Shown: positions 1 to 64,000 of the stretch, piece after piece
Layout of the letters: every line of letters starts with the position of its first letter
How positions within the stretch are numbered: position 1 is the stretch's first letter
Assembly: GCA_028694425.1 (NCBI GenBank)
Contig: JAQVKX010000001.1
Coordinates: 841 to 64,840, forward strand
DNA length: 64,000 nt
Direction of reading: 5' to 3'
DNA from: Candidatus Gastranaerophilales bacterium
GTDB lineage: Bacteria; Cyanobacteriota; Vampirovibrionia; Gastranaerophilales; Gastranaerophilaceae
Made by a program: the position numbers and the translations under genes
The notes under the pieces: generated by a model
Databases searched by the model: none
Seen by the model: only the letters and a program-made list of their open reading frames with translations
Told to the model about the DNA's origin: nothing

Positions 1-44
1 CTCATTGACAAACATAGTAAAATACTAAAAATCTTTTGATTCAT
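1..44 (-). CDS. first 14 codons of a signal-peptide-like protein running off the left edge (MNQKIFSILLCLSM...)
   Basis: ATG at 44..42 on the minus strand with GGAG 5 nt upstream; hydrophobic N-terminus; too short to classify. Confidence 0.3.
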   Translation of the reverse strand, partial: MNQKIFSILLCLSM

Positions 45-184
45 AACTTCTCCTTATTCTCATTACTATATAAGCGTACTCTTATCCTAAGATAATATTC
101 AATAGCTTATTACTATTAATTTACAATTTAGTTATTTTCTAATATATTAATAATATACAACATTATATTATAAAAAGGAGTAAA

Positions 185-1105
185 ATGTTATTAATTGGCG
201 AAAATATTCATGTTATTTCTAAAATTGTTCAACAGGCTTTAATTGACAGAGATGAAGCTTTTATTATTGATTTAATTAAAAAACAAGCTCATATGGATTA
301 TATTGACTTAAATGTGGGTCCTGCAAAGGGCAATCTGGAAGGAATTTTTCCTTGGCTTTGTAAATTGGTGGAAGCTAATACTGATTTAAAAATTTCTTTT
401 GATACAAGAAACCTTGATGAGATGAAACGTGGACTTGAAAGAACGAAAAATCCCAAAAAATGTTTAATAAACAGTACTTCTGCAGATGAAGACAGACTTG
501 ATAAATTAACCAATTTGACTGCAGAATTCGGCTCAAATCTGATTGCCTTAACCATGAACAAAGAAATAGGCATCCCAAAAACTGCTGATGAAAGACTTAA
601 TCTGGCTTTTGAAGTCTTTGAAAAATGCCGGGAAAAACGCATTGATAACCAAAGAATATTCTTTGACCCTTTGATTTTGCCGGTAAGTGTTGACCAGTCT
701 CAGGCAAAAGAGGCTTTAAACACAATTCAGATGATTAAACAGAGTTTTGACCCCGAAGTTATGACCATAATCGGACTTTCTAATATATCAAACGGATCAC
801 CCTTTGAACTTCGATCTTTAATTAACAAGGTTTTTGCCATTTTAGCTTTTGGTGCCGGGCTTGACAGTGCCATAATTGATTCTTTTGATACAGAATTAAT
901 TAATACGTTAAAAGTTCTTGAGAACCAATCACCTTCTGATAAAATTGATGAACTTTATATAAATTTAGCAGATATGATAAGCAATTTCTCAGATTTGGAA
1001 GATATAAGTTATGACAAAAATGATTTAAAACAAGTTGAAATAATTAAAACCGCAAGGATTTTACTCAATAAAGATATTTATTCGCATAGTTTTAGACAAA
1101 TTTGA
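185..1105 (+). CDS. pterin-binding domain protein (methyltetrahydrofolate methyltransferase / DHPS-like barrel)
   Basis: 306-aa ORF with AAGGAG RBS; LIGENIH, DLNVGP and GLSNISNG segments resemble MetH/AcsE-type pterin-binding domains (recognised by eye). Confidence 0.6.
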   Translation: MLLIGENIHVISKIVQQALIDRDEAFIIDLIKKQAHMDYIDLNVGPAKGNLEGIFPWLCKLVEANTDLKISFDTRNLDEMKRGLERTKNPKKCLINSTSADEDRLDKLTNLTAEFGSNLIALTMNKEIGIPKTADERLNLAFEVFEKCREKRIDNQRIFFDPLILPVSVDQSQAKEALNTIQMIKQSFDPEVMTIIGLSNISNGSPFELRSLINKVFAILAFGAGLDSAIIDSFDTELINTLKVLENQSPSDKIDELYINLADMISNFSDLEDISYDKNDLKQVEIIKTARILLNKDIYSHSFRQI

Positions 1106-1113
1106 ATAGAAAA

Positions 1114-1148
1114 GCGGCGGTCAAGTATTTACTTGACCGCCGTTTTTT
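1114..1148 (+). terminator. rho-independent terminator, probably bidirectional
   Basis: CGGCGGTCAAGT-ATTT-ACTTGACCGCCG 12-bp GC-rich stem followed by TTTTTT and preceded by AAAA; lies between convergent genes. Confidence 0.8.
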
Positions 1149-1159
1149 ATAAAGTTTAA

Positions 1160-1456
1160 TTAATTACCATAAACTCTTGTTGTTATGTGCGTATAGAAAA
1201 ACCAGCCTTTAATGTGTGTATCATGATGATTTACATGACTGATTTTACCGTTTCTCATAGCAGCTTCATAACTACAATCGCCAAGCTGAATAAATCCTAA
1301 ATAATTGTCGCAAGTAGCTTTTCCAACTCGACAAGGACTTACCGGTTGTTGAGACAATGTTGATGGTTCTACCGTATCATTATAAAGCCATCCTGCAGCC
1401 AATGCAGGTGAACTTAAAACAGACACGACAGCTAAACTTAATAATAACTTTTTCAT
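1160..1456 (-). CDS. small secreted protein, TRL-like
   Basis: 98 aa; signal peptide MKKLLLSLAVVSVLSSPALAAG; C-terminal pattern LGFIQLGDCSYEAAMRNGKISHV resembles TRL-family small secreted proteins. Confidence 0.45.
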   Translation of the reverse strand: MKKLLLSLAVVSVLSSPALAAGWLYNDTVEPSTLSQQPVSPCRVGKATCDNYLGFIQLGDCSYEAAMRNGKISHVNHHDTHIKGWFFYTHITTRVYGN

Positions 1457-1523
1457 ACAAGCTCCTTTCTTATTTCTTCATAGAGAATTTTATATTAAGT
1501 ATAATCGTTTGTCAATAAAACAT

Positions 1524-2150
1524 TTAAAAATAATTAAGAGCCTGAAAATCTTTTATTGCACTGTAAACACCTTCTATAAACATTTGCATTCCAATAACTG
1601 CGAGGATAAGTCCCATCATCTTTGTTATAACTTTTAAAATATTTGTTCCGACAATTTTTTTTATTTGCTTCCCGAAAATAAAGAAAAAATAAGTTATGAT
1701 GCACAACAATCCAAATGAGATTATTGTTATAAGACAATTATCAATACCGCCTGCAGAGAAATTCATTGCTGTTATAATAACACCTGGACCTGCCAATAAA
1801 GGAATCCCAAGCGGAGTAATGGCTACTGAACCTTCTTCTTTCATAGGATTTTCAACAATGGATTTGCCTCCCTGAAGCATTCCGTAACCGATAATCCCGA
1901 CAATAATACCTCCTGTCAGTCTTAATGCCGTAAAGGTTACACCGAAAAAAGTTAATAAAAAATGACCTACCAAGGCAAAAATAATTACTATCAACAATGC
2001 GGTCAAGGTTGACTGAAAAGCAATATTTTTAACGTCCTCTTCACTTTTTTGACCGGTTAAAGTTAAAAATATTGAAATAGAAGAAATAGGATTCATTATA
2101 GCTAAAAAACCCGTAAATACTATGCCTGCATAAAGTAATTTTTCAATCAT
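1524..2150 (-). CDS. MarC family (UPF0056) integral membrane protein
   Basis: multi-TM protein; MNPISSISIFLTLTG motif typical of MarC/NAAT family. Start moved to the internal ATG at 2150 (MIEKLLYAG...); the 2327 ORF start adds an implausible 59-aa extension. Confidence 0.8.
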   Translation of the reverse strand: MIEKLLYAGIVFTGFLAIMNPISSISIFLTLTGQKSEEDVKNIAFQSTLTALLIVIIFALVGHFLLTFFGVTFTALRLTGGIIVGIIGYGMLQGGKSIVENPMKEEGSVAITPLGIPLLAGPGVIITAMNFSAGGIDNCLITIISFGLLCIITYFFFIFGKQIKKIVGTNILKVITKMMGLILAVIGMQMFIEGVYSAIKDFQALNYF

Positions 2151-2461
2151 TTTTCTCAAAGTTTTAGTGTAATAAATAATATACTTTAATAAAAATGAGA
2201 AAATTAAATCCCCTATAGTATTAAGACCACTGCACAAGTATAGAAAATTTGTTTTGACTGTTTTCTCTGAAATCTTTGATTTCGTGAGAAATGTCCCTAC
2301 TCGGGTTCTTACTTGTGCAGTGGTCAACCTTACAAAAGTGAGAATGGCAAAATCGGCACGAGGAGTGCCGTTTAGTCATTCGACACTAGCCGTCATGAGA
2401 CTTTGCTCAAGGACATTTTTGTAAGAAAATGGACTTGTGCATTAGTCTCGTATTAGGAATA

Positions 2462-3631
2462 TTATTGTCTCATTAAAAAATCAGGTAGCTCATCCTTATA
2501 GAAATTATTTTTCTTTTTTAATATTTTTTTATTTTGTTTAATACTTTTGACGGGAATTTCCTTACAAGCATTATCTATTGAAACTTTTGACACAACTTCT
2601 CTTGAGCTTTTATCATAAAAAGTCAACCAAAATCGATTTTTTACATTATCTACACAAAACGGTATTTGTCCGCTAAAGTTATCCCCTTTTTTAAGTTCGT
2701 TAAACATATTTTCACCATCAAAAGTATCGGGATAATAAACCGTCCCCGCTTCGTTTACAAGGGCAATATCAAACAAAGAAAAGATTTTATCGGACATATT
2801 TAAAATTGACAAAGATAAAATAATTTTATCTACATCCCCAAACAAATCTTTTTTATAAATAACATCGTTAATTTTTACATTAAGTCCTTCTTTTTTTAAT
2901 TCATCTTGAGGGAATGCGTTTTTTTTATAAACCGGCAGTTTAGAAGAAGAATACACTCTTACTTGGATTTCATCGCCGGGCGAAATTAAAATGTCTTGAC
3001 CTTTGCGGTAAAGTGCTATTCCTAAACCTATTGTGCTACCTAGTGCGGCACCTCCTGCAATTACGGTTCCCTGAGAAGAAGCTGTTCCTGCTAATCCGCA
3101 AAAACTCAAAGCCAAAAGCCCTCCCGTTATACCTCCTGCCGTAGCATAAACAAGATTATCTGCGGTTAAACCGGAAGCTGCCACCAAAAGATGTAGCCTG
3201 GTGGACATTTTTCCTTTAATCGGAATTTCCTTCCCGTCGGGTGTTATTAAATAGTCAAAACTTAAATCTAATGAACCGTTTCTTCCAAGCCGTTTTGCTC
3301 CTGTTACTTTTTTGATGCAGCCATGGGCGACAGTTCCTTTTGGGATTATTATTCCGTCTTTGCCTTCTACATCATCCATTACTTGGGCAAAAAATTCATC
3401 ATTTTCTTTTGCCGAATTTGTATCAAGAACTCTTGATACTGTCATTTTTAATACATTATTATAGTTTAATTTATCGACAGAACCGGTAAATAATTCACTT
3501 TGTTCTTTTTTTATTTTATCCTGCTTTTCAATATGTCCTTGAAAAATATCGTCCGAAGCATAAGCTATATTAAAGAATCCGATAATATATACTAAAATAA
3601 TATTTGTGATTAAAACCCTTTTTTTATTCAT
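2462..3631 (-). CDS. secreted/membrane-anchored hypothetical protein with central glycine-zipper segment
   Basis: 389 aa; N-terminal signal/anchor (ILVYIIGFFNIAYASDD); G/A-rich hydrophobic block GGITGGLLALSFCGLAGTASSQGTVIAGGAALGSTIGLGIA; 4-nt overlap with the upstream sugar transferase. Confidence 0.5.
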   Translation of the reverse strand: MNKKRVLITNIILVYIIGFFNIAYASDDIFQGHIEKQDKIKKEQSELFTGSVDKLNYNNVLKMTVSRVLDTNSAKENDEFFAQVMDDVEGKDGIIIPKGTVAHGCIKKVTGAKRLGRNGSLDLSFDYLITPDGKEIPIKGKMSTRLHLLVAASGLTADNLVYATAGGITGGLLALSFCGLAGTASSQGTVIAGGAALGSTIGLGIALYRKGQDILISPGDEIQVRVYSSSKLPVYKKNAFPQDELKKEGLNVKINDVIYKKDLFGDVDKIILSLSILNMSDKIFSLFDIALVNEAGTVYYPDTFDGENMFNELKKGDNFSGQIPFCVDNVKNRFWLTFYDKSSREVVSKVSIDNACKEIPVKSIKQNKKILKKKNNFYKDELPDFLMRQ

Positions 3632-4335
3632 CCTGCACCTTTTGCAGAGATTACAACGAAGATGGTCTTAAAAATTATTTTTAAATCCAAAAGAATATTC
3701 CAAGTCCTTATATATTCATAATCAAGCTCGATTACTTTATCAAAATCTTTTATGTTTGCCCTTCCGCTGATTTGCCACAAACCTGTTAATCCCGGCGGTT
3801 TTAAAAATTTAACCATATGATGTTCTTCATATTTTAGCAACTCACGAGGCAGAGGCGGTCTCGGTCTGACTAAAGACATTTCCCCTTTTAAGATATTAAA
3901 TAATTGCGGTAATTCGTCAAGGCTGCATTTGCGTATTATTTTACCTATCTTTGTAATCCTGGGGTCTTTTTTTGATTTAAACATTACCGGATTTGTATGG
4001 TTTAAATCTTTTACTTTTTCAAATTGTTCTTCTGCATCTTCAACCATGCTTCGAAATTTATACATGTAAAAAATCTTTTCTCTAAAACCAACCCTTTCTT
4101 GCTTAAAAATAGCAGGACCTTTGGAGTCTAATTTTATAATGATAATTAATAATAAGAAAAGCGGACTGGACAAAATAATTGCGGTTAGACTTAATATGAT
4201 ATCCATAAATCTTTTAACTGCTTGTTGTACAGGCTTATGCTTGACCATAAATTTTAATTTACTGACAGGTAAATTAGTGCTATGTATTACGGTCAGATTA
4301 TTAATGCATTCTTTTTCTTGACAAACTATTCCCAA
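3628..4335 (-). CDS. undecaprenyl-phosphate sugar phosphotransferase (bacterial sugar transferase family, WbaP/EpsL-like)
   Basis: GPAIFKQERVG, YKFRSM, DELPQLFNILKGEMSLVRPRP and GLTGLWQISGR motifs; true start may be an internal Met (4248). Confidence 0.85.
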   Translation of the reverse strand: MGIVCQEKECINNLTVIHSTNLPVSKLKFMVKHKPVQQAVKRFMDIILSLTAIILSSPLFLLLIIIIKLDSKGPAIFKQERVGFREKIFYMYKFRSMVEDAEEQFEKVKDLNHTNPVMFKSKKDPRITKIGKIIRKCSLDELPQLFNILKGEMSLVRPRPPLPRELLKYEEHHMVKFLKPPGLTGLWQISGRANIKDFDKVIELDYEYIRTWNILLDLKIIFKTIFVVISAKGAG

Positions 4336-4405
4336 TTCCCTAAAACCTCTTCAGGACTTAACATTGATTCTTTATTATTGTAGAATAGAAAAAAATAAAA
4401 TGCAA

Positions 4406-4450
4406 TAAAAAAAGAGATAGTTTTACAAAATAAAACTATCTCTTTTTTTG
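4406..4450 (-). terminator. bidirectional rho-independent terminator downstream of rplT
   Basis: AGAGATAGTTTTA-CAAAA-TAAAACTATCTCT stem flanked by an A-run and a T-run. Confidence 0.65.
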
Positions 4451-4464
4451 TCTTAATTTTTTGT

Positions 4465-4815
4465 TTAGACAGCAGCTTTTGCTGTTTCAAGAATAACATT
4501 AAAAGCTTCTTTGTCATTTATTGCCAAATCAGCAAGCATTTTTCTGTTTACGATAATGTCAGCTTTTTTGCATGCATTAACAAATCTTGAATAACTCATG
4601 CCTTGAGCTCTGACAGCAGCATTAATTCTTACAATCCAAAGCCTTCTCATGTTCCTTTTCAGAACACGTCTGTCTCTGTATTGATATTTAAGTGCTTTCA
4701 TAACAGCACAATTAGCCACTTTAAATATTCTGCTTCTTGCACCTTTAAAACCTTTTGCAAGTTTTAATATTTTTTTATGTCTTTTGACATTTACGTTTCC
4801 GCGTTTAATTCTCAT
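4465..4815 (-). CDS. rplT: 50S ribosomal protein L20
   Basis: [28 protein letters not shown]... canonical L20 sequence. Confidence 0.97.
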
Positions 4816-4826
4816 AGTTCACCTTC

Positions 4827-5036
4827 CTATCTGCTATACTTCTTGTACGGTAACTCTTTAGAAATCAAATCATAATGCGTATCCGAAATCTCTTGTTCGG
4901 CAAAGATTCTTCTTTTTCTGCTTGATGATTTGTTTGCAAGAAGGTGACCTATTCCTGCTTTACGTCTGATAATTTTGCCGCCGGCCGTAACTTTATAGCG
5001 TTTAGCCCCGGACTTGTGTGTTTTCATTTTTGGCAT
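4827..5036 (-). CDS. rpmI: 50S ribosomal protein L35
   Basis: MPKMKTHKSGAKRYKVTAGGKIIRRKAG... canonical L35; 11 nt upstream of rplT. Confidence 0.95.
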   Translation of the reverse strand: MPKMKTHKSGAKRYKVTAGGKIIRRKAGIGHLLANKSSSRKRRIFAEQEISDTHYDLISKELPYKKYSR

Positions 5037-5054
5037 TTTCTTCTCCTTTTTTTA

Positions 5055-5306
5055 AGGGAAAAGGTAAAAGGGAAAGTGGAAAAGCCAACTCTGTTTCCTG
5101 TTTCCTATTTCCTGTTTCCTTTTAAGTGTAAGTACAAAAAAGATTATGGCAGCCAATGCCATAAAACTTTCGGCTTGTTTAATAATAATAACAAATAAAA
5201 ACTTATATGCAAGTGTTTTTTAAAAGGAGAATGGGAAATGGGAAAAGAATAAATGGGAAATTTTCATCTGACGCTTCACACTTCACTTTTGTACTTCTTC
5301 ACATTT
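5055..5306. repeat. stuttered-word repeat (SWR) cluster
   Basis: AGGGAAAAGGTAAAAGGGAAAGTGGAAAAG, CTGTTTCCTGTTTCCTATTTCCTGTTTCC, GAATGGGAAATGGGAAAAG, CGCTTCACACTTCACTTTTG. Confidence 0.8.
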
Positions 5307-5353
5307 CTTATAAAAAATATTGCAAAATCAAAAAAAAACATCATAATGTTAAT

Positions 5354-6337
5354 ATGAATCAATTTAATTTAGGTGATTTTATTAATAAATTTATTAATTA
5401 CTCTGTTCCAGGGTCTAAGAGCGGTGTATCTTCTGCACCCAATTCAAATACAACATCCGGTACTCAATTTAAATTAACAAACGAGGCTCTGAACGAAACT
5501 TTAGTAAAGAAGACCGTTGAACAACAACAAACCGGTGTTATGACTACCTTTAGTCCATCTATGCTTGCAGAATTAAAAATGAATAACCTTGCAAGTCTTG
5601 AAAGAAGCCTATACATTAAAGACTTAATGAAATTACCGAAAGAGATGGAAGAAGTCCTTGTCCTACTTCAAAATAAAGCTGTTTTAACAGAAGAAACAGC
5701 CGTCCTTTTAAGTAAGAGTATTAATTTATCTGTTTTAGCCGAATTAATCCAAAAAAGCGGTAAAGAAGCAATGAACAAACTTGTTTTGGTTATGGCAAAT
5801 GCTTCTAAACAAGGTTTAACAGATGTTTCACAGATAAAAGATGCTATTAAATTTATAAATGCAAGCGTTTCTGTTGCTTCAAAAGATAATCCAAACCAAA
5901 TTCTAAAAAGTTTTATGCTTCTTTATCTGCCTTGGCTCCCGCTACAAGAAGGCGTCGACTTTGAACTGGAGATAGAAAGTTCCCAAGGCGGCGAAGACGA
6001 TAGCGAAATTTCAATTACAATACTTATTTCCACCAGAAATTACGGCAACGTAAGGGTCACGTTAATTCTTCTTAAAGGCAATTCTATGGATATTGTAATA
6101 AATTGCTGTGAAGAATTTCCTAAAGATGAACTGCTAAAAAGAGTTAAAGCTGAAGGTAAAACGCACTCTATACAGTCAAATGTATTTTTTGAGCAAAACA
6201 TGATTAAAAATAATGACAATAAATCCTGCCAAGCTAAAATAAACATGTCCAACCTGATGGAAGTTAATCCGTTTTTGCTTTTAATGGCAAATGCCATTAT
6301 CAGATATACGATTGAGTTAGATAACTCGGCAGAATAA
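5354..6337 (+). CDS. hypothetical protein
   Basis: long open frame in AT-rich DNA; start moved to the ATG at 5354 (MNQFNLGDF...) because the 5207 ORF start lies inside repeat words. Confidence 0.5.
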   Translation: MNQFNLGDFINKFINYSVPGSKSGVSSAPNSNTTSGTQFKLTNEALNETLVKKTVEQQQTGVMTTFSPSMLAELKMNNLASLERSLYIKDLMKLPKEMEEVLVLLQNKAVLTEETAVLLSKSINLSVLAELIQKSGKEAMNKLVLVMANASKQGLTDVSQIKDAIKFINASVSVASKDNPNQILKSFMLLYLPWLPLQEGVDFELEIESSQGGEDDSEISITILISTRNYGNVRVTLILLKGNSMDIVINCCEEFPKDELLKRVKAEGKTHSIQSNVFFEQNMIKNNDNKSCQAKINMSNLMEVNPFLLLMANAIIRYTIELDNSAE

Positions 6338-6339
6338 GT

Positions 6340-6600
6340 AAGGCAAAAAGCAAAAAGTGAAGCGTGAAGCGTGAAGGGAAAAAGGGAATAGGGAACAGAA
6401 AAGAAGACAAGATGCGTAGATGCGTAGAGGCGTAGCCGAGTGACGAAGCAATCCAAGGAGCTAAAAGCAAAAAGTAAAATGTGAAATGTGAAAAGAAGTT
6501 GAACAGTCGAATAGTTGAAAAGTTTAATTAAGTGAGGCGTGAGGCGTGAAGCGAAAAGCTTGCCTTCCTGCCCTCTTGCCCTCTTGCCTTCTTTTCACAT
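6340..6600. repeat. SWR cluster (large; contains core GAAGACAAGATGCGTAGATGCGTAGAGGCGTAG at 6403-6435)
   Basis: AAAAGC, GTGAAGC, GGGAAnA, GCGTAG, GTGAAAT, GTTGAAnAG, GTGAGGC and CTTGCC(C/T)TC words, each iterated 2-4 times. Confidence 0.9.
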
Positions 6601-6601
6601 T

Positions 6602-7288
6602 TTATCCCTTTTTCCATTTTTTATATAAGTCTTTTCTGCGAAGTTTAGTTCTTTCCAAGCTTTGTTCATGGCGATGTTTAGCAATTTGGGCATGATTTCC
6701 GTTTAACAAAACCTCAGGAACTTCAAACCCCCTAAAATTCCTCGGCTTTGTATACTGCGGATATTCTAAAAGTCCGTTAGAGAAACTGTCTTCATTGGCA
6801 GATTCTATTTTACCTAAAGTTCCTTCAATTTTTCGGCTTACGCTGTCAATTATACAAAGTGCAGGCAACTCCCCACCCGTCATTACAAAATCTCCGATAG
6901 AAACCTCTTTGGGCTTAATAATATCTCTTATTCTCGCGTCATGTCCTTCGTAATGTCCGCAAATCATTATTATTTGGTTATATTTTGCAAATTCATTACA
7001 CATTTTATCGTTAAAAACTTCACCTTGCGGAGTTAACATTACTGTAAGGGAATTTTCAAGTTGTTCCACACTTTCGTATGCATCAACATAAGGCTGTGCC
7101 ATTAAAACCATACCGGCACCACCACCATAGGACGTATCATCAACTTTTTTATGCTTATCAAGGCTAAAATTCCTTGGGTTTATAGTGTTAACTTCAATGA
7201 CGTTGTTTTCAACCGCACGTTTTAAAATACTGCAACCACAGCAACTGTCAATCATTTCCGGAAATAGTGTTAAAACATCAAATTGCAT
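6602..7288 (-). CDS. trmD: tRNA (guanine37-N1)-methyltransferase
   Basis: MQFDVLTLFPEM, GGGAGMV, ICGHYEG.D.R and GDFVMTGGELPA motifs. Confidence 0.95.
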   Translation of the reverse strand: MQFDVLTLFPEMIDSCCGCSILKRAVENNVIEVNTINPRNFSLDKHKKVDDTSYGGGAGMVLMAQPYVDAYESVEQLENSLTVMLTPQGEVFNDKMCNEFAKYNQIIMICGHYEGHDARIRDIIKPKEVSIGDFVMTGGELPALCIIDSVSRKIEGTLGKIESANEDSFSNGLLEYPQYTKPRNFRGFEVPEVLLNGNHAQIAKHRHEQSLERTKLRRKDLYKKWKKG

Positions 7289-7304
7289 TTAATCCATTTA
7301 CCCC

Positions 7305-7814
7305 TCATTCAATTAAACCCTTAATATTATTTACCGTAATTTGCTTGTTTTTTATATCAACTTTAGGCACAAGTTCTTTAACAAAAGGAACGAGCGATAT
7401 TTTTTTTGTTTTGCTCCTGACTGAAATTAAGTCATTAACACCGTTGTTGGAAACTCCGATGACAATTCCAATGCTGTTACCTTCTAAATCAACAACTTCA
7501 AGTCCGGTTAATTCATCAATCAGAAATTCATCTTCGCCTAAACTCTCACGAATAACCGTTTCTTCAACAAAAATTAAACACCCTTTGTAAGGCATTAAAT
7601 CATTGATTGAGTTAATTCCCTTAAACTTAATTAATGCAAAAGTCTTGTTAAACCTAACACCCGTTATCTCAAAACGGATATAATCCGAATTATGCTTAAT
7701 ATACACTGATTTAAGTGTTTTTAAGAAATCCTGCCAGTTTTTTGAAAACCCGACTTTTGCTTCACCTTGAATTCCGTGAAAATTCAGAATTTTACCGACG
7801 GAAATATATTCCAT
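7305..7814 (-). CDS. rimM: 16S rRNA processing protein RimM
   Basis: VGKILNFHGIQGEAKV N-terminus plus PRC-barrel-like C-terminus; directly upstream of trmD. Confidence 0.9.
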   Translation of the reverse strand: MEYISVGKILNFHGIQGEAKVGFSKNWQDFLKTLKSVYIKHNSDYIRFEITGVRFNKTFALIKFKGINSINDLMPYKGCLIFVEETVIRESLGEDEFLIDELTGLEVVDLEGNSIGIVIGVSNNGVNDLISVRSKTKKISLVPFVKELVPKVDIKNKQITVNNIKGLIE

Positions 7815-7817
7815 AAA

Positions 7818-9107
7818 TTACTCTTCAGTTTCTTTAGCAGTTTTTTTACTTTTTGCTTTTGGCTTTTCGCTTTTTGCTTCTTTAGTTTCTTTTTCTTCTT
7901 TGGTTTTTTTAGCTTTTTTAGGTTCAGCTTCTTTAGCGTCTTTTTGCTTTTTGAATTCTTCAGGGGCATCTGCTCTTTCCTGATTCCATCTTTCAAGACC
8001 TAATTTGCCCCTTATAAGCCCGATACCTACGTGGACTCTCCATTCATCTATTTTTAATTGAGCCGCAATAATTTTGTGGCAACCTATCGGAGGTAAAGGA
8101 AGCAACGGTTCGTATAAATTTTGTATTGCAAACATCTGATCCGGTGAAATAGCCAATTTTCTTTTAGGGAAAGGTAATTTGGGAAGCAGCATTTTTTGTC
8201 TGATTAAGTTGATACCAAAGAAAACTTTTCTTGGCTCTAATCCGATTTTTGTGCCGATTACTTCATGTGCATCAGGATTTGGCAATGGTAACATTGTTTT
8301 GTATATTAATTCAATTTGTTCCAATTGCTCTTTACTTACTAAAAGCGGCTTATTAATACGGTTTCCTTGCGGTCTTCCGCCGCCTCTGTTAAAGCCGCCG
8401 CTTGAAGGTCTGTTATATCCGCCTTGCGGTCTGTTATAGCCACCCTGTTGCGGTCTATTGTAGCCTCCTTGTTGCGAACGCTGATATCCGCTCCTGTCTT
8501 GGTTGTAACCACCGCCTTGCGGTCTGCTGTAACCGCCCTGTTGCGGACGCTGATACCCGCCTTGTTGCGGTCTGTTATATCCACCCTGTTGCGGACGTTG
8601 ATATCCGCTCCTGTCTTGGTTGTAACCACTGCCTTGCGGTCTATTGTATCCGCCTTGTTGCGGACGTTGATAACCACCTCTATCTTGGTTGTAACCGCCC
8701 TGTTGCGGTCTGTTGTATCCGCCTTGTTGCGGACGTTGATATCCGCCCCTGTCTTGGTTGTAACCGCCCTGTTGGGGTCTGTTATATCCGCCTTGTTGCG
8801 GACGTTGATATCCGCCCCTATCTTGGTTATAAGGTCTTTGCTGAGGAGCTTCGGCAGAATAACTATTATAGAATTGCTGTTGCGAAGGTTGTTGCCCGGA
8901 TCCTTCGTTTTGTTCTTTTTGTTGACCGCCACCCGAATGATTTTCTTGTTGAAATTCTTGATTAGAATCTTCAGCTTCTCTTTCTAAATCTAAATCAGCC
9001 GATAATGCCATTTTTTTATCAGGATAAAGACAATTAGGACAAATAACTCTTTTGGGGTTTTTGGTTTCAAACTCTGAACCACACTTTGTGCACTTGTTTA
9101 CATACAT
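7818..9107 (-). CDS. zinc-ribbon protein with Q/G/Y/N/R-rich tandem repeats, duplicated C-terminal module and K/E-rich tail
   Basis: CTKCG...CPNC zinc ribbon; about 158 aa of GGY(N/Q)RPQQ repeats; two ~55-aa related modules (LPLPNPDAHEVIGTKIGL... / LPLPPIGCHKIIAAQLKI...); stop codon 3 nt from the rimM start. Confidence 0.7.
   Translation of the reverse strand: MYVNKCTKCGSEFETKNPKRVICPNCLYPDKKMALSADLDLEREAEDSNQEFQQENHSGGGQQKEQNEGSGQQPSQQQFYNSYSAEAPQQRPYNQDRGGYQRPQQGGYNRPQQGGYNQDRGGYQRPQQGGYNRPQQGGYNQDRGGYQRPQQGGYNRPQGSGYNQDRSGYQRPQQGGYNRPQQGGYQRPQQGGYSRPQGGGYNQDRSGYQRSQQGGYNRPQQGGYNRPQGGYNRPSSGGFNRGGGRPQGNRINKPLLVSKEQLEQIELIYKTMLPLPNPDAHEVIGTKIGLEPRKVFFGINLIRQKMLLPKLPFPKRKLAISPDQMFAIQNLYEPLLPLPPIGCHKIIAAQLKIDEWRVHVGIGLIRGKLGLERWNQERADAPEEFKKQKDAKEAEPKKAKKTKEEKETKEAKSEKPKAKSKKTAKETEE
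8364..8837 (-). repeat. in-frame coding tandem repeat, about 66-nt (22-aa) period
   Basis: about five copies of YNQDRGGYQRPQQGGYNRPQQGG; the DNA shows the same periodicity (CCGCCTTGTTGCGGACGTTGATATCCGC...). Confidence 0.9.
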
Positions 9108-9234
9108 AATGAAAGCCTCTTAATTAATAAAACGATTAATCGAAAAACTCCTCGTTCAACTAAAACTAAAATTATATTTCTAAATATTTTTAAATTTATA
9201 TTTCTTCCTTTTAATTTCTTCTTTTGAATATATA

Positions 9235-9263
9235 ATATACTTAAAAATAAATCTTGGCAAGTC
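9235..9263 (-). promoter_or_regulatory. candidate sigma-70 promoter for the zinc-ribbon/rimM/trmD operon
   Basis: minus strand TTGCCA-17 nt-TATTAT. Confidence 0.35.
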
Positions 9264-9304
9264 TTTTTTTAAAAAAAGTCAAAAAAATCATACCACAGTA
9301 CCAG

Positions 9305-9742
9305 TTATTTTTCTATCAAAAATGTTACCGGACCTTGATTTACAAGTAAAATATCCATCATTGCCTGAAATTTTCCCGTTTTTACTTTAAGTCCGTAATT
9401 TAAAATTGTTTTTACAAAATCTTCATATAATTTATTTGCTTTATCGGGCGGTGCTGCCTTATCAAAACTCGGGCGTGTGCCTTTTTTGCAATCACCTGCA
9501 AGTGTAAACTGTGAAACAACAAGGATTTCACCTTGAACATCAATTAAAGATTTGTTCATTTTTTCGTTTTCATCTTCAAAAATTCTTAGATTGACAAGTT
9601 TTTCTGCAAGCTTTTGGGCGTTTTGTATTTCATCTTCTTTTTCTACACCCAGAAAAATCAACATACCAAAATCGATTGACGAATAAATTTCTCCGTCAAT
9701 AGTTACAGATGCGTTTTTAACTCTTTGTATCAGTGCTTTCAT
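9305..9742 (-). CDS. dtd: D-aminoacyl-tRNA deacylase
   Basis: MKALIQRV, VVSQFTL.GD..KG.RPSF and GKFQAMM motifs. Confidence 0.93.
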   Translation of the reverse strand: MKALIQRVKNASVTIDGEIYSSIDFGMLIFLGVEKEDEIQNAQKLAEKLVNLRIFEDENEKMNKSLIDVQGEILVVSQFTLAGDCKKGTRPSFDKAAPPDKANKLYEDFVKTILNYGLKVKTGKFQAMMDILLVNQGPVTFLIEK

Positions 9743-9750
9743 GTTAGTTT

Positions 9751-9823
9751 AACAGGTGAACAGGTGAAAAGTTTAATTTTGAGATAACTGTTCACCTATT
9801 CACCTTTTCAACTGTTCACCTTT
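9751..9823. repeat. SWR cluster overlapping the rlmN 3' end
   Basis: AACAGGTGAACAGGTGAAAAG ... CTGTTCACCTATTCACCTTTTCAACTGTTCACC. Confidence 0.85.
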
Positions 9824-10839
9824 CCCGTTAATTGTCCGCAGGCTGCATCTATGTCAGCTCCGCGCTCAAGTCTTATTGTAACTTTTTTTCCGGAATGTTC
9901 AAGTATGTATTTAAACTTCATAATTGATGAAGTTGAAGGTTTTTTAAACTTACTGTCTTTAATCGGATTATAGGGAATTAAATTTACATTGCATTTTATA
10001 TCCTTAAGAAAAATTGCAGTTGATTCTGCCATTTCAATTGTATCAGTCAAATCCTTTATCAATAAATACTCTATTGTAATTCTTCTTCCGGTTTTGTTTG
10101 TGTAATTTTTTAACGCTTCTTTAAGTTCTGCAAGCGGATATTTACTTTCAACAGGTATAATTTGTTTACGAACCTCAGATACAGGAGCATGCAAAGAAAG
10201 TGCTAAAGTTGATTGCATTTCCAATTCCGCAAGTTTGTTAATTCCCGGAATAATTCCGCTTGTGGAAATCGTAATCCTTCTGGCACCGATTTGAAAATCT
10301 TCGTTAAAAATTGTTAGAGACTGTAAGACATTGTCAAGGTTTAAAAGCGGTTCGCCCTGCCCCATAAAGACAACGTTTGTAACTTTCAGCCCGGTATCTC
10401 TTTGGATTGTCAAAACCTGCTCAACTATCTCTGCTGCGGTTAAGTTTCTTACAAAACCTCTTTTGCCGGTAGCACAGAATGAGCAATTGATTGCACATCC
10501 GACCTGAGAACTTACGCAAGCGGTTAAATTTGTACGGTTATCAAACCTCATAAGCACAGTTTCAACACAATTTCCGTCAGGATATCCGATTAAATATTTA
10601 ATCGTTCCGTCTTCGGAAACCTGCTTTGTTTTTACCGTAACATCAGAAACTTGTGCAATTTCAGACAATTTTTCCCTGAAATCCTTCGACAAATCAGTCA
10701 TTTCATCAATGGATTTTACCGATTTAAGATAAATCCAGTTATGAATTTGTCTTGCTCTGAATTTGGAAGCTTTCAAATCCTGTGCAATTTTTTCAAAATC
10801 TTGTTGAATCAGTCCTGACAGTATAATTTTCTTACTCAT
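9808..10839 (-). CDS. rlmN: 23S rRNA/tRNA adenine-C2 methyltransferase (radical SAM)
   Basis: CVSSQVGCAINCSFCATG radical-SAM motif, GMGEP-like FMGQGEPL, C-terminal ACGQL. Confidence 0.93.
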   Translation of the reverse strand: MSKKIILSGLIQQDFEKIAQDLKASKFRARQIHNWIYLKSVKSIDEMTDLSKDFREKLSEIAQVSDVTVKTKQVSEDGTIKYLIGYPDGNCVETVLMRFDNRTNLTACVSSQVGCAINCSFCATGKRGFVRNLTAAEIVEQVLTIQRDTGLKVTNVVFMGQGEPLLNLDNVLQSLTIFNEDFQIGARRITISTSGIIPGINKLAELEMQSTLALSLHAPVSEVRKQIIPVESKYPLAELKEALKNYTNKTGRRITIEYLLIKDLTDTIEMAESTAIFLKDIKCNVNLIPYNPIKDSKFKKPSTSSIMKFKYILEHSGKKVTIRLERGADIDAACGQLTGKVNS

Positions 10840-10856
10840 GATGAAATTATAGCAGA

Positions 10857-11082
10857 AAAGTAAATAGTGAATAGTGAATGGTGAATGGGAAACAGAAAAG
10901 AAGACAAGATGCGTAGAGGCGTAGAGGCGTGGAGTAAAATACTAAAAAACTTTTCAACTCTTCAGTCTTTCAACTTTTTACCTTATAAACAAAAGCATTT
11001 TTTATTTAAAAACTACGCATCTACGCATCTTGTCTTCTTGTCATCTCTCTAATTCTTTTCCCCTTTACCTTTTCCCTCTTTA
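10857..11082. repeat. SWR cluster with two core copies in opposite orientation
   Basis: GAAGACAAGATGCGTAGAGGCGTAGAGGCGTGGAG at 10900-10934 and CTACGCATCTACGCATCTTGTCTTC at 11013-11037. Confidence 0.9.
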
Positions 11083-11595
11083 AGCCGTTTTTATTGTGGG
11101 CTGGACAAATATTCTTGCCGCTAAATCCTTATCAAGCAAGTAAAGAGCACTCTTATCATCACCGATTAATTTTAGTTTAGAGATAATATCCTGTGCGTTA
11201 GCTTCTTCTTCGACTTGTTCATCCACAAACCAGTTCATATAAGACATTGTAGCTCTGTCTTTTACTTCTTCCGCAATTGTTACAATGTTATTAATCAAGC
11301 TTGTCACATAAATTTCATGCTTAAGAACTTCTTCCATAACATTAAGCGGATTTTTCCAACGGTTAGGCGGTGCATCAATCGGAGTTAAAATAACTCTTTC
11401 ACCCCTGTCAATCAAAAAGTCATATATAAGCATTGCATGAGCCGTTTCTTCTTGTGCTTGAACTCTCATCCAGTTTGCAAAACCAAGCAAACCCAAATCA
11501 GAAAAGTAAGCGGACATTGACAAATACAAATATGCCGAATATAATTCCTTATTTACCTGTTCAATAAGAATTTTTCCTACTTTTTCATTAATCAT
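11080..11595 (-). CDS. ftn: non-heme ferritin
   Basis: NKELYSAYLYLSMSAYF and QAQEETAHAM ferroxidase-site pattern. Confidence 0.9.
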   Translation of the reverse strand: MINEKVGKILIEQVNKELYSAYLYLSMSAYFSDLGLLGFANWMRVQAQEETAHAMLIYDFLIDRGERVILTPIDAPPNRWKNPLNVMEEVLKHEIYVTSLINNIVTIAEEVKDRATMSYMNWFVDEQVEEEANAQDIISKLKLIGDDKSALYLLDKDLAARIFVQPTIKTA

Positions 11596-11980
11596 ATTTT
11601 GCCTCCCACAATCCGTGCAAATTACAAAATTCTCTTGCCGTAAGTGCTCCTATATCATACCATTTCAGAGGGAATATAGGCTCTTCATTCGGGTATAAGT
11701 ATTTTCTCTTAACGTATCTTTCATCTTTGGAAAAAACCTCAATGAATTGGATATAATGTTCATCTGTCATAGGGTGTAAAACGCTTCCTACACGCACTTC
11801 AAGCTCATTGTCTTTCTTTACAAAGAAAGGAACGTGTTTCTCACCTGCAGCATCAGTTGTATTTGGCTCCAGCAAAACCATCGGCTGTCCGCAACAAACA
11901 AGTTCTCCTGCACCGGCTAAAACAACTTCTACAAAGTTTCCGCAAAGTTCACATTTGTACATTTCTAATTTTTTAGTCAT
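11588..11980 (-). CDS. dfx: desulfoferrodoxin (superoxide reductase)
   Basis: N-terminal CELCGN...CCG desulforedoxin-type site, EKHVP, HPM..EHYI and C..HGLW centre II motifs; start at the ATG at 11980 with a GGGGGA RBS; 8-nt overlap with ftn. Confidence 0.9.
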   Translation of the reverse strand: MTKKLEMYKCELCGNFVEVVLAGAGELVCCGQPMVLLEPNTTDAAGEKHVPFFVKKDNELEVRVGSVLHPMTDEHYIQFIEVFSKDERYVKRKYLYPNEEPIFPLKWYDIGALTAREFCNLHGLWEAKYD

Positions 11981-12064
11981 GATAAAATCCCCCTTTCGTT
12001 TGGTTATTTTAACATAAAAAAAATAAACATAAAAAAACATTATCCGATGTGCTAATATATTGTT

Positions 12065-12667
12065 ATGAGTAATTTAAGCACAGATGTTGATAATTTAAAA
12101 CAAAATTACAGGGAAATCTTTATTCGGGTAAGTGAAGAATTTAACCGTAAAACTGCAAATATGTCCGAAGATGAATTTTCAAAGTTTGTGAAGGAAGATT
12201 TTTTAAAAGAAGCTTATGAAATACAATTAAAAATCTCACAAAGCAGGCGAAAATTCACATGCAAAAACTGCGGTGTTTGTTGTAAACTTGCATGCAGTGA
12301 ATTTTCACCCGATGAATTACAGCAAAAAGCCCAAAGGGGTGATGATTTTGCACAGCAATTTTTGAGTGTTTTTGTTCCTTATAAAGACGAAAATTACCCT
12401 GAAAAGATTTACCCTGAATATTTTAAGCTTTTACAAGAAAAACTTCAGGGTGAAAATGTTTATTTCTACTATTGTCCGAAAGTTACCAAAGATAACCTCT
12501 GTCCGGATTATGAAAATCGTCCTCAGATTTGCAGGGATTTTCCTGACAATCCGCTTGGTTTTTTGCCGAAAAGCTGCGGATTTTTAAAATGGAAGGAAGA
12601 AGTTGAAGCAGATGCACTAAAACTCCATGCCATACTTGAAATTGCAAGGTTTTTTATAAATGATTAA
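12065..12667 (+). CDS. YkgJ-family cysteine-cluster (CxxCxxCC) protein
   Basis: CKNCGVCCKLAC plus a later CPDYENRPQICRDFP segment, typical of UPF0153/YkgJ proteins. Confidence 0.75.
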   Translation: MSNLSTDVDNLKQNYREIFIRVSEEFNRKTANMSEDEFSKFVKEDFLKEAYEIQLKISQSRRKFTCKNCGVCCKLACSEFSPDELQQKAQRGDDFAQQFLSVFVPYKDENYPEKIYPEYFKLLQEKLQGENVYFYYCPKVTKDNLCPDYENRPQICRDFPDNPLGFLPKSCGFLKWKEEVEADALKLHAILEIARFFIND

Positions 12668-12786
12668 ATAAATGGAAAATGGAAAATTCTTTAGGTCTCT
12701 TAAAAACTACGCCTCTACGCCTCCACGCATCTTGTCTTCTTTCCTGTTCCCCATTCACTATTCACTATTTCCCATTACACTATCCC
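12668..12786. repeat. SWR cluster (core in reverse at 12707-12739)
   Basis: AAATGGAAAATGGAAAA; CTACGCCTCTACGCCTCCACGCATCTTGTCTTC; CCATTCACTATTCACTATTTCCC. Confidence 0.9.
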
Positions 12787-12850
12787 ATGCCCAAGGCATG
12801 CCTTTATTAATAATTTTTACATTTCTTAACCAAAAAAGCCGGTTTTTTCA

Positions 12851-12907
12851 ATCATGGAAAACCATGTACAGAGCATGTTTCCATGATTGCGACTATCTGC
12901 AATCATG
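12851..12907 (+). other. two overlapping, mutually exclusive CATG-centred hairpins
   Basis: ATCATGGAAA(12851-60)/TTTCCATGAT(12878-87) and CATGATTGC-GACTATCT-GCAATCATG(12882-12907) share 6 nt. Confidence 0.5.
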
Positions 12908-13122
12908 TTATAGCTTGTGATATATCATGGTTGATATACTTAAAATACAGCACCCAAGCATGATTGAGTTGATTGTTTCAAAATGTAATATTGTATTCAA
13001 ATCCCTCTTGCAAAAAGATTCTTAGCCCTTATAATAGAATTTAAGTAAGGTTTGATAAGCCTCTTGGGATAGTTGTAAAAATTACTGATTTTGTTTAAAT
13101 AAATTGGGCGAAGGAGATAATA

Positions 13123-13341
13123 TTGTTTAGAAGTCGTGATATGGGAAGAGCTGTGGCAGTCAGAAGATGGACACCGACTGCAATAGATTGTTATAAGAGG
13201 GGATGTAATTGTGAAGGCTGTTTTTATAATGACTTTTTTAGCGGAACAACGCAAAAATGTCAAATGAAAGCAGCAGTTCTTGAGTTAGTGAGAGTAATAG
13301 GCACTCCAGATGTGGAGTTGCAGCAAATACTTCATGATTAA
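13123..13341 (+). CDS. small Cys-rich hypothetical protein (72 aa)
   Basis: AAGGAG RBS 7 nt before a TTG start; CYKRGCNCEGC cluster; followed by a clean terminator; GC-richer than its flanks. Confidence 0.45.
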   Translation: MFRSRDMGRAVAVRRWTPTAIDCYKRGCNCEGCFYNDFFSGTTQKCQMKAAVLELVRVIGTPDVELQQILHD

Positions 13342-13370
13342 ACAGGAAGTATAGAAAGATACTTTGAGTT

Positions 13371-13405
13371 AGGCGAAATTTGGGGAAATTTCGCCTTTTT
13401 ATTTT
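13371..13405 (+). terminator. rho-independent terminator
   Basis: AGGCGAAATTT-GGGG-AAATTTCGCCT followed by TTTTTATTTT. Confidence 0.7.
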
Positions 13406-13410
13406 AAGTC

Positions 13411-13726
13411 GAGCATAGTATACGAGCATGCGGAAAAAGTCCCATTTTGACAAAAGCGGATTGCGAGCGGAGGCTGAAGGGCAAAACCACGCTTTTGCCC
13501 GAAATGCCGTTTAACGCGAGCAACCAAGGAGACTTTTTTGCATGCGACCTAAGAAGTGTGAAAGCCTTGCCGGCTGCGGGATAGCGAATTTTCGCCGGAG
13601 GGCGAAAGGGCAAAACGACGCTTTTGCCCATAGCCCGTTCAACGGCGAATAATTCAAGAAGCCGGCGGCAAGGCTTGAAACCGGACATCAGAGTTTACAG
13701 GAAAAAGGAATTTTTTCCGTAAACTC
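13411..13726. repeat. nested-palindrome element (NPE), long copy
   Basis: shares both ends and a central hairpin with 38692-38847; contains two extra GGGCAAAAC(C/G)ACGCTTTTGCCC hairpins; ends in GAGTTTACAGGAAAAAGGAATTTTTTCCGTAAACTC. Confidence 0.85.
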
Positions 13727-13794
13727 ATACAAATAAAAAAGATTGCCCATGATTTTTTGGACAATCTCTTTTAATTATTTGCTTACTTTATCTA

Positions 13795-16212
13795 TTAAGC
13801 TACTGGTTTTATGTTCGGATATTTTACTAATGCAACTTTTGTTGTTGCAGGTGTTGTTGCTTTTGGTTTGCTTGCTGCTTCTTTTGTTTTTTGAGCTGCT
13901 GTTTGTAAATCTTTTAATTTATCCAGTTCGTCTTTTGTTCCGACTCTGGCTTCAGATGTAACATATCTTGCAGTAATTTTTCCTCCGGACTTTTCGATTA
14001 TTGCTATACGTTTAATAATCTGGTCAGTTGTTCCTTCTTTGAGTTCAAGTTTTTCAAAGACCATATATGGTTGTTTTGTGCTTTGAGAATGATCCTCTTT
14101 TAATCTGAATCCTGCTTCGTTAAGGAAGTAATTTTTTGCTTGATTAAGATCCTTTGAACTGCATTCTTTATCATGCTGACCTGCTGCATAAGTGTATTTA
14201 CCGAGTTCAAGAGGGCTTTTATAAATATCACTCGCAAAGTAATCTTTGCCTAATTTATATGAGTATATGATTGCTGTGACTTGACTGAAGCTCTTACCTT
14301 GTAATTTGTCAGTTAAGTTGTTATCTTTTACAAATTGACTGTTTAAAAGTTCTGTTCTAAGTTGGCCTAAAGTTGTACATTTATTGAACACATCGGTGCT
14401 TAAAAGCTCTCTTGCAATTTCTATATGTTGTTTATATGCTTCGGCATCATTTATCAATATTTGATCTTCATTTACAAGTGTAGGTGTTGTTTGTGTAGGT
14501 GTTGCTGCAGGTTGTGCCGGTGTTGCTGGTGTTACTACTGCTTGTGAGCTTACAGTACCATCAGGTTTTACTTCGGCGGATGAGCTTACACTTGGTGCAG
14601 GAGATGGCACCGCAGGTGAAGCAGGTGCTGCCGGTTGTGCTGGTGCTAATATGTGACCTGGTACGGTTGGTGGTGCCGGAGGTGCTGTTAAGGGTGTTCT
14701 ACTTGGTACAGCTGCTTTCGGAACTGCAGGTACCTTTACTCCGTTGGGTGTTCCTCCTGTTGAAGGTTGTGGTGTACCCCCTGCTCCTATATGTATGCCA
14801 CCTTCCGGAATTTCACCTTCGTAAGTAATTTTTGGTGCCGGTTTACTTTCTGCTTCTGATTCTGATGATTTTTTTTCTGTTTTGGTAGTTCCATCCTGAG
14901 CCGTGACAGTAGTTTCAGTTTCTGCTCTAGACCTTGTCCTCATTATTCTACCATCTCCAGAACCTGGTACAGTTCCATTTGTTGAAGGTGTAGGCGTAGC
15001 TGCCCCGGATTGTCCTGTTGTTGGTGTTGCAGTTGATGTAGGTGCAGGCGTTGTCCCTGCTGTTGGCGCTGTTGGTGCTGCAGGTGCAGGCGTTGTTCCT
15101 GCTGTTGGTGTTGCTGGTGCTGCAGGTGATGTTCCTGCTTGTGCTTGTGTCTGTGCTTGTCCGGGAGTTGCAGTTGCGCTCGAACCCGTTCCGCTTGTAT
15201 TCGGTGTAGAAGTTGGTGCTGCAGGTTGACCCGTTGCTGCAGGTGGTAGTGCAGGTGCTGTCTGGGTAGCAGGTCCTGCTGCTGTTGTTGTATTAGTAGC
15301 CGATGCCGGTGGTAATCCTGCTAATACGAATTCTTGCTGACGCTTAATTTCTGCTTGAATTTTCGGGTCATTCCCTGATAAAATCCCTTGGAAAGCGGTT
15401 TGAGGGGTGTCCCCTGCGTCCAATATTCCATTTTTATTAGTATCTATTAATACGGTGGCGATTGTTTCCTTATTTCCGTCTCCATTAATATCATCTGTAA
15501 CACTGCATGTCCTACTTGAAGGAGTGTTTGTTTGTCCTTGTCCTTGCATTTGCGGTTGGACTTGTTGTTGAGGGTATTGTTGAACTTGCGGGTATTGTTG
15601 CGGGTATTGTTGCGGATATTGTTGAGGGTATTGTTGAACTTGCGGGTACCCACCATATTGAGGCATAGGTTGATAACCCGGTTGATAATAGTATTGTGGT
15701 TGTTGTGGTGGTCCGTATCCTTGTCCTTGTTGTAGAAATGCCGGTATTGTTCCTATTCCCAATCCTGATTTCAGAGCCTCAATTAAGGCATTTGTGAGTG
15801 TCAAAGATGGGGCATCATTCCCAAAAGCGAAACCGAAACCGGAAGGGAGTAAACACGTTGGTGCCTGTTGATATGCCGGAGCCGGTTGATATGTTTGAGT
15901 TGGGAAGTACGGCATACCTAAACCGGGGTTCGGGTAGCAAGCTCCTCCTGCTTGAGCAGGGAAACCATATCCCATTGGCTGTGTATTGCCACCGAAAAAT
16001 GGGCTAATCGTTGGATTAACACTTATGCTGATGTTTGGACTTCCGAAAGAACTTGAATAAGTTGTCTGAGTTCTTGGTGCAAAAATGTTTGAACCGGAAT
16101 AATCCCAAGGGTTTATTCGGCCATTGGGCGGTGTTGCAGCCGTACTAAATTGCGGTCTGGCAGATGAGGGCGATACTCCTCCTGCCAAAAACGGTAAAGG
16201 TAAAATGAACAT
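13795..16212 (-). CDS. large P/T/A/Q-rich low-complexity protein with a DxNxDG calcium-binding-like motif and a globular C-terminal domain
   Basis: 805-aa open frame; GGAAGGA RBS 7 nt upstream of the ATG; QQYPQQYPQQYPQ repeats; DINGDGNKE...DTNKNGILDAGD; long PT/PA linkers; C-terminal ~230 aa of normal composition. Confidence 0.65.
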   Translation of the reverse strand: MFILPLPFLAGGVSPSSARPQFSTAATPPNGRINPWDYSGSNIFAPRTQTTYSSSFGSPNISISVNPTISPFFGGNTQPMGYGFPAQAGGACYPNPGLGMPYFPTQTYQPAPAYQQAPTCLLPSGFGFAFGNDAPSLTLTNALIEALKSGLGIGTIPAFLQQGQGYGPPQQPQYYYQPGYQPMPQYGGYPQVQQYPQQYPQQYPQQYPQVQQYPQQQVQPQMQGQGQTNTPSSRTCSVTDDINGDGNKETIATVLIDTNKNGILDAGDTPQTAFQGILSGNDPKIQAEIKRQQEFVLAGLPPASATNTTTAAGPATQTAPALPPAATGQPAAPTSTPNTSGTGSSATATPGQAQTQAQAGTSPAAPATPTAGTTPAPAAPTAPTAGTTPAPTSTATPTTGQSGAATPTPSTNGTVPGSGDGRIMRTRSRAETETTVTAQDGTTKTEKKSSESEAESKPAPKITYEGEIPEGGIHIGAGGTPQPSTGGTPNGVKVPAVPKAAVPSRTPLTAPPAPPTVPGHILAPAQPAAPASPAVPSPAPSVSSSAEVKPDGTVSSQAVVTPATPAQPAATPTQTTPTLVNEDQILINDAEAYKQHIEIARELLSTDVFNKCTTLGQLRTELLNSQFVKDNNLTDKLQGKSFSQVTAIIYSYKLGKDYFASDIYKSPLELGKYTYAAGQHDKECSSKDLNQAKNYFLNEAGFRLKEDHSQSTKQPYMVFEKLELKEGTTDQIIKRIAIIEKSGGKITARYVTSEARVGTKDELDKLKDLQTAAQKTKEAASKPKATTPATTKVALVKYPNIKPVA

Positions 16213-16237
16213 AATAAAATCCTTCCTTTCGTTATAT

Positions 16238-16279
16238 TCCTATAAATATCCTATTGTAAATATCCTATATATATCCTAT
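16238..16279 (-). promoter_or_regulatory. four direct repeats (A)TATCCTAT immediately upstream of the 805-aa gene
   Basis: TCCTAT at 16238, 16249, 16263 and 16274 (spacing 11/14/11 nt). Confidence 0.4.
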
Positions 16280-16365
16280 ATACATATAAAGTTGATATCA
16301 GATTTATAATTGCTATATTTTTAACATAATTTTTATACATGCGTTTAAAATGCAGTTATAGCAAG

Positions 16366-16392
16366 AAAAAAATTGTTAAGAAATCTTAACAA
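16366..16392 (-). terminator. rho-independent terminator of nth
   Basis: TTGTTAAGA-AAT-TCTTAACAA 9-bp stem followed on the minus strand by T7. Confidence 0.6.
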
Positions 16393-16440
16393 AACCTGCT
16401 GAAAGCATGTCATAGCAAGAAAAATCATGGGAATAAAAAG

Positions 16441-17085
16441 TTATTTAATTGAGACTTTTTCCGTGCTCTCTTTCTTACAATATTTTTTAATAGGGCAATT
16501 TTCGCACAATGGTTTAACAGGTTTGCAAGTATTTTGACCATGGGTTACAAGCAAAGTATTTATATCTATCCAGAATTCTTGCGGAAGTTTTTTGCGGAGT
16601 GCAAATTCCGTTTCTTCGGGTGTTTTTGTTTGCACGTAACCAAGCCGATTACAAATCCTATGCACATGAACATCAACACAGATTGCCGGTTTTCTAAAAC
16701 CTTTTGCAAGGACTAAATTTGCTGTCTTTCGTCCTACTCCTTTAAATTTTACAAGCTCGTCAATTGTGTCGGGGACTTTCAAATTATATTTTTCAATCAA
16801 AATCCTTGACAGTTCAATAATTTGTTTTGCTTTGTTTTTATAAAAACCGACCGGAAAAATTGCTCTTTCAAGCTTTTTGACATCAAGATTAGCAAACTCG
16901 GAAGGAGTTTTTCCTAACTCTAACATCCTTAAAGTTGCAGGATAAGTTGTTTTATCGTTTGTTCTTAAACTTAAAATGCAGGCAATTAAAACCAAAAACG
17001 GGTCAGCAAAAGTCTCCATAAGCTTTACAAAATCGCTTTGAGGTTGGTTGGCAGCTTTTAAGATTTTTATTATTTTTTCTATCAT
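16441..17085 (-). CDS. nth: endonuclease III
   Basis: HhH-GPD pattern FKGVGRKTANLVL and C-terminal 4Fe-4S cluster CKPVKPLCENCPIKKYC. Confidence 0.92.
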   Translation of the reverse strand: MIEKIIKILKAANQPQSDFVKLMETFADPFLVLIACILSLRTNDKTTYPATLRMLELGKTPSEFANLDVKKLERAIFPVGFYKNKAKQIIELSRILIEKYNLKVPDTIDELVKFKGVGRKTANLVLAKGFRKPAICVDVHVHRICNRLGYVQTKTPEETEFALRKKLPQEFWIDINTLLVTHGQNTCKPVKPLCENCPIKKYCKKESTEKVSIK

Positions 17086-17114
17086 AATTTAGTTGATAAG
17101 TTTATTTAGGTTGT

Positions 17115-17278
17115 GTGGACACTAATAACACTATAAGTCATGCCGAACTTGTTGACAAAGGGAACAGGCGAGGCACGAGCCTTGAGACCCTGTCTGTGTA
17201 GCTCGGCATCTTGCAAGTGAACAAATATTAGACCCTGAAACAAGTTCAGGGTGACGGTCTGCAGTAATTAGTGTCGAC
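17115..17278. repeat. GC-rich composite structured element (repeat or candidate ncRNA)
   Basis: closing helix GTGGACACTAAT/ATTAGTGTCGAC, inner helix ATGCCGA.C/G.TCGGCAT, hairpin ACCCTGAA-ACAAG-TTCAGGGT; shares a hairpin module with 29678-29703. Confidence 0.5.
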
Positions 17279-17292
17279 AGACCCTAGATCAT

Positions 17293-17400
17293 AAGGTGAA
17301 TGGATGAAAAGCTATATTTTTTACCTGTTACATTTTGCTTTTTGCCTTTCGCCTTTCACCTTTTGCCTTTTGCCTTTTGTTTTGGCTTTTGACTGTTTCC
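17293..17400. repeat. SWR cluster overlapping the rel 3' end
   Basis: GGTGAATGGATGAAAAG; TTTTGCTTTTTGCCTTTCGCCTTTCACCTTTTGCCTTTTGCCTTTTG. Confidence 0.85.
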
Positions 17401-19551
17401 CGATTTTCCCGTTAATGCCTGTACACGTTTGACGCTGTAAACATCGGGAAGTGCCTGAATACTGTTTATAACTTTTTTTAGCGTATTTATATTATCCAAT
17501 TCAAGTACAAGTTCAACAATTCCTACTTTATTGTTTTTTGATTTTACATTTGCATAGTTTATATTTATGTTATTGTCGGATATAACTGCAATTATATCCT
17601 TTAAAAGCCCTATTTTATCGCTTGTTTCAATTCTGATTGAAGTAGTATAAGTTTTATCCGTATTCTCACCTGCCCAGTGAATATCCATAAGTCTTTCCAC
17701 AGGAATAGTTTCAAGCGAAGGACAATCAATTCTATGTATAGAAACACCCTTAGAACGTGTTACAACACCTACAATAGGTTCGCCGGGGATTGGAGAACAG
17801 CATTTGGCAAAAGAATACAAAAGCCCTTCCAGCCCGATTATATCTTTTTCTGATTTTCTGCGTTTACGTTCGACTTCAAAAGAAGCATCAACAGGTTTTA
17901 CCGATGGTTTTTTAAGTCTGTTTATAATTTTGTTTATTGTAGTTTCGCCGTATCCCAAAGCCGCAAAAAGGTCATCTGCAGATTGATAATTCATTTGTTT
18001 GGCAATTTTTTCAAATTCACCTTGTTTCATATAATCATCAAATGCGGCTTTTGTAAGTTCATGTTCAAGATTTGCTTTGCCCAGGTTTAAATGCTCTTCA
18101 CGTTTATTCTTCTTAAACCATTGTTTGATTTTTGAGGATGCTTGTTTTGTTACAACAAAATTAAGCCAGTCAAGGCGTGGGGCAGGGTGTTTTGATGTTA
18201 AAATTTCGACAATATCACCGTTTTTTAATTTTGAATCAAGCTGAGCAATTCTGCCGTTTATTAATGCTCCGATAGTTTTATGTCCGACATCTGTGTGTAT
18301 ACGGTAAGAAAAATCAATCGGAGTTGCATTTACCGGTAAATCAAAGACGTCTCCGTTAGGTGTAAATACAAAAACCTGATCTGAAAATATATCAAGCTTA
18401 ATACTGTCAACATAATCTTTAGCGTTTGTTAAATCTTCATCATATTCAACAAGTTTTCTCATCCAGGAAAGTTGAACATCATTATTATTCTCTGCTTTTT
18501 TGGAACCTTTTTCTTTATATTTCCAGTGTGCGGCAAGACCATATTCTGCAATTTCATGCATTTCTTTGGTTCTTATTTGTACTTCTAACGGTTTTGAACG
18601 GGGACCGATAACAGAAGTGTGCAAAGATTGGTACATATTTCCTTTAGGCATTGCTATATAATCTTTAAACCGGCCCGGAATAGGCTTAAATTGAGAATGG
18701 ATAAGACCTAAAACCTCGTAGCATTCTTTTTCGGTATCTACAATTACCCGAACAGCCGTAATATCATATAAATCATGAAAAGCGACATTTAGTCGTTCCA
18801 TTTTATTGTAAATACTGTAATAATGTTTTGCCCGACCCATAATTTGTGCATTTATACCACTGTTCTTAACATCCTGAGATATTTTTTCAATAAGTAAATT
18901 AACCGTTAATTCTCTTTCAGCTTTTTTTTGGGCAACTAATTGTGCTATTTCATAATATTTTTCGGGATGCAAATACCTTAGAGATAAATCTTCCAATTCA
19001 GCTTTAATTTTTCCAATCCCCAAACGGTTTGCAAGCGGAGCAAAAACATCCAGCGTTTCTTGTGATATTTTTTGTTGTTTATTGGCTGCCATAAAGTTTA
19101 AAGTCCGCATATTATGCAATCTGTCAGCAAGTTTCAAGAAAATTATTCTTACGTCATTTGCCATTGCAATGAACATTCGCCGAAAATTCTCCGCCTGACG
19201 TTCTTCGGTTGATTTAAATTGCAGTTTGCTTAATTTAGTAACTCCTTGAACCAAATGTAAAACATCTTTTGAGAATTTGCTTTCAATTTCCTCCGGTTGG
19301 GTATCCGTGTCTTCAAGTACATCATGCAAAAAAGCTGCAATAATAGTATTTTTATCGGCCTTTAAGTCAATAAGAATTTTTGCAACTTCAACGGGATGCA
19401 TAATATAAGGCTCTTCTGAAATTCTGTATTGACCTTCATGTAATTTTTTTGCAAAAAGAAATGCCTGTTCAATTTTATCAATATCTTCCGACGGGCGATT
19501 TTGCTCAATTAAACTCTTCTTAATATCTACAAAAAAAGTATCTTCTGCCAT
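17356..19551 (-). CDS. rel: bifunctional (p)ppGpp synthetase/hydrolase
   Basis: HD domain (HDVLEDT), RelA/SpoT synthetase region, TGS and ACT-like C-terminus; 731 aa. Confidence 0.95.
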   Translation of the reverse strand: MAEDTFFVDIKKSLIEQNRPSEDIDKIEQAFLFAKKLHEGQYRISEEPYIMHPVEVAKILIDLKADKNTIIAAFLHDVLEDTDTQPEEIESKFSKDVLHLVQGVTKLSKLQFKSTEERQAENFRRMFIAMANDVRIIFLKLADRLHNMRTLNFMAANKQQKISQETLDVFAPLANRLGIGKIKAELEDLSLRYLHPEKYYEIAQLVAQKKAERELTVNLLIEKISQDVKNSGINAQIMGRAKHYYSIYNKMERLNVAFHDLYDITAVRVIVDTEKECYEVLGLIHSQFKPIPGRFKDYIAMPKGNMYQSLHTSVIGPRSKPLEVQIRTKEMHEIAEYGLAAHWKYKEKGSKKAENNNDVQLSWMRKLVEYDEDLTNAKDYVDSIKLDIFSDQVFVFTPNGDVFDLPVNATPIDFSYRIHTDVGHKTIGALINGRIAQLDSKLKNGDIVEILTSKHPAPRLDWLNFVVTKQASSKIKQWFKKNKREEHLNLGKANLEHELTKAAFDDYMKQGEFEKIAKQMNYQSADDLFAALGYGETTINKIINRLKKPSVKPVDASFEVERKRRKSEKDIIGLEGLLYSFAKCCSPIPGEPIVGVVTRSKGVSIHRIDCPSLETIPVERLMDIHWAGENTDKTYTTSIRIETSDKIGLLKDIIAVISDNNININYANVKSKNNKVGIVELVLELDNINTLKKVINSIQALPDVYSVKRVQALTGKSGNSQKPKQKAKGKR

Positions 19552-19566
19552 GGTATAATTATAGCA

Positions 19567-19636
19567 GGTAAATGGTGAAAAGTGAATAGTGAATGGTAAA
19601 TGGTGAAAAGTGAAAGGTGAAATGTGAAACGTGAAG
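19567..19636. repeat. SWR cluster
   Basis: GGTAAATGGTGAAAAGTGAATAGTGAATGGTAAATGGTGAAAAGTGAAAGGTGAAATGTGAAACGTGAAG. Confidence 0.9.
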
Positions 19637-19941
19637 AAATTTTTAAAAATACGGAAAAAGGTTTGACTGTAAGATTAAAAATAGTCCCTAACTCAAGCAA
19701 AAATGACATCTTCTTTGACGGGGATATTTTAAAAATAAAAATAACAGCTCAACCGATTGAAAATAAAGCCAATAAAGCTTTAGTTGAATTTTTGGCAAAA
19801 AAATTAAAAATCGCAAAAAGTAACATTCAAATAACCAAAGGTGAACTCAGCAAAGAAAAAACCTTATTAATTCAAGGGCTTAACAAAGAAGAGTTTTTTA
19901 AAGTGATTAATTATTTAGGTGAACAGGTGAATGGTGAATAG
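19624..19941 (+). CDS. yggU: DUF167/YggU family protein
   Basis: GLTVRLKIVPNSSKN...ITAQPIENKANKALVEFLAK pattern; the GTG start and the last 7 codons lie in GTGAAnn words. Confidence 0.8.
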   Translation: MKREEIFKNTEKGLTVRLKIVPNSSKNDIFFDGDILKIKITAQPIENKANKALVEFLAKKLKIAKSNIQITKGELSKEKTLLIQGLNKEEFFKVINYLGEQVNGE

Positions 19942-20074
19942 AAGTTGAATGGGTGAAAGGGTGAATGGGTGAACAGTTTCGTTTAAAAACTACGCCTCCA
20001 CGCATCTACGCATCTTGTTTTCTATTCCCTGTTACCTATTTCCCTTCACTTTTTGCTTTTTACTTTTCACTTAA
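19918..20074. repeat. SWR cluster (core in reverse at 19990-20020)
   Basis: GGTGAACAGGTGAATGGTGAATAG...; CTACGCCTCCACGCATCTACGCATCTTGTTTTC; TTCACTTTTTGCTTTTTACTTTTCAC. Confidence 0.9.
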
Positions 20075-21025
20075 TTACGCATGTCCTGCGGTTCCGAGTA
20101 CTTGCATTTTATGTTTAACAAGTTCTTTGACGGCAGTTCTTGCAGGTCCGAGATATTCCCTGGGATCAAACTTGGATGGTTCATTAGAGAAGAATTCTCT
20201 TATTGTTGCCGTCATTGCTAATCTTAAATCTGTATCGATATTAATTTTAGCAACACCGTTTTTAGAGGCATAAGACAGCATATCTTCGGGAACGCCTTGT
20301 GCATCAGGCAAATTGCCACCGTATTTATTGCACTTTTCGACTAAATCTCTCGGAACGGAAGATGAACCATGCAGTACAATCGGATAATCAGGGAAACCTG
20401 CATCAGCCAATGCTTTTTTAATTGTAGCAAGTCTTTCAAAATCAAGTTTTGCTTCGCCTTTAAATTTATAAGCACCATGGCTTGTTCCGATAGCTATAGC
20501 TAAAGAATCACAGCCTGTTTCTTTAACAAATTTTACCGCATCATCAGGATCAGTATAAGTTGCATCTTTAGAATGAACTTTTACATCATCTTCAACCCCT
20601 GCCAGTTTACCGAGTTCAGCTTCAACAGAAACTCCTCTTGCATGTGCATATTCAACAACTTTTTTAGTTAAAGCAATATTTTCTTCAAGCGGGAACCTTG
20701 AGCCGTCAATCATAACCGATGAAAATCCGCCGTCGATACAATCTTTGCAAATCTCAAAATCTGCACCGTGGTCTAAATGTAATGCTATAGGTACTGTTGT
20801 TGTAGCAAGTGCTGCTTCAACAAGTTTTACCAAATAAGTTTGATTAGCGTATTTTCTTGCACCTGCCGAAACCTGTAAAATGATAGGTGAACGGGTTTCT
20901 TCAGCTGCTTCTGCAATAGCCTGAAGTAATTCCATATTATTAACATTATATGCCCCGATTGCGTATTTGCCTTCAAGGGCTTTTTTGAACATTTCGTTTG
21001 TTCCGACTAATTTTCTCTCGCTCAT
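20075..21025 (-). CDS. fba: class II fructose-1,6-bisphosphate aldolase
   Basis: LHLDHG, GTSHGAYKF and HGSSSVP motifs. Confidence 0.93.
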   Translation of the reverse strand: MSERKLVGTNEMFKKALEGKYAIGAYNVNNMELLQAIAEAAEETRSPIILQVSAGARKYANQTYLVKLVEAALATTTVPIALHLDHGADFEICKDCIDGGFSSVMIDGSRFPLEENIALTKKVVEYAHARGVSVEAELGKLAGVEDDVKVHSKDATYTDPDDAVKFVKETGCDSLAIAIGTSHGAYKFKGEAKLDFERLATIKKALADAGFPDYPIVLHGSSSVPRDLVEKCNKYGGNLPDAQGVPEDMLSYASKNGVAKINIDTDLRLAMTATIREFFSNEPSKFDPREYLGPARTAVKELVKHKMQVLGTAGHA

Positions 21026-21090
21026 CTTAAGCTCTCCTCTTTGTATAACAGTACGTAATTAATCTATACCAAAAACAATAAATTTACAAG

Positions 21091-21180
21091 AGGGAAAATG
21101 GTAAATAGTGAATAGTGAATGGTGAATAGAAAGGTTTAATTGATTTTATCTACAATTTACTATTTATCATTCACTATTCA
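21091..21180. repeat. SWR cluster
   Basis: GGGAAAATGGTAAATAGTGAATAGTGAATGGTGAATAG ... TTTACTATTTATCATTCACTATTCA. Confidence 0.85.
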
Positions 21181-21189
21181 TGTTATAAT
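21181..21189 (+). promoter_or_regulatory. extended -10 element TGTTATAAT
   Basis: TGnTATAAT 28 nt upstream of the ATG at 21217; the same ATGTTATAATTT string precedes topA. Confidence 0.4.
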
Positions 21190-21216
21190 TTATATAGTAA
21201 AAAGCGGAGGTAAAAT

Positions 21217-21618
21217 ATGAAAGAAAAAGCTGTTAATTATTACAAGGAAGGACATTCATGTTCTGAAAGTATTATACTTGCTGCAATAGATAATGGATTA
21301 TGTGATAAAAATTTGCTTTCTGTTGCAACGGCATTTTCAGGAGGAATGTCGGCAGGATGTCTGTGTGGGGCAGTGGCAGGTGCTCAAATGGTTTTAGGTT
21401 CTAATTTCGGTAAAGGCAATTCTTCAGGAAATCAGGAAAGTGCAAGAATTAAAGCAAAAGAATTTGTCGAAGAGTTCAAAAGAAAAAGAAAAACAACTTG
21501 CTGCAGGGCTTTATCTGCAGGATATGATTTTCACAGTCCCGAGAGAAAAGAAAACTGTGCCGACTTAGTTAAAGAATGTGCCGAGATTCTTGATGGTTTA
21601 GTGAGCAAAGTATGTTGA
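21217..21618 (+). CDS. C_GCAxxG_C_C family protein
   Basis: GHSCSESI, GCLCGAVAGA and TCCRAL motifs. Confidence 0.8.
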   Translation: MKEKAVNYYKEGHSCSESIILAAIDNGLCDKNLLSVATAFSGGMSAGCLCGAVAGAQMVLGSNFGKGNSSGNQESARIKAKEFVEEFKRKRKTTCCRALSAGYDFHSPERKENCADLVKECAEILDGLVSKVC

Positions 21619-21983
21619 ACATAATAGCAATTTTTATAGGCGGCGGTTTAGGTTCTCTGCTTCGCTACGGGGTTGCGGTTTTACTAAAGTCATACAGCTT
21701 TAATTTTCCGGTAGCAACATTAACGGTAAATGTTATAGGAAGTTTAATTTTAGGGTTTATCATTGCATTATTCTGGGACAAAGCATCAATGCATGACGGA
21801 ATAAAACTTGCTATTACGGTAGGTTTTTGCGGAGGGCTTACAACTTTCAGCACTTTTTCATGGGAAACTTTTGATCTTATAAAAAACGGTGAATTTTTAC
21901 TTGCATTTTTTTATGCAATAATAAGTGTGCTGATTTGTATTTTTGCCGTAAGCATAGGAGTATTTTTATCGAAGTATGTTTAA
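21612..21983 (+). CDS. crcB: fluoride ion channel CrcB/FluC
   Basis: GGGLGSLLRY and GFCGGLTTFSTFSWE motifs; 4 TM segments. Confidence 0.9.
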   Translation: MLNIIAIFIGGGLGSLLRYGVAVLLKSYSFNFPVATLTVNVIGSLILGFIIALFWDKASMHDGIKLAITVGFCGGLTTFSTFSWETFDLIKNGEFLLAFFYAIISVLICIFAVSIGVFLSKYV

Positions 21984-22914
21984 AAACAAATTTGTAAAAA
22001 GGGTTTTATTTATAGGTATGCCTGATATGGCATACATTTGCCTTGAAGGTTTGCACAGAGCCGGAGTTAATATTGTCGGGGTTATGGGAGCAAAAAGAGA
22101 CCACCCGACATATACAGGATTTAAAAATTTTGTACGAAATCATCATCTTAATTTTATTAACTATGACGAATTAGATGATATTTTTCTCATAAAAAAGATT
22201 AAGGATTTAAACGCAGATATTGCAATTGTCTGTTCTTTTAATTATAAAATTCCGAAAGCTTTGTTAGAAACGGTAAAAGACGGATTTATAAATGTTCATC
22301 CGTCTCTTTTGCCAAAATATAGAGGTCCAAATCCTTATTCTGCAGTAATTATAAACGGAGAAAAAGAAACAGGTATAACTCTGCATTTTATGACAGAAGA
22401 ATTTGACCGTGGCGATATAATTGCTCAAAAAAAGATTGCCGTGATGAAAAACGAAACAATGGGAACACTTTTCAATAGAACCAACATTGTTGCTCTGGAT
22501 ATGATTTCGGAGGTTCTTAAAGAATACGAAACAAATGGTTTGAAAGCAGAAAAACAGCCTCACGGAAATTATAAAACAGGTAAAATCCTTAAGGAAAAAG
22601 AATTATTCATAAACTTTAAAAAAACATCTGCCGAAATTGATGCACTGACTCGTGCTCTTAATCCGTTTGTACTTGCAAGAACAAATTTCAGAGGCACTTT
22701 AACAAAGATTTTAACTGTTGAATTAAGTAATGAAATTTCCAAAGAGAAAGTTCCGCCCGGAACAATTGTAAAGATTGAAAAAGATAAATTTTATGTAAAA
22801 ACCGGCGACGGGCTTATAGTTTTAACCTCAATGCAATTTGGAAGCTTTTTTGCCGGAACCTCAAAAGAATTTATTGAAATACTAAATCCCAGAATCGGAG
22901 AAAAATTTGAATGA
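21976..22914 (+). CDS. formyltransferase, methionyl-tRNA formyltransferase-like
   Basis: INVHPSLLPKYRGPNP and GITLHFM..EFD.GDII motifs plus an Fmt-like C-terminal domain; whether this is the true fmt is uncertain. Confidence 0.7.
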   Translation: MFKNKFVKRVLFIGMPDMAYICLEGLHRAGVNIVGVMGAKRDHPTYTGFKNFVRNHHLNFINYDELDDIFLIKKIKDLNADIAIVCSFNYKIPKALLETVKDGFINVHPSLLPKYRGPNPYSAVIINGEKETGITLHFMTEEFDRGDIIAQKKIAVMKNETMGTLFNRTNIVALDMISEVLKEYETNGLKAEKQPHGNYKTGKILKEKELFINFKKTSAEIDALTRALNPFVLARTNFRGTLTKILTVELSNEISKEKVPPGTIVKIEKDKFYVKTGDGLIVLTSMQFGSFFAGTSKEFIEILNPRIGEKFE

Positions 22915-23735
22915 ATAAACTTAATTTTCTGACCGCCGGAATACCGCTTAGAACAGAACCTAAAGATTACGAAAATGCTTTTAAAGTCTTGGACGAAATG
23001 AATCTTGACGGTATTGAACTTGAATTTGTCCATGGAGTAAGAATGAGTCCTGCTTCACAAAACACGGTTAAAAAAGCATCGGAAAAATTTGTAATAACAG
23101 CTCATGGACCTTATTATATCAACTTAAACTCCAAAGAACAGGAAAAAATTGACGCAAGCGTGGTAAGAATTCTTGATACAGCCTTGATGGCAGGAAAAGT
23201 TGGAGCATACAGCATAACTTATCATGCGGCTTTTTATATGGGAAACGACAAAAAAATTGTTTTTGACAGGATTGTAAAACAAACACAGCGTATAATAGAA
23301 GTCATTGAGAGTGAAGGAATAAATGTTTGGATTAGACCCGAAACTACGGGGAAAAATACACAATGGGGGGATTTGGATGAAGTAATAGCACTTTCAAAAG
23401 AATTTAAGCAGATTTTGCCTTGTGTTGATTTTTCTCATCTTCATGCCAGAACCGGAGGAAAACTTAACTCCTATGAAGATTTTTGCATGATTTTAGAGCG
23501 TATCGGTTCAGAATTGGGACAAAATGCTTTGGATAATTTCCATGGACACCTTGCAGGAATTGCTTACTCTGATAAAGGTGAAAAACATCATTTGGACTTG
23601 GAAAAATCGGATATGAATTACAAGGATTTACTGAAAGCTTTGAAAAAATTTGATGTAAAAGGTGCTTTGGTTTGTGAAAGCCCAAATATTGAAGAAGATT
23701 GTAAACTGATAAAGGAATTTTATTTAATGATTTAA
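22911..23735 (+). CDS. endonuclease IV-like TIM-barrel protein (AP endonuclease family 2)
   Basis: AHGPYYINL, YHAAFY, RPETTGK and DFSHLHAR metal-ligand pattern. Confidence 0.7.
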   Translation: MNKLNFLTAGIPLRTEPKDYENAFKVLDEMNLDGIELEFVHGVRMSPASQNTVKKASEKFVITAHGPYYINLNSKEQEKIDASVVRILDTALMAGKVGAYSITYHAAFYMGNDKKIVFDRIVKQTQRIIEVIESEGINVWIRPETTGKNTQWGDLDEVIALSKEFKQILPCVDFSHLHARTGGKLNSYEDFCMILERIGSELGQNALDNFHGHLAGIAYSDKGEKHHLDLEKSDMNYKDLLKALKKFDVKGALVCESPNIEEDCKLIKEFYLMI

Positions 23736-23770
23736 AATAAATCCAACTTAAGAAGTGCTAAACCACACTT

Positions 23771-23805
23771 GAGCATGCGGAAAAAGGAACTTTTTCCGTA
23801 AACTC
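23771..23805. repeat. NPE, minimal copy (the two element ends joined)
   Basis: GAGCATGCGGAAAAAGGAACTTTTTCCGTAAACTC. Confidence 0.75.
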
Positions 23806-23856
23806 ACTTTACTTTTGTTATATAATTAAGCAAGAATACTAAAAAGGGGAAGATTT

Positions 23857-24285
23857 TTGAGAATTGCAATCGGTGCCGATCATGGCGGGTTTAACTTAAA
23901 AGAAAAAATAGTTAAATATTTAAAAGATAATAATATTGAATTTAAGGATTTTGGTACATTTTCTTTAGAGTCTTGCCATTACCCTCAATTTGCAAAGCAA
24001 GTTGCAAAAGAAGTTGTAGCAGGCAATTTTGATAAAGGAATTTTAGTCTGCGGCTCAGGCATAGGAATGTCCATTACCGCAAACAGAATCAAAGGCATTA
24101 GAGCCGCTTTGTGCTGGGATGAAACCACAACAAAACTCTCAAGGCAGCACAATAACTCTAATCTACTTTGTCTCGGTGAAAGAGTTATTGACAATGATTT
24201 GGCAATAAAGATGGTTGATTTATGGATTAAAACCGATTTTGAAGGCGAGAGACACAAAATCAGGACAGATATGATAGAGGATTAA
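23857..24285 (+). CDS. rpiB: ribose-5-phosphate isomerase B
   Basis: RIAIGADHGGF and LVCGSGIGMSI.ANR motifs; TTG start after a GGGGAAG RBS. Confidence 0.92.
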   Translation: MRIAIGADHGGFNLKEKIVKYLKDNNIEFKDFGTFSLESCHYPQFAKQVAKEVVAGNFDKGILVCGSGIGMSITANRIKGIRAALCWDETTTKLSRQHNNSNLLCLGERVIDNDLAIKMVDLWIKTDFEGERHKIRTDMIED

Positions 24286-24684
24286 ATGAAAGAAACCGTT
24301 AAATCAGATAAATTAGCAAGTGTAATTGCACGAATACTTGATGATAAACTGGGAAAAGATATTTCCATATTGAATATAAGCAATGTTTCGGTATTGGCTG
24401 ATTATTTTGTTATTTGTTCAGCGGATACTTCAACACAGGTAAGAGCTTTGACTTCTTATGTAAAAGAAAAAGTTAAAGATTTGTTTGAAAGATTGCCTAA
24501 CGGTCAGGAAAGCGATCTTAAAAACCGTTGGAATTTATTGGATTACGGTGATGTTATAGTCCATATCTTGCATAAAGAAGAACGTGAAACTTATGCGATT
24601 GAAAAATTTTGGAATCATGCATTTAAAGTTTCCGAAGATAAATGGAAGAAAGATTCTGAGGAATTTTCCGAATATGTCAAATGA
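24286..24684 (+). CDS. rsfS: ribosomal silencing factor RsfS
   Basis: LGKDISILN...LADYFVICS..S..Q and DYGDVIVHI motifs. Confidence 0.9.
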   Translation: MKETVKSDKLASVIARILDDKLGKDISILNISNVSVLADYFVICSADTSTQVRALTSYVKEKVKDLFERLPNGQESDLKNRWNLLDYGDVIVHILHKEERETYAIEKFWNHAFKVSEDKWKKDSEEFSEYVK

Positions 24685-25555
24685 AAAAATTTTTATTGTA
24701 AAATTTAACGGCGGACTTGGAAATCAAATGTTTCAATGGGCTTTTGCCCGTTCACTTGAGAAGAAAACAAGTTTTCAGGCTTTTTTTGATATGTCTTATT
24801 TTACAAAAAAATATGCAAGACCTTATGATTTGGAGATTTTTAACGTAAATCCGAGAAAAATTGAAGATTTTTGGCTGAAGTTAAGACTTGAAATAATTTG
24901 GAAATTAAGAAGAAGACTTAAAAATAAAAAGTTTTTGGGTTTAAAATTTTATTGTGAACCGCATTTTGAATTTGATGAAAATATTTTTCAAATCGAACCA
25001 AATACCTATATTGAAGGTTTTTTTCAAAGCGAAAAATATTTTAAAGAAATAGAAGACGACCTGCGAAATGATTTTCAGTTTAAAAATCCGCCTGCTAAGC
25101 AAAATGAAGAGTTAACAGCAAAAATCGGCACGGTAAATTCTGTTTCATTGCACATAAGACGTGGTGATTATGTGCAAAAGAAGCGTTTTCAAAACCTTTA
25201 TGCACCATGCTCGCTTGATTATTACAGGCGAGGTGTTGAATACATTGCACAAAATTATGCAAATCCGACATTGTTTATTTTTTCTGATGATATTGAGTGG
25301 GTTAAGCAAAATTTAAATCTGCCTTATGAAAGCGTTTATGTTTCACATAACACCGGAAAAAAGAGTTTTGAGGATATGCGTTTGATGAGTCTTTGCAAAC
25401 ATAATATTATTGCAAACAGTTCATTTTCATGGTGGGGTGCCTGGCTTAACAATAATCCAAAAAAGATTGTAATCGCTCCACAAAAATGGTTTAATGATGA
25501 AAATATAGTTCAAATAGATGTTATACCGCAAAATTGGATTAAATTAGAAAATTGA
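24674..25555 (+). CDS. glycosyltransferase family 11 (alpha-1,2-fucosyltransferase-like)
   Basis: GGLGNQMFQWAF, HIRRGDYV and NSSFSWWGAWLN motifs; start at the ATG at 24674, overlapping the rsfS stop. Confidence 0.85.
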   Translation: MSNEKIFIVKFNGGLGNQMFQWAFARSLEKKTSFQAFFDMSYFTKKYARPYDLEIFNVNPRKIEDFWLKLRLEIIWKLRRRLKNKKFLGLKFYCEPHFEFDENIFQIEPNTYIEGFFQSEKYFKEIEDDLRNDFQFKNPPAKQNEELTAKIGTVNSVSLHIRRGDYVQKKRFQNLYAPCSLDYYRRGVEYIAQNYANPTLFIFSDDIEWVKQNLNLPYESVYVSHNTGKKSFEDMRLMSLCKHNIIANSSFSWWGAWLNNNPKKIVIAPQKWFNDENIVQIDVIPQNWIKLEN

Positions 25556-25578
25556 GGATAAGATTTTGACTAATAAAT

Positions 25579-25604
25579 TGTAGGTCGGGCATTCCTGCCC
25601 GACA
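25579..25604 (+). repeat. GTAGG-hairpin 3' element
   Basis: TGTAGGTCGGGCATTCCTGCCCGACA; 8-bp GC stem; begins 24 nt after the GT11 stop. Confidence 0.6.
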
Positions 25605-25639
25605 ATATAAAAGAAATCAGGCTGTAAGGATACAAAAAA

Positions 25640-26419
25640 ATGAAAAAAATATCGATAGTAATAAACACATTAAACGCAGACAGGCTTTTGGAAAAGTGCT
25701 TGGAAAGTGTAAAAGAAGCTGATGAAATTTTGATTTGCGACATGCATTCCGAAGATAAAACAATTGAAATTGCTCAAAAATTCGGGTGCAAAATTGTTTA
25801 TCACGAACGAACAGGTATTGTTGAACCTGCAAGGAATTGGGCTATGGAGCAGGCTTCGGGCGATTGGATTTTAGTCCTTGATGCAGATGAAATCGTAACA
25901 CCTGAGCTTTGGAAGTATTTAAGAGAATATGCAAATAACCCTAAACCTAATCATTTTGCGTGCAATATTCCGCGGGAAACCGCAATGGACGGCAAAATTT
26001 TACGTTCATGGTATCAGGCAGGCTGCAAAAGATTTTGGAAAAAAGGTGTTTGCACATACACGGATGCAATTCATCAAATGCCGATAACACACGAAGGGGA
26101 AGATTTTTGGATTAAGGGGAAAAATCTTCATATAATTCATTACCATATGCCTTCCATAAGCTCTTTCAATGAAAAAATAGACAGATATACGGATTTTGAA
26201 TTAAAAAGATTTATCCAAAAAGGAAAAAAGTTTTCTTTATTTAAACTTGTTACCAGACCTTGTTTTGAGTTTTTTAAATTTTACATTTTAAAAGGCGGTA
26301 TTTTTGACGGGATTCATGGATTAATTTTTGCCAAAATGCAAGCCTATTATAAATTTATTCAATGGGCAAAACTTTATGAAAAAGAGTTTAAAGACAAAAA
26401 TAAGGATTTAATTTACTAA
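25640..26419 (+). CDS. glycosyltransferase family 2
   Basis: ISIVINTLN, DMHSEDKT and LDADE motifs. Confidence 0.8.
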   Translation: MKKISIVINTLNADRLLEKCLESVKEADEILICDMHSEDKTIEIAQKFGCKIVYHERTGIVEPARNWAMEQASGDWILVLDADEIVTPELWKYLREYANNPKPNHFACNIPRETAMDGKILRSWYQAGCKRFWKKGVCTYTDAIHQMPITHEGEDFWIKGKNLHIIHYHMPSISSFNEKIDRYTDFELKRFIQKGKKFSLFKLVTRPCFEFFKFYILKGGIFDGIHGLIFAKMQAYYKFIQWAKLYEKEFKDKNKDLIY

Positions 26420-26422
26420 GTT

Positions 26423-27184
26423 ATGAAGACTATCCACCTTGCTTTAGCCTTTGATGATGACTATATTGAACCGGGAATTGTGCTGATGACTTCGGTTTTG
26501 CTTAATAAAGCTGATGAGAAAATCCATTTTCATATTTTAGATATGGGGCTTAGCAGTGAAAATAAAAAGGAAATCTTTGAGTTTTCTGATTGCAAAATAA
26601 CTTTCCACCTGCTTAACGACAAAGAAAAAATATTTTGGAAGATTTTATTACCGGAAATTGTTCAAACAGAAAGAATAATTTATCTTGATGCCGATATCGT
26701 GGTTAAAAACTCCTTAAAAGAGCTTTGGCAGACGAATTTATCGGAAGATTATATTGGTGTTGTTGAGAATTTTGATAGAACAAAATCTTTTAAATTTAAT
26801 TCCGGTGTAATGCTTGTAAATGCTCAAAAGTGGCTCGAAGATGAGATTCCAAGGCGTGCAATGAAAATTTTACAAGAAGATGAAAGTTGTGAGGAAGTTT
26901 TAAATAAACTCTTTGAAGAAAAAATCAGGTTTTTGGATTTGAAATGGAATTTTCAATGTTCTCCAATGAATAAAATAATTAAACAGCCTTACATAATTCA
27001 TTACACAGGTGGTTTTAAACCGTGGATAAAGGGTTTTGGCTGTTTTAATCCTATGCAAAAAGAGTATTTTAAATACCATAAATTAACGGATTATGCTTAC
27101 AGTGATTACAAATTTTGGCAAATGCAGGATAAACTACTGGCATTCAAAGGATTGTTTAAACTGATCAAGAGGCGGCTTATTTGA
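26423..27184 (+). CDS. glycosyltransferase family 8
   Basis: IHLALAFDDDY, IIYLDADIVV and FNSGVMLVN motifs. Confidence 0.8.
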   Translation: MKTIHLALAFDDDYIEPGIVLMTSVLLNKADEKIHFHILDMGLSSENKKEIFEFSDCKITFHLLNDKEKIFWKILLPEIVQTERIIYLDADIVVKNSLKELWQTNLSEDYIGVVENFDRTKSFKFNSGVMLVNAQKWLEDEIPRRAMKILQEDESCEEVLNKLFEEKIRFLDLKWNFQCSPMNKIIKQPYIIHYTGGFKPWIKGFGCFNPMQKEYFKYHKLTDYAYSDYKFWQMQDKLLAFKGLFKLIKRRLI

Positions 27185-27217
27185 AATTTACATTTTTTAC
27201 TCCAACATCATTGTAAT

Positions 27218-27670
27218 TTATAAAACTTTAAGCTGTTCAACGGGTGTATTTGCATTAAGTTCAATGTATTTAAACATGTTTTGAACAATCCCGGCAGGAA
27301 AATAATAGATATTGTTGCATGGCGTAATTTTTAAAATTGAATTTTTTTCATCAATTTTTACCACACTTGCCAAGAATTCCTTTTTTGCAACAGAAAAAAT
27401 AATATATCCGCTTCTGCTCTGTATTTCCAGTATGTTAAACCTGTTTGCGTTAACACTTGCAAGAGTTAAATAAAAAAGCCTGTCTGAATTGAATTTAAAA
27501 TATTTATAACAATCAGAAAAATCTACCGGCTGAGGCTTGACAGGAGAAGGTTTTGCAACAGAAGGTGCAGGTAAAGTCTGCACTGCGTCGGCTGTGCCGC
27601 AGGCACAGCCGACGCTTAAAAAGCATAAAACAAACAAAGTAAAAAAAAGTTTGCTTTTCCCTTTTTCCAT
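27218..27670 (-). CDS. hypothetical lipoprotein
   Basis: signal peptide with lipobox-like LSVGC. Confidence 0.5.
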   Translation of the reverse strand: MEKGKSKLFFTLFVLCFLSVGCACGTADAVQTLPAPSVAKPSPVKPQPVDFSDCYKYFKFNSDRLFYLTLASVNANRFNILEIQSRSGYIIFSVAKKEFLASVVKIDEKNSILKITPCNNIYYFPAGIVQNMFKYIELNANTPVEQLKVL

Positions 27671-27684
27671 TTCCCTTTTCCCTT

Positions 27685-30675
27685 TTAATTTTCCAGCCAG
27701 GATTTACCGTAGCTTATATCTACAACCAACGGCACCAAAAGCGGCTGATTTAATTCCATTGCCTCAAGAGTAAGTTTTTTAACTATATCCAATTCATCTT
27801 TTTCAACTTCCAAAACCAATTCATCGTGAACCTGCATAATCATTTTTGATTTTAAATTATTTTCTTTTAATTTTTTATCAAGCTCAATCATCGCCATTTT
27901 AATTAAGTCCGCGGCCGTTCCCTGAAGCGGTTGATTAATCGCTGCACGTTCGGCTGCTTCTCTGATTGCAAAATTCGGACTGATTAAATCGTTTTGCAAA
28001 TAACGCTTACGCCCAAACATTGTTTCAACATATCCGTGTTCGTGGGCAAATTTAATTGTATTTTGCATATATTCACGAACTTTCGGATAAGTTGCAAAAT
28101 ACTTTTCAATAAACATTTCTGCTGCAAAAGGAGCTATTCCCAAAGATTTAGCCAGTCCGTATTTACTTTGTCCGTAAACAATCCCGAAATTAACGGCTTT
28201 TGCTTTATATCGCATATCTTTGGTAACACCTTCAACTGGAACTTCAAAAACACTAGCCGCTGTTTTTGAATGAACGTCCTCACCTGAACAAAACGCTTCA
28301 ATTAAATTATCGTCACGGGAAATGTGTGCCATAAGCCGAAGTTCAATCTGAGAATAATCCGCTGACAACAAAAGCTCCTTTTCCTTATCCTGAGGAACAA
28401 ATGCGTGTCTTATTTTATTGCCTTCTTCGGTTCTTATGGGAATATTTTGCAAATTCGGATTTGAAGACGACAAACGTCCTGTGGTTGTAACAGTTTGATT
28501 ATAACTTGTATGAATTCGCCCGTCTTTTTTGCTTATTAATTGCGGCAGGGCATCCGTATAAGTTGATTTAAGCTTTGAATATTGCCTGTGCAAGAGCAAA
28601 TATTCACAAATTTTATGTTCTTTAGCAAGTTCTTCCAGTATTTCCGCACTTGTCGAATAATTTGATTTCCCCCGTTTTTTCTTTGCGGCAATACCTAATC
28701 TGTCAAAAAGCACCTCTCCGACTTGCTTTGGCGAATTGACATTAAACGGAATTCCTGATATTTCAAAGATTTTTTCTTCAAGTTCTGCTATTTTTGAATT
28801 AAACTCTGCAGTAAGTTTATTTAAGTACTCCATATCAACCGAAACGCCGTCATATTCCATTTGTGCCAGTATTATTGCAAGCGGAACTTCAATATCATAA
28901 AGCAGTTTAAGTTCTTTTTCATCAAGGTTATTTTGCCAGAATTTTGTTAATTGCAGCGTTGTATAAGCATCATCACAAGCATAAGCGGCGGCTTCTTCAA
29001 TAGAAACACATTCCATGCTGATTTGATTTTTACCACTGCCAATAAGCTCGGTTATCTCTTGCATAATATGGTTTAAATGCTCGAGTGACTGAGTTTTAAG
29101 CCCATGTTTTCTTGTCGGATCTTTAATATAGCTTGCAAGCATAGTGTCAAAATACACTCCCTGAAGCTTTATTCCGTAATTTTGGAAAATATTATAGTCA
29201 AACTTAGCATTTTGCAGGGTCTTTTTAATATTTTTATCTTCCAGAACAGGTTTTAGCACATCAAGTACTTCTTTAAGTTCGAGCTGTTCGCCGATTTGAT
29301 GGGACAAAGGGATATAGAAGACAAGAGGCGTGGAGGCGTGGAGGCGTGGAGAAATACTATCATTTTGCAACGCATCTACGCATCTTAGCATCTTAGCATC
29401 TTTAAAATCTTCATATGCTACAGATATTCCGACTAACTCCGCTTCCTGAATATTAACGGAAGTCGTTTCCGTATCAAGTGCAAAAAGTTCAACTTTTTTA
29501 AGATTTTCAACCAGTTCTTTTAAATCTTCTTTTGTTGTAATCGTTTTAACCTCAAAACCAAGGTCATCTTTATTTATTTTTTGTTTTACTTCCTGTGCAA
29601 ATAAACCAAGCTGCATTTGGCAGGTAGATTGAATGGGTGTAGGGGTGAAGGGGTGAACAGTTTTTTCTTTAGATATGGCGTCATGCTGAACTTGTTTCAG
29701 CATCTTTCCATCTTGCTCCTGTTGGTTAGATCCTGAAATAAATTCAGGATGACGTATATCTTGTTCGATTTTATTTTTGTTAAAAGAACTCAAAATTCCA
29801 TCAATCCCACGTATAAAACTGTAAAACTGAAGCTTTTTAAGAAATTCCGTAACTTCACTAATATCGGGTAATTCAATGTGTGTATGCTGAAAATCAAAAT
29901 CAATATCAACGTCTTTGACAATAGTAGCAAGCTCTTTGCTCAAAAGTCCTATATCTTTACCGCTGCAAATCTTTTCACGTACTGCATTTTCAGGGATCTC
30001 CGTGCAATGAGCAAACATTTTCTCCATATTCGGATAACGTGAAAGCAATTTTTGGGCGGTTTTTTCGCCTATTCCCCTAATTCCCGGAATATTATCCGAA
30101 GTATCACCCCTCAGCCCTTTGTAGTCTGTTACCTGATTAGGATAAACCCCGAGTTTTTCATAAACTTTATCCCAATTATACTCAATAAGCTCTCCTTTAG
30201 AAGGGATTAAAACTTTTACAAACCCTTCTTTGTCAACCAGTTGAAAAGAATCCTGATCGCCGGTTAAAATCAAAGTTTTATGCCCCAATTTTGTGGCTTT
30301 GTCACAAATTGTTCCGATAACATCATCGGCTTCATAGCCTTCTTTTGTATAAATCGGGATATTGAAAGCCTTTAGACCTTCAAAAATCAGCCCCATCTGG
30401 CTTCTTAAAGTATCCGGCATAGTTTCTCTGTTGGCTTTATATTGGTCGTATTTCTCAACTCTAAAAGTTTTTCTGCCAACATCAAATGCAACCGTTATTG
30501 CATCAGGTTTTATGTCCTGATTTTTAAGGAGGTCAAAAACAGCTTTAAAAAACCCGAAAACCGCCCAAGTAGGTTGGTTATCGGTTGTTTTCATGCCTGT
30601 TCTTTCCAAAGCAAAATATTGCCTGAACGCTAAAGCATGCCCGTCTATTAGAATTAGTGTTTTTTGATTTTCCAT
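27685..30675 (-). CDS. polA: DNA polymerase I (996 aa) carrying two repeat-derived in-frame insertions
   Basis: 5' nuclease N-terminus, 3'-5' exo DTETTS motif, polymerase motifs DYSQIELR, KAVNFGIVYG and QVHDELV. Confidence 0.95.
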   Translation of the reverse strand: MENQKTLILIDGHALAFRQYFALERTGMKTTDNQPTWAVFGFFKAVFDLLKNQDIKPDAITVAFDVGRKTFRVEKYDQYKANRETMPDTLRSQMGLIFEGLKAFNIPIYTKEGYEADDVIGTICDKATKLGHKTLILTGDQDSFQLVDKEGFVKVLIPSKGELIEYNWDKVYEKLGVYPNQVTDYKGLRGDTSDNIPGIRGIGEKTAQKLLSRYPNMEKMFAHCTEIPENAVREKICSGKDIGLLSKELATIVKDVDIDFDFQHTHIELPDISEVTEFLKKLQFYSFIRGIDGILSSFNKNKIEQDIRHPEFISGSNQQEQDGKMLKQVQHDAISKEKTVHPFTPTPIQSTCQMQLGLFAQEVKQKINKDDLGFEVKTITTKEDLKELVENLKKVELFALDTETTSVNIQEAELVGISVAYEDFKDAKMLRCVDALQNDSISPRLHASTPLVFYIPLSHQIGEQLELKEVLDVLKPVLEDKNIKKTLQNAKFDYNIFQNYGIKLQGVYFDTMLASYIKDPTRKHGLKTQSLEHLNHIMQEITELIGSGKNQISMECVSIEEAAAYACDDAYTTLQLTKFWQNNLDEKELKLLYDIEVPLAIILAQMEYDGVSVDMEYLNKLTAEFNSKIAELEEKIFEISGIPFNVNSPKQVGEVLFDRLGIAAKKKRGKSNYSTSAEILEELAKEHKICEYLLLHRQYSKLKSTYTDALPQLISKKDGRIHTSYNQTVTTTGRLSSSNPNLQNIPIRTEEGNKIRHAFVPQDKEKELLLSADYSQIELRLMAHISRDDNLIEAFCSGEDVHSKTAASVFEVPVEGVTKDMRYKAKAVNFGIVYGQSKYGLAKSLGIAPFAAEMFIEKYFATYPKVREYMQNTIKFAHEHGYVETMFGRKRYLQNDLISPNFAIREAAERAAINQPLQGTAADLIKMAMIELDKKLKENNLKSKMIMQVHDELVLEVEKDELDIVKKLTLEAMELNQPLLVPLVVDISYGKSWLEN
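29316..29406. repeat. SWR core copy inside the polA 3'-5' exonuclease domain, in frame
   Basis: GAAGACAAGAGGCGTGGAGGCGTGGAGGCGTGGAGAAATACTA...ACGCATCTACGCATCTTAGCATCTTAGCATC; the left half nearly matches 10900-10945. Confidence 0.85.
29625..29765. repeat. repeat words plus two hairpin modules inside the polA interdomain linker, in frame
   Basis: TGAATGGGTGTAGGGGTGAAGGGGTGAACAG; hairpins GCTGAA-CTTG-TTTCAGC and TCCTGAA-ATAAA-TTCAGGA, each next to (C)ATGACG/CGTCAT. Confidence 0.8.
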
Positions 30676-30693
30676 ATTTTATTTCAAGCCTTC

Positions 30694-30852
30694 CATGTCA
30701 TTGCGAACAGAGACGAAACCTCAACGCGGCAATCCAAAAAAATAATTAAATTTATTAAATCTTTTTGGATTTACCTCTCACCCAAAGGTACATTTAGTAC
30801 CTTTGGGTTCGGCAGAGTGTCGCTCGTTACACTCGCTCCTCGCAATGACATG
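30694..30852. mobile_element. MITE-like non-autonomous element, 159 bp
   Basis: perfect 13-bp terminal inverted repeats CATGTCATTGCGA / TCGCAATGACATG; internal 12-bp-stem hairpin ACCCAAAGGTAC-ATTTA-GTACCTTTGGGT; no transposase in the window. Confidence 0.55.
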
Positions 30853-30947
30853 AAATATTTTACAACAAACACCGTCTTTTATCCTAAAACTTTAACATAC
30901 GTAAAAAATTTACCATCATTAGCCCCATTTATGATAAACTAATAACT

Positions 30948-31532
30948 ATGAACTTAAAAAATCTTGGAAGAAAAAAAATAATTTATTTATCCGTATTTTT
31001 GTTTATTGCGGGAGTATTGGCATGGGCGTTTATTACGGCCGGAATAATTACCAGAAACTTTAACCGTGAACAGCTTATCGGAACCGAAAATCGTCAAGAA
31101 CTTGATATTTCGAGTATAATTATTACGGAAACCAAGGAAGATAAAAAATATTGGGAAATTTACGGTGAAACAGGTTATTACAACAGCGACAACAAAGTTG
31201 CAATACTTGAAAACGTAACCGGAAACTTTTACACTAATAATGAAGTTTCCATGAGTTTTGAATCTTCAAAAGGCACTTATAATGAAGTTAAAAAACAAAT
31301 AATACTTTACAACGATACGCATATTGTAATAAAAGACGGAACTTCACTTTATTGTGACAGGCTTACCTGGTCAGGTTCAGACAAAGACGTTGTTGCACAA
31401 GGACATATTAAAATTAACAGAAATAACGAACTTATTGCAACAGCCCAAAGGGCGGTTATCAATCCCGATTATTCACATTTCAAGATAATCGGTAATACTG
31501 TTACAAAATTGTATGAGTTAAAGGAGAAATAA
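30948..31532 (+). CDS. lptC: LptC-like LPS export protein
   Basis: single N-terminal TM anchor plus a beta-rich periplasmic domain; immediately precedes an OstA/LptA-like gene. Confidence 0.6.
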   Translation: MNLKNLGRKKIIYLSVFLFIAGVLAWAFITAGIITRNFNREQLIGTENRQELDISSIIITETKEDKKYWEIYGETGYYNSDNKVAILENVTGNFYTNNEVSMSFESSKGTYNEVKKQIILYNDTHIVIKDGTSLYCDRLTWSGSDKDVVAQGHIKINRNNELIATAQRAVINPDYSHFKIIGNTVTKLYELKEK

Positions 31533-32506
31533 TGAAAAAGAAAAATCTAATTGTAATATTAAGTATAGTTTTATTATTCGGACTTTCCGCCATGGCGTCC
31601 GATTTGGTTATTCAGTCAAAAACCCAGTCTTATTCAGAAAAAGATAATAAAATAAAAGCCGAAGGAGACGTACAGGTTTCTATCGATGATGCAAAAGTAC
31701 TGGGTGAAAAAGCGGACGTTACGGTTACAAAAGACAATAAATTAGATACCGCGACTTTTTACGAAAAACCTTACGCATATGAAATTAAGGGCAACAAAAA
31801 ACGGGAAGTTAAGGCAAATATTCTAAAAGTATCTTTGATAAATAAAATTATAAAAGCTGAAGGAGCCACACAATCAACTGTTTTTGACGGGAAAGAACCG
31901 ATTGTTATAATAACCGCAGACATGCAGGAATATGACATCAAAACAAGTGTTATGAAAGCAAACGGAAGCGTTATAATTCACTACAAAGAACTGGAAACTT
32001 TTTCTAACCGTGCAATAATTAAAACCGACAAAAACGGTGATTTACAAAGGATAGATTTAATAGGAGCCGCAAGGTTTAAGCGAAATAAGGATTCTGCAAG
32101 TGCCGACCACTTTATTTACAGCCCGATTACCGAAGAGTTAATTTCAATCGGAAATACAACTTCAAGTGCCACATTAGATGACGGTTCCAAAATTGTTTTA
32201 AAAGCGTCTTATCAGCAATATGACCAAAAATCAAATACATTTTTAGGCAGCGGTGATGTAAAAATTTGGTTTAAAGATTATTACGCTCAAGGTCCGAAAG
32301 TGAGCTTTTTCCCGAATAAAGAAACAAAAAAACCTAACGAAATATACTTTACGGGACGTTCCAGCATAACCCAAGGCGAAAAAACCATCTTTGCGGATAA
32401 AATAAAACTTGTTTTAAAACCAAAGAACTTCTATGCAGAAGGCAATACAAAAACCGTTATCAAAAATGTCGGCAAATCACAAAACAAGGACAGCAGCTTG
32501 TTTTAA
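31532..32506 (+). CDS. lptA: OstA/LptA-like periplasmic protein
   Basis: signal peptide; repeated beta-jellyroll-like segments (A.GDV.V....A..A); longer than typical LptA. Confidence 0.55.
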   Translation: MKKKNLIVILSIVLLFGLSAMASDLVIQSKTQSYSEKDNKIKAEGDVQVSIDDAKVLGEKADVTVTKDNKLDTATFYEKPYAYEIKGNKKREVKANILKVSLINKIIKAEGATQSTVFDGKEPIVIITADMQEYDIKTSVMKANGSVIIHYKELETFSNRAIIKTDKNGDLQRIDLIGAARFKRNKDSASADHFIYSPITEELISIGNTTSSATLDDGSKIVLKASYQQYDQKSNTFLGSGDVKIWFKDYYAQGPKVSFFPNKETKKPNEIYFTGRSSITQGEKTIFADKIKLVLKPKNFYAEGNTKTVIKNVGKSQNKDSSLF

Positions 32507-32511
32507 AGAAA

Positions 32512-32536
32512 TGTAGGGTGGGATTACTATCCTACC
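32512..32536 (+). repeat. GTAGG-hairpin 3' element
   Basis: TGTAGGGTGGGATTACTATCCTACC; near-identical to 58002-58026; begins 6 nt after the lptA-like stop. Confidence 0.7.
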
Positions 32537-32557
32537 AAAATAAATAAAAGGTATTAA

Positions 32558-33895
32558 GTGTTGATTTTAAAATTAGCAGAAGATGAAAGTAGTATTTTAG
32601 AATATAAAGAAGAAGTCAATGATGGCTTTTTTAAATCTTTATCCGCTTTTGCAAATACAGATGGCGGAACAATAATTTTAGGTATTTCTAATGAAAAAAA
32701 TATCAAAGGTATTGACTTATCAAACGGAAATCAGGAAACTATTATTAATAAAATAATACACTCTTTGGGCATACAACCTAAAATTCAAGTAACAAAACAT
32801 AAAAACAAGAATATATTATCAATATCTGTTGAAAAGTCGTCTAATCCTATTTCATTCAAATCAATCTATTATAAAAGGATAGGTAACACCACCAGAGTAA
32901 TGACCACCAATGAATTACGTACAAAATTACTGAGCGGTGTAAGTTGGGAATCTCAAACAGGTAATTATTCAATCGATGATATTAAAGAAGAAACCGTAAA
33001 AGAATTTGTACGTTTAGGAATTAATGAAGGTCGTTTGCCTGAAATTTTGGCAGGAGAAAGTATTGAATTAATATTAAAAAGACTGGAACTTATTATAAAT
33101 GGTAAATTAACAAATGCGGCTATTTTATTATTCGGTAAAAATCCACAAAAATATTTTATGAATGCAAATATAAGAGTAGGTGGATTTAAGGGGAATGATG
33201 AAGTAATAATTGTAAATGATAAAACAATTAATGGAAATTTATTTGAACAAGTCATAAATGCAGAAGAAGCCATAAAGTTTTGCATTAATGTAAGATATGT
33301 TATTACAGGTAAAAAACTTGACAGAGATGACATTTGGGATTATCCTCTGAATGCTCTTAGAGAAGCTCTTTTAAATTCAATAATACACCGGGATTATTTT
33401 GATAATGATACACAAATCCAAATAAAAATTTTTAAAGATTGGTTATGGTTTTATAATCCTGGAAAGTTAGTAGATGACTTAACAATAGAACAATTAAAAA
33501 CTTCTCATCCTTCAAAGCCCAGAAACCGTCTTATTGCGAGTGTTTTTTACCGTTCCGGCAAAATAGAAAAGTTTGGGTCAGGTATTCTACGGATTACAGA
33601 AGCTTGTAAAAAACAAGCATTACCTGAACCTGATTTTATAGAAGAATTTGGTGGATTTTCTGTTAAGTTCAGCAAGTTTTTTAAAGGTTTAAATAAAAGA
33701 CAAACAATTGCTATCGGGTATATTCAGGAATACGGTTCTATAAATAACAGTAAATATCAAGAAATAACAAATACAACAAGAGAAACAAGTAAAAGAGACT
33801 TAGCCAAAATGCTTAAAATAGGAATTGTTCAAAAAGAAGGTGAAGGAAAATTTACCAAATATGTTTTATCTTCAATGACCCATAATGACCCATAA
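32558..33895 (+). CDS. AlbA_2 (divergent AAA / Schlafen-like) plus HATPase_c_4 plus wHTH protein
   Basis: N-terminal ESSILEYKEE...FANTDGGTIILG pattern; central REALLNSIIHRDY ATPase-like block; C-terminal HTH-like tail; GTG start. Confidence 0.7.
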   Translation: MLILKLAEDESSILEYKEEVNDGFFKSLSAFANTDGGTIILGISNEKNIKGIDLSNGNQETIINKIIHSLGIQPKIQVTKHKNKNILSISVEKSSNPISFKSIYYKRIGNTTRVMTTNELRTKLLSGVSWESQTGNYSIDDIKEETVKEFVRLGINEGRLPEILAGESIELILKRLELIINGKLTNAAILLFGKNPQKYFMNANIRVGGFKGNDEVIIVNDKTINGNLFEQVINAEEAIKFCINVRYVITGKKLDRDDIWDYPLNALREALLNSIIHRDYFDNDTQIQIKIFKDWLWFYNPGKLVDDLTIEQLKTSHPSKPRNRLIASVFYRSGKIEKFGSGILRITEACKKQALPEPDFIEEFGGFSVKFSKFFKGLNKRQTIAIGYIQEYGSINNSKYQEITNTTRETSKRDLAKMLKIGIVQKEGEGKFTKYVLSSMTHNDP

Positions 33896-33905
33896 AGTTG
33901 GTAAT

Positions 33906-33946
33906 ACACATATGTGTAATTACACATATTACCATATTACCATATA
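33906..33946. repeat. overlapping perfect palindromes and direct repeats
   Basis: ACACATATGTGT (33906-17), TGTGTAATTACACA (33913-26), CATATTAC x2. Confidence 0.6.
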
Positions 33947-34016
33947 AACATAACTTGCCGATTCTAAACATGACCCATAAAAGAGTTTTATTATAAAAAA
34001 TAAAATAGGATAAAAA

Positions 34017-34787
34017 ATGACCAACGAAATTGAAAACGCAATTGAATTATTTAAAAACAAAGAGTGGCACAAAGCAATTGATGCCTTCAGCCTGATATTG
34101 GAAAAAGAAACTGAAAATGCCGAAATATACAACAATTTAGCTCTTTGCTACAATTACATCGGCGATTTCAAACAGGCTGAAAACTTTTTCTTAAAAGCAC
34201 TCGGGTTTAATCATGAGTTAGCCGAAATTTATATAAATCTTGCGGATTTATATTTTAAGCAGAGAAATTTTGTCGATGCTATAGAGCTTTTGCAAACAGG
34301 AACAAAAGAACTGCCAGAAAATCTTGTGCTTAAACATTATCTTGCAAGGGTTTATATGGAAGATGCCCAATTGGATTTTGCAATTGATGAACTGGATAAA
34401 ATTCTTGAAGAGCAACCTGAAAATTATGATGCTTATTATGACTTGGCAAGAATTTATTTTGAACTCGGAAACTATGATTTAGCAATTGAAAATTTTGAAA
34501 ATATCCTCCAATTCAAAAAAGATAATGAATGGGTATATTACTATTTGGGACAGGCTTACGAGGCAAATGACGAAGTGGACAAAGCACTTTCTAATTATCT
34601 TAAAGCCATTGCAATAAATGACAAATTTCATCCGGCATACAAAAAAGTCGGCATAATTTTTCTTGCCCGAAATGATTATCAAGATGCCATTGAATACTTT
34701 GAAGATTATATGAAATTTGATATTCCAGAAGAAGAAAAGAATAACATTAAAGAAACAATTCAACGAATTAAAAGGCTTAATAAGTAA
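34017..34787 (+). CDS. tetratricopeptide repeat protein
   Basis: multiple 34-aa TPR units (A..Y.NLA..Y...G.....A...F..AL). Confidence 0.8.
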   Translation: MTNEIENAIELFKNKEWHKAIDAFSLILEKETENAEIYNNLALCYNYIGDFKQAENFFLKALGFNHELAEIYINLADLYFKQRNFVDAIELLQTGTKELPENLVLKHYLARVYMEDAQLDFAIDELDKILEEQPENYDAYYDLARIYFELGNYDLAIENFENILQFKKDNEWVYYYLGQAYEANDEVDKALSNYLKAIAINDKFHPAYKKVGIIFLARNDYQDAIEYFEDYMKFDIPEEEKNNIKETIQRIKRLNK

Positions 34788-34788
34788 A

Positions 34789-35877
34789 ATGTCAAAAAAC
34801 AAATACTGGATAGCACTTTCGTCTATGGAAGAGATTGACAGCAGGTTTGTACAACGGCTGTACAATTATTTTGGCGATATTGAAACAGCTTACAAGGCTT
34901 GTGCAAAAGATTTATCTCAAATTGACGGTTTAAACATCAAAAAAGCCGAAACTTTTATCCAAAAACGAGATAAAACAAATCCTGAAAAAGTTTTAGATGA
35001 AATTATCCGAAGAAATCTTTCTTTTATAACATTTGAGGATGAAAACTATCCTTATATGCTCAAAAACATCTCCGACCCGCCTATGGTTTTATACGTAAAA
35101 GGGGATTTGGGACTTTGTAATTTAGAAAGAACTCTCGCTATCGTAGGTTCAAGAAAAGCAAGCACAAACGCAAAAGATGTTTTGACAAAAATTATAGCGG
35201 AATTAAGAAACACGGATGTTTGCATTGTATCGGGACTGGCTTCCGGAATTGATACAACCGCCCACAATGCGGCTTTGGCAAATAATCTTAAAACCATCGG
35301 AGTAATCGCAAGCGGATTTGATTTTGTATACCCGAGTGCAAATAAAGAGCTTTATAAAAAGATTACCGACGGTAACGGTGCAATTTTAAGCGAATATTTT
35401 CCGACTTTTCAGCCTTTACAGTTTAGGTTCCCCCATAGAAACAGGATTGTTTCCGGTCTTTCTTACGGAACTTTAGTTGCGGAAGCGGCAATAAGAAGCG
35501 GTGCTTTGATTACAGCAAATTTATGCTTGGAGCATGGAAGAGAATTAATGTGTATCCCCGGTCTTGTTTCAAACCCGAATACTCAAGGAGTTTATAAACT
35601 TTTAAAACAAGGAGCCGCAATGGTTACTTGTGCAGAGGATATTCTGGAAACCTTAAAATGGGAAATTCAGTCTGAAAAACAGTTAAAAATGGATTTTTCA
35701 CAATATTCAAACGATGAAAAGAAGATTTTGAGTTCAATTGAAATAGAACCGAAAGGATTTGATGCAATTTCTGCAGAAACGAGTGTTAATTTCAATGACC
35801 TTTTGTTTTGCCTGACAAATCTTGAACTTCAAGGTGCAATAAAACAAATCGATGGGGAAAAATATAAGATTATTTAA
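34789..35877 (+). CDS. dprA: DNA-processing protein DprA
   Basis: VGSRKAS, SGLASGID..AH and RNRIVSGLS motifs; start at the ATG at 34789, right after the TPR stop. Confidence 0.9.
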   Translation: MSKNKYWIALSSMEEIDSRFVQRLYNYFGDIETAYKACAKDLSQIDGLNIKKAETFIQKRDKTNPEKVLDEIIRRNLSFITFEDENYPYMLKNISDPPMVLYVKGDLGLCNLERTLAIVGSRKASTNAKDVLTKIIAELRNTDVCIVSGLASGIDTTAHNAALANNLKTIGVIASGFDFVYPSANKELYKKITDGNGAILSEYFPTFQPLQFRFPHRNRIVSGLSYGTLVAEAAIRSGALITANLCLEHGRELMCIPGLVSNPNTQGVYKLLKQGAAMVTCAEDILETLKWEIQSEKQLKMDFSQYSNDEKKILSSIEIEPKGFDAISAETSVNFNDLLFCLTNLELQGAIKQIDGEKYKII

Positions 35878-35895
35878 ATAAAAAGGAGATAAAAA

Positions 35896-36309
35896 ATGGA
35901 TACAAAATGTGAAGAGGATATGTCAATTATTGAAGGGCTTTTTTTGATGAGAAAAGACTATGAAGAAAGTATGGATAAATACAATCAGCTTGTTGAAAAA
36001 TATGGTGAATGGATTGAAAAACAAATGGACAGCAAAGATAAGGATAAAGGTTTACTTGCCGAACTTTGTTATGTATTTACCGAAGAATACTTACTATTAA
36101 GTGAAATGGTTGAAGAACTTCATGAAAATTATTTTGAACAACTTTTGACAGAAGCTATTTTGAAAGATTTTATTGAAGAAAAAGGTCTGACAAACGAAGC
36201 TGTAAAATTTCATAATAAAACACAGAAGATGTTTGAAAAAATGATGACACCTCCCAAAACTAATGTTGTAAAGATTAATAAAAATAAAAAATCAAAAAAG
36301 AAGAAGTGA
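35896..36309 (+). CDS. acidic hypothetical protein with a lysine-rich tail
   Basis: 137-aa ORF with a GGAG RBS, between dprA and topA. Confidence 0.5.
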   Translation: MDTKCEEDMSIIEGLFLMRKDYEESMDKYNQLVEKYGEWIEKQMDSKDKDKGLLAELCYVFTEEYLLLSEMVEELHENYFEQLLTEAILKDFIEEKGLTNEAVKFHNKTQKMFEKMMTPPKTNVVKINKNKKSKKKK

Positions 36310-36317
36310 TTTTTTTA

Positions 36318-36326
36318 TGTTATAAT
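36318..36326 (+). promoter_or_regulatory. extended -10 element TGTTATAAT upstream of topA
   Basis: TGnTATAAT 34 nt upstream of the ATG at 36360. Confidence 0.4.
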
Positions 36327-36359
36327 TTCTAGACGATACAGATTTGAGAAAAAATATAG

Positions 36360-38687
36360 ATGGCTACAAAAACAACAAAGAAATCTGAAGATCAAGAAAT
36401 TAAAATGAAAACCACGAAGTCTAAAAAAGCCCCAAAGAGTGAGAAAGCTTTAGTGATTGTAGAGTCACCCGCAAAATCAAAAACAATTAAAAAAATTCTT
36501 GGTGACAGTTTTCAGATAGAAGCAAGTTTCGGACACATAAGGGATTTTCCTAAAAGCGTCCTGGGTTTTGACGTGCAAAAAGAGTTTGAACCGACTTTTG
36601 TCGTAATTCCCGAGAAAAAAAAGGTTGTTGGCAAATTAAATGAGATTGCAAAAAAATGCGATAAAATTTATCTTGCATCCGACCCTGACCGTGAAGGAGA
36701 AGCTATTGCCTGGCACGTACGCCAGATTCTTGATGTACCTGAAGAAAAAATCTTCCGCATAGAATTTAACGAAATTACACCAAAAGCTGTTAAGTATGCC
36801 GTTGAACATTCAAGACACATTGATATGGATAAAGTTAAGGCTCAACAGACAAGACAAATTCTGGACAGACTTGTAGGCTACAAAATAAGTCCTGTTCTTT
36901 GGGAAAAATTAAGAAATAACAGACTTTCGGCAGGACGTGTTCAATCCGTTGCCTTGAGGATGATTTGTGAGCGTGAAGAAGAAATAGAAGCATTCACTCC
37001 GGTTGAATACTGGTCAATTACCGCAGAACTCGACCAAAAAGGAACAATTATTGAGGCAGAACTTGCAAAATATAAAGACAAAAAAATTGAAATAAATAAC
37101 AAAGACGAAGCACAAAAAATCGTAGATTTTCTCTCCGATAAAACAACAAAATATCAAGTTTCTAAAATTACAAACCGTGAAAGCACAAGAAAGCCCTCGG
37201 CACCTTTTATAACCTCAACTCTGCAAAGAGAAGCCAGCTCAAAACTCGGCTACGGAGTTTCAAAAACCATGCAGGTTGCTCAAAAGCTTTATGAAGGTAT
37301 GGAATTAGGAAGCGAAGGTGCTGTAGGTTTGATTACTTATATGAGAACTGACTCGGTAAGAATCTCCGATGATGCTGTTCAAGCCGCAAAAGACTTTATT
37401 TTAAATAATTACGGTCAAAAATATTATCCGAGCGAAGCTAACAATTACGTTAAAACCGATAAAAAGAATGTTCAAGATGCTCACGAGGCCATCCGTCCGT
37501 CTTATCCCGAAAAAACCCCTGAAAAAATTAAACAATATTTGACAAATGAACAATATAGGCTTTATAAGCTAATTTGGGACAGGTTTATGTCTTCTCAAAT
37601 GTCAAATGCAAGTATTGCAAATACTTCAGTTGACATTGAAGCAGGAGACTATACTCTCAGAGTGGGTGCAAGCAAGGTTATTTTTGACGGATTTTTGAAA
37701 GTTTATACCGAAGAAAAAGAAGAAAATGAAATAGAAGACGGTGAACAAAATTTAGATAAAAAAACAATTCCTGACTTTGAGAAAGGTGATGTTTTAAAAT
37801 GTAAAAAAGTTAACCCGAAACAACATTTTACACAGCCTCCGCCAAGATTCTCAGAAGCTTCTCTGGTCAAAGCACTTGAAGAACACGGAATCGGTCGTCC
37901 TTCTACTTATGCTCCGATTATTACTAAAATTCAGACAAAAGGTTATGTTGAAAAAATTGAAAAAGCTTTGGTGCCTACACTTTTAGGCAAAACCGTTTCA
38001 AAACAGCTTGTTGAACATTTTCAACAAGTTATGAACTATAAATTTACCGCAGGTATGGAAACAAAACTTGACGATATAGCTGAACAGAAAGCTGTTTGGA
38101 ATAAAGTACTCAGAGATTTTTACGACCCTTTTATTGAAACGGTTAATAATGCAAGACAAAATATGGAAAAAATAAACATAGAAAGCGATGTGATTTGTCC
38201 AAATTGCGGAAAACCCATGCTGATAAGAACAAGCCGTTTCGGAACACAGTTTCTCGGTTGCTCCGGCTACCCTGAATGCAAAACAATGATGCCTTTAAAT
38301 AAGTCAGGTGAGGTTCAGGAGCCTGAAACAACAGATGAAAAATGTGAAAAATGCCGGTCAGATATGATTATAAAAGTAGGACCTTACGGAAAATATTTGG
38401 AATGTACAAATGAAGAATGCAAGAACAGAAAACGCCTTGTCAAATCAACCGGCGTAAAGTGCCCAAAAGAGGGTTGCGAAGGAGAAATTGTCCAGCGAAA
38501 ATCAAAATACGGAAAAATATTTTACGGCTGCAATAAATATCCCGACTGTAATTTTGTTCTTTGGAATGAACCTACGGGCGAAGCATGCCCTAAGTGCAAT
38601 TCACTTTTAGTTAAAAAAGTTCTGAAAAAAGGCACTACAATTCAATGTTCTAATAAGGAATGTGATTATTTTATCGAAAGTGAATAA
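36360..38687 (+). CDS. topA: DNA topoisomerase I
   Basis: Toprim LVIVESPAKSKTI, DPDREGE, active-site region YMRTDS, three or four C-terminal CxxC...CxxC zinc ribbons. Confidence 0.96.
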   Translation: MATKTTKKSEDQEIKMKTTKSKKAPKSEKALVIVESPAKSKTIKKILGDSFQIEASFGHIRDFPKSVLGFDVQKEFEPTFVVIPEKKKVVGKLNEIAKKCDKIYLASDPDREGEAIAWHVRQILDVPEEKIFRIEFNEITPKAVKYAVEHSRHIDMDKVKAQQTRQILDRLVGYKISPVLWEKLRNNRLSAGRVQSVALRMICEREEEIEAFTPVEYWSITAELDQKGTIIEAELAKYKDKKIEINNKDEAQKIVDFLSDKTTKYQVSKITNRESTRKPSAPFITSTLQREASSKLGYGVSKTMQVAQKLYEGMELGSEGAVGLITYMRTDSVRISDDAVQAAKDFILNNYGQKYYPSEANNYVKTDKKNVQDAHEAIRPSYPEKTPEKIKQYLTNEQYRLYKLIWDRFMSSQMSNASIANTSVDIEAGDYTLRVGASKVIFDGFLKVYTEEKEENEIEDGEQNLDKKTIPDFEKGDVLKCKKVNPKQHFTQPPPRFSEASLVKALEEHGIGRPSTYAPIITKIQTKGYVEKIEKALVPTLLGKTVSKQLVEHFQQVMNYKFTAGMETKLDDIAEQKAVWNKVLRDFYDPFIETVNNARQNMEKINIESDVICPNCGKPMLIRTSRFGTQFLGCSGYPECKTMMPLNKSGEVQEPETTDEKCEKCRSDMIIKVGPYGKYLECTNEECKNRKRLVKSTGVKCPKEGCEGEIVQRKSKYGKIFYGCNKYPDCNFVLWNEPTGEACPKCNSLLVKKVLKKGTTIQCSNKECDYFIESE

Positions 38688-38691
38688 GTTT

Positions 38692-38847
38692 TGAGCATGC
38701 GGAAAAAGTCCAATTTTGACAAAAATTGAGACTTTTCCGTATGCGACCTTAGAAGTGTGAAAACCTTGCCGGCTGCGGGATAGCCGGCGGCAAGGTTTGA
38801 AACCGGACATCAGAGTTTACAGGAAAAAGGAACTTTTTCCGTAAACT
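38692..38847. repeat. NPE, intermediate copy
   Basis: GAGCATGCGGAAAAAGTCCAATTTTGACAAAA...CCTTGCCGGCTGCGGGATAGCCGGCGGCAAGG...GAGTTTACAGGAAAAAGGAACTTTTTCCGTAAACTC. Confidence 0.85.
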
Positions 38848-38852
38848 CTTTT
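38812..38852 (+). terminator. rho-independent terminator of topA, formed by the terminal NPE hairpin
   Basis: 16-bp stem with one bulge, followed by TTTTT. Confidence 0.7.
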
Positions 38853-38854
38853 TA

Positions 38855-38962
38855 GTTTATAGGATTATAGGTTGTTTAGTCAAAATTGAAAGACCTTGCA
38901 GAACCGATAAACCCATCACCCTATAAACCTATAACCTTCTTTTCACGCTTCACTCTTCACTC
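38855..38962. repeat. SWR cluster
   Basis: TTTATAGGATTATAGGTT ... CCCTATAAACCTATAACC; TTTTCACGCTTCACTCTTCACTC. Confidence 0.85.
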
Positions 38963-38987
38963 AAAAAGAAAAGGGCCTGATGGCCCT
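38962..38987 (-). terminator. orphan rho-independent terminator on the minus strand
   Basis: AGGGCC-ATCA-GGCCCT followed on the minus strand by TTTTCTTTTT; no minus-strand ORF directly upstream. Confidence 0.45.
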
Positions 38988-39228
38988 GTTGGAATTAAGA
39001 ATAGCTGGAAGTATGAAAAAGATTTAATTATATTTAACGTAATAAATAGTATTTTTACAATTACTCTGTTGTGCTATCTTTTTTCAGTTTGTTATTACCT
39101 GATTGAGCTACTTTATTAATACCCGAATGGCTTAATACGACATGTATTAAGTGTATTCAAGATACTTAATCAAAAAGTACAACACCAATAAGGATTTTGG
39201 GCATTTATGTATTTTTGTAAAATAGGGG

Positions 39229-39257
39229 TTGACAAATTTTATTTTATGGTACATAAT
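39229..39257 (+). promoter_or_regulatory. near-consensus sigma-70 promoter
   Basis: TTGACA-17 nt-CATAAT, about 60 nt upstream of the ATG at 39319. Confidence 0.55.
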
Positions 39258-39318
39258 GAAAATGTCAAATGAAGTGTAAGAAAAACACTTATTTAAATTC
39301 CCCAAAGGAGGTGTGGTT

Positions 39319-39540
39319 ATGAAAATAAATTCAATCAACAGCTACTACCCGCCAAACAGACTTGAAGTAACTTTTGAAGGGACTAATCCTTCAGGAAACA
39401 CAGCCGTAAATTATCCTATGAAGGATACTGTTCAATTTGAAAGTGCAAAAAAACCATCGAAATTAACTTTTGGAAAGGTATTAGCAAAACTGTTTGAAGG
39501 AACGGTTGAGCCTATTATAATACCTTACAACGGTGTATAA
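39319..39540 (+). CDS. small hypothetical protein (73 aa)
   Basis: AGGAGG RBS 7 nt upstream of the ATG; strong promoter upstream; 3' end overlaps the convergent ribD by 16 nt. Confidence 0.45.
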   Translation: MKINSINSYYPPNRLEVTFEGTNPSGNTAVNYPMKDTVQFESAKKPSKLTFGKVLAKLFEGTVEPIIIPYNGV

Positions 39541-40628
39541 ATCGGCATAGAAATAATTAATATATCCTGATTAAGGGCATAAATGCTTGCGAACTCAAAC
39601 CTTAATGAATTATTGATTTCATTAATCTTTCTACCCTCAAAAGCATTTATGCCCTTTTCATCACCCAATATTTTAGGTGCAATAAATTGATAAATTTTAT
39701 CTGCCAATCCTAACGAAATAATCTCTCCGTTTAGCTTTCCGCCTGCCTCTACTAATACACTTTTAATTCCAAGTTCATATAATTTTTCAAATAAAAACCC
39801 CAAATCCAGCTTATAATTGTTGCTTGGACACTTAATAACTGCTACATGCGTAGTAACAGAAGTGATTTTTGAGATTTCAATGTTCTCATCAACAACAATA
39901 TATATTTTTTCGCCGGTAGTTTGATAAATTTTTGATTTTAAATCAGTCTTTAGCTCCCTATCAAGTATTATTTTTATGGGATTTTTACCGTTTTTCAGGG
40001 TACATGTCATGGAAGGATTATCTTTTATTATCGTAGAGCTTGTTGTTAATATTGCATCATAGCGATTTCTGATTTTTTGTACTTCCTTTCTGGCTTTTTC
40101 TGACGTAATCCATTTTGAAGAACCTGTTCTCGTGGCGATTTTGCCGTCCAGTGTTGTTGCTGTTTTTATTGCTACAAAGCACTCTTTCTTCGTCATATTT
40201 TTGACAAAAATTTCATTTAATTTAAAAACTTCATCATGCAAAACGTCCTCAATGACTTCAATTCCTGCTTTTTTACATTTTTCTATACTTTCGCCTGACA
40301 CAATAGGGTTAGGGTCTTTCATGCCTATAACAAGCCTTTTAATCCCTTTTTTAATTATTAAATCAACGCATGGCGGAGTTTTGCCCCAATGACAGCAAGG
40401 CTCAAGATTTACAATCAAAGTACCGCCTTTTGCTTCATTGTTTTTTAGTTTGCTTAGTGCATCAGCTTCGGCATGCAATTCGCCATAAGCTTTGTGATAA
40501 CCTGTTGCGATTTCTTTTCCGTTTTTGTCAAGCACAACACAACCTACCAAAGGGTTGGGAGAAGTTTTCCCCTCCGCCTTAAGTGCCAGTTTTATGCATT
40601 TTTTCATATATTTTTTATAATTTGTCAT
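39525..40628 (-). CDS. ribD: bifunctional riboflavin biosynthesis deaminase/reductase
   Basis: HAEADAL and PCCHWGKTPPC deaminase zinc motifs plus a RibD C-terminal reductase domain. Confidence 0.93.
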   Translation of the reverse strand: MTNYKKYMKKCIKLALKAEGKTSPNPLVGCVVLDKNGKEIATGYHKAYGELHAEADALSKLKNNEAKGGTLIVNLEPCCHWGKTPPCVDLIIKKGIKRLVIGMKDPNPIVSGESIEKCKKAGIEVIEDVLHDEVFKLNEIFVKNMTKKECFVAIKTATTLDGKIATRTGSSKWITSEKARKEVQKIRNRYDAILTTSSTIIKDNPSMTCTLKNGKNPIKIILDRELKTDLKSKIYQTTGEKIYIVVDENIEISKITSVTTHVAVIKCPSNNYKLDLGFLFEKLYELGIKSVLVEAGGKLNGEIISLGLADKIYQFIAPKILGDEKGINAFEGRKINEINNSLRFEFASIYALNQDILIISMPIYTPL

Positions 40629-40629
40629 A

Positions 40630-41622
40630 CTAAATCTTAAAAACGGGCTTCTCGTTTACTTCATTAAATAATACCACCCTGCTTATAGGTTGAGCCTCTT
40701 TTATCTGTTTATAGAAATCTTTTACGAGAACGAGTTGGTTCTGTACTCTTTTAAAATTTTGTTCGGTTAAATAATTTTCAAAATTTTCTGCTGTTGTAGT
40801 ATATTTCCTGACTTTTACAAACAAATAAAAATCTTTTTGTCTTTTAGAAATTTGATTAATCGTAAAGCTCAAAATATCTTCCCAAGAGCATTCATGCCAA
40901 GGTGAAGCAATAATATCAAGAATGTAATTTAAATTATCGCTTGTAGTTATTGATAAATATGCTTTAATTGTTTTAAGATTTTCATCTTCAATTACGTACT
41001 TAAACTTAGAATCTTTTAAACCTTTAAAAAACAGCTCCCAATATTCGTTTTTCGTTGAAACTATTGAATATTTAAAGTGTGTAATTACGGAATCATTAAA
41101 AAGCATGGCAACTATCGGTGCATCAGAGTTCTTAAACGGTCTAAAAAAGGAGTTACTCTCCTGAGAAAACCTGATTAATTCCATTTTCCACATTTGTTCT
41201 GATGAACATTGTCTAAAACCACAACCGTCAACAAATAAACTTAAAAGTTCATCATAAGAATCATCTATTTTAGCTATAAAAGCCGTAGCACCTTTTGCAC
41301 CATATTTTGAAATAACAAAGTCAATTAATTGTTTTCCGGCATTGAAGCAGTTATGTTCTAAAAATAGTCGAATTATATTGAGTTTATAAGGGTTTCCTTG
41401 GGTAGGCGTAACCGTAATCATTCCGATAATTTCTTTATTTTCTTCTATTACATAAGATTCCGGCAAAAATTTTAAACTCAAAGGCAGCAAATCATGAATG
41501 ATATTAAACGGAAAATTCATAAAAACTTTTGTGTAATAGCTTACAATATCTGTGCTTAAAAAAGAAATCATCTTTTTAAGCTTAAATTTATCAAAATAAC
41601 CTGCTTTTCTTATTCTCGTCAT
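40630..41622 (-). CDS. hypothetical protein, possibly a tandem GNAT-like acetyltransferase
   Basis: 330 aa; weak GNAT-like segment (IIRLFLEHNCFNAGKQLIDFVISKY); 1-nt gap to ribD. Confidence 0.4.
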   Translation of the reverse strand: MTRIRKAGYFDKFKLKKMISFLSTDIVSYYTKVFMNFPFNIIHDLLPLSLKFLPESYVIEENKEIIGMITVTPTQGNPYKLNIIRLFLEHNCFNAGKQLIDFVISKYGAKGATAFIAKIDDSYDELLSLFVDGCGFRQCSSEQMWKMELIRFSQESNSFFRPFKNSDAPIVAMLFNDSVITHFKYSIVSTKNEYWELFFKGLKDSKFKYVIEDENLKTIKAYLSITTSDNLNYILDIIASPWHECSWEDILSFTINQISKRQKDFYLFVKVRKYTTTAENFENYLTEQNFKRVQNQLVLVKDFYKQIKEAQPISRVVLFNEVNEKPVFKI

Positions 41623-41671
41623 TTTCTTTTTCTACCTCAACACGAAATCCTTCTGATTTCGCCTTTTTTTA

Positions 41672-41746
41672 AAGTGAGCCGTGAACAGTGAACAGTGAGC
41701 AGAAGATTCCATTTCTTATTTGCCTTATATTTTTCACCTTTTACCT
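41672..41746. repeat. SWR cluster
   Basis: AAGTGAGCCGTGAACAGTGAACAGTGAGCAG ... TTTTTCACCTTTTACC. Confidence 0.85.
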
Positions 41747-41804
41747 AACAGCATTATACTACAATTAATTTTACGAGGTAATCACTTTATGCTAAAATTC
41801 AGTT

Positions 41805-41984
41805 ATGAAAAAGCTGAAAAGTCAAAATCTTCTTGAATATGTTTTAATTGCCGCAATGATTGCAATTGCAGGATATTTTTTTATGTCGAAATTTGATTTC
41901 AACACAATAAAACATTATGTTTTTACAAGACCGATTGATTCTTCCGACAGCACAAAAATTAAAATTGAGGCAATGACAAAATGA
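41805..41984 (+). CDS. Flp/Fap-type pilin-like small protein (59 aa; not in the ORF track)
   Basis: MKKLKSQNLLEYVLIAAMIAIAGYFF...: basic leader followed by an xxLLEY-hydrophobic helix as in Flp-family prepilins; the stop overlaps the next start (ATGA). Confidence 0.4.
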   Translation: MKKLKSQNLLEYVLIAAMIAIAGYFFMSKFDFNTIKHYVFTRPIDSSDSTKIKIEAMTK

Positions 41985-42958
41985 AAGTTGCTTGTGTAAA
42001 AGATGACAAAATTGTTATAGAAGAGGCACCTAAGCCGTCTTTAAAAGACGGCTTAGGTGCCTTGGTAAAAACATTAGGCTGTGGGCTGTGCGGTTCCGAT
42101 ATCGTTAAATTTAGACAAGGAAGCGTTAAAAACGGCACTGTTTTAGGTCATGAAATTGTGGGTGAAATTGTTGATATTAATTCAAAAACCGGTTTTAAAG
42201 TCGGCGACAGGATAGTAAGTTCCCATCATATACCTTGTCTTAATTGTGTTTACTGTAAAAACGGGAATTACTCAATGTGTGCTCACTTTAAGGAAACCAA
42301 TATAGTCCCTGGCGGTTTTAGCGAATACGTTTACCTTTCTGAGGAACACCTGCAAAATGTAGCTGTAAAAATTCCCGATAATTTAACAGAAATTGAAGCC
42401 TCTTTTTATGAACCTCTGGGATGCTGTATCAGGGCAATTAAGAGAGCAGAACTAAAACCAAATTCAAAAGTTTTGGTTATCGGTTTAGGTTCTATCGGAA
42501 TTTTAATGGGGCAAGCCTTAAAGGCTTATCAAGCAGAAGTTTTTGGGTGTGACATCCTTAAAGAAAGGATAGATTTTGCAAATAAAATCGGTATTAAATC
42601 TTACTATTCATCTGAAGTCAAAAATCTTCAAGTTGACGCGGTTTTTATGACCTCAGGTGCTGATGTAACAATTGATTTAGCATTAAAAGAAGTAAGAGAC
42701 GGCGGAAAAATCATTGTTTTTGCAAGTACTCCGAAAAATTTCGGTTATGCAAACAATGAAATTTATTACAGAGAATTAACCGTTTTGGGGAGTTATTCTC
42801 CCGCGATTGCAGATTTAAAAGATTCGATAAACTTACTTGCAAGCAAAAAAATTAAAGTTGACAATATTTCAACTGTTTATGAGCTTAAAGACATTGACAA
42901 GGCTTTTCGTGATACAATTGAAAATAAAATATTAAAAGCGTACATTAAAGTTAAATAA
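41981..42958 (+). CDS. zinc-dependent alcohol/polyol dehydrogenase (MDR family)
   Basis: CGLCGSD, GHE.VGE.V and structural-zinc CLNCVYCKNGNYSMC motifs; GLGSIG Rossmann motif. Confidence 0.85.
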   Translation: MKVACVKDDKIVIEEAPKPSLKDGLGALVKTLGCGLCGSDIVKFRQGSVKNGTVLGHEIVGEIVDINSKTGFKVGDRIVSSHHIPCLNCVYCKNGNYSMCAHFKETNIVPGGFSEYVYLSEEHLQNVAVKIPDNLTEIEASFYEPLGCCIRAIKRAELKPNSKVLVIGLGSIGILMGQALKAYQAEVFGCDILKERIDFANKIGIKSYYSSEVKNLQVDAVFMTSGADVTIDLALKEVRDGGKIIVFASTPKNFGYANNEIYYRELTVLGSYSPAIADLKDSINLLASKKIKVDNISTVYELKDIDKAFRDTIENKILKAYIKVK

Positions 42959-43034
42959 AAATGGGTAAGACCATCTCCTCCTCTTTTTCAAACGACTACA
43001 AATCGTATTTGTGAAAAGAAAGGGGGTGATTAAA

Positions 43035-43100
43035 TTGATAGTAAATGAAAAAGAGCTTATTATAATCTTAGCGATTATAATAGCTCTTCTATCAAGATAG
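43035..43100 (+). CDS. candidate 21-aa hydrophobic mini-protein (MIVNEKELIIILAIIIALLSR)
   Basis: GGGGG RBS 8 nt upstream of a TTG start; terminator immediately downstream; very short, so weak. Confidence 0.25.
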   Translation: MIVNEKELIIILAIIIALLSR

Positions 43101-43140
43101 GGCTTTTAAAGAGGATGTTACAGCATCCTCGCCCTTTTTT
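43100..43140 (+). terminator. rho-independent terminator
   Basis: GGGC...GAGGATG-TTACAG-CATCCTC-GCCC followed by TTTTTT. Confidence 0.65.
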
Positions 43141-43168
43141 ATTATAAACTATTTAATAAAAAAATCAA

Positions 43169-44221
43169 GTGGGTAAAATGACTAAAAAAATGAAATCTAT
43201 ACAATACTGGGGACCCGGTGACATACGTTTGGAAGAAGTAAGTATAAAACCTCTAAATGAAGGTGAGGTTCTAGTTAAAGTCGAAGCAGCTCTTACTTGC
43301 GGAACCGATGTCAAAACTTACCGAAGAGGTCATCCGATTTTAATAAAACAAGTTCCTTCGGGATTTGGACACGAATTTGCAGGTATAGTTGCACAATTAG
43401 GCAAAAATGTTGAAGGATTTGAAATCGGCGACAGGGTTGTTGCGGCAAATTCCGCACCTTGCGGAGAATGTTTTTTCTGCAGAAAAGAAGAATATAATTT
43501 ATGTGAAAATTTACACTTGTTAAACGGAGCTTATGCTGAATATATAACCGTTCCGGCAAGAATTGTTCAAAAAAATCTGCTTAAACTCCCTGAAAATTTA
43601 AGTTTTGATAAAGCTGCTTTTTGCGAACCCCTTGCAAACGTCGTTCATGGTGTAGAAAGAACGGAAATCAAACCGGGTCAAACGGTAGGAATTATCGGAA
43701 TAGGTCCGATTGGGCTTATGTTTGCAAAACTTGCAAAATTAAAAGGAGCAAAGGTTATAGCGGCAGGAAGAAATCCTTTAAAATTAAAACTTGCGGATGA
43801 ATTTGCACAAGCGGATGAAGTTATTGATTTGACAAAGTATCCAAATCCCGAAAAAATATTTCTTTCTTTTACAGAAGAACAAAAAGGGTTGGATGTCGCT
43901 GTTGAATGTGTCGGTCTGCCTTCGATTTGGGAAAGAATGTTCTCGCTTGTAAGGCCGGGCGGAACGGTTCACTTTTTTGGCGGCTGTAAATCAGGCTCTA
44001 CGGTGACTTTTGACACAACAAGAATGCATTATAATGATATAAAAATGATAAGCGTTTTTCACCATACTCCAAAATACTTCAGGCAGGCACTTGACCTTAT
44101 TGCATCAGGTCAAGTGCCTGTAGAAAAACTTATTACAGGCACAATTGGCTTGGCAGATGTACCTGAGGCTTTAGAAAAACACATCGCAGGCGATGCTATT
44201 AAGTTTTTAATCAAACCGTAG
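43169..44221 (+). CDS. zinc-dependent alcohol/polyol dehydrogenase (MDR family), paralogue
   Basis: CGTDV, GHEFAG.V and CGECFFCRKEEYNLC motifs; GIGPIG Rossmann motif; GTG start, or the ATG at 43178. Confidence 0.85.
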   Translation: MGKMTKKMKSIQYWGPGDIRLEEVSIKPLNEGEVLVKVEAALTCGTDVKTYRRGHPILIKQVPSGFGHEFAGIVAQLGKNVEGFEIGDRVVAANSAPCGECFFCRKEEYNLCENLHLLNGAYAEYITVPARIVQKNLLKLPENLSFDKAAFCEPLANVVHGVERTEIKPGQTVGIIGIGPIGLMFAKLAKLKGAKVIAAGRNPLKLKLADEFAQADEVIDLTKYPNPEKIFLSFTEEQKGLDVAVECVGLPSIWERMFSLVRPGGTVHFFGGCKSGSTVTFDTTRMHYNDIKMISVFHHTPKYFRQALDLIASGQVPVEKLITGTIGLADVPEALEKHIAGDAIKFLIKP

Positions 44222-44353
44222 CAAAGCAAAAAGCAAAATGCAAAAAGCAAAAGGAAAATAGGAAATAGGAAATAGTGAATAGAATCTTCTGCTCACTGCT
44301 CACCGCTCACTTAATAAAACTTCTCAACTTTTCGACTATTCGACTGTTCAACT
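44222..44353. repeat. SWR cluster
   Basis: CAAAGCAAAAAGCAAAATGCAAAAAGCAAAAGGAAAATAGGAAATAGGAAATAGTGAATAG ... CTGCTCACTGCTCACCGCTCAC ... CAACTTTTCGACTATTCGACTGTTCAAC. Confidence 0.9.
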
Positions 44354-44355
44354 AA

Positions 44356-45733
<1,378 letters not shown>

Positions 45734-45745
45734 ATTAACATTGTA

Positions 45746-46024
45746 TCACAAATTCTCACAAGCCAAACTTATTGTTAAAATAATTTTATTATCAATTGCT
45801 CCTGTTGAGTTTTTATCACTTCGCTCTAAAACTCTTACGTCACTATCGTCAAGTTCGCCCTGTTTGGCTTGCTCATCGCAAGCCAACTCCGGCTCACATC
45901 GGCTACCGCTTACAATTGCCCAACGCAAAGGTTTAATTCCCATTGCTGCCAATTTTGTTTCGATAAAATCATTATCAATAGGCAATTTAGCTTCAATTTT
46001 AACTAATTTTGATATAATTTTCAT
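45746..46024 (-). CDS. hypothetical protein (92 aa)
   Basis: ORF downstream of the pilin genes; the N-terminal half looks protein-like, the C-terminal half is doubtful; an overlapping plus-strand ORF is equally long. Confidence 0.3.
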   Translation of the reverse strand: MKIISKLVKIEAKLPIDNDFIETKLAAMGIKPLRWAIVSGSRCEPELACDEQAKQGELDDSDVRVLERSDKNSTGAIDNKIILTISLACENL

Positions 46025-46052
46025 AATTATTTTAACTTTAACATAAAATTAA

Positions 46053-46877
46053 CTACCAAGGATAATTGGTTGGCATTTCCCAATTATTTATCATTAACAA
46101 ATTTGCACACTGAAATCCTGCATAAGCATATGTTACATCTTTTCCACATCCTTTATATTCATAAGTATTAGTTGAACTGGTTCCAAAACCATCCGCATAA
46201 ATGCCACCCTTATCAACATTTATACAAGCATAACCATTACCGGTTCCGGGTATACAAGAATTAGCCGATTTTTGAACAATAATAAAAACAAAAGCATCTT
46301 TTCCAAAAGTATTAGGGCTTTTTAGACCATTTATATCTATAATAACCTGAACATATCTGCCGATTATACCACCGGTATAAAGAATTCCTTCGGTCCTAAA
46401 AGCAATAGACATTCCATTTGCTAAAGTATATTTGTTATAATCCGAGTATGTAAGTAAATCTGATAATCTCAAATTACCATCCGGTGCTTTAGGCATTATC
46501 CAGCAATCCTGAGATGATGACGAACCACAAGTTTTTGAAATCTTCAAATAAGGTAATATATAACTATTTATGAAAGTTGTGTTATAACTTAGCAATGTAT
46601 TACCAGGAAAGTTCCAAATAAGAATATCACCATTGTCTACCTCTGAGTTTTTAATTGTTTGATTAAGGATAGAATAAACTTCTTTAACTCCATTAACGGT
46701 TTCACTTTTTTGATATGCACTTATAATTACCGGAATAGTCAATGCTGCAACTACTCCAATAATAGCTAAAGTTATAAGGGTTTCTGCTAATGTAAAAGCT
46801 GAATAACTGAAATGTAAAAGTTTTAGATTATGTCCATCACTTTTGCACTCACTTTCTCTTTTTTGCCCTACCAGCAT
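46053..46877 (-). CDS. type IV pilin-like protein (prepilin N-terminal methylation motif), divergent paralogue
   Basis: A/FTLAETLITLAIIGVVAALTIP after an unusually long leader; C-terminal C..LLMINNWEMPTNYPW. Confidence 0.7.
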   Translation of the reverse strand: MLVGQKRESECKSDGHNLKLLHFSYSAFTLAETLITLAIIGVVAALTIPVIISAYQKSETVNGVKEVYSILNQTIKNSEVDNGDILIWNFPGNTLLSYNTTFINSYILPYLKISKTCGSSSSQDCWIMPKAPDGNLRLSDLLTYSDYNKYTLANGMSIAFRTEGILYTGGIIGRYVQVIIDINGLKSPNTFGKDAFVFIIVQKSANSCIPGTGNGYACINVDKGGIYADGFGTSSTNTYEYKGCGKDVTYAYAGFQCANLLMINNWEMPTNYPW

Positions 46878-46967
46878 TAAAAAACCTCTCCGTTAATTAT
46901 AAAACTTGTATTTTCATATACTAGTATTTTTTTCAATGCTTGTCAAGAAAATAAAAAATGTTTTTTG

Positions 46968-47010
46968 TTTAGAGTATCCGGAAAAAGGAATTTTTTCCGG
47001 ATACTCTAAA
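46968..47010. repeat. NPE-related perfect hairpin between pilin genes
   Basis: TTTAGAGTATCCGGAAAAA-GGAAT-TTTTTCCGGATACTCTAAA, perfect 19-bp stem. Confidence 0.8.
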
Positions 47011-47029
47011 GTATGAAATTATTATAATT

Positions 47030-47740
47030 CTACCAAGGGTAATCGTCTGTAATTTGCCAACCGTCTTGCATTATTCTTCCCGCACAATAATAACTTGCAT
47101 AATGATCAGTTTCCCCCTTATTGCACAAATTTGTTTCATCTGCCTTATAAGAAACTACTCCTTGGCTGCTTGTAAGACTTGTTTGAAATGTAAATACATC
47201 TTTTCCTATGGTATTTGGTTCTTTAGTTCCGTTAAGATCAATAAATATGGTATTTACACATGAAAGCACTCCCCCCGTATTTGTATTACCTGAAACTATG
47301 AATATTATACTTCCGTTTGCTAAAACAAATAAACTTCTGGAACCGTTTGACTGAACCGAAAAACTGGAATATTGACCGGGAGACAGTAACATTTTATACA
47401 GAAAAGCACTTCCGTTATTTGCTTCATAACCGCAATCTCTCCAATGAGGACAAAGTTTAATAGTTTTAAAATAAGGTTTCCAATACTTATTAAATGCTTC
47501 TTCTGCTGTATGCGTGGTTGCTTGTGTTGCCCAGACCCATCTTGTAACGGGACCATTGTAAATTTCAGATAACTTTACTGCTTGTGAAATATCCGTATAA
47601 GCTTTTTTTAATGAAGTGGCAGTAGTTTTTTTTTGAAAATCCGTTATAACACTCGGAATAGTTAACCCTGCAACAATTCCTATAATTACAAGAACTACTA
47701 AAACTTCACTAAGTGTAAATGCCAAAAATCTTTTTCTCAT
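47030..47740 (-). CDS. type IV pilin-like protein
   Basis: MRKRFLA/FTLSEVLVVLVIIGIVAGLTIP; conserved CPHWRDCGY; C-terminal CAGRIMQDGWQITDDYPW. Confidence 0.8.
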   Translation of the reverse strand: MRKRFLAFTLSEVLVVLVIIGIVAGLTIPSVITDFQKKTTATSLKKAYTDISQAVKLSEIYNGPVTRWVWATQATTHTAEEAFNKYWKPYFKTIKLCPHWRDCGYEANNGSAFLYKMLLSPGQYSSFSVQSNGSRSLFVLANGSIIFIVSGNTNTGGVLSCVNTIFIDLNGTKEPNTIGKDVFTFQTSLTSSQGVVSYKADETNLCNKGETDHYASYYCAGRIMQDGWQITDDYPW

Positions 47741-47831
47741 ATATTTCCCTTTGAATTTTTTCCTCGATTATAATATAGCACTAAAACCGCTTTTTTAAAA
47801 TAATTTACAAAATAATTGTATCATTTAATTT

Positions 47832-48539
47832 TTACCAAGGATAATCATCTGTAATTTCCCAACCGTCCTGCATTATTCTGGCTGTGCAAAAATAGCTTGC
47901 ATCATCAGCAGTAGAGTCTTTTTGGCATAAATTAGTTTCATTTACTTTATAAGGAATGACCCCTTTACCTTCAATATCGCTTATTTGAAATACAAATACA
48001 TCTTTTCCTATGGTATTCGGTTTTTTGGCTCCGTTAAGATCAACGAATATGAATTCTTGGGTTTGAGGACCTGCACCCAAACTGTATGATACAAGAAAAA
48101 CTATACTACCGTTTGACAAAGCAAATAAATTTCTAGATTCATTTGACTGTACTGATAATCCACATTGCCCCCCCGCAGGTAATAAAGTTTTATAAAGAAA
48201 ACAACCTGAACCACAATTTTCTGTATAACCGCAATCTCTCCAATGAGGACAAAATTTTATAACCTTAAAATAAGGTTTCCAATATTGATTAAATGAATCT
48301 GTTTGTGTATATGTAGTATTATAAGTCCCCCAAGACCATTCTTTGGCAGGACCATTATCAATTTCTGACAGTTTCACTGCTTGTGACATTTCCGAATAAG
48401 CTTTTTTTAACGAAACAGCCGTAGCTTTTTTTTGAGAATCTTGTATTAATGCAGGTATTGTCATTTGTGCAACTATACCTATAATTCCCAAAGTAATAAG
48501 AATTTCAGCAAGCGTGAACGCAAAAAAACTCTTTTTCAT
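47832..48539 (-). CDS. type IV pilin-like protein
   Basis: MKKSFFA/FTLAEILITLGIIGIVAQMTIP; CPHWRDCGY; C-terminal CTARIMQDGWEITDDYPW; close paralogue of 47030-47740. Confidence 0.8.
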   Translation of the reverse strand: MKKSFFAFTLAEILITLGIIGIVAQMTIPALIQDSQKKATAVSLKKAYSEMSQAVKLSEIDNGPAKEWSWGTYNTTYTQTDSFNQYWKPYFKVIKFCPHWRDCGYTENCGSGCFLYKTLLPAGGQCGLSVQSNESRNLFALSNGSIVFLVSYSLGAGPQTQEFIFVDLNGAKKPNTIGKDVFVFQISDIEGKGVIPYKVNETNLCQKDSTADDASYFCTARIMQDGWEITDDYPW

Positions 48540-48728
48540 AATATACCTTTTCCGTTTCTTGAATTATTTAATTTTAATTATAACATTAAAATCGGCTTTT
48601 TGAATAAAAAACTTTAAAAAACCTTGGTTATTTAAAAAAAATCATATTTTATCGTATCTTCACAAATGTTACAAATATTTTTTCATGCTCTTGATTTTTG
48701 TTTTTGCTTTTGGTATTGTAAACTTACA

Positions 48729-48896
48729 ACCGCAGACAGTTAGTTTATTTTAATTAAAGGAGTAATCCGCTAACCGAGGTTACACTAGCAAAAGGGGCAC
48801 TAAATTGCAGTAATTTGTGTGAATTTAAAGTGTTTCCCAAAATATGTTTCGTGTAAAGCTTTGCGGTAATACTAAAAAACCGTAAGGTTTTTTAGT
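48729..48896 (+). promoter_or_regulatory. candidate structured rplJ (L10) leader
   Basis: long-range pairing ACCGCA(48729)/TGCGGT(48862), then hairpin ACTAAAAAACC-GTAA-GGTTTTTTAGT; position matches known L10 leaders but I cannot confirm the consensus. Confidence 0.3.
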
Positions 48897-48898
48897 AT

Positions 48899-48964
48899 GT
48901 GAACAGTGAACTGTGAGCAGTGAGCTGAAAAAATCTGTTCACTGTTCACCGCTCACAGCTCACT
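48899..48964. repeat. SWR cluster
   Basis: GTGAACAGTGAACTGTGAGCAGTGAGCTG ... CTGTTCACTGTTCACCGCTCACAGCTCAC. Confidence 0.9.
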
Positions 48965-49005
48965 AAGACTTAAAGTTAACAAATAAAAATAAGGAGCATA
49001 CAAAC

Positions 49006-49527
49006 ATGGCAACAAAAGCCTTTAAAGAAGACAAAATTAAAAGTATCAAAGAAAAAATTTCCAAGGCTCAAGTAGCGATTGTAACAGAGTACAAAGGATT
49101 TTCCGTTGATGAAATTACGGATTTAAGACGTAAACTTCAAAAAGAAGACGGCGATTATACGGTTACAAAAAATACTTTAGCAAAAATTGCGGTAAAAGGA
49201 ACAGAATATGAAATTTTGACTGATTGTTTCAAAGGACCGATTGCACTTGCATTAGGATTTAAAGATCAGGTCAGTCCCGCAAAAGCTTTATCTGACTTCA
49301 TCAAAGAAGTTAAAAAAGGTGAAATCATCGCAGCAGCATTGGACGGAAAATTATTATCAGCCGATGAAGCAAAAGCATTAGCAAATCTTCCTTCTCGTGA
49401 GGAACTTTATGCAAAAATGCTTGGTTGTATCAATTCACCTGCGTCAGGTATCGCAAATGCTGCTAACGGCGTACTTACACAATTAGTAAGAACTATGGCG
49501 GCTGTTAGAGACGCAAAGACAGCATAA
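49006..49527 (+). CDS. rplJ: 50S ribosomal protein L10
   Basis: canonical L10 sequence (VAIVTEYKGFSV.E...LR..L). Confidence 0.95.
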   Translation: MATKAFKEDKIKSIKEKISKAQVAIVTEYKGFSVDEITDLRRKLQKEDGDYTVTKNTLAKIAVKGTEYEILTDCFKGPIALALGFKDQVSPAKALSDFIKEVKKGEIIAAALDGKLLSADEAKALANLPSREELYAKMLGCINSPASGIANAANGVLTQLVRTMAAVRDAKTA

Positions 49528-49528
49528 C

Positions 49529-49580
49529 AGTGAACGGTGAGCAGTGAACAGTGAACTGAAATTCTTTTCACATTTCACCA
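49529..49580. repeat. SWR cluster between rplJ and rplL
   Basis: CAGTGAACGGTGAGCAGTGAACAGTGAACTG ... TTTTCACATTTCACC. Confidence 0.85.
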
Positions 49581-49625
49581 AAACGAAAGAACGTAATAAT
49601 ATAACATAAAAAAGGAGAACAAATT

Positions 49626-50003
49626 ATGGCAAACGTAACAACAATTTTAGAATCAATTGAAAAATTAACACTTTTGGAAGCAGCTGAATTAGTAAAAGCA
49701 ATGGAAGAAAAATTCGGCGTATCGGCAGCAGCTCCTGTTGCAGCAGTTGCAGTAGCAGCCCCTGCAGCCGGCGGTGAAGCAGCAGAAGAATCTTCTGAAG
49801 TTACAGTAACATTGGCATCAGCAGGTGCCAACAAAATCGCTGTATTGAAAGAAGTCAGAGCTATTACGGGACTCGGCTTGAAAGAAGCTAAAGACTTGGT
49901 TGATGCAGCTCCAAAACCTGTTAAAGAAAACATTAAAAAAGAAGAAGCCGAAGCTATCAAGAAACAACTTGAAGCTGCAGGTGCAACAGTTGAAGTTAAG
50001 TAA
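49626..50003 (+). CDS. rplL: 50S ribosomal protein L7/L12
   Basis: [26 protein letters not shown], Ala-rich hinge, [24 protein letters not shown]. Confidence 0.96.
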
Positions 50004-50023
50004 TTAAATTCAATAAAAAATTT

Positions 50024-50056
50024 AAAAGGCTTTCGGGAAATTCCCGAAAGCCTTTT
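50024..50056 (+). terminator. bidirectional rho-independent terminator
   Basis: AAAAGGCTTTCGGGA-AAT-TCCCGAAAGCCTTTT between convergent genes. Confidence 0.85.
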
Positions 50057-50059
50057 AAA

Positions 50060-50749
50060 TTACAATGATGAAAGTAAAGATAATATAGAATTCCCCGAAG
50101 ATGTTCCAAGCAAATTCGCAATCAATGCATTTGTACTGTTTGAACCTTTCAAGCTCGATACATCAGAGATAGCATTATACAAATCCTTGTTATAACTGTT
50201 ATAACTTGAACTGCCTCCCAGTGCGGTGCTGATGGCATTAAGTGCATTGCCGTAAATATCGCCGGATAAACCGCTTAACAGTTCAATAAGTGCATACCTT
50301 TGAGTTAATTCATCTGCTTCAAGTTCGCTTTGTTTTGCAAGTATATCTTGAGCAAATGAATTTACCGCACTCGAGCGGTCTGATTCTAAGTCATTTAAAC
50401 TGTCTGCAAATATTGAATTATCAAGGTTCCCAAAGCGTGATGCAGCATCATTTTCAAGATCAAGGAGCGAAGAGTTGTACAAGTCATTAATTTCTTGAAT
50501 TCCTCTATCTTTGTAAGCGTCGACTTCAGACTTGATTGAAGCGAGTGTATCTGTGTCAAAAATATTCACGCCAGGTAAAATACCTGCAAGAGTACTTAAT
50601 GCGTAATTGTAAATTGTTTCTTCCGCATCTGACATGTCATAATCCGATGTAAGAACACCGTTCAAAACACCTGTTGAAGCTTTAGAATCCCCCACTGATA
50701 TGGAACTGCTGCTGTATTGAGGGTAATTTGCCGATGAGACTTTACTCAT
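50060..50749 (-). CDS. Ser/Asn/Asp/Leu-rich hypothetical protein
   Basis: 229-aa ORF with no recognisable motif and no signal peptide. Confidence 0.45.
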   Translation of the reverse strand: MSKVSSANYPQYSSSSISVGDSKASTGVLNGVLTSDYDMSDAEETIYNYALSTLAGILPGVNIFDTDTLASIKSEVDAYKDRGIQEINDLYNSSLLDLENDAASRFGNLDNSIFADSLNDLESDRSSAVNSFAQDILAKQSELEADELTQRYALIELLSGLSGDIYGNALNAISTALGGSSSYNSYNKDLYNAISDVSSLKGSNSTNALIANLLGTSSGNSILSLLSSL

Positions 50750-50811
50750 AATTTATTCCTTTCTTGAGGCATAGCCTCATTTTTGCAAGGAACAAAATTT
50801 AATTTAAGCGT

Positions 50812-50840
50812 TTGACATGTTAATTATAACTTTTTATTAA
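50812..50840 (+). promoter_or_regulatory. candidate promoter for thiC
   Basis: TTGACA-17 nt-TATTAA. Confidence 0.35.
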
Positions 50841-50893
50841 AAACTTTTAAAGTCCGTATTTTTACGGAATGGAAAATTATTTTAGTATTTTAC

Positions 50894-50950
50894 TCTACGC
50901 ATCTTGCCTTTTATTTCCTATTTCCTTTTACCCTTTACCTTTTTTCTTCC
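50894..50950. repeat. SWR cluster in the thiC 5' region
   Basis: CTCTACGCATCTTGCCTTTTATTTCCTATTTCCTTTTACCCTTTACC. Confidence 0.85.
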
Positions 50951-50983
50951 TTTTGTTATCATTAGAAAAAGTGAGGAGAGAAA

Positions 50984-52246
50984 ATGACAACACAAATTTT
51001 AGAAGCCAAGAAAGGCAAAATTACCCCAGAAATGTTTGCAGTTGCAGAAAAAGAAGGGTTGAGCAAAGAAGAAATTCTTGAAAAAGTTGCGTCGGGAAGG
51101 GTCGTTATTTTAAAGAATAACCGCAGGAAGAACGTTGTTCCGACAGCTGTTGGCGAAGGCACAACAGTTAAAGTTAATGCAAATATCGGAACATCTCTTG
51201 AACGTTCAAACATTAAAGAAGAATTGGACAAGGTAAAAATCATCGAAGCAACAGGAGCGGATGTTTTAATGGATTTATCTACAGGTGATAATATTGATGA
51301 TGTAAGAAAACAAATTCTTGCCGCAACTAATCTTCCAATCGGCACAGTACCTATGTATCAGGCAGGTAAAGAAGCAATTGATATAAACAAAGATTTGGCA
51401 AAACTTTCTAAGGACAAACTTTTTTCAGATATTGAAAAACAATGTAAGGACGGAATTGATTTTATAACGGTTCACTGTGGGGTAACGAAATTTGTTGTCG
51501 AGCAGCTTACAAAACAAGGCAGGGTTACAAATATCGTTTCCAGAGGCGGTTCAATGCTTGCCTGCTGGATTAAAGCAACGGGTGAAGAAAACCCGCTTTA
51601 TGAATATTATGATGACTTATTGGAAATAGCACGGGAGTATGATTGTACTTTATCTTTGGGTGATGGTTTAAGACCGGGCTGTTCGGCTGATGCAGGAGAC
51701 AGAGCTCAAGTTGCGGAAACCTTAATTCTAGGCGAGCTTGTACAAAGAGCAAGAAAAGCGGGTGTTCAAACAATGGTCGAAGGTCCCGGACATGTGCCTT
51801 TAAATAAAATTCCTTCAATGATTGAAACAATAAAAGTTTTGACCGATTATGCACCGCTTTATGTACTTGGACCTTTGGTAACGGATGTTGCACCGGGTTA
51901 TGACCACATAACTTCTGCTATCGGAGGAACTCTTGCGGCTTATCATGGAGCTGATTTCTTATGCTACGTAACCCCTGCAGAACATCTCGGTCTGCCTGAT
52001 GTTAAACAGGTTAGAGAAGGAATTATTGCTTCAAAAATTGCGGCACATGCGGCAGATTTAGCCAGAGGCAATAAAAAAGCCCTCGAGCAAGATTTACAAA
52101 TGTCTATTGCAAGAAGAGACTTGGATTGGGATGGTCAAAAAAAATACGCAATCGATAAATGTGTTTTTGAAAAATTACAACATGGCAAACCTTGTACAAT
52201 GTGCGGTCAATATTGCAGCATGAAAATCTTTAAGGAATATTTTTGA
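50984..52246 (+). CDS. thiC: phosphomethylpyrimidine synthase
   Basis: short-form ThiC: VNANIGTS, MVEGPGHVPL, C-terminal CTMCGQYCSMK cluster. Confidence 0.95.
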   Translation: MTTQILEAKKGKITPEMFAVAEKEGLSKEEILEKVASGRVVILKNNRRKNVVPTAVGEGTTVKVNANIGTSLERSNIKEELDKVKIIEATGADVLMDLSTGDNIDDVRKQILAATNLPIGTVPMYQAGKEAIDINKDLAKLSKDKLFSDIEKQCKDGIDFITVHCGVTKFVVEQLTKQGRVTNIVSRGGSMLACWIKATGEENPLYEYYDDLLEIAREYDCTLSLGDGLRPGCSADAGDRAQVAETLILGELVQRARKAGVQTMVEGPGHVPLNKIPSMIETIKVLTDYAPLYVLGPLVTDVAPGYDHITSAIGGTLAAYHGADFLCYVTPAEHLGLPDVKQVREGIIASKIAAHAADLARGNKKALEQDLQMSIARRDLDWDGQKKYAIDKCVFEKLQHGKPCTMCGQYCSMKIFKEYF

Positions 52247-52249
52247 TTT

Positions 52250-52753
52250 ATGAAAAAAATTATTTGTTTAATGGCTTTATTTTTAATGTTTAACCTACCC
52301 GCTTTTTCAACAGAACTTGAAGGCGGAGTTACATTTAATGTTGATTCTGCAAGAGAATACGTCCAAGAAGGGCAAAAAGATAATATTGATATTTCAGGAC
52401 CGATTAAACTTGAAACAGATAATATCGAAAAAATAGTTTATTCTAAAAATACGTTAGGTGAAATTATAGGAATAACGGTTCAATATAAAGGCGAGCCTGA
52501 TAGAGCTTATATTTATGATAAAAATAAAAATCTGATTTATTTCGAAAAATATGATAAACCCGTTAGTATTTATCCTCACCGAGGGTATAGATATAATTTG
52601 AAAGGACAGCTCGTATTGACAAGCCTGACCGTTTCTAAAGATGAAATGTTCCGTTTTAATCCTCAAGGAAAATTAATTGTCCATTCCATAAATGGTGTTA
52701 TTTATGACGAAAACGGACAAATAATCGGACGAGGGATTGAAGGAAAAAGATAA
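52250..52753 (+). CDS. secreted hypothetical protein
   Basis: signal peptide MKKIICLMALFLMFNLPAFS; 3 nt after the thiC stop. Confidence 0.55.
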   Translation: MKKIICLMALFLMFNLPAFSTELEGGVTFNVDSAREYVQEGQKDNIDISGPIKLETDNIEKIVYSKNTLGEIIGITVQYKGEPDRAYIYDKNKNLIYFEKYDKPVSIYPHRGYRYNLKGQLVLTSLTVSKDEMFRFNPQGKLIVHSINGVIYDENGQIIGRGIEGKR

Positions 52754-52826
52754 AAGGTAAAAAGAATTTAAAAGTGAACGATACTATCCAACCGTTCAAC
52801 TAAAGACCATTTACTGCTCACTTTTC
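52753..52826. repeat. SWR cluster (degenerate)
   Basis: AAAGGTAAAAAG, AAAGTGAACG, CCGTTCAAC, TTACTGCTCACTTTTC. Confidence 0.6.
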
Positions 52827-52827
52827 A

Positions 52828-52836
52828 TGCTATAAT
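52828..52836 (+). promoter_or_regulatory. extended -10 element TGCTATAAT, 7 nt upstream of the ATG (leaderless-type arrangement)
   Basis: TGCTATAAT-AAAACTC-ATG with no Shine-Dalgarno sequence. Confidence 0.45.
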
Positions 52837-52843
52837 AAAACTC

Positions 52844-53515
52844 ATGAAAAAATACATGATTTGGATTGCAGAACTTATTATTTGGCTGTTGTTACTGGTT
52901 TTGGTTTCTAACGGAATAATGTACTTTAAGTATAATTATAAAAAGAATTTTTATAATTATCAAATCTTTTTGCCTGACGTGGACGGGCTTATAAACGGTT
53001 CACCCGTTAAGGTTATGGGTATTCAGGTTGGTTATATAAATCAGCTTGATGTTGTAGGCGAAGATGTATTTGTCAAATTTATTATAACGGAACCTTCCGT
53101 ACATATTCCCCCAGGCTCAACAGCTACAGTGGAATTTTCCGGGCTTGGTGGTTCAAAGTCGCTCGAGCTTTACCCTCCGGCTGTCCATAACAATATTCAA
53201 GGAAAATTTATTATAACTCAACCACCTAAAAGAATTCACGATTCCTTGGGGTTATTTAATGATATGTTTGATCAATTAATAAACATTACTTATGATGTTT
53301 CTCGTTTTATGGACAAAGTCGGAATAATTAAACGAAAAACGGTGTATAATAAAGTTGAAAAGACTAAATCAATTGAAGAGTTTTTAAATTTCTCTGATGG
53401 TTGGCTTGACAGAGCACAAAAAAAATGCGACAGATTTAGCGAAACGCTTAAAAAGATGAATAGGGGTAAAAATGAAAAATATTATGGAGAAAAAGGAAAA
53501 GATGGAAAAAATTAA
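52844..53515 (+). CDS. MlaD/MCE-domain protein
   Basis: N-terminal TM anchor followed by GLINGSPVKVMGIQVGYI...V.F.I MCE pattern. Confidence 0.7.
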   Translation: MKKYMIWIAELIIWLLLLVLVSNGIMYFKYNYKKNFYNYQIFLPDVDGLINGSPVKVMGIQVGYINQLDVVGEDVFVKFIITEPSVHIPPGSTATVEFSGLGGSKSLELYPPAVHNNIQGKFIITQPPKRIHDSLGLFNDMFDQLINITYDVSRFMDKVGIIKRKTVYNKVEKTKSIEEFLNFSDGWLDRAQKKCDRFSETLKKMNRGKNEKYYGEKGKDGKN

Positions 53516-54146
53516 AATAATTAAAAATCCTGTTATTCTGCAAAATTTGTGTATAATCAGAGATAGAAATACAAATTCTCAGGAAATCAGGATAGCAGCG
53601 AGAAAAATTACAAGAATGCTTTTATATGAAGCTTCTAAATGCCTTCCTGTGACAGAAAAAACTGTTACTACTCCTTTAGCCTCATTTAAAACAGAAACAA
53701 TTGATCCCGATATTAATATTATTATATCCCCGATTTTGAGAGCAGGATTGATTTTTACCGATGAGGCAATTGATATTTTGCCTCAAGCTTGTATAAGGCA
53801 TATAGGAATGTATCGAGATGAAGAAACTCTAAAACCGGTGTGGTATTACAACAAAGTTCCGATGAAAACTCAAAATCCTGATAAATTTTATGTTTTTATT
53901 ACAGACCCTATGCTTGCAACAGGAAATTCTTTGATAGAAGCAATAAAATTATACGCAGATAAACAAATTCCTTTGGAAAATATTAAAATTATCTGTTTAA
54001 TTGCAGCACCTGAGGGGATTAATAATATTCAATCAAAATTTCCTGAAGTTGAAATAATAACTACAGCAGTAGATTCACATCTTAACGAACAAGGTTATAT
54101 TGTTCCCGGAATGGGAGATGCGGGTGACAGAATTTTTAATACGTAA
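53472..54146 (+). CDS. upp: uracil phosphoribosyltransferase
   Basis: DPMLATGNS PRPP motif, GYIVPGMGDAGDR C-terminus; start uncertain (53472, 53484 or 53502). Confidence 0.92.
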   Translation: MKNIMEKKEKMEKIKIIKNPVILQNLCIIRDRNTNSQEIRIAARKITRMLLYEASKCLPVTEKTVTTPLASFKTETIDPDINIIISPILRAGLIFTDEAIDILPQACIRHIGMYRDEETLKPVWYYNKVPMKTQNPDKFYVFITDPMLATGNSLIEAIKLYADKQIPLENIKIICLIAAPEGINNIQSKFPEVEIITTAVDSHLNEQGYIVPGMGDAGDRIFNT

Positions 54147-54156
54147 TTATCGATTT

Positions 54157-55956
54157 TTATTTACACTCCGTCAAACTCGATAACTTTATCAAGTTCTTAA
54201 AGTCCGGATGTTTTTTCGATAATTCGGTGAATGTTCCTGTATCTATAATTTTACCGTCTTTTAAATAAATCAGCCTATCACAGCTTTTTAAAGTTGATAG
54301 TCTGTGTGCTATTGCTATAATGGTTTTTTCATCTTTTAATTCATTTAAAATTTCTGTTATTTCATGTTCTGTTTCAACATCGAGTGAAGACGTTGCCTCG
54401 TCAAAGATTAAAATTTTAGAATCCCTATATAATGCTCTGGCTATTGCCAACCTTTGTTTTTGACCTTGAGAAAGCCCAGATGCTCCTATTATTGCATTTG
54501 CATTTATTCCTCCCTTAAATTTATTTATAAATGTTTCCAGTTGAGCTTTTCTTAGAACTTCCATAACTTTTTTATCGTCAATTTCATTTTCATCCAGTCC
54601 CCAGGCAACATTACGTTTAAAAGAACCGTCCAGAATATTTATCTGTTGCGGAACATAGCCGATTAATCTTCTTAAGGAACTAAAATTTTGCTGATTAAAT
54701 TCAACATCATCAACAAAAATACTGCCTTCGTCAATCGGTAAAAGTCCCATTATAATATCAGCGAGCGTACTCTTCCCTGCTCCGGAAAGTCCAACTATAC
54801 CGACAAACTCACCCTTTTTAATCTCAAGGTTTAAGTCTTTTATAACAGGTTCTTTTTTATAAGCAAAACTTACATTATTTAATCTGATACTATTGTTAAA
54901 TTTAACTTCCATATCCGGTTTCTCTTCGACAAAATTCAATTTTTCAGCTTCATCAATCATTATTTTTACAAAACCGCGAGATGTATTGATTGAATTAATA
55001 GCAGACTGTATCCTGTTTAGAGAAGGTGCTATTCTAAATATAGCAGCCGCTACAACAGCATAAGACGCTATCATCCAAGCAGGGTTTTCAATATTTTGCA
55101 GAGAAATTATTCCGCCTAAAATTAATAAAGATAACACGGCCAAAATCTCTACTATATAAGGTGAAATGCCTCCATAAAAACCATTTTTAAAAGAAATATC
55201 ATTAAAATTTTTTTGGGAAGTTACATATTCATTAAAAAATTTTTTTTCTGCGGACAGTATTTTTATATCTTTTATATTGTTAATGCATTCCATTGTTTTT
55301 TCATTGCTGACAATTGAAATCCTAAAAAGTTTTTTAGAAATCTCTGTTATTTTATTTTTAAAAAGTTTATTTTGTACTGACATACTGAAAAATATGAAAA
55401 GACATGTAATAATCGCCGCAAGAGGAAATTTAATAAATAATAAAATTAAAATCATGCCTATAATTGTTAAACTGATAATCAGGTTTATCACACGGAATAT
55501 AAACCCGTTAAGAGTCTGATTAATTAGAAAATTTAAATTATAAATCTTTTCCGAAGGAGAAGTATCGAGAGAATTTTTATACGGTGAAAATAAGTAATAA
55601 TACATAAACTTATTATTTATGGCTAATTTCCAATTGAGTGTAAATTTATTTTGTAAATATACACTGAAAATCATAAAAAGGTTTTTTACAACAAATAAAA
55701 TTATAACCAGCAAACCTACTAAAAAAGCGTTAACCATAACATTATTTACATGAGAAAAAGAAGTAAAAGCTATATAATACTTATTTTGGACAATACTGTT
55801 TGGAGTAATTATCAATAAAATAAAAGGATAAACTAAAGCAATTCCTACAAATTCCATAAATCCGACCAATAAAGAAAGTATAAAAAAACCTAAAAGTTTA
55901 ATTTTACGCCCTTCTCCATAGCATTTTATAAAATTACAAAAATTCTCTACAAACAT
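54157..55956 (-). CDS. ABC exporter, fused permease/ATPase (MsbA-like)
   Basis: six N-terminal TM segments; Walker A GLSGAGKST, signature LSQGQKQR, Walker B ILIFDEATSSLD. Confidence 0.9.
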   Translation of the reverse strand: MFVENFCNFIKCYGEGRKIKLLGFFILSLLVGFMEFVGIALVYPFILLIITPNSIVQNKYYIAFTSFSHVNNVMVNAFLVGLLVIILFVVKNLFMIFSVYLQNKFTLNWKLAINNKFMYYYLFSPYKNSLDTSPSEKIYNLNFLINQTLNGFIFRVINLIISLTIIGMILILLFIKFPLAAIITCLFIFFSMSVQNKLFKNKITEISKKLFRISIVSNEKTMECINNIKDIKILSAEKKFFNEYVTSQKNFNDISFKNGFYGGISPYIVEILAVLSLLILGGIISLQNIENPAWMIASYAVVAAAIFRIAPSLNRIQSAINSINTSRGFVKIMIDEAEKLNFVEEKPDMEVKFNNSIRLNNVSFAYKKEPVIKDLNLEIKKGEFVGIVGLSGAGKSTLADIIMGLLPIDEGSIFVDDVEFNQQNFSSLRRLIGYVPQQINILDGSFKRNVAWGLDENEIDDKKVMEVLRKAQLETFINKFKGGINANAIIGASGLSQGQKQRLAIARALYRDSKILIFDEATSSLDVETEHEITEILNELKDEKTIIAIAHRLSTLKSCDRLIYLKDGKIIDTGTFTELSKKHPDFKNLIKLSSLTECK

Positions 55957-56000
55957 AAAATTAATTTATCACAAAATTATTTTGATGTATAATATCTATC

Positions 56001-56105
56001 AAAGTGAAATGTGAAATTTGAAAAGAAGTTTATAGGTTTATAAGGTGATAGGATTATAGGTTATTTTCAAACCTATAATCCCATAACCCGATAACCCTAT
56101 AAACC
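56001..56105. repeat. SWR cluster
   Basis: AAAGTGAAATGTGAAATTTGAAAAG; TTTATAGGTTTATAAGGTGATAGGATTATAGGTTA ... AACCTATAATCCCATAACCCGATAACCCTATAAACC. Confidence 0.9.
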
Positions 56106-56123
56106 AAAAAAAGGAGGTATATT

Positions 56124-56852
56124 ATGACAAATCCGGTTTTTAATCAAAACATGGTAGAAAGAGAAAGAGTGTTAGACTCTGAACCCATGACGGTCAACGG
56201 AGCGATTAACAAAACTTTTATATTATTTGCTCTTTTGTTGGGAGCAAGTTTAGTTGTGTGGGATTTATTTTTTAAAGGTTTTACCGATAAAGCATTTATG
56301 CTTGGAATGGTCGGCCTTGTGGTAAGCATAATTTCTTTTATTGTAATTATGTTTAACAGAAAAGCGATTGCAATAGCAGCACCTGTTTATGCAGCATCTG
56401 AAGGGCTTTTATTGGGCGGGATTTCGGCTATGTTTGAAAAAGCATACCCCGGAATTGCAATTCAGGCAATCACCGGAACTTTTGCGGCTTTGTTTTCACT
56501 GCTTTTTCTTTACAGAATAGGTGCAATCAAGTGTAGTGAAAAATTCAGAAGCGTTTTATTTATCTCAACTTTATCCATCGCAGGAATTTACCTTATAAAT
56601 TTAATCGGGTCATTTTTCGGTATGCAAATTCCTCAAATTTTTACATCCAGCACTATTGGTATAGGTTTTAGCATACTTGTTGTTTGTATTGCAGCTTTAA
56701 ACTTGATAATTGATTTTGATTTTATCGAACAAGGTGCACAAAACATGATTGGCAAAAATTATGAATGGTATGGTGCTTTCGGGCTAATGGTAACTCTTGT
56801 TTGGCTTTATATTGAAATACTCAATCTGTTAGCTAAGCTAAGGGAAAGATAA
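56124..56852 (+). CDS. Bax inhibitor-1-like/YccA-type membrane protein
   Basis: MTNPVF N-terminus and 7 TM segments, resembling the Bax1-I-like family; AGGAGG RBS. Confidence 0.7.
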   Translation: MTNPVFNQNMVERERVLDSEPMTVNGAINKTFILFALLLGASLVVWDLFFKGFTDKAFMLGMVGLVVSIISFIVIMFNRKAIAIAAPVYAASEGLLLGGISAMFEKAYPGIAIQAITGTFAALFSLLFLYRIGAIKCSEKFRSVLFISTLSIAGIYLINLIGSFFGMQIPQIFTSSTIGIGFSILVVCIAALNLIIDFDFIEQGAQNMIGKNYEWYGAFGLMVTLVWLYIEILNLLAKLRER

Positions 56853-56994
56853 AAATAGTGAATAGTGAATAGTGAATGGTGAATAGAAGTGAAAGGTGAA
56901 AGGAAAAGAATTTTACCTATTCAGAATTTTCCATTTAAAACCTATTTACTATTCACCATTCACCATTCACTATTCACTATTCACTATTCACCTT
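56853..56994. repeat. SWR cluster, clearest inverted pair
   Basis: AATAGTGAATAGTGAATAGTGAATGGTGAATAGAAGTGAAAGGTGAAAGG ... CTATTCACCATTCACCATTCACTATTCACTATTCACTATTCACC. Confidence 0.95.
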
Positions 56995-57046
56995 TTTGCC
57001 CTCGGGATTTTTTTATGATATAATCTCGTTAGAATAAAGAGGAATT

Positions 57047-57997
57047 ATGAAAATCAGTGTAAAAGTACCTGCTACTACAGCAAACTTTGGGTCGGGATTT
57101 GATTGTTTAGGCATGGCATTGCCGATATACAATATAATAACTATTGAAGAAACAGTACTTCCCGGTACGGGAATTGAAATCAATGTAATTTCCGAAACAG
57201 ATGATGATGACGATTTTGCCATCGAACATATCCCAAAGGACGAAACAAATATTATATATAAAGCCGTTGAAATGCTTTATAATTCAATCGGTCAGTCTCC
57301 AAGCGAATTAAGGATTAATATAAAATCTCAAATACCTATAGCAAAAGGGCTTGGAAGTTCCGCATCAATTATTGTAGGCGGATTGTTGGCGGCGAACGAG
57401 CTTTTAGGTAAACCTGCCGATGAAGCTGCTTTGCTTTCAATTGCTACTGAAGTCGAAGGACATCCGGATAACGTTGTTCCTGCGATTGTAGGCGGATTGG
57501 TTATGACTTCTCAAGAACATGACGGTAGCATAATTTACAGAAAACTGCCTTGGCCTGAAGAATGGCATTTGACAATTTGTATTCCGAATTACGAAATTGC
57601 AACCGAAATAGCACGGTCAGTTTTACCCAAAGAAGTTCCGCTTGCCGATGCTACTTTTAATTCAAGAAGAGTAGCAATGTTTGTTGAAGCATTACACACA
57701 AAAGATGCCGGGTTAATGAAACTGGCTCTTCAAGATAGATTACATCAGCCTTACAGAATGAAACTGGTTCCGGGCTTGCAAGATATTATAGACAACTTAA
57801 AACACGAAGAAAACGTTATAGGCTGTGTTTTAAGCGGTGCAGGACCTTCAATTCTGGTTATTTCGCAAAAAAATAACTTGGATAGAATTAAATCAATAGT
57901 AAACGATACTTGGGAAAATTACAACGTTAAAACCGATATCCGAACTTTAAAAGTCGAATCCAACGGTGCCCAAATTCTTGAAGCAAGTTATCTTTAA
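57047..57997 (+). CDS. thrB: homoserine kinase
   Basis: VPATTANFGSGFD and GHMP-kinase PIAKGLGSSAS motifs. Confidence 0.93.
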   Translation: MKISVKVPATTANFGSGFDCLGMALPIYNIITIEETVLPGTGIEINVISETDDDDDFAIEHIPKDETNIIYKAVEMLYNSIGQSPSELRINIKSQIPIAKGLGSSASIIVGGLLAANELLGKPADEAALLSIATEVEGHPDNVVPAIVGGLVMTSQEHDGSIIYRKLPWPEEWHLTICIPNYEIATEIARSVLPKEVPLADATFNSRRVAMFVEALHTKDAGLMKLALQDRLHQPYRMKLVPGLQDIIDNLKHEENVIGCVLSGAGPSILVISQKNNLDRIKSIVNDTWENYNVKTDIRTLKVESNGAQILEASYL

Positions 57998-58001
57998 CAA
58001 C

Positions 58002-58026
58002 AGTAGGATGGGATTACTATCCCACC
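58002..58026. repeat. GTAGG-hairpin 3' element
   Basis: AGTAGGATGGGATTACTATCCCACC between convergent thrB and dgkA. Confidence 0.7.
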
Positions 58027-58030
58027 AACA

Positions 58031-58414
58031 CTAACAATAAGCAAAAATGCAAATCAGCTTAGACCCGAAAAGCAGAATTCCGATGGCTATACTTATGAAG
58101 GTTGCTACCATAACAGCCCCTGCCGCTATGTCTTTTGCCATTCCGACAAGTTTTGAGTACCTGTTGTGAAAAATTGCATCCAACGTAAATTCTATCGCTG
58201 AATTAACCATTTCTGTCATTATTACAATCGCAATTGCAATCAACAACAGACAAAATTCAACCGTATTAAAATGCAGGACAATTCCACTTGAAATTGCAAC
58301 CAGAGCAGCTACAAAGTGGATTCTTATGTTTCTTTCACTCTTTAGTGCTAATCTTATCCCCTTAAAAGAATTTTTGAATGTTCCGGTAAACCCCGGTGCT
58401 TTATACTTCGACAC
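58031..58414 (-). CDS. dgkA: diacylglycerol/undecaprenol kinase family protein
   Basis: FKNSFKGIRLALKSERNIRIH...EMVNSAIE motifs; start placed at the GTG at 58414 with GGAGG 4 nt upstream. The ORF track extends to 58627 through repeat words. Confidence 0.75.
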   Translation of the reverse strand: MSKYKAPGFTGTFKNSFKGIRLALKSERNIRIHFVAALVAISSGIVLHFNTVEFCLLLIAIAIVIMTEMVNSAIEFTLDAIFHNRYSKLVGMAKDIAAGAVMVATFISIAIGILLFGSKLICIFAYC

Positions 58415-58505
58415 TTTTCCTCCGCTAATAAATTTTTTTAAAAGAGTTTTTACTCGGTTGTCTATAGTTGAACGGTTGAAAGGCTTAAAAACCGAATGAT
58501 TGTCA

Positions 58506-58645
58506 GAAGCGTGGAGGCGTAGATGCGTAGAGGCGTAGTTTTCATCCCGCTCTTCTATGCATCTTATCTTCTTGTCCTCTTGTCTTCTCTTTCTTTGCTT
58601 TTTGCTTTTTACCTTTTCACCCTTCATGCTTCACCCTTCACTTTC
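58506..58645. repeat. SWR cluster at the ybeY/dgkA junction
   Basis: GAAGCGTGGAGGCGTAGATGCGTAGAGGCGTAG ... CTATGCATCTTATCTTCTTGTCCTCTTGTCTTCTC ... TTTGCTTTTTGCTTTTTACCTTTTCACCCTTCA. Confidence 0.9.
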
Positions 58646-59190
58646 TGAAGAGCAACTTTTTGAGCACTCACAATAAAAGTATACTCTTCATCTGTTTTAT
58701 GGTCAAATCCAAGTAAATGTAAAATACCATGGGCGATTAAGAAATAAAGCTCTTCTTTGGTTGAATGGGTGAATGGGTGAATAGGTGAACGGTTATTTTG
58801 GATTGCATCTGTTTTCTCTCCCACGTTTTCTGTTCCCTTTTCAAAAACTTTGTCTAAAGAAATAATAATTTCACCTAAATTTATTTCACCGTCGAATACA
58901 AATTTATCTTCACTATCTGCAAAAATTGCAAATGTAATTATGTCAGCCGGATAATCCTTTTGACGATATTCTTTATTAATTTGATGTGTTTTTTCATTGT
59001 CACAGTATAAAATATCAAACGATATACATTTAAAATCAAAATTAAAAAGACATGATGAATTAAAGATATTTTTTTCCTTTAAATAAAAATGAAGTATCTT
59101 TTTTGCAATTTGTATTGCTTTTTTTTCATCAACTGCCAAGTCCTTATGTATATTTTCGGAAAATATATTAATTGTTGTCATTTTTTTCAC
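58624..59190 (-). CDS. ybeY: endoribonuclease YbeY with a repeat-derived internal insertion
   Basis: HGILHLLGFDH zinc motif and DIITFAIF/GEIIISLDKV upstream blocks. Confidence 0.9.
   Translation of the reverse strand: MKKMTTINIFSENIHKDLAVDEKKAIQIAKKILHFYLKEKNIFNSSCLFNFDFKCISFDILYCDNEKTHQINKEYRQKDYPADIITFAIFADSEDKFVFDGEINLGEIIISLDKVFEKGTENVGEKTDAIQNNRSPIHPFTHSTKEELYFLIAHGILHLLGFDHKTDEEYTFIVSAQKVALQKVKGEA
58761..58810. repeat. SWR words inside ybeY, in frame
   Basis: TTGAATGGGTGAATGGGTGAATAGGTGAACGG, translated on the minus strand as RSPIHPFTHST. Confidence 0.8.
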
Positions 59191-61369
59191 TTATTTTACC
59201 GTTTTGTTTTTCAAGTTCTTGAATTTTATCATCCAATTCTTGATCAATAACTTTATCCGGTATGTTAATTCTTGTTTTATCAAATTCTTGAACAATATCT
59301 TCATGATAGCGAATTCTGTTATGCTGCATTCCGCGTAAAATTCTGTTGAAAGTGGCGGCTATTGTTTTTACATCTTTTAGCGTTAAAGGACTGTCGGAGA
59401 GTTGTCCGTCATTTAATCGTTCTATGATGACTTTATCTATAATTTTTTCAATTTCTTCGTTCGTAGGACTTTTTAAAGAGCGTACGGCAGATTCTACGGC
59501 ATCTGCAATCATAAGAATAGCAGTTTCTTTCATATTGGGTTTAGGTCCGGTATATCTGAATTGTTCTTCTTTAACGTTTTCAGCTCCTTCTTCTGCAATT
59601 GCCTGAGTATAAAAATAACTTGCCAAACCTTCACCATGGTGTTGTAATATGAAATTATATAGAATAGGCGGAAGCCCGTATTCTTTCGCAAGTTCAAACC
59701 CGTCTTTCGGGTGAGCAGTGATAACCATTTTACTTAATCTCGGATTAAGTTTTGCATGCGGATTTTCAATTCCGAAGTAAGATTGGTTTTCTACGAAAAA
59801 TAAAGGTCTTTTTAATTTTCCGATGTCATGATAAAAAGCTCCTACTCTTGCCAAAATGGGGTTGGCACCTACCGCCTCTGCAGCAGCTTCACATAAATTT
59901 GAAACCATCAAGCTATGATGGTAAGTCCCGGGGGCTTCAAATTGCAAACGTTTTAATAAAGGTTGATTATGATCGGCAAGTTCCGCTAATCCGTAAGGCG
60001 TTATAATTTTGAAAGCACTTTCCAAAAGCGGCAAAAGCCCAAGAGCTATAACACCGCTCAATATTCCGTTTAAGAAAACCACGGAAGTATCTTTTATCAT
60101 CAAAAAATTATCTACATCAATCAGACATTTTTCTAACGAATAAATTATAACAACAATAATTGCAGATGCAATGGCAATTTCCAGCCCTGTTCTTATCAAA
60201 TCAAATCTGCGGGAGAATTTTACTCTCGCAATTGCAACCATTGATATTAAATTAATTAGAATAAACGCACTTATAAATTGAAGATTGTATCCCATTGCAA
60301 TTGAAATTATTGCAAGAATTATGGATGCTTCTATAAATGCTATTCTCGGATTTGTAAATATCGCCAGAATAATTATAAATGCAGGAAAAGGCAGTATATA
60401 ACTTGAAATCTCAGGAGGAATCATTACTCCGGCTAAAGTGAAAACTAACGCTAAAATAGCAGCTATCATTAAATGATTTGTCTCAAGATAACTCTTTTCA
60501 AATGTTTTCATATATCTTAAAAATGCCAAAGTTCCTAAAATAACAAGAACAAATATGCCTAAAAAGCCTTTATAGCCTATTTCAAGAACGTTATAACCCG
60601 CTTTTACCAATGCGTCACGTTTTACTTGGGTAACAGGCTCACCTTCAAAAAGAATTTTTTCGCCTTTTTCAAAAGTAACTTCGTAAGGTTTAACTGAATT
60701 TTGGGCATTTCTTCGTGCAGTATCGGTTGCATATTCGTCTATTACTAAATTTGGAACAATAACCTGTTCTAAAAGAGCTGATATAACAGTAACTTGGTTT
60801 TTTGTTACATTCGGAACCAAATTTTTATATATAATTTTGTTAATATTATTTTGTTCATAGTCTTTTTCGGTAATTCCTATTCCCAGAATATTTGTCAAGG
60901 TTAAAGTTGCTTTGTCAAAAACTTGTTGTAGATTTTTATCATCGGTCTTTAATAAATAATTAATTACATAATTTTTTTTATAACCTTCCTGCATATCAAA
61001 AAGTAAACCTATTTCATCTTTTTTAACGGAAACAGATACATTTTTTTTCCTTATTTGCATAATTGAACTTTGCAATGTTGCAAGGTTATTTTTAATAAAA
61101 CTGTCATCCGCAGGTGCTAAAATAGGATCAATTCTTTGAGCTATATCTTTTTTATGAAGTTCGGTTTTTTGAACATCTACAACCTTAATTGTTTTATGTG
61201 CAATAATATCTTTTTTACTTATTCCGTTCTCAATAATGCTTTTAAAAAAGAAATTTTGAGAAGATATCATAGCACTCATGATTACGGTAAATATCAAAAA
61301 TGCCAAAATATTAAATACTTTTGATGAAGAAAAAAATTCAGCCGTTTTTTCAAAAGCTTTTATTTCCAT
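59168..61369 (-). CDS. 7TM-receptor HD/HDIG phosphohydrolase (YqfF/PgpH-like)
   Basis: extracellular N-domain, 7 TM block, C-terminal HD domain (HHSLMVSNL...YHDIGK...ADAVES). Confidence 0.88.
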   Translation of the reverse strand: MEIKAFEKTAEFFSSSKVFNILAFLIFTVIMSAMISSQNFFFKSIIENGISKKDIIAHKTIKVVDVQKTELHKKDIAQRIDPILAPADDSFIKNNLATLQSSIMQIRKKNVSVSVKKDEIGLLFDMQEGYKKNYVINYLLKTDDKNLQQVFDKATLTLTNILGIGITEKDYEQNNINKIIYKNLVPNVTKNQVTVISALLEQVIVPNLVIDEYATDTARRNAQNSVKPYEVTFEKGEKILFEGEPVTQVKRDALVKAGYNVLEIGYKGFLGIFVLVILGTLAFLRYMKTFEKSYLETNHLMIAAILALVFTLAGVMIPPEISSYILPFPAFIIILAIFTNPRIAFIEASIILAIISIAMGYNLQFISAFILINLISMVAIARVKFSRRFDLIRTGLEIAIASAIIVVIIYSLEKCLIDVDNFLMIKDTSVVFLNGILSGVIALGLLPLLESAFKIITPYGLAELADHNQPLLKRLQFEAPGTYHHSLMVSNLCEAAAEAVGANPILARVGAFYHDIGKLKRPLFFVENQSYFGIENPHAKLNPRLSKMVITAHPKDGFELAKEYGLPPILYNFILQHHGEGLASYFYTQAIAEEGAENVKEEQFRYTGPKPNMKETAILMIADAVESAVRSLKSPTNEEIEKIIDKVIIERLNDGQLSDSPLTLKDVKTIAATFNRILRGMQHNRIRYHEDIVQEFDKTRINIPDKVIDQELDDKIQELEKQNGKISEKNDNN

Positions 61370-61436
61370 AAATAAATCCTTTTTATAATAATTGTTATTA
61401 TATAACGGTTATAAATAAAAACAATAGGGTATTTGG

Positions 61437-61620
61437 TTGAAAGGTAAAATGTGAAAGATGAAAGGTGAAAAGAATTAGAGAGATGACAAGAAGACAAGAT
61501 GCGTAGATGCGTAGTTTTTAAAAGTGAAATGCGAAAAGGGAAATTAACAATTCTGTTTACTGTTTACTTTTAAAAACTTATCAACATATAAGCCTATAAA
61601 CTTCTTCTCACCTTTCACTT
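61437..61620. repeat. SWR cluster (core at 61490-61514)
   Basis: GTTGAAAGGTAAAATGTGAAAGATGAAAGGTGAAAAG...GATGACAAGAAGACAAGATGCGTAGATGCGTAGTTTTTAAAAGTGAAATGCGAAAAGGGAAA. Confidence 0.9.
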
Positions 61621-63213
61621 TTTAATATAAGCATAAATTAAATAATCATCGGATTTGTCATAATGAACGGTTTTAATTATTTTAGCATTTTTGTTTAACC
61701 ATAAAATAATCGGTTTCGAATCTCCAAAAGGTAAATAAAACCAATAATATCCTGCTTGCAAATCATTTAAATTGTCTGATATTACGGTTTTATTTTTAAT
61801 TTTATGAAAAGATGAATAATAAGCGTATTCTGTATTTGAATCTTTGTTAACAAAAATTATATCTGTCGATTCCAGATTTTTAACCATAGTTCGCATCATT
61901 TCACGAGGGTGTTCCCACTTCGAAATGTCGCTTGAATAAATAAAGTCATTGATTTTTATAATTTGAGGTACAAACGTAAAAAATGTAAGGAAAAATATAG
62001 CAAATAATTCAATTTTTCTTTTAAACGTTACCGTATCTAAAGGTTTTATCATTATTAACAAAAATATCGGCAATAAAAATAGAACCAGCCTGTCTGTGAA
62101 AGGATATATGTGTAAAAGCGATGCAACAATAAGAAATATAAAACTGATTACAGATATATTTAAAAAATCGGATTTTTCTTTGTAAAAAATATTTATCCCC
62201 CAAATTAACAGGAACAAAGCACAAAGTAGGCATTCCATAGGAAAGAAAAAATATTTTATATTTTCAAACAATAAATATAAGAAAAACAAAGAGTTTAAAT
62301 TTAAGAAATTACCGCTCCAATAATTAACCATAATAGTTCCTGTATAGTTTGGAATCAAATATACTTTCAGATAAATTAACAAACTTAAACCGAAGAAAAA
62401 AGGTAAAAGGTAAAAGATATTTTTCTTAAAAGTGGATAAGTGATTAAAAAGTTGAATAGGTGAATAGGTGAACAGGTGAATGGGTGAATGGTTATATTTT
62501 TTACTATTTGCCATTTGCCATTTATTATTTGCTTTCTCTCTTTCATCTTTCATCTTTCCTGTAGTCTTTTTACTTAAAACAGCTTGCCCTCTTGCCTTCT
62601 TGCCCTCCTGTCCTCTTTTTAATTGTATTGCCTTGAAAACAAGCCCGCCTGCGATGATAAAGACAGAAGTAAATGAAAACCAGGGAAGAACAGCTAAAAT
62701 AATCCCATAAATAACAACTTTTTTTGTATTTAATTTTTCTATGTCCAAATTTATAAAGAATAACAGACAAAGTATTGCAATAAGAACATCGGTGCCGTAC
62801 TGCTTAAATTCAAAAGAATAATCAATCAGTTTTTGATTTATTGCAAACAAAAAAACTGCCCAAAAAACAGTAGATTTAACTTTTAATGTTTGCAGAGCAA
62901 GAAAATAAAAGGCTATAATAGCAGTACATCCCGATAAAAAAGGGATTAACCTTAAAGTAAAATCGGTAAATCCCAGTAATTTAACAGTTAATTTTGTTAT
63001 AACCATAAAAAACGGGGGAGCCATTTGATGAAAAGACAATATTTTAAATAAATCCAGATAGCCTCTATATTTAACATTCCAACCCAAAGCACATTCATCA
63101 TGCCAAAGGGAAGGGTCATAAATTAAACCTTTCAGGCGGAGTAAAATTCCCAAGGATATAATAAGATACAACAAAATATTGTACCAGTGTTTTTTCAATA
63201 CCTCTCTTTTCAT
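61615..63213 (-). CDS. polytopic membrane glycosyltransferase, GT39/ArnT-like, with a repeat-derived ~70-aa insertion
   Basis: N-terminal LRLKGLIYDPSLWHDE pattern typical of PMT_2/GT39-type enzymes; more than 10 TM segments. Confidence 0.6.
   Translation of the reverse strand: MKREVLKKHWYNILLYLIISLGILLRLKGLIYDPSLWHDECALGWNVKYRGYLDLFKILSFHQMAPPFFMVITKLTVKLLGFTDFTLRLIPFLSGCTAIIAFYFLALQTLKVKSTVFWAVFLFAINQKLIDYSFEFKQYGTDVLIAILCLLFFINLDIEKLNTKKVVIYGIILAVLPWFSFTSVFIIAGGLVFKAIQLKRGQEGKKARGQAVLSKKTTGKMKDEREKANNKWQMANSKKYNHSPIHLFTYSPIQLFNHLSTFKKNIFYLLPFFFGLSLLIYLKVYLIPNYTGTIMVNYWSGNFLNLNSLFFLYLLFENIKYFFFPMECLLCALFLLIWGINIFYKEKSDFLNISVISFIFLIVASLLHIYPFTDRLVLFLLPIFLLIMIKPLDTVTFKRKIELFAIFFLTFFTFVPQIIKINDFIYSSDISKWEHPREMMRTMVKNLESTDIIFVNKDSNTEYAYYSSFHKIKNKTVISDNLNDLQAGYYWFYLPFGDSKPIILWLNKNAKIIKTVHYDKSDDYLIYAYIKK
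62400..62620. repeat. SWR cluster inside the GT39-like gene, in frame
   Basis: AGGTAAAAGGTAAAAG, TTGAATAGGTGAATAGGTGAACAGGTGAATGGGTGAATGG, TTTGCCATTTGCCATTT, TTTCATCTTTCATCTTTCC, CTTGCCCTCTTGCCTTCTTGCCCTCCTGTCCTC. Confidence 0.85.
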
Positions 63214-63236
63214 GTAAAAATATCATATCAAAAATA

Positions 63237-64000
63237 TCATTTAATACAACCATAAATTAAATAATTGTTTACGTTATTATTATTAACTATTTTTACAATA
63301 TTTGTTCTGTTCTTTGCCCATTCTATAACGGATTGTGGTGCTCCAAGCATAAGATAAAACCAACAGCAATCACCTTTTTTAAGAGATGCTTCAAGTATAG
63401 CCGTTACATTATCTTTTTTATCCGGATGTGGTTGAATAACCCTGTTTTTAATATTATAAAATGAAGAATAATAAGCGTATTCAGTATCAGATAATCCGTT
63501 TACAAAAATTATATCTGTAGGTTTTAAATCTTTAACCATCATCGCCATCATTTCACGTGCATATTCGCCTTTAGTAATATTTTTTGCCTTGAAAAGAAAA
63601 TAACCTACCCAAACAAATTGTGTCCAAAAAGTTATTGTAATTAAAAATATCATAGCTCCTAATTTAATTTTTTTATCCAACGAAACTAAGTCAAAAGGTT
63701 TTATTATAAATAATATGTATATTGGTATTAAAAACAGTATCACACGTTCACCGAAAGGATATATTTTCAAAAGGGAAGCAAAAATAAGTGACATAAAACT
63801 TAAAATTGCAACATTAAAAAATACAGATTTTTCTTTAATATAAGCCACAATTCCCCAAACAAAAAATATAAAAATAAATAATACATAATTAACAAACGGA
63901 AATAAAAATTTTAAACTTTCAATAACAAGCCGGAAAAAATGAATTGGATTTATGGTTACAAAATATGTTTGCCAGCCTTGAGGCATTGTTGTACCTGTAT
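63237..64000 (-). CDS. paralogue of the GT39-like membrane protein, 5'-truncated by the window edge
   Basis: C-terminal 250 aa align with 61615-63213 (IKEKS.F.N..I.SF..LI.ASLL.IYPF..R..LFL.PI); the frame stays open to position 64000 (..TGTTMPQGW vs YTGTIMVNYW). Confidence 0.6.
   Translation of the reverse strand, partial: TGTTMPQGWQTYFVTINPIHFFRLVIESLKFLFPFVNYVLFIFIFFVWGIVAYIKEKSVFFNVAILSFMSLIFASLLKIYPFGERVILFLIPIYILFIIKPFDLVSLDKKIKLGAMIFLITITFWTQFVWVGYFLFKAKNITKGEYAREMMAMMVKDLKPTDIIFVNGLSDTEYAYYSSFYNIKNRVIQPHPDKKDNVTAILEASLKKGDCCWFYLMLGAPQSVIEWAKNRTNIVKIVNNNNVNNYLIYGCIK

Follow-up and report, generated by a model that had tools for sequence, protein, structure and literature searches.

Selfish palindromic DNA that has spread in frame into essential genes is known chiefly from Rickettsia, with few other well-documented cases. 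The Rickettsia palindromic elements (RPEs; Ogata et al. 2000) have been reviewed (PMC2229807, PMC10969869), and the tandem heptamer arrays (STRR) and small dispersed repeats (SDR) of Nostoc are said to have been described by Elhai et al. 2008, a study cited in PMC3116915 and PMC5861425. To our knowledge, the STRR/SDR literature deals with intergenic DNA of Nostocales, not Melainabacteria, and we know of no systematic in-frame translation of arrays inside housekeeping enzymes in these descriptions. RPEs are fused in frame in 19 genes, and a guanylate kinase (gmk) with an RPE insert retains activity (PMC2229807, PMC10969869). Bacterial MITEs found in genes, such as ERIC, the 107-bp Correia element and YPAL, have an open frame and are fused in frame to host ORFs (PMC2229807). 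REPs and REPINs are short imperfect palindromes that are highly repeated between genes and are mobilised by RAYT transposases (PMC3116915).

We find that the polA gene in our window (the whole 64-kb stretch of DNA that was analysed) contains a segment that is very probably a copy of a dispersed palindromic repeat, non-autonomous and here named the OCT element, lying in frame in a turn of the protein. Rickettsia thereby gains a parallel in a sister lineage of Cyanobacteria, uncultured and known from gut and environment, with a different type of element, namely palindromes made of tandem octamers. New aspects are the host lineage, the construction from octamer arrays and the repeated use of the same sites. 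That the turn is reused by different repeats, that a second site lies in a linker, and that the octamer-array palindrome is not an RPE are points beyond the original prediction.

An in-frame segment in the exonuclease domain of Pol I

The polA frame spans 996 aa with no internal stop (ORF list with translations). Its product matches all Pol I domains in Pfam (5_3_exonuc_N, 5_3_exonuc, DNA_pol_A_exo1 and DNA_pol_A), has Taq and Klenow as PDB matches, and is 100% identical to the NCBI MAG protein "DNA polymerase I [Candidatus Gastranaerophilales bacterium]". The three exonuclease motifs are undamaged despite the insert and align to those of Klenow: Exo I (DxE) as DTET 401-404, Exo II (NxxxD) as QNAKFD 488-493, and Exo III (YxxxD) as YACDD 565-569. 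Their catalytic residues (D401/E403, N489/D493 and Y565/D569, respectively) are without variation in 45 orthologues. The frame is open, as originally claimed. Short repeats are known to cause misassembly and the window comes from a MAG; nevertheless, we give almost no credence to an assembly artefact, in which a collapsed repeat would have been misplaced, or to a decaying polA pseudogene. No domain or catalytic residue is damaged, the insert keeps exactly to the polA frame, which runs on through both flanks, and assemblies made independently from other samples have related inserts at this junction.

The insert lies about 19 residues C-terminal to DTET, in the turn between beta2 and beta3 of the 3'-5' exonuclease domain (AlphaFold model and Klenow alignment). 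Residues 9-53 of this domain align with residues 9-53 of the Klenow chain (end ...LVGLSFAIE), and residues 83-230 with 57-210 (start AAYIPVAH). The turn is 29 residues long here versus 3 in E. coli Klenow, a net gain of 26 aa, in agreement with the short Klenow loop given in the original prediction. The full-length AlphaFold model has a mean pLDDT of 59 (shallow alignment), and only its exonuclease core and insert were used. It places the insert between two confidently modelled strands (414-421 and 451-456), with pLDDT <50 at residues 426-446. The insert would be a solvent-exposed, flexible surface loop. The open frame suggests that it is translated as part of Pol I.

Direct reading of 29316-29406 agrees with the sequence first quoted for the segment, which comprises two inverted arrays of 8-nt units (Table 1). 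The coding strand of the insert region reads LVGISVAYEDFKDAKMLRCVDALQNDSISPRLHASTPLVFYIPLSHQ, and the maximal extent is GAAGAT...GTCTTC end to end. Matches to the spacer core are found as GGAGTAAAATACTA at 10930-10945 and as the reverse complement at 50880-50897. GC content is 0.49 in the insert core versus 0.37 in the entire polA. Of the addition of about 28 aa proposed originally, the in-frame insertion stands, with a small correction to its size. The empty site of the polA lineage L059, with the junction GCTTATGAAAATGGTGATGATATAAAAGCA-TTTTAT, suggests that D-F-K belongs to the native loop, outside an insert proper of 27 codons.

Table 1. Positions in the window of polA, its in-frame repeat segments and the OCT copies.
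Feature	Positions	Strand	Evidence
polA (DNA polymerase I)	27685..30675	minus	ORF list, Pfam, PDB matches, NCBI protein identity
Insert core, 81 nt / 27 codons, DAKMLRCVDALQNDSISPRLHASTPLV	29320..29400	minus	Delimited against empty-site L059 and L016 and insert-bearing L004, L015 and L060
Maximal element extent, 96 nt / 32 codons	29317..29412	minus	GAAGAC terminus to degenerate ATCTTC terminus, read from sequence
Octamer array (GAGGCGTG)x3.4	29325..29351	plus	Tandem Repeats Finder and repeat search; coding strand has CTCCACGC repeats, translated PRLHASTP
Central spacer, core AAATACTA	29352..29371	plus	Core common to intergenic copies
Opposite-arm octamer array (GCATCTTA)x3.9	29372..29402	plus	Tandem Repeats Finder and repeat search; coding strand has AAGATGCT/TAGATGCG units, translated DAKMLRCVDA
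Third repeat-derived polA segment, linker, octamer array CCCCTTCA x3.5, translated HPFTPTPIQ	29630..29657	minus	Tandem Repeats Finder
Second repeat-derived polA segment, linker, double hairpin, translated RHPEFISGS...MLKQVQHD	29680..29753	minus	Sequence; copies in related genomes
Intergenic single arm, GAAGACAAG and 3 octamers	6403..6437	plus	Pattern matches
Full intergenic OCT copy (reference palindrome), between ferritin-like gene and rlmN	10900..11037	plus	Canonical termini GAAGACAAG...CTTGTCTTC present
Intergenic single arm	12705..12739	minus	Pattern matches
Intergenic single arm	19988..20022	minus	Pattern matches
Short complete OCT copy, overlapping the N-terminus of the annotated dgkA ORF	58505..58588	plus	Tandem Repeats Finder and pattern matches
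Intergenic single arm	61490..61516	plus	Pattern matches

OCT copies have the ends GAAGACAAG...CTTGTCTTC and arms of tandem 8-nt units, AGAKGCGT and its complement. The 15-mer GAAGACAAGAKGCGT, with up to 2 mismatches allowed, has 9 matches in the window versus 0.08 expected, and the two-unit pattern GCGTRGAKGCGTRG has 15 versus 0.00. These multicopy matches uphold the claim that the polA segment is a copy of an intergenic repeat. The reference copy measures 138 nt and has terminal inverted repeats GAAGACAAGATGCGTAG...CTACGCATCTTGTCTTC. The left half of the insert (29317-29361), said at the outset to be nearly identical to intergenic 10900-10945, differs from it by 3 mismatches and one gap of 1-2 nt over ~45 aligned nt. 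This identity (~41/45 nt) spans the non-array terminus and the core.

A local, low-complexity slippage expansion of native polA, resembling the intergenic arrays by chance, is very improbable. Unit numbers do vary between copies by slippage, and simple arrays occupy the turn in lineages L002 and L003. However, the polA and intergenic copies have non-repetitive parts in common (the terminus GAAGACAAG, the core GGAG-AAATACTA and arms that are inverted relative to each other), the nearest orthologues have no seed for such an expansion, and chance would give only 0.00-0.08 matches.

The polA copy is a degraded palindrome. Its predicted RNA fold has -23.7 kcal/mol (z -2.0), and that of the intergenic copy (10890-11050) has -49.9 kcal/mol (z -7.9). 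Canonical arms contain one TAG per 8 nt, and because TAG recurs at this interval, three canonical units block all three frames. The polA copies have AAG/TAAG variants in its place, or no more than two TAGs, which are out of frame; in the 29372-29402 arm, TAG/TAA triplets occur out of frame only.

Repeats are abundant throughout the window. Tandem 7-8-nt arrays dominate its intergenic DNA; Tandem Repeats Finder lists 145 rows for the 64 kb. Arrays with periods of 7 and 8 number in the dozens, lie at gene ends and form nested purine-rich/pyrimidine-rich half-palindromes. Repeats also appear to be nested inside other repeats. A census of 11-mers recurring within ORFs returned mostly AT-rich words, with useful pointers only at 58761-58790 and 62356-62557.

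Reuse of the turn and linker among polA orthologues

Repeat-derived segments also occur elsewhere in polA and in other genes. The double-hairpin segment of the polA linker, single-copy within the window, is common to a subset of orthologues and is found intergenically in related genomes (L001 20744-20821 and L003 12952-12978). The neighbouring octamer array matches GGGTGAA-type intergenic arrays of the window. Furthermore, the GT39 membrane glycosyltransferase of the window has an in-frame repeat segment of ~+60 aa (105 aa versus a median of 45 in 120 homologues), and YbeY has one of ~+18 aa (24 residues versus 6 in PDB 1oz9). Such segments split the Klenow and YbeY alignments in two. In practice, they break domain matches and inflate gene lengths in MAG annotation.

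We compared 132 Gastranaerophilaceae polA products, 75-83% identical. Only two blocks vary in length among 120-132 orthologues: the beta2-beta3 turn and the linker between the 5'-nuclease and the exonuclease. Turn lengths lie between 5 and 33 aa (median 18, 120 orthologues), and a structured 18-aa hairpin is kept there in 64 of the 132. The nearest relatives, P0002 and P0004, have short loops without the insert, and the turn is likewise short in distant Gastranaerophilales.

Lineage by lineage, the turn and linker are occupied by translated intergenic repeats, which belong to five or more unrelated families. The turn holds a TCGCAATGAC-type palindrome in L001, a family present intergenically in the window at 30676-30947; a (CTCACCT)n array matching intergenic arrays in L003; and a PNPSP..GEG hairpin in L007. 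From the peptides, we would read EGKRARGLEGK turns as a (AGGGCAAG)n array, like that at 6559-6593 of the window. Peptide motifs of the turn reappear in the linker of other orthologues. Repeated colonisation, swapping and erosion of the turn and linker by several repeat families is the best explanation, and part of this is probably cassette exchange via short-patch recombination between lineages.

OCT itself is found at the identical junction, at the DNA level, in L004, L015 and, in decayed form, L060. These are the few orthologues with a similar peptide, so the observation that would have spoken against the original claim, a homologous segment in orthologues without the repeat, was not made. 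L004 and L015 have extra OCT copies outside polA; the examined L060 stretch has none. The nearest relatives of L004, L015 and L060 each lack OCT. In all, three or four polA lineages, none of them mutual closest relatives, have it at one junction. A single ancestral insertion was not accepted as the sole history, since the carriers' nearest relatives are without the element; one insertion may nonetheless account for the window, L004 and L060 taken together.

Another Gastranaerophilaceae polA allele may instead have donated the loop, repeat included, through short-patch homologous recombination, one old insertion having spread, and we regard this as possible, at less than even probability. The window, L004, L015 and L060 have the same 3' junction (CGCCTCTTGTC-TTCTA), start (GATGC[G/T]AAGATGC) and frame, and a 23-nt downstream patch is identical, synonymous sites included, in the window, L004 and L060. 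In addition, L004 and L001 polA are ~90% identical overall but 45-70% from linker to loop, which is a recombination mosaic. Past the 23-nt patch, however, the window flanks resemble short-loop alleles, not L004; L015 has different flanks, and its nearest relatives have the conserved 18-aa hairpin; and the OCT copies differ in central spacers and unit numbers. The shared junction and patch are explained equally well by one event that was inherited or spread by recombination and by site-specific reinsertion. Recombination would change only how the segment arrived, and a repeat-derived, in-frame insert it would be all the same.

It is unlikely that the peptide has been co-opted and is held by selection, whether for modulation of proofreading, contact with the 5'-nuclease domain or a partner, or protection from an inhibitor. 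The frame is open in at least three lineages, the 18-aa hairpin indicates that extensions at the turn can be stable, and the two variable polA sites may be close in space. Yet carrier peptides vary freely in length, spacer and unit number, the closest relatives have no such peptide or have unrelated repeats, and pLDDT in the insert is low. The likeness among carriers is what a DNA repeat consensus predicts, not what protein constraint predicts.

Mobility, insertion and persistence

No target-site duplication flanks the intergenic copies or the polA insert, and terminal TA was not found either. TAT on both sides of the maximal polA element was rejected as a duplication, TAT being also present at empty sites. 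The scan of 24 window ORFs showed neither a transposase domain nor a RAYT gene. In public collections the family is rare. The exact 23-mer GAAGACAAGAKGCGTRGAKGCGT has 0 matches in 185,579 representative genomes; either the family is narrow or the pattern is too strict. Pattern CAAGATGCGTRGAKGCGT has 42 matches in JGI metagenome contigs, nearly all of them chance matches in unrelated, mostly higher-GC DNA, and the only family-like one is L049. A scan of viral contigs gave 6 matches, all in unrelated contigs, five with one common (GAGGCGTA)n array. A plasmid collection searched with the intergenic element, Rfam at gathering thresholds in the window, and a protein search with a synthetic element translation for in-frame copies elsewhere returned 0 matches or candidates.

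The preferred reading remains insertion of the repeat into polA. An OCT copy would have entered the beta2-beta3 turn and been transcribed and translated with the gene, adding a peptide of ~23-27 residues as a flexible surface excursion. It may have persisted because the turn is structurally permissive, because the surviving copy is open in the sole usable frame, and because its palindrome has decayed and would form only a weak mRNA hairpin. It could be neutral or slightly deleterious selfish DNA, as has been demonstrated for RPEs, and a benefit to the enzyme is not required.

More tentatively, a whole community of short nested repeats, comprising octamer and heptamer arrays and several palindromes, might land again and again at a few structurally permissive protein sites in Gastranaerophilaceae, here the beta2-beta3 turn and the interdomain linker of polA and one loop in the GT39 membrane protein. 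Insertion would be targeted to existing repeats or hairpins, with short-patch cassette exchange afterwards. Such "repeat begets repeat" targeting, as opposed to random positions, has reportedly been proposed for cyanobacterial small dispersed repeats. If true, this clade would join Rickettsia as a second, independent natural system, with far more alleles, in which the birth, swapping and loss of peptide segments from selfish DNA are observable. With more than 100 orthologues and varied repeats at two polA sites, a comparative data set is ready for asking which positions tolerate random peptides, how the frame is kept after insertion, and whether insertion is targeted.

Comparison with known repeat systems

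Like REPs, OCT is a short imperfect palindrome with many intergenic copies. The OCT octamer contains GTAG/GTGG, similar to the conserved REP head, which is of the GTAG type; this likeness may be coincidence. REPs are associated with a RAYT gene, which encodes an IS200/IS605-like Y1 transposase, and are essentially extragenic, whereas OCT also occurs inside polA.

With MITEs, OCT shares small size, non-autonomy, an open frame, in-frame fusion and inverted ends, the terminal inverted repeats being present at 10900-11037. It differs in having no target-site duplication, in a body that is a tandem array and not unique sequence, and in that no cognate insertion sequence was seen in the 24 scanned ORFs.

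The likeness to STRR lies in a host that is sister to Cyanobacteria, in intergenic tandem arrays (of 7-8 nt here, 7 nt in STRR) and in nested repeats. The unit sequences, however, are unlike those of OCT.

RPEs are the closest in behaviour. Both are dispersed palindromes of ~100 nt with inverted ends, located between genes and in frame inside open housekeeping genes, and several genes are hit per genome (here polA at three places, the GT39 protein and YbeY, all conserved and open). The 138-nt reference copy, of a repeat that is multicopy in the window, has the ~105-146 bp length, inverted ends and long stem-loop of an RPE. On the other hand, the polA insert is shorter (81-96 nt versus 105-146 bp), and RPEs are confined to Rickettsia, whereas the OCT host belongs to Gastranaerophilales (class Vampirovibrionia/Melainabacteria). 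OCT arms are tandem 8-nt units of variable number nested in 7-8-nt arrays, which is not described for RPEs, and several unrelated repeat families reuse the same protein sites in polA orthologues. By its host and by the described architecture, OCT falls outside the RPE sequence families. The comparison with RPEs made in the original prediction is apt as to mode of action and is strengthened by the further in-frame cases in the window. The best reading is a tolerated in-frame insertion, RPE-like in its mode of action but outside the RPE family.

An OCT copy in the polA reading frame

The DNA polymerase I gene (polA) carries a segment that the original prediction described as an intergenic repeat translated in frame. 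The sequence is present as quoted, and the frame stays open as a single uninterrupted ORF of 996 amino acids. All four Pol I Pfam domains are matched by this ORF (the N and C parts of the 5'-3' exonuclease, DNA_pol_A_exo1, and DNA_pol_A), as are the Taq and Klenow structures. Its protein sequence is the same as that of an NCBI entry from a MAG labelled Candidatus Gastranaerophilales bacterium. The Gastranaerophilales are an order within the non-photosynthetic sister lineage of Cyanobacteria.

The insert consists of two arrays of 8-nt units, roughly complementary to each other, around a short spacer. It has a GC content of 0.49, vs 0.37 for the host gene, and is a decayed palindrome (fold -23.7 kcal/mol, z -2.0). 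A complete intergenic copy of the OCT element, a dispersed palindromic repeat with arms of tandem 8-nt units, folds at -49.9 kcal/mol (z -7.9). The left half of the insert closely resembles this copy, as had been claimed: about 45 nt align with three mismatches and one small gap, and the AAATACTA core is included, as is the terminus, which is not repetitive. With up to two mismatches, GAAGACAAGAKGCGT occurs 9 times in the window vs 0.08 expected; for the two-unit pattern GCGTRGAKGCGTRG the count is 15 vs 0.00 expected. On sequence grounds, the polA segment is a copy of the dispersed repeat, chance being excluded. No Rfam family was matched anywhere in the window, and no transposase was found among the 24 window ORFs scanned.

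The repeat-built intergenic DNA of the window is an unusual setting. Units of 7-8 nt (GTGAAnn, GGGAAnn, AGGGCAAG, and AGATGCGT) form nested arrays there, rich in purines on one side and in pyrimidines on the other; Tandem Repeats Finder reports 145 rows in 64 kb. The nested arrays resemble concentric shells of one large hairpin, and several overlap the opening or closing codons of genes (e.g., 17333-17391, 7843-7943, and 27654-27686). A further, hairpin-like repeat family is listed in the table.

Repeat features and repeat-bearing genes of the window
Feature	Position	Strand	Sequence, peptide, or remark
polA ORF	27685..30675	minus	996 aa
polA insert	29316-29406		predicted peptides include MLRCVDALQNDSISPR
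Insert, first arm	29325-29351	plus	octamer array (GAGGCGTG)x3.4
Insert, spacer	between the two arms	plus	20 nt
Insert, second arm	29372-29402	plus	octamer array (GCATCTTA)x3.9
polA linker octamer array	29630-29657	coding strand	CCCCTTCA x3.5; encodes HPFTPTPIQ
polA linker double hairpin	29680-29753	minus	CGTCATCCTGAATTTATTTCAGGAT...ATGCTGAAACAAGTTCAGCATGACG; encodes RHPEFISGS...MLKQVQHD
Large palindrome	30676-30947		ends CATGTCATTGCGA...TCGCAATGACATG; between polA and lptC, just upstream of polA
Complete intergenic OCT copy	10900-11037		GAAGACAAG-(ATGCGTAG-type units)-spacer-(CTACGCAT units)-CTTGTCTTC
Short complete OCT copy	58505		
OCT single arms at gene ends	6403, 12705, 19988, 61490		
Intergenic array regions (examples)	6343-6621, 10855-11085, 19566-19635, 19918-20072, 56854-56991, 62398-62617		
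Further repeat family	13424-13455, 13702-13745, 23771-23805, 38690-38727, 38832-38853		GAGCATGCGGAAAAAG...TTTTTCCGTAAACTC; hairpin-like ACGGAAAAAGT/ACTTTTTCCGT
GT39 (PMT_2) membrane glycosyltransferase	61615..63213	minus	repeats ~62398-62617
YbeY endoribonuclease	58624..59190	minus	array (TGGGTGAA)x4 at 58758-58789

The exonuclease turn and its contents among orthologues

The insert occupies the turn between strands two and three of the exonuclease fold. This site lies about 19 residues downstream of the Exo I motif DTET, in line with the predicted position just after it. The short loop stated for E. coli Klenow is also borne out: the window has 29 residues vs 3 in Klenow, with ...LVGISVAYE aligned to ...LVGLSFAIE on one flank and VFYIPLSH to AAYIPVAH on the other. 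In an AlphaFold model that is weak as a whole (mean pLDDT 59), the exonuclease core reaches pLDDT 76-94, strands 414-421 and 451-456 lie on either side of the insert, and pLDDT drops below 50 at residues 426-446. This topology suggests that the insert is exposed on the surface. The window polA has the Exo I, II, and III residues, which are invariant in 45 orthologues.

More distant Gastranaerophilales have short turns in polA. In three of their loci (L010, L011, and L013; 54-58% identity), polA is without the DTET Exo I motif (e.g., VQSAITS, LYDDKKS), unlike the window's clade, which retains all Exo motifs. The proofreading domain of these three polymerases is probably inactive, like that of Taq.

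Among the 120 listed orthologues (75-83% identity, 953-1013 aa), length varies only in two blocks: the linker between the 5'-nuclease and 3'-5' exonuclease domains (query residues 300-353) and the turn (query residues 423-451), which is 5-33 aa long with a median of 18. We counted turn classes over 132 sequences, comprising these 120 and 12 from representative genomes. A conserved 18-aa hairpin (LYSAKSEVKI..EKTKT) is found in 64, a short turn of at most 8 aa, as in E. coli, in 34, and other inserts in 30; the remaining 4 are of the OCT type.

The other inserts are recognisable as repeat translations. The turn of relative L001 (P0006) reads FGLPRRADGTPRND, from a TCGCAATGAC-type long palindrome of the same family as the large palindrome just upstream of the window polA. 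That of L003 reads LTSHLSPLT, from a (CTCACCT)n array matching intergenic arrays in L002 and L003, and that of L007 reads PNPSPLKGEG, from a GC-rich hairpin. We read the EGKRARGLEGK turn peptides, from the peptide alone, as translations of (AGGGCAAG)n, a unit that also makes the window intergenic array 6559-6593. Turn peptide motifs reappear in the linker of other orthologues, and, for several loci, DNA from the loop and the linker matches non-polA DNA of related loci, which is intergenic where checked.

The OCT-type inserts all sit at one junction. Between conserved A(Y/F) and FY(I/V)P, the window encodes EDFK-DAKMLRCVDALQNDSISPRLHASTPLV, L004 encodes NINE-DAKMRRGVEKELRNPASTPLV, and L015 (P0007) encodes EQETE-DAKMQRCEDALQFASTPLRIHASTPLA; L060 (P0106) has a decayed half copy. 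All four share the DNA end CGCCTCTTG(T/C)(C/T)|TT(C/T)TA, and the three full copies start with GATGC(G/T)AAGATGC in the same frame. Spacers and unit numbers vary between copies.

The OCT carriers are not mutual closest relatives. Short loops are found in the nearest relatives of the window, and P0007 is nearest to alleles with the conserved hairpin. Outside the variable blocks, L004 is 96% identical to L001, which carries the unrelated TCGCAATGAC-type element. Their polA DNA is about 90% identical, but only 45-70% from the linker to the turn (alignment columns ~825-1425). This drop marks a recombination mosaic and indicates recombinational replacement of exactly the repeat-carrying segment. 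A 23-nt identical patch directly downstream of the insert is common to the window, L004, and L060, and these three may go back to one old event followed by many replacements. Our own reading is that OCT entered polA in at least two acquisitions, with some further spread by short-patch recombination.

Open frames and other in-frame repeats

In canonical purine-rich OCT arms a TAG recurs with every 8-nt unit, so a run of three units is enough to block all three frames; each frame of the intergenic arm at 6403 contains a single stop. No frame of the pyrimidine-rich strand is blocked. Of the six frames of the complete intergenic copy, a single one is open (EDKMRRGVEA...YASTHLVF), and polA uses this same frame. 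In the purine-rich arm of the polA copies, there are AAG or TAAG variants, or else no more than two TAGs, which lie out of frame. Within an essential gene, readable variants alone would survive, which would leave the stop-poor copies seen in polA.

Repeat segments lie in frame elsewhere as well. The linker double hairpin is unique in the window and common to a subset of orthologues, with intergenic copies in L001 (20744-20821) and L003 (12952-12978), and the linker array shares its unit family with intergenic GGGTGAA-type arrays. A loop of the GT39 glycosyltransferase has 105 residues, whereas the median across 120 homologues is 45. The ~60 extra residues are translated intergenic-type arrays, KRGQEGKKARGQ...SPIHLFTYSPIQLF, and this loop contains an OCT-like peptide in one homologue (P0148). 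YbeY has 24 residues vs 6 in Aquifex YbeY (PDB 1oz9); the extra residues include SPIHPFTHS, from the (TGGGTGAA)x4 array, directly before the HGxLHLxGxDH motif, and the Pfam match is split into two.

The Pfam match of the class II fructose-bisphosphate aldolase (20075-21025, minus strand) falls in two stretches, the best being 9-236 vs profile 3-223 of 277, and this may reflect another inserted segment. The longest diacylglycerol kinase ORF (58031-58627, minus strand) starts inside an OCT composite (58505-58641) with the N-terminus MKGEKVKSKKQRKRRQEDKKIRCIEERDENYASTHLRLHAS. Since its Pfam domain begins only at residue 86 and no later internal ATG is present, the gene may in fact start at GTG or TTG; alternatively, translation may include the repeat. 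The ORF at 63237-63986, adjoining the GT39 gene, resembles the GT39 C-terminal half and may be a paralogue. A 429-aa ORF (7818-9107, minus strand), without a Pfam match, has internal repeats at 8385-8832 with periods of 24, 69, 93, and 117 nt and matches of up to 86%; its product is probably a repeat protein of low complexity.

Comparison with known repeat systems

The polA segment is best explained as a non-autonomous palindromic repeat that inserted in frame at a permissive surface turn and is tolerated there. The original observation is confirmed, and its interpretation as a repeat tolerated as a loop in polA, comparable to Rickettsia palindromic elements (RPE), is supported. In-frame repeat insertion is already known as a general phenomenon. 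A search for Melainabacteria repeats returned nothing relevant; as far as could be found, the new aspects are the lineage, an element built of octamer arrays, and the way in which several repeat families have repeatedly come to use the same sites in a protein.

The window's 7-8-nt intergenic arrays call to mind the short tandemly repeated repetitive (STRR) sequences of cyanobacteria. No target-site duplication of the kind that marks MITEs was found for the OCT element. Set against REP/RAYT elements, its octamer unit contains GTAG/GTGG, and no RAYT gene was seen among the 24 ORFs scanned. Its polA insert has the same mode of working as RPE; in-frame fusions of RPE occur in 19 genes, and a guanylate kinase bearing an insert is active (PMC2229807; PMC10969869). 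OCT is nevertheless not a member of the RPE family, because organism and architecture differ.

Follow-up and report, generated by a model that had tools for sequence, protein, structure and literature searches.

An in-frame insert derived from a dispersed repeat in the ybeY gene of a Gastranaerophilaceae bacterium

We report that the ybeY gene of a Candidatus Gastranaerophilales bacterium carries, in the linker ahead of its catalytic helix, a repeat-derived insert, which lies in frame in an intact, single-copy gene and shares a near-identical block with a second gene of the same genome. The reading that we favour, with a probability of about 0.8, is that a dispersed, non-autonomous repeat peculiar to this lineage has been copied into the YbeY linker by a recombination-type process and is tolerated there as a translated, disordered loop. 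YbeY is an essential RNA-processing enzyme (RNase), and for junk repeats that are found in frame in essential genes there is one textbook case, the RPEs of Rickettsia.

Results and discussion

The ybeY gene and its product

The window, by which we mean the whole 64,000-nt stretch of contig JAQVKX010000001.1 that was analysed (assembly GCA_028694425.1), belongs to a MAG of 2.23 Mb with a GC content of 34%, which is split into 256 contigs and is 92.5% complete with 4.4% contamination (hereafter G000). The ybeY gene is located at positions 58624-59190 of the window on the minus strand and codes for a protein of 188 amino acids when read from a GTG start codon, or of 185 amino acids from the ATG at position 59181. 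The 188-aa ORF scores 91.3 bits for the Pfam family PF02130 (YbeY), whose cut-off is 25, and the insert breaks the alignment to the profile into two parts. In an alignment of orthologues, all invariant residues are present in the protein, namely N72, R76, D83, F87, F90, A91, D92, L105, H154, G155, H158, G161 and H164. The H-x-x-x-H-x-x-x-x-x-H motif is likewise retained, and the zinc-binding stretch H154-G-I-L-H158-L-L-G-F-D-H164 (58699-58731, minus strand), in which H154, G155, H158, G161 and H164 fall on invariant columns of this alignment, begins 10 residues past the end of the insert.

An AlphaFold model, built on an alignment of homologues, reached a pLDDT of 89.8 and a pTM of 0.86. Residues 119-138 in the numbering of the model form a coil with pLDDT values of 47-64, flanked by helices spanning residues 109-118 and 139-156, and the second of these helices contains the conserved positions of the zinc motif. 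The insert is probably translated as a low-complexity, disordered surface loop of roughly 27 residues. Foldseek matched the model to the structures 1OZ9, 7Y7O and 1XM5 with a probability of 1.00 and target TM scores of 0.74-0.88; the extra loop is absent from each of these three solved YbeY structures. The protein is thus an ordinary member of the YbeY family in its fold, its zinc-binding histidines and its gene neighbourhood (7TM-HD gene, ybeY, dgkA), and differs by 18 additional residues in the linker ahead of the catalytic helix. Since the catalytic and invariant residues are intact and the YbeY fold is predicted with confidence, the gene looks functional. The preliminary description of this DNA had named, as a case that would refute it, a pseudogene accompanied by an intact gene at another locus; a search of the 256-contig, 92.5% complete assembly turned up no further ybeY. 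The exact protein is present on only one contig of the public collection.

Anatomy of the insert

Based on alignments and direct reading of the sequence, the composite insert comprises 82 nt (58758-58839, minus strand) and runs from K118 to T144 plus one base. As about 28 nt of the native linker were replaced by these 82 nt, the net gain is 54 nt or 18 amino acids. The left arm (58809-58839, minus strand) is a degenerate GGRAACA-type array, AAGGGAACAGAAAACGTGGGAGAGAAAACAG, translated as KGTENVGEKT. It aligns with a cleaner (GGAAACA)x4 array of the second gene described below at 22 of 29 positions, and GGAAACA arrays are scattered across the G000 genome. The spacer (58790-58808, minus strand) consists of 19 nt, ATGCAATCCAAAATAACCG, which are translated as DAIQNN and have a single match in the window. 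In its core, GCAATCCAAAA, one recognises the 3' tail of a hairpin element that is dispersed in the genome and has the form GTCATTGCGAGGAG-stem-CGACGAAGCAATCCAA. The right arm (58758-58789, minus strand) is a (TTCACCYA)x4 array, for which Tandem Repeats Finder returned a period of 8, 4.0 copies and 91% matches; three of its four units differ from one another. Positions 58761-58792 hold four copies of an 8-base word within ybeY, reading NRSPIHPFTHST. The sequence TTGAATGGGTGAATGGGTGAATAGGTGAACGG at this location lies antisense to the gene, and translation of the coding strand gives N133 R S P I H P F T H S T144. The preliminary description had noticed that the repeat words translated as RSPIHPFTHST lie inside ybeY ahead of the HGILHLLGFDH helix, and both the period-8 array and the Pfam assignment of the ORF agree with this. 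It had also pointed to a resemblance between the flanking words and a cluster at 6385-6450 of the window. These words indeed recur in this cluster (6385-6458) as GGGAACAGAAAAG and GAAGCAATCCAAGG, a resemblance that is explained by the spacer being the tail of the hairpin element.

The insert showed no stable structure, its predicted RNA fold being no better than that of shuffled sequence (z = 0.28), and neither terminal inverted repeats nor inverted arms were found in it. Rfam gave no family match anywhere in the window. A hairpin- or MITE-type element was considered for the ybeY insert and rejected on the fold score, the lack of terminal inverted repeats and the lack of a target-site duplication. 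On the ybeY coding strand, stop codons are absent from all words of the insert in every phase, and the reading frame therefore stays open.

The same peptide signature had been noted in polA and in a GT39-like gene. Both instances are present: the polA ORF contains VHPFTPTPIQ, and a 535-aa membrane glycosyltransferase-like ORF contains NHSPIHLFTYSPIQLF. The suggestion that a recurrent frame is tolerated did not hold, as the 8-nt unit passes through all three frames, and it is the strand that recurs, not the frame. Whichever frame is read on the TTCACCCA strand, the peptide is FTHSPIHP in one of its cyclic permutations, whereas the complement, TGGGTGAA, has a TGA codon in frame once per three units, so that only the TTCACCCA sense can survive inside genes. 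As a side observation, the cleanest (TGGGTGAA)4 strands contain four G3 tracts and could in principle form a G-quadruplex, whereas most of the other words are free of G tracts.

The YbeY linker is filled repeatedly in related lineages

In the protein studied here, the linker between LDKV and EL is 31 amino acids long. It measures 13 amino acids in 26 of 29 YbeY orthologues from the same family or order (consensus LDKVxEEAxK...), and exactly 13 amino acids (xENAxEKGxxFEx) in 83 of the 120 nearest homologues from public genomes and metagenomes. The segment is hence not of normal length for its clade. The earlier claim that the linker is longer than in orthologues stands, and its size, guessed at about 15 residues, is corrected to 18. 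In 36 of the 120 homologues, all from independent assemblies, other repeat-derived inserts of 17-75 residues are located at the same linker; they are built of differing words or hairpin elements and have no conserved peptide in common. The insert of L053 reads (AGATGCGT)4 ... (CTACGCCT)4 and forms a palindromic cluster, that of L052 consists of (AGCAAAY)4, a complete hairpin and (CCTTCAGC)4, and that of L051 of (AGCAAAT)n followed by (TTCACCC)4. The hairpin of L052 takes the same relative position as the spacer in the ybeY insert described here. In YbeY proteins of some relatives, the hairpin element is seen translated as ...CHCEE...AIQ....

To trace the filled state, a YbeY tree was built from 153 columns with the loop columns taken out. 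On this tree the state changes 26 times, a count that could be inflated by recombination between strains, and at least seven of the changes are forced by well-supported branches. These data establish the YbeY loop as a recurrently filled site in the relatives of this bacterium. A single ancestral insertion in the YbeY clade was also considered and is unsupported, the filled alleles being scattered over the tree with the changes just given. Part of the scatter of filled and empty alleles could reflect homologous recombination between strains instead of new insertions. The most instructive pair is formed by the filled allele L054 and the empty allele L055, which are about 97% identical outside the loop and are separated by a net gap of 66 columns in the alignment. 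We read this gap as a hairpin-type insert of probably 78 nt or so in place of about 12 nt coding for N-S-V-E, and no target-site duplication was found at the filled/empty junction. In a second pair, P0012 and P0041, the insert is a palindromic array and the divergence is raised beside it, a pattern that would fit a conversion or recombination tract. Unrelated extra residues, for example SSTPPPPASLNREPCVAALSTKDE, are found at the same linker in the ybeY genes L013 (G020), L016 (G005) and L010 (G003), which are devoid of TTCACC arrays. As these come from distant, array-free genera, the YbeY loop tolerates changes in length beyond the repeat-bearing lineage.

A near-identical block in a second gene

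A 65-nt block of the insert region (58750-58814, minus strand) is 95% identical to positions 1873-1937 of contig C234 of the same genome and is read in the same frame there (blastn E = 2.8e-24, confirmed by pairwise alignment). The second host, at C234:1608-2507 on the plus strand, codes for a 299-aa protein with an HEFSH (HExxH) motif and no Pfam family. It surfaced as an unexpected further match when the genome was searched with YbeY, and its product contains ...KETGNSKQETEAIQNNRSPIHPFTHSPKEEL.... In all, the similarity between the two genes extends over 94 nt in the same frame, and the 65-nt block includes the unique spacer. When the genome was searched with this block by blastn, no intergenic locus was found to carry it, and beyond C234 only the arrays gave matches, of at most 35 nt. 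Fifteen orthologues of the C234 gene are all without the segment, and 62 of the 120 closest homologues of its product carry 26-80 repeat-derived residues at the homologous loop.

The direction of copying can be argued both ways. The shared right flank, AAAGAAGAGCTT (K-E-E-L), is closer to the YbeY consensus than to that of the C234 family, which hints that the block may have been copied from ybeY to the C234 gene. The cleaner left arm in the C234 gene, however, points in the opposite direction, towards possible copying from the C234 gene to ybeY.

Proteins of the C234 type (a further example is encoded at L031:1501-2391) have 275-300 amino acids and an HEFxH motif and are found in 36 of 41 relatives. 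Their loop following LExLF varies between 10 and 80 amino acids among 120 homologues, and it is a stronger hotspot for repeats than the YbeY loop. A third type of element, a CTGAAACAAGTTCAG hairpin module that is translated as (Q/R)YVILNLFQDLT(S/N)ERLCDPE(I/M)NSG(R/Q)H, was seen in the loops of some of these homologues, including P0123, P0149 and P0183.

The repeat family across the genome

The G000 genome contains about 950 arrays of 7- or 8-nt words, most of which are intergenic. Arrays with a period of 7 number 604, compared with 15 after block shuffling, and arrays with a period of 8 number 395 compared with 7, which corresponds to an excess of about 40- to 56-fold. No comparable excess was seen for periods 5, 6, 9 and 10, with 139, 126, 15 and 6 arrays versus 198, 51, 1 and 0 in shuffled sequence. 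The string (TTCACCNN)x3 occurs 116 times in G000, whereas its reversed control does not occur at all; among 120 other genomes of the family, it is found in only four, 4-16 times each, and the reversed control never. This distribution indicates a lineage-restricted burst. The arrays are imperfect, with a unit-to-unit identity of 0.86 and a modal copy number of four for both the 7- and the 8-nt words. ORFs of at least 100 amino acids, which make up 82% of the genome, hold 24% of the array bases, and the remaining 76% are located outside. Nevertheless, 98 arrays are located within long ORFs at a distance of 50 codons or more from the ends, and the frame of the host is open in every in-gene copy; arrays in genes are neither shorter nor less pure than those outside. 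Hosts confirmed by Pfam include LeuS (in the editing domain), UvrD, two Mur-ligase-type enzymes, TsaD, AroA (EPSP synthase) and PriA.

Arrays are also shared in composite form. We found 265 pairs of clusters with at least 60 nt in common at an identity of at least 88%, and a composite of roughly 169 nt is common to three loci, among them one on the contig that carries AroA. The peptides encoded by the clusters in AroA, in a FolC-like ORF and in a third ORF match each other. Judged from these sequence matches, composites generally appear to be copied as units throughout this genome.

The hairpin element whose tail is found in the spacer has the form (CAT)GTCATTGCGAGGAG, followed by a variable stem-loop with compensatory changes and by CGACG(A/C)(A/G)GCAATCCAA; examples in the window are located at 30700-30735 (C199:31540) and 6425-6458. 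A strict pattern recovers about 38 copies, often as head-to-head pairs, and they belong to no Rfam family. The genome has 62 GCAATCCAA sites, most of them at the end of a hairpin element. Word arrays such as AGAGGCGT resemble stutters of the inner sequence of the hairpin, GAGGCGTAGCC.

Y1_Tnp genes (IS200/IS605 or RAYT-type) were examined as candidate mobilisers. Three are present in G000 (C56:852-1196, C176:893-1234 and C93:13115-13483), and two of them score 93 and 75 bits, far above those of all but one of 120 other family genomes. No hairpin or array motif was found within 700 nt of the three genes. Y1_Tnp is present in 46 of 121 family genomes, in a distribution that does not track the arrays, and a survey of the Y1 transposase genes of G000 and of their distribution over the 121 family genomes yielded no mobilising enzyme that could be tied to the repeats.

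Mechanism and alternative explanations

In the reading that we favour, the repeat combines arrays of stuttered words of 7 and 8 nt with a fragment of a hairpin repeat. It has been pasted between the helix after the strand ISLDKV and the catalytic H-x-x-x-H helix, in place of about 28 nt of native linker. Cut-and-paste transposition is unlikely to account for the insert, because terminal inverted repeats and a target-site duplication are lacking, native bases were replaced and a near-identical block is found in a second gene. Arrival by recombination-type copying between dispersed copies, either as gene conversion or as microhomology-templated patch repair, would fit better. The insert probably has no role of its own and may persist because the loop tolerates changes in length and selection lets pass only insertions that are in frame and free of stop codons. 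In related lineages, the same YbeY loop would have received inserts many times over, whether by independent filling or by rewriting. In a variant that we consider unlikely, the stuttered-word patches would not be ordinary selfish copies; they would be traces left by a templated process of break repair or copy choice, peculiar to this lineage, which time and again rewrites the same permissive loops in essential proteins (YbeY, the HExxH protein, polA and others). If true, this would be a previously undescribed mutational mechanism, which would give related strains different disordered loops in their housekeeping proteins.

One rival is a loop with a function of its own. It could be a lineage-specific, disordered loop that modulates the partners, stability or regulation of YbeY, or a hypervariable patch under diversifying selection. 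Such a loop would agree with the differing inserts found at one site in 36 of 120 homologues and with the high lability of this state on the tree, with a like pattern in the C234 protein, seen in 62 of 120 homologues, and with the persistence at one site, in many lineages, of inserts that can still be recognised as arrays and have not decayed to random sequence. We nonetheless hold it to be unlikely. The inserts, of 17 to 75 amino acids, have unrelated words and no conserved peptide, the bare 13-aa linker suffices in 83 of 120 close homologues, the insert is predicted to be disordered at low confidence, and the same DNA is found in intergenic spacers and in unrelated enzymes. One might also speculate that the array is a contingency locus, in which slippage by one 8-nt unit shifts the frame and switches YbeY off and on. 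The number of bases per unit is not divisible by three and four tandem copies precede the catalytic motif, and SSRs are known phase-variation devices (PMC4692102). Yet an array of just four copies, three of them mutually different, is a poor match for such a switch, as is a genome-wide mode of four copies with an identity of 0.86 that is no different in genes, where arrays are no shorter and no less pure; in addition, the hosts are housekeeping genes and not surface or restriction genes. Phase variation therefore seems to us very unlikely.

It is highly improbable that the segment is an assembly artefact or that the gene is a pseudogene with an intact copy elsewhere. A MAG of 256 contigs with 92.5% completeness and 4.4% contamination is open to such doubts, and repeats invite mis-joins, but the ORF is open and of full length, all invariant residues are retained and the insert adds 54 nt net, keeping the frame; dozens of assemblies made independently from other samples have like inserts at this very codon, and a second ybeY was not found in the assembly. 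Removal of the segment before the mature protein is formed, as an intron-like or intein-like intervening sequence, is hardly credible. A conserved domain is interrupted at an exact position that is hit again in other lineages, as one would expect of such a sequence, but at 82 nt or about 27 amino acids the segment falls well short of the size of an intein or of a group I or II intron, the window has no Rfam match and the insert no stable fold (z = 0.28), and the host frame is open in every in-gene copy, which would be needless if the segment were spliced out.

Relation to known repeats and significance

A close parallel to the dispersed, translated repeat proposed here is found in the RPEs, which are discrete palindromic elements of 105-150 nt with a family consensus (Ogata et al., 2000, as reviewed in PMC10969869 and PMC3184786). 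Both are dispersed, non-autonomous repeats of one lineage, which are located in intergenic regions as well as in frame in many unrelated housekeeping genes and are translated as an extra peptide where the protein fold permits. In contrast to the RPEs, the ybeY insert is a non-palindromic mosaic of 7-/8-nt words with a hairpin fragment (z = 0.28) and has no whole-length consensus; only the arrays recur, over at most 35 nt, and the one full-length sibling found lies in a single other gene. There is also no relation in sequence or taxonomy between the two. In our reading, the ybeY repeat is RPE-like in effect but not in structure, and we take it for a translated selfish repeat that is probably tolerated.

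The words of STRR1-3 in heterocystous cyanobacteria, a sister lineage within the phylum of this organism, are ones that we take to differ from the word list of the genome studied here. STRRs are otherwise similar in forming few-copy 7-nt arrays with a mode of about four, which are over-represented and mostly intergenic (PMC4692102). These repeats are single-word arrays and are reported to be under-represented in coding regions (PMC4692102). The genome described here instead links many different words into composites, has arrays of period 7 alongside those of period 8 and shows composites copied into genes. MITEs such as ERIC, BOX and those of Anabaena can also give in-frame fusions (PMC10969869, PMC3184786) and are alike in being small, non-autonomous repeats that add peptide segments to host ORFs. 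They differ in that the repeat studied here lacks both terminal inverted repeats and a target-site duplication, and its filled and empty alleles differ by the replacement of native bases. In the literature that was searched, no work was found that connects either heptanucleotide repeats or in-frame repeats with Melainabacteria or Gastranaerophilales, and a prior description may exist.

An RPE-type outcome is hence seen in a free-living-type gut bacterium (Gastranaerophilaceae, a sister lineage of the cyanobacteria), by way of a structurally different repeat. The natural filled and empty alleles in public metagenomes make it directly testable how much unstructured peptide can be borne beside the active-site helix of a conserved enzyme, and the same alleles make testable how repeats without transposon ends are copied. 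Inserts of this kind also have a practical effect on genome annotation, as they split domain matches, lengthen proteins and give marker genes strain-specific 'variable regions'.

A second cluster at the ybeY/dgkA junction

Using Tandem Repeats Finder, ORF predictions and an alignment of DgkA, we delimited a second repeat cluster at the junction of ybeY and dgkA (58505-58641, minus strand). Here, a GTGAAGG-type array encodes the tail of YbeY (KVKGEA), and a variant unit, ATGAAGG, provides the overlapping stop codon of ybeY and start codon of dgkA (ATGA). The rest of the cluster is read as about 40 additional N-terminal residues of DgkA (MKGEKVKSKKQRKRRQEDKKIRCIEERDENYASTHLRLHASDNHSVFKPF...). 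The dgkA ORF (58031-58627, minus strand) codes for 198 amino acids, of which DAGK_prokar matches only residues 86-187. In relatives, the N-termini of DgkA are shorter and different, and many YbeY tails end in V-R/K-G-E.
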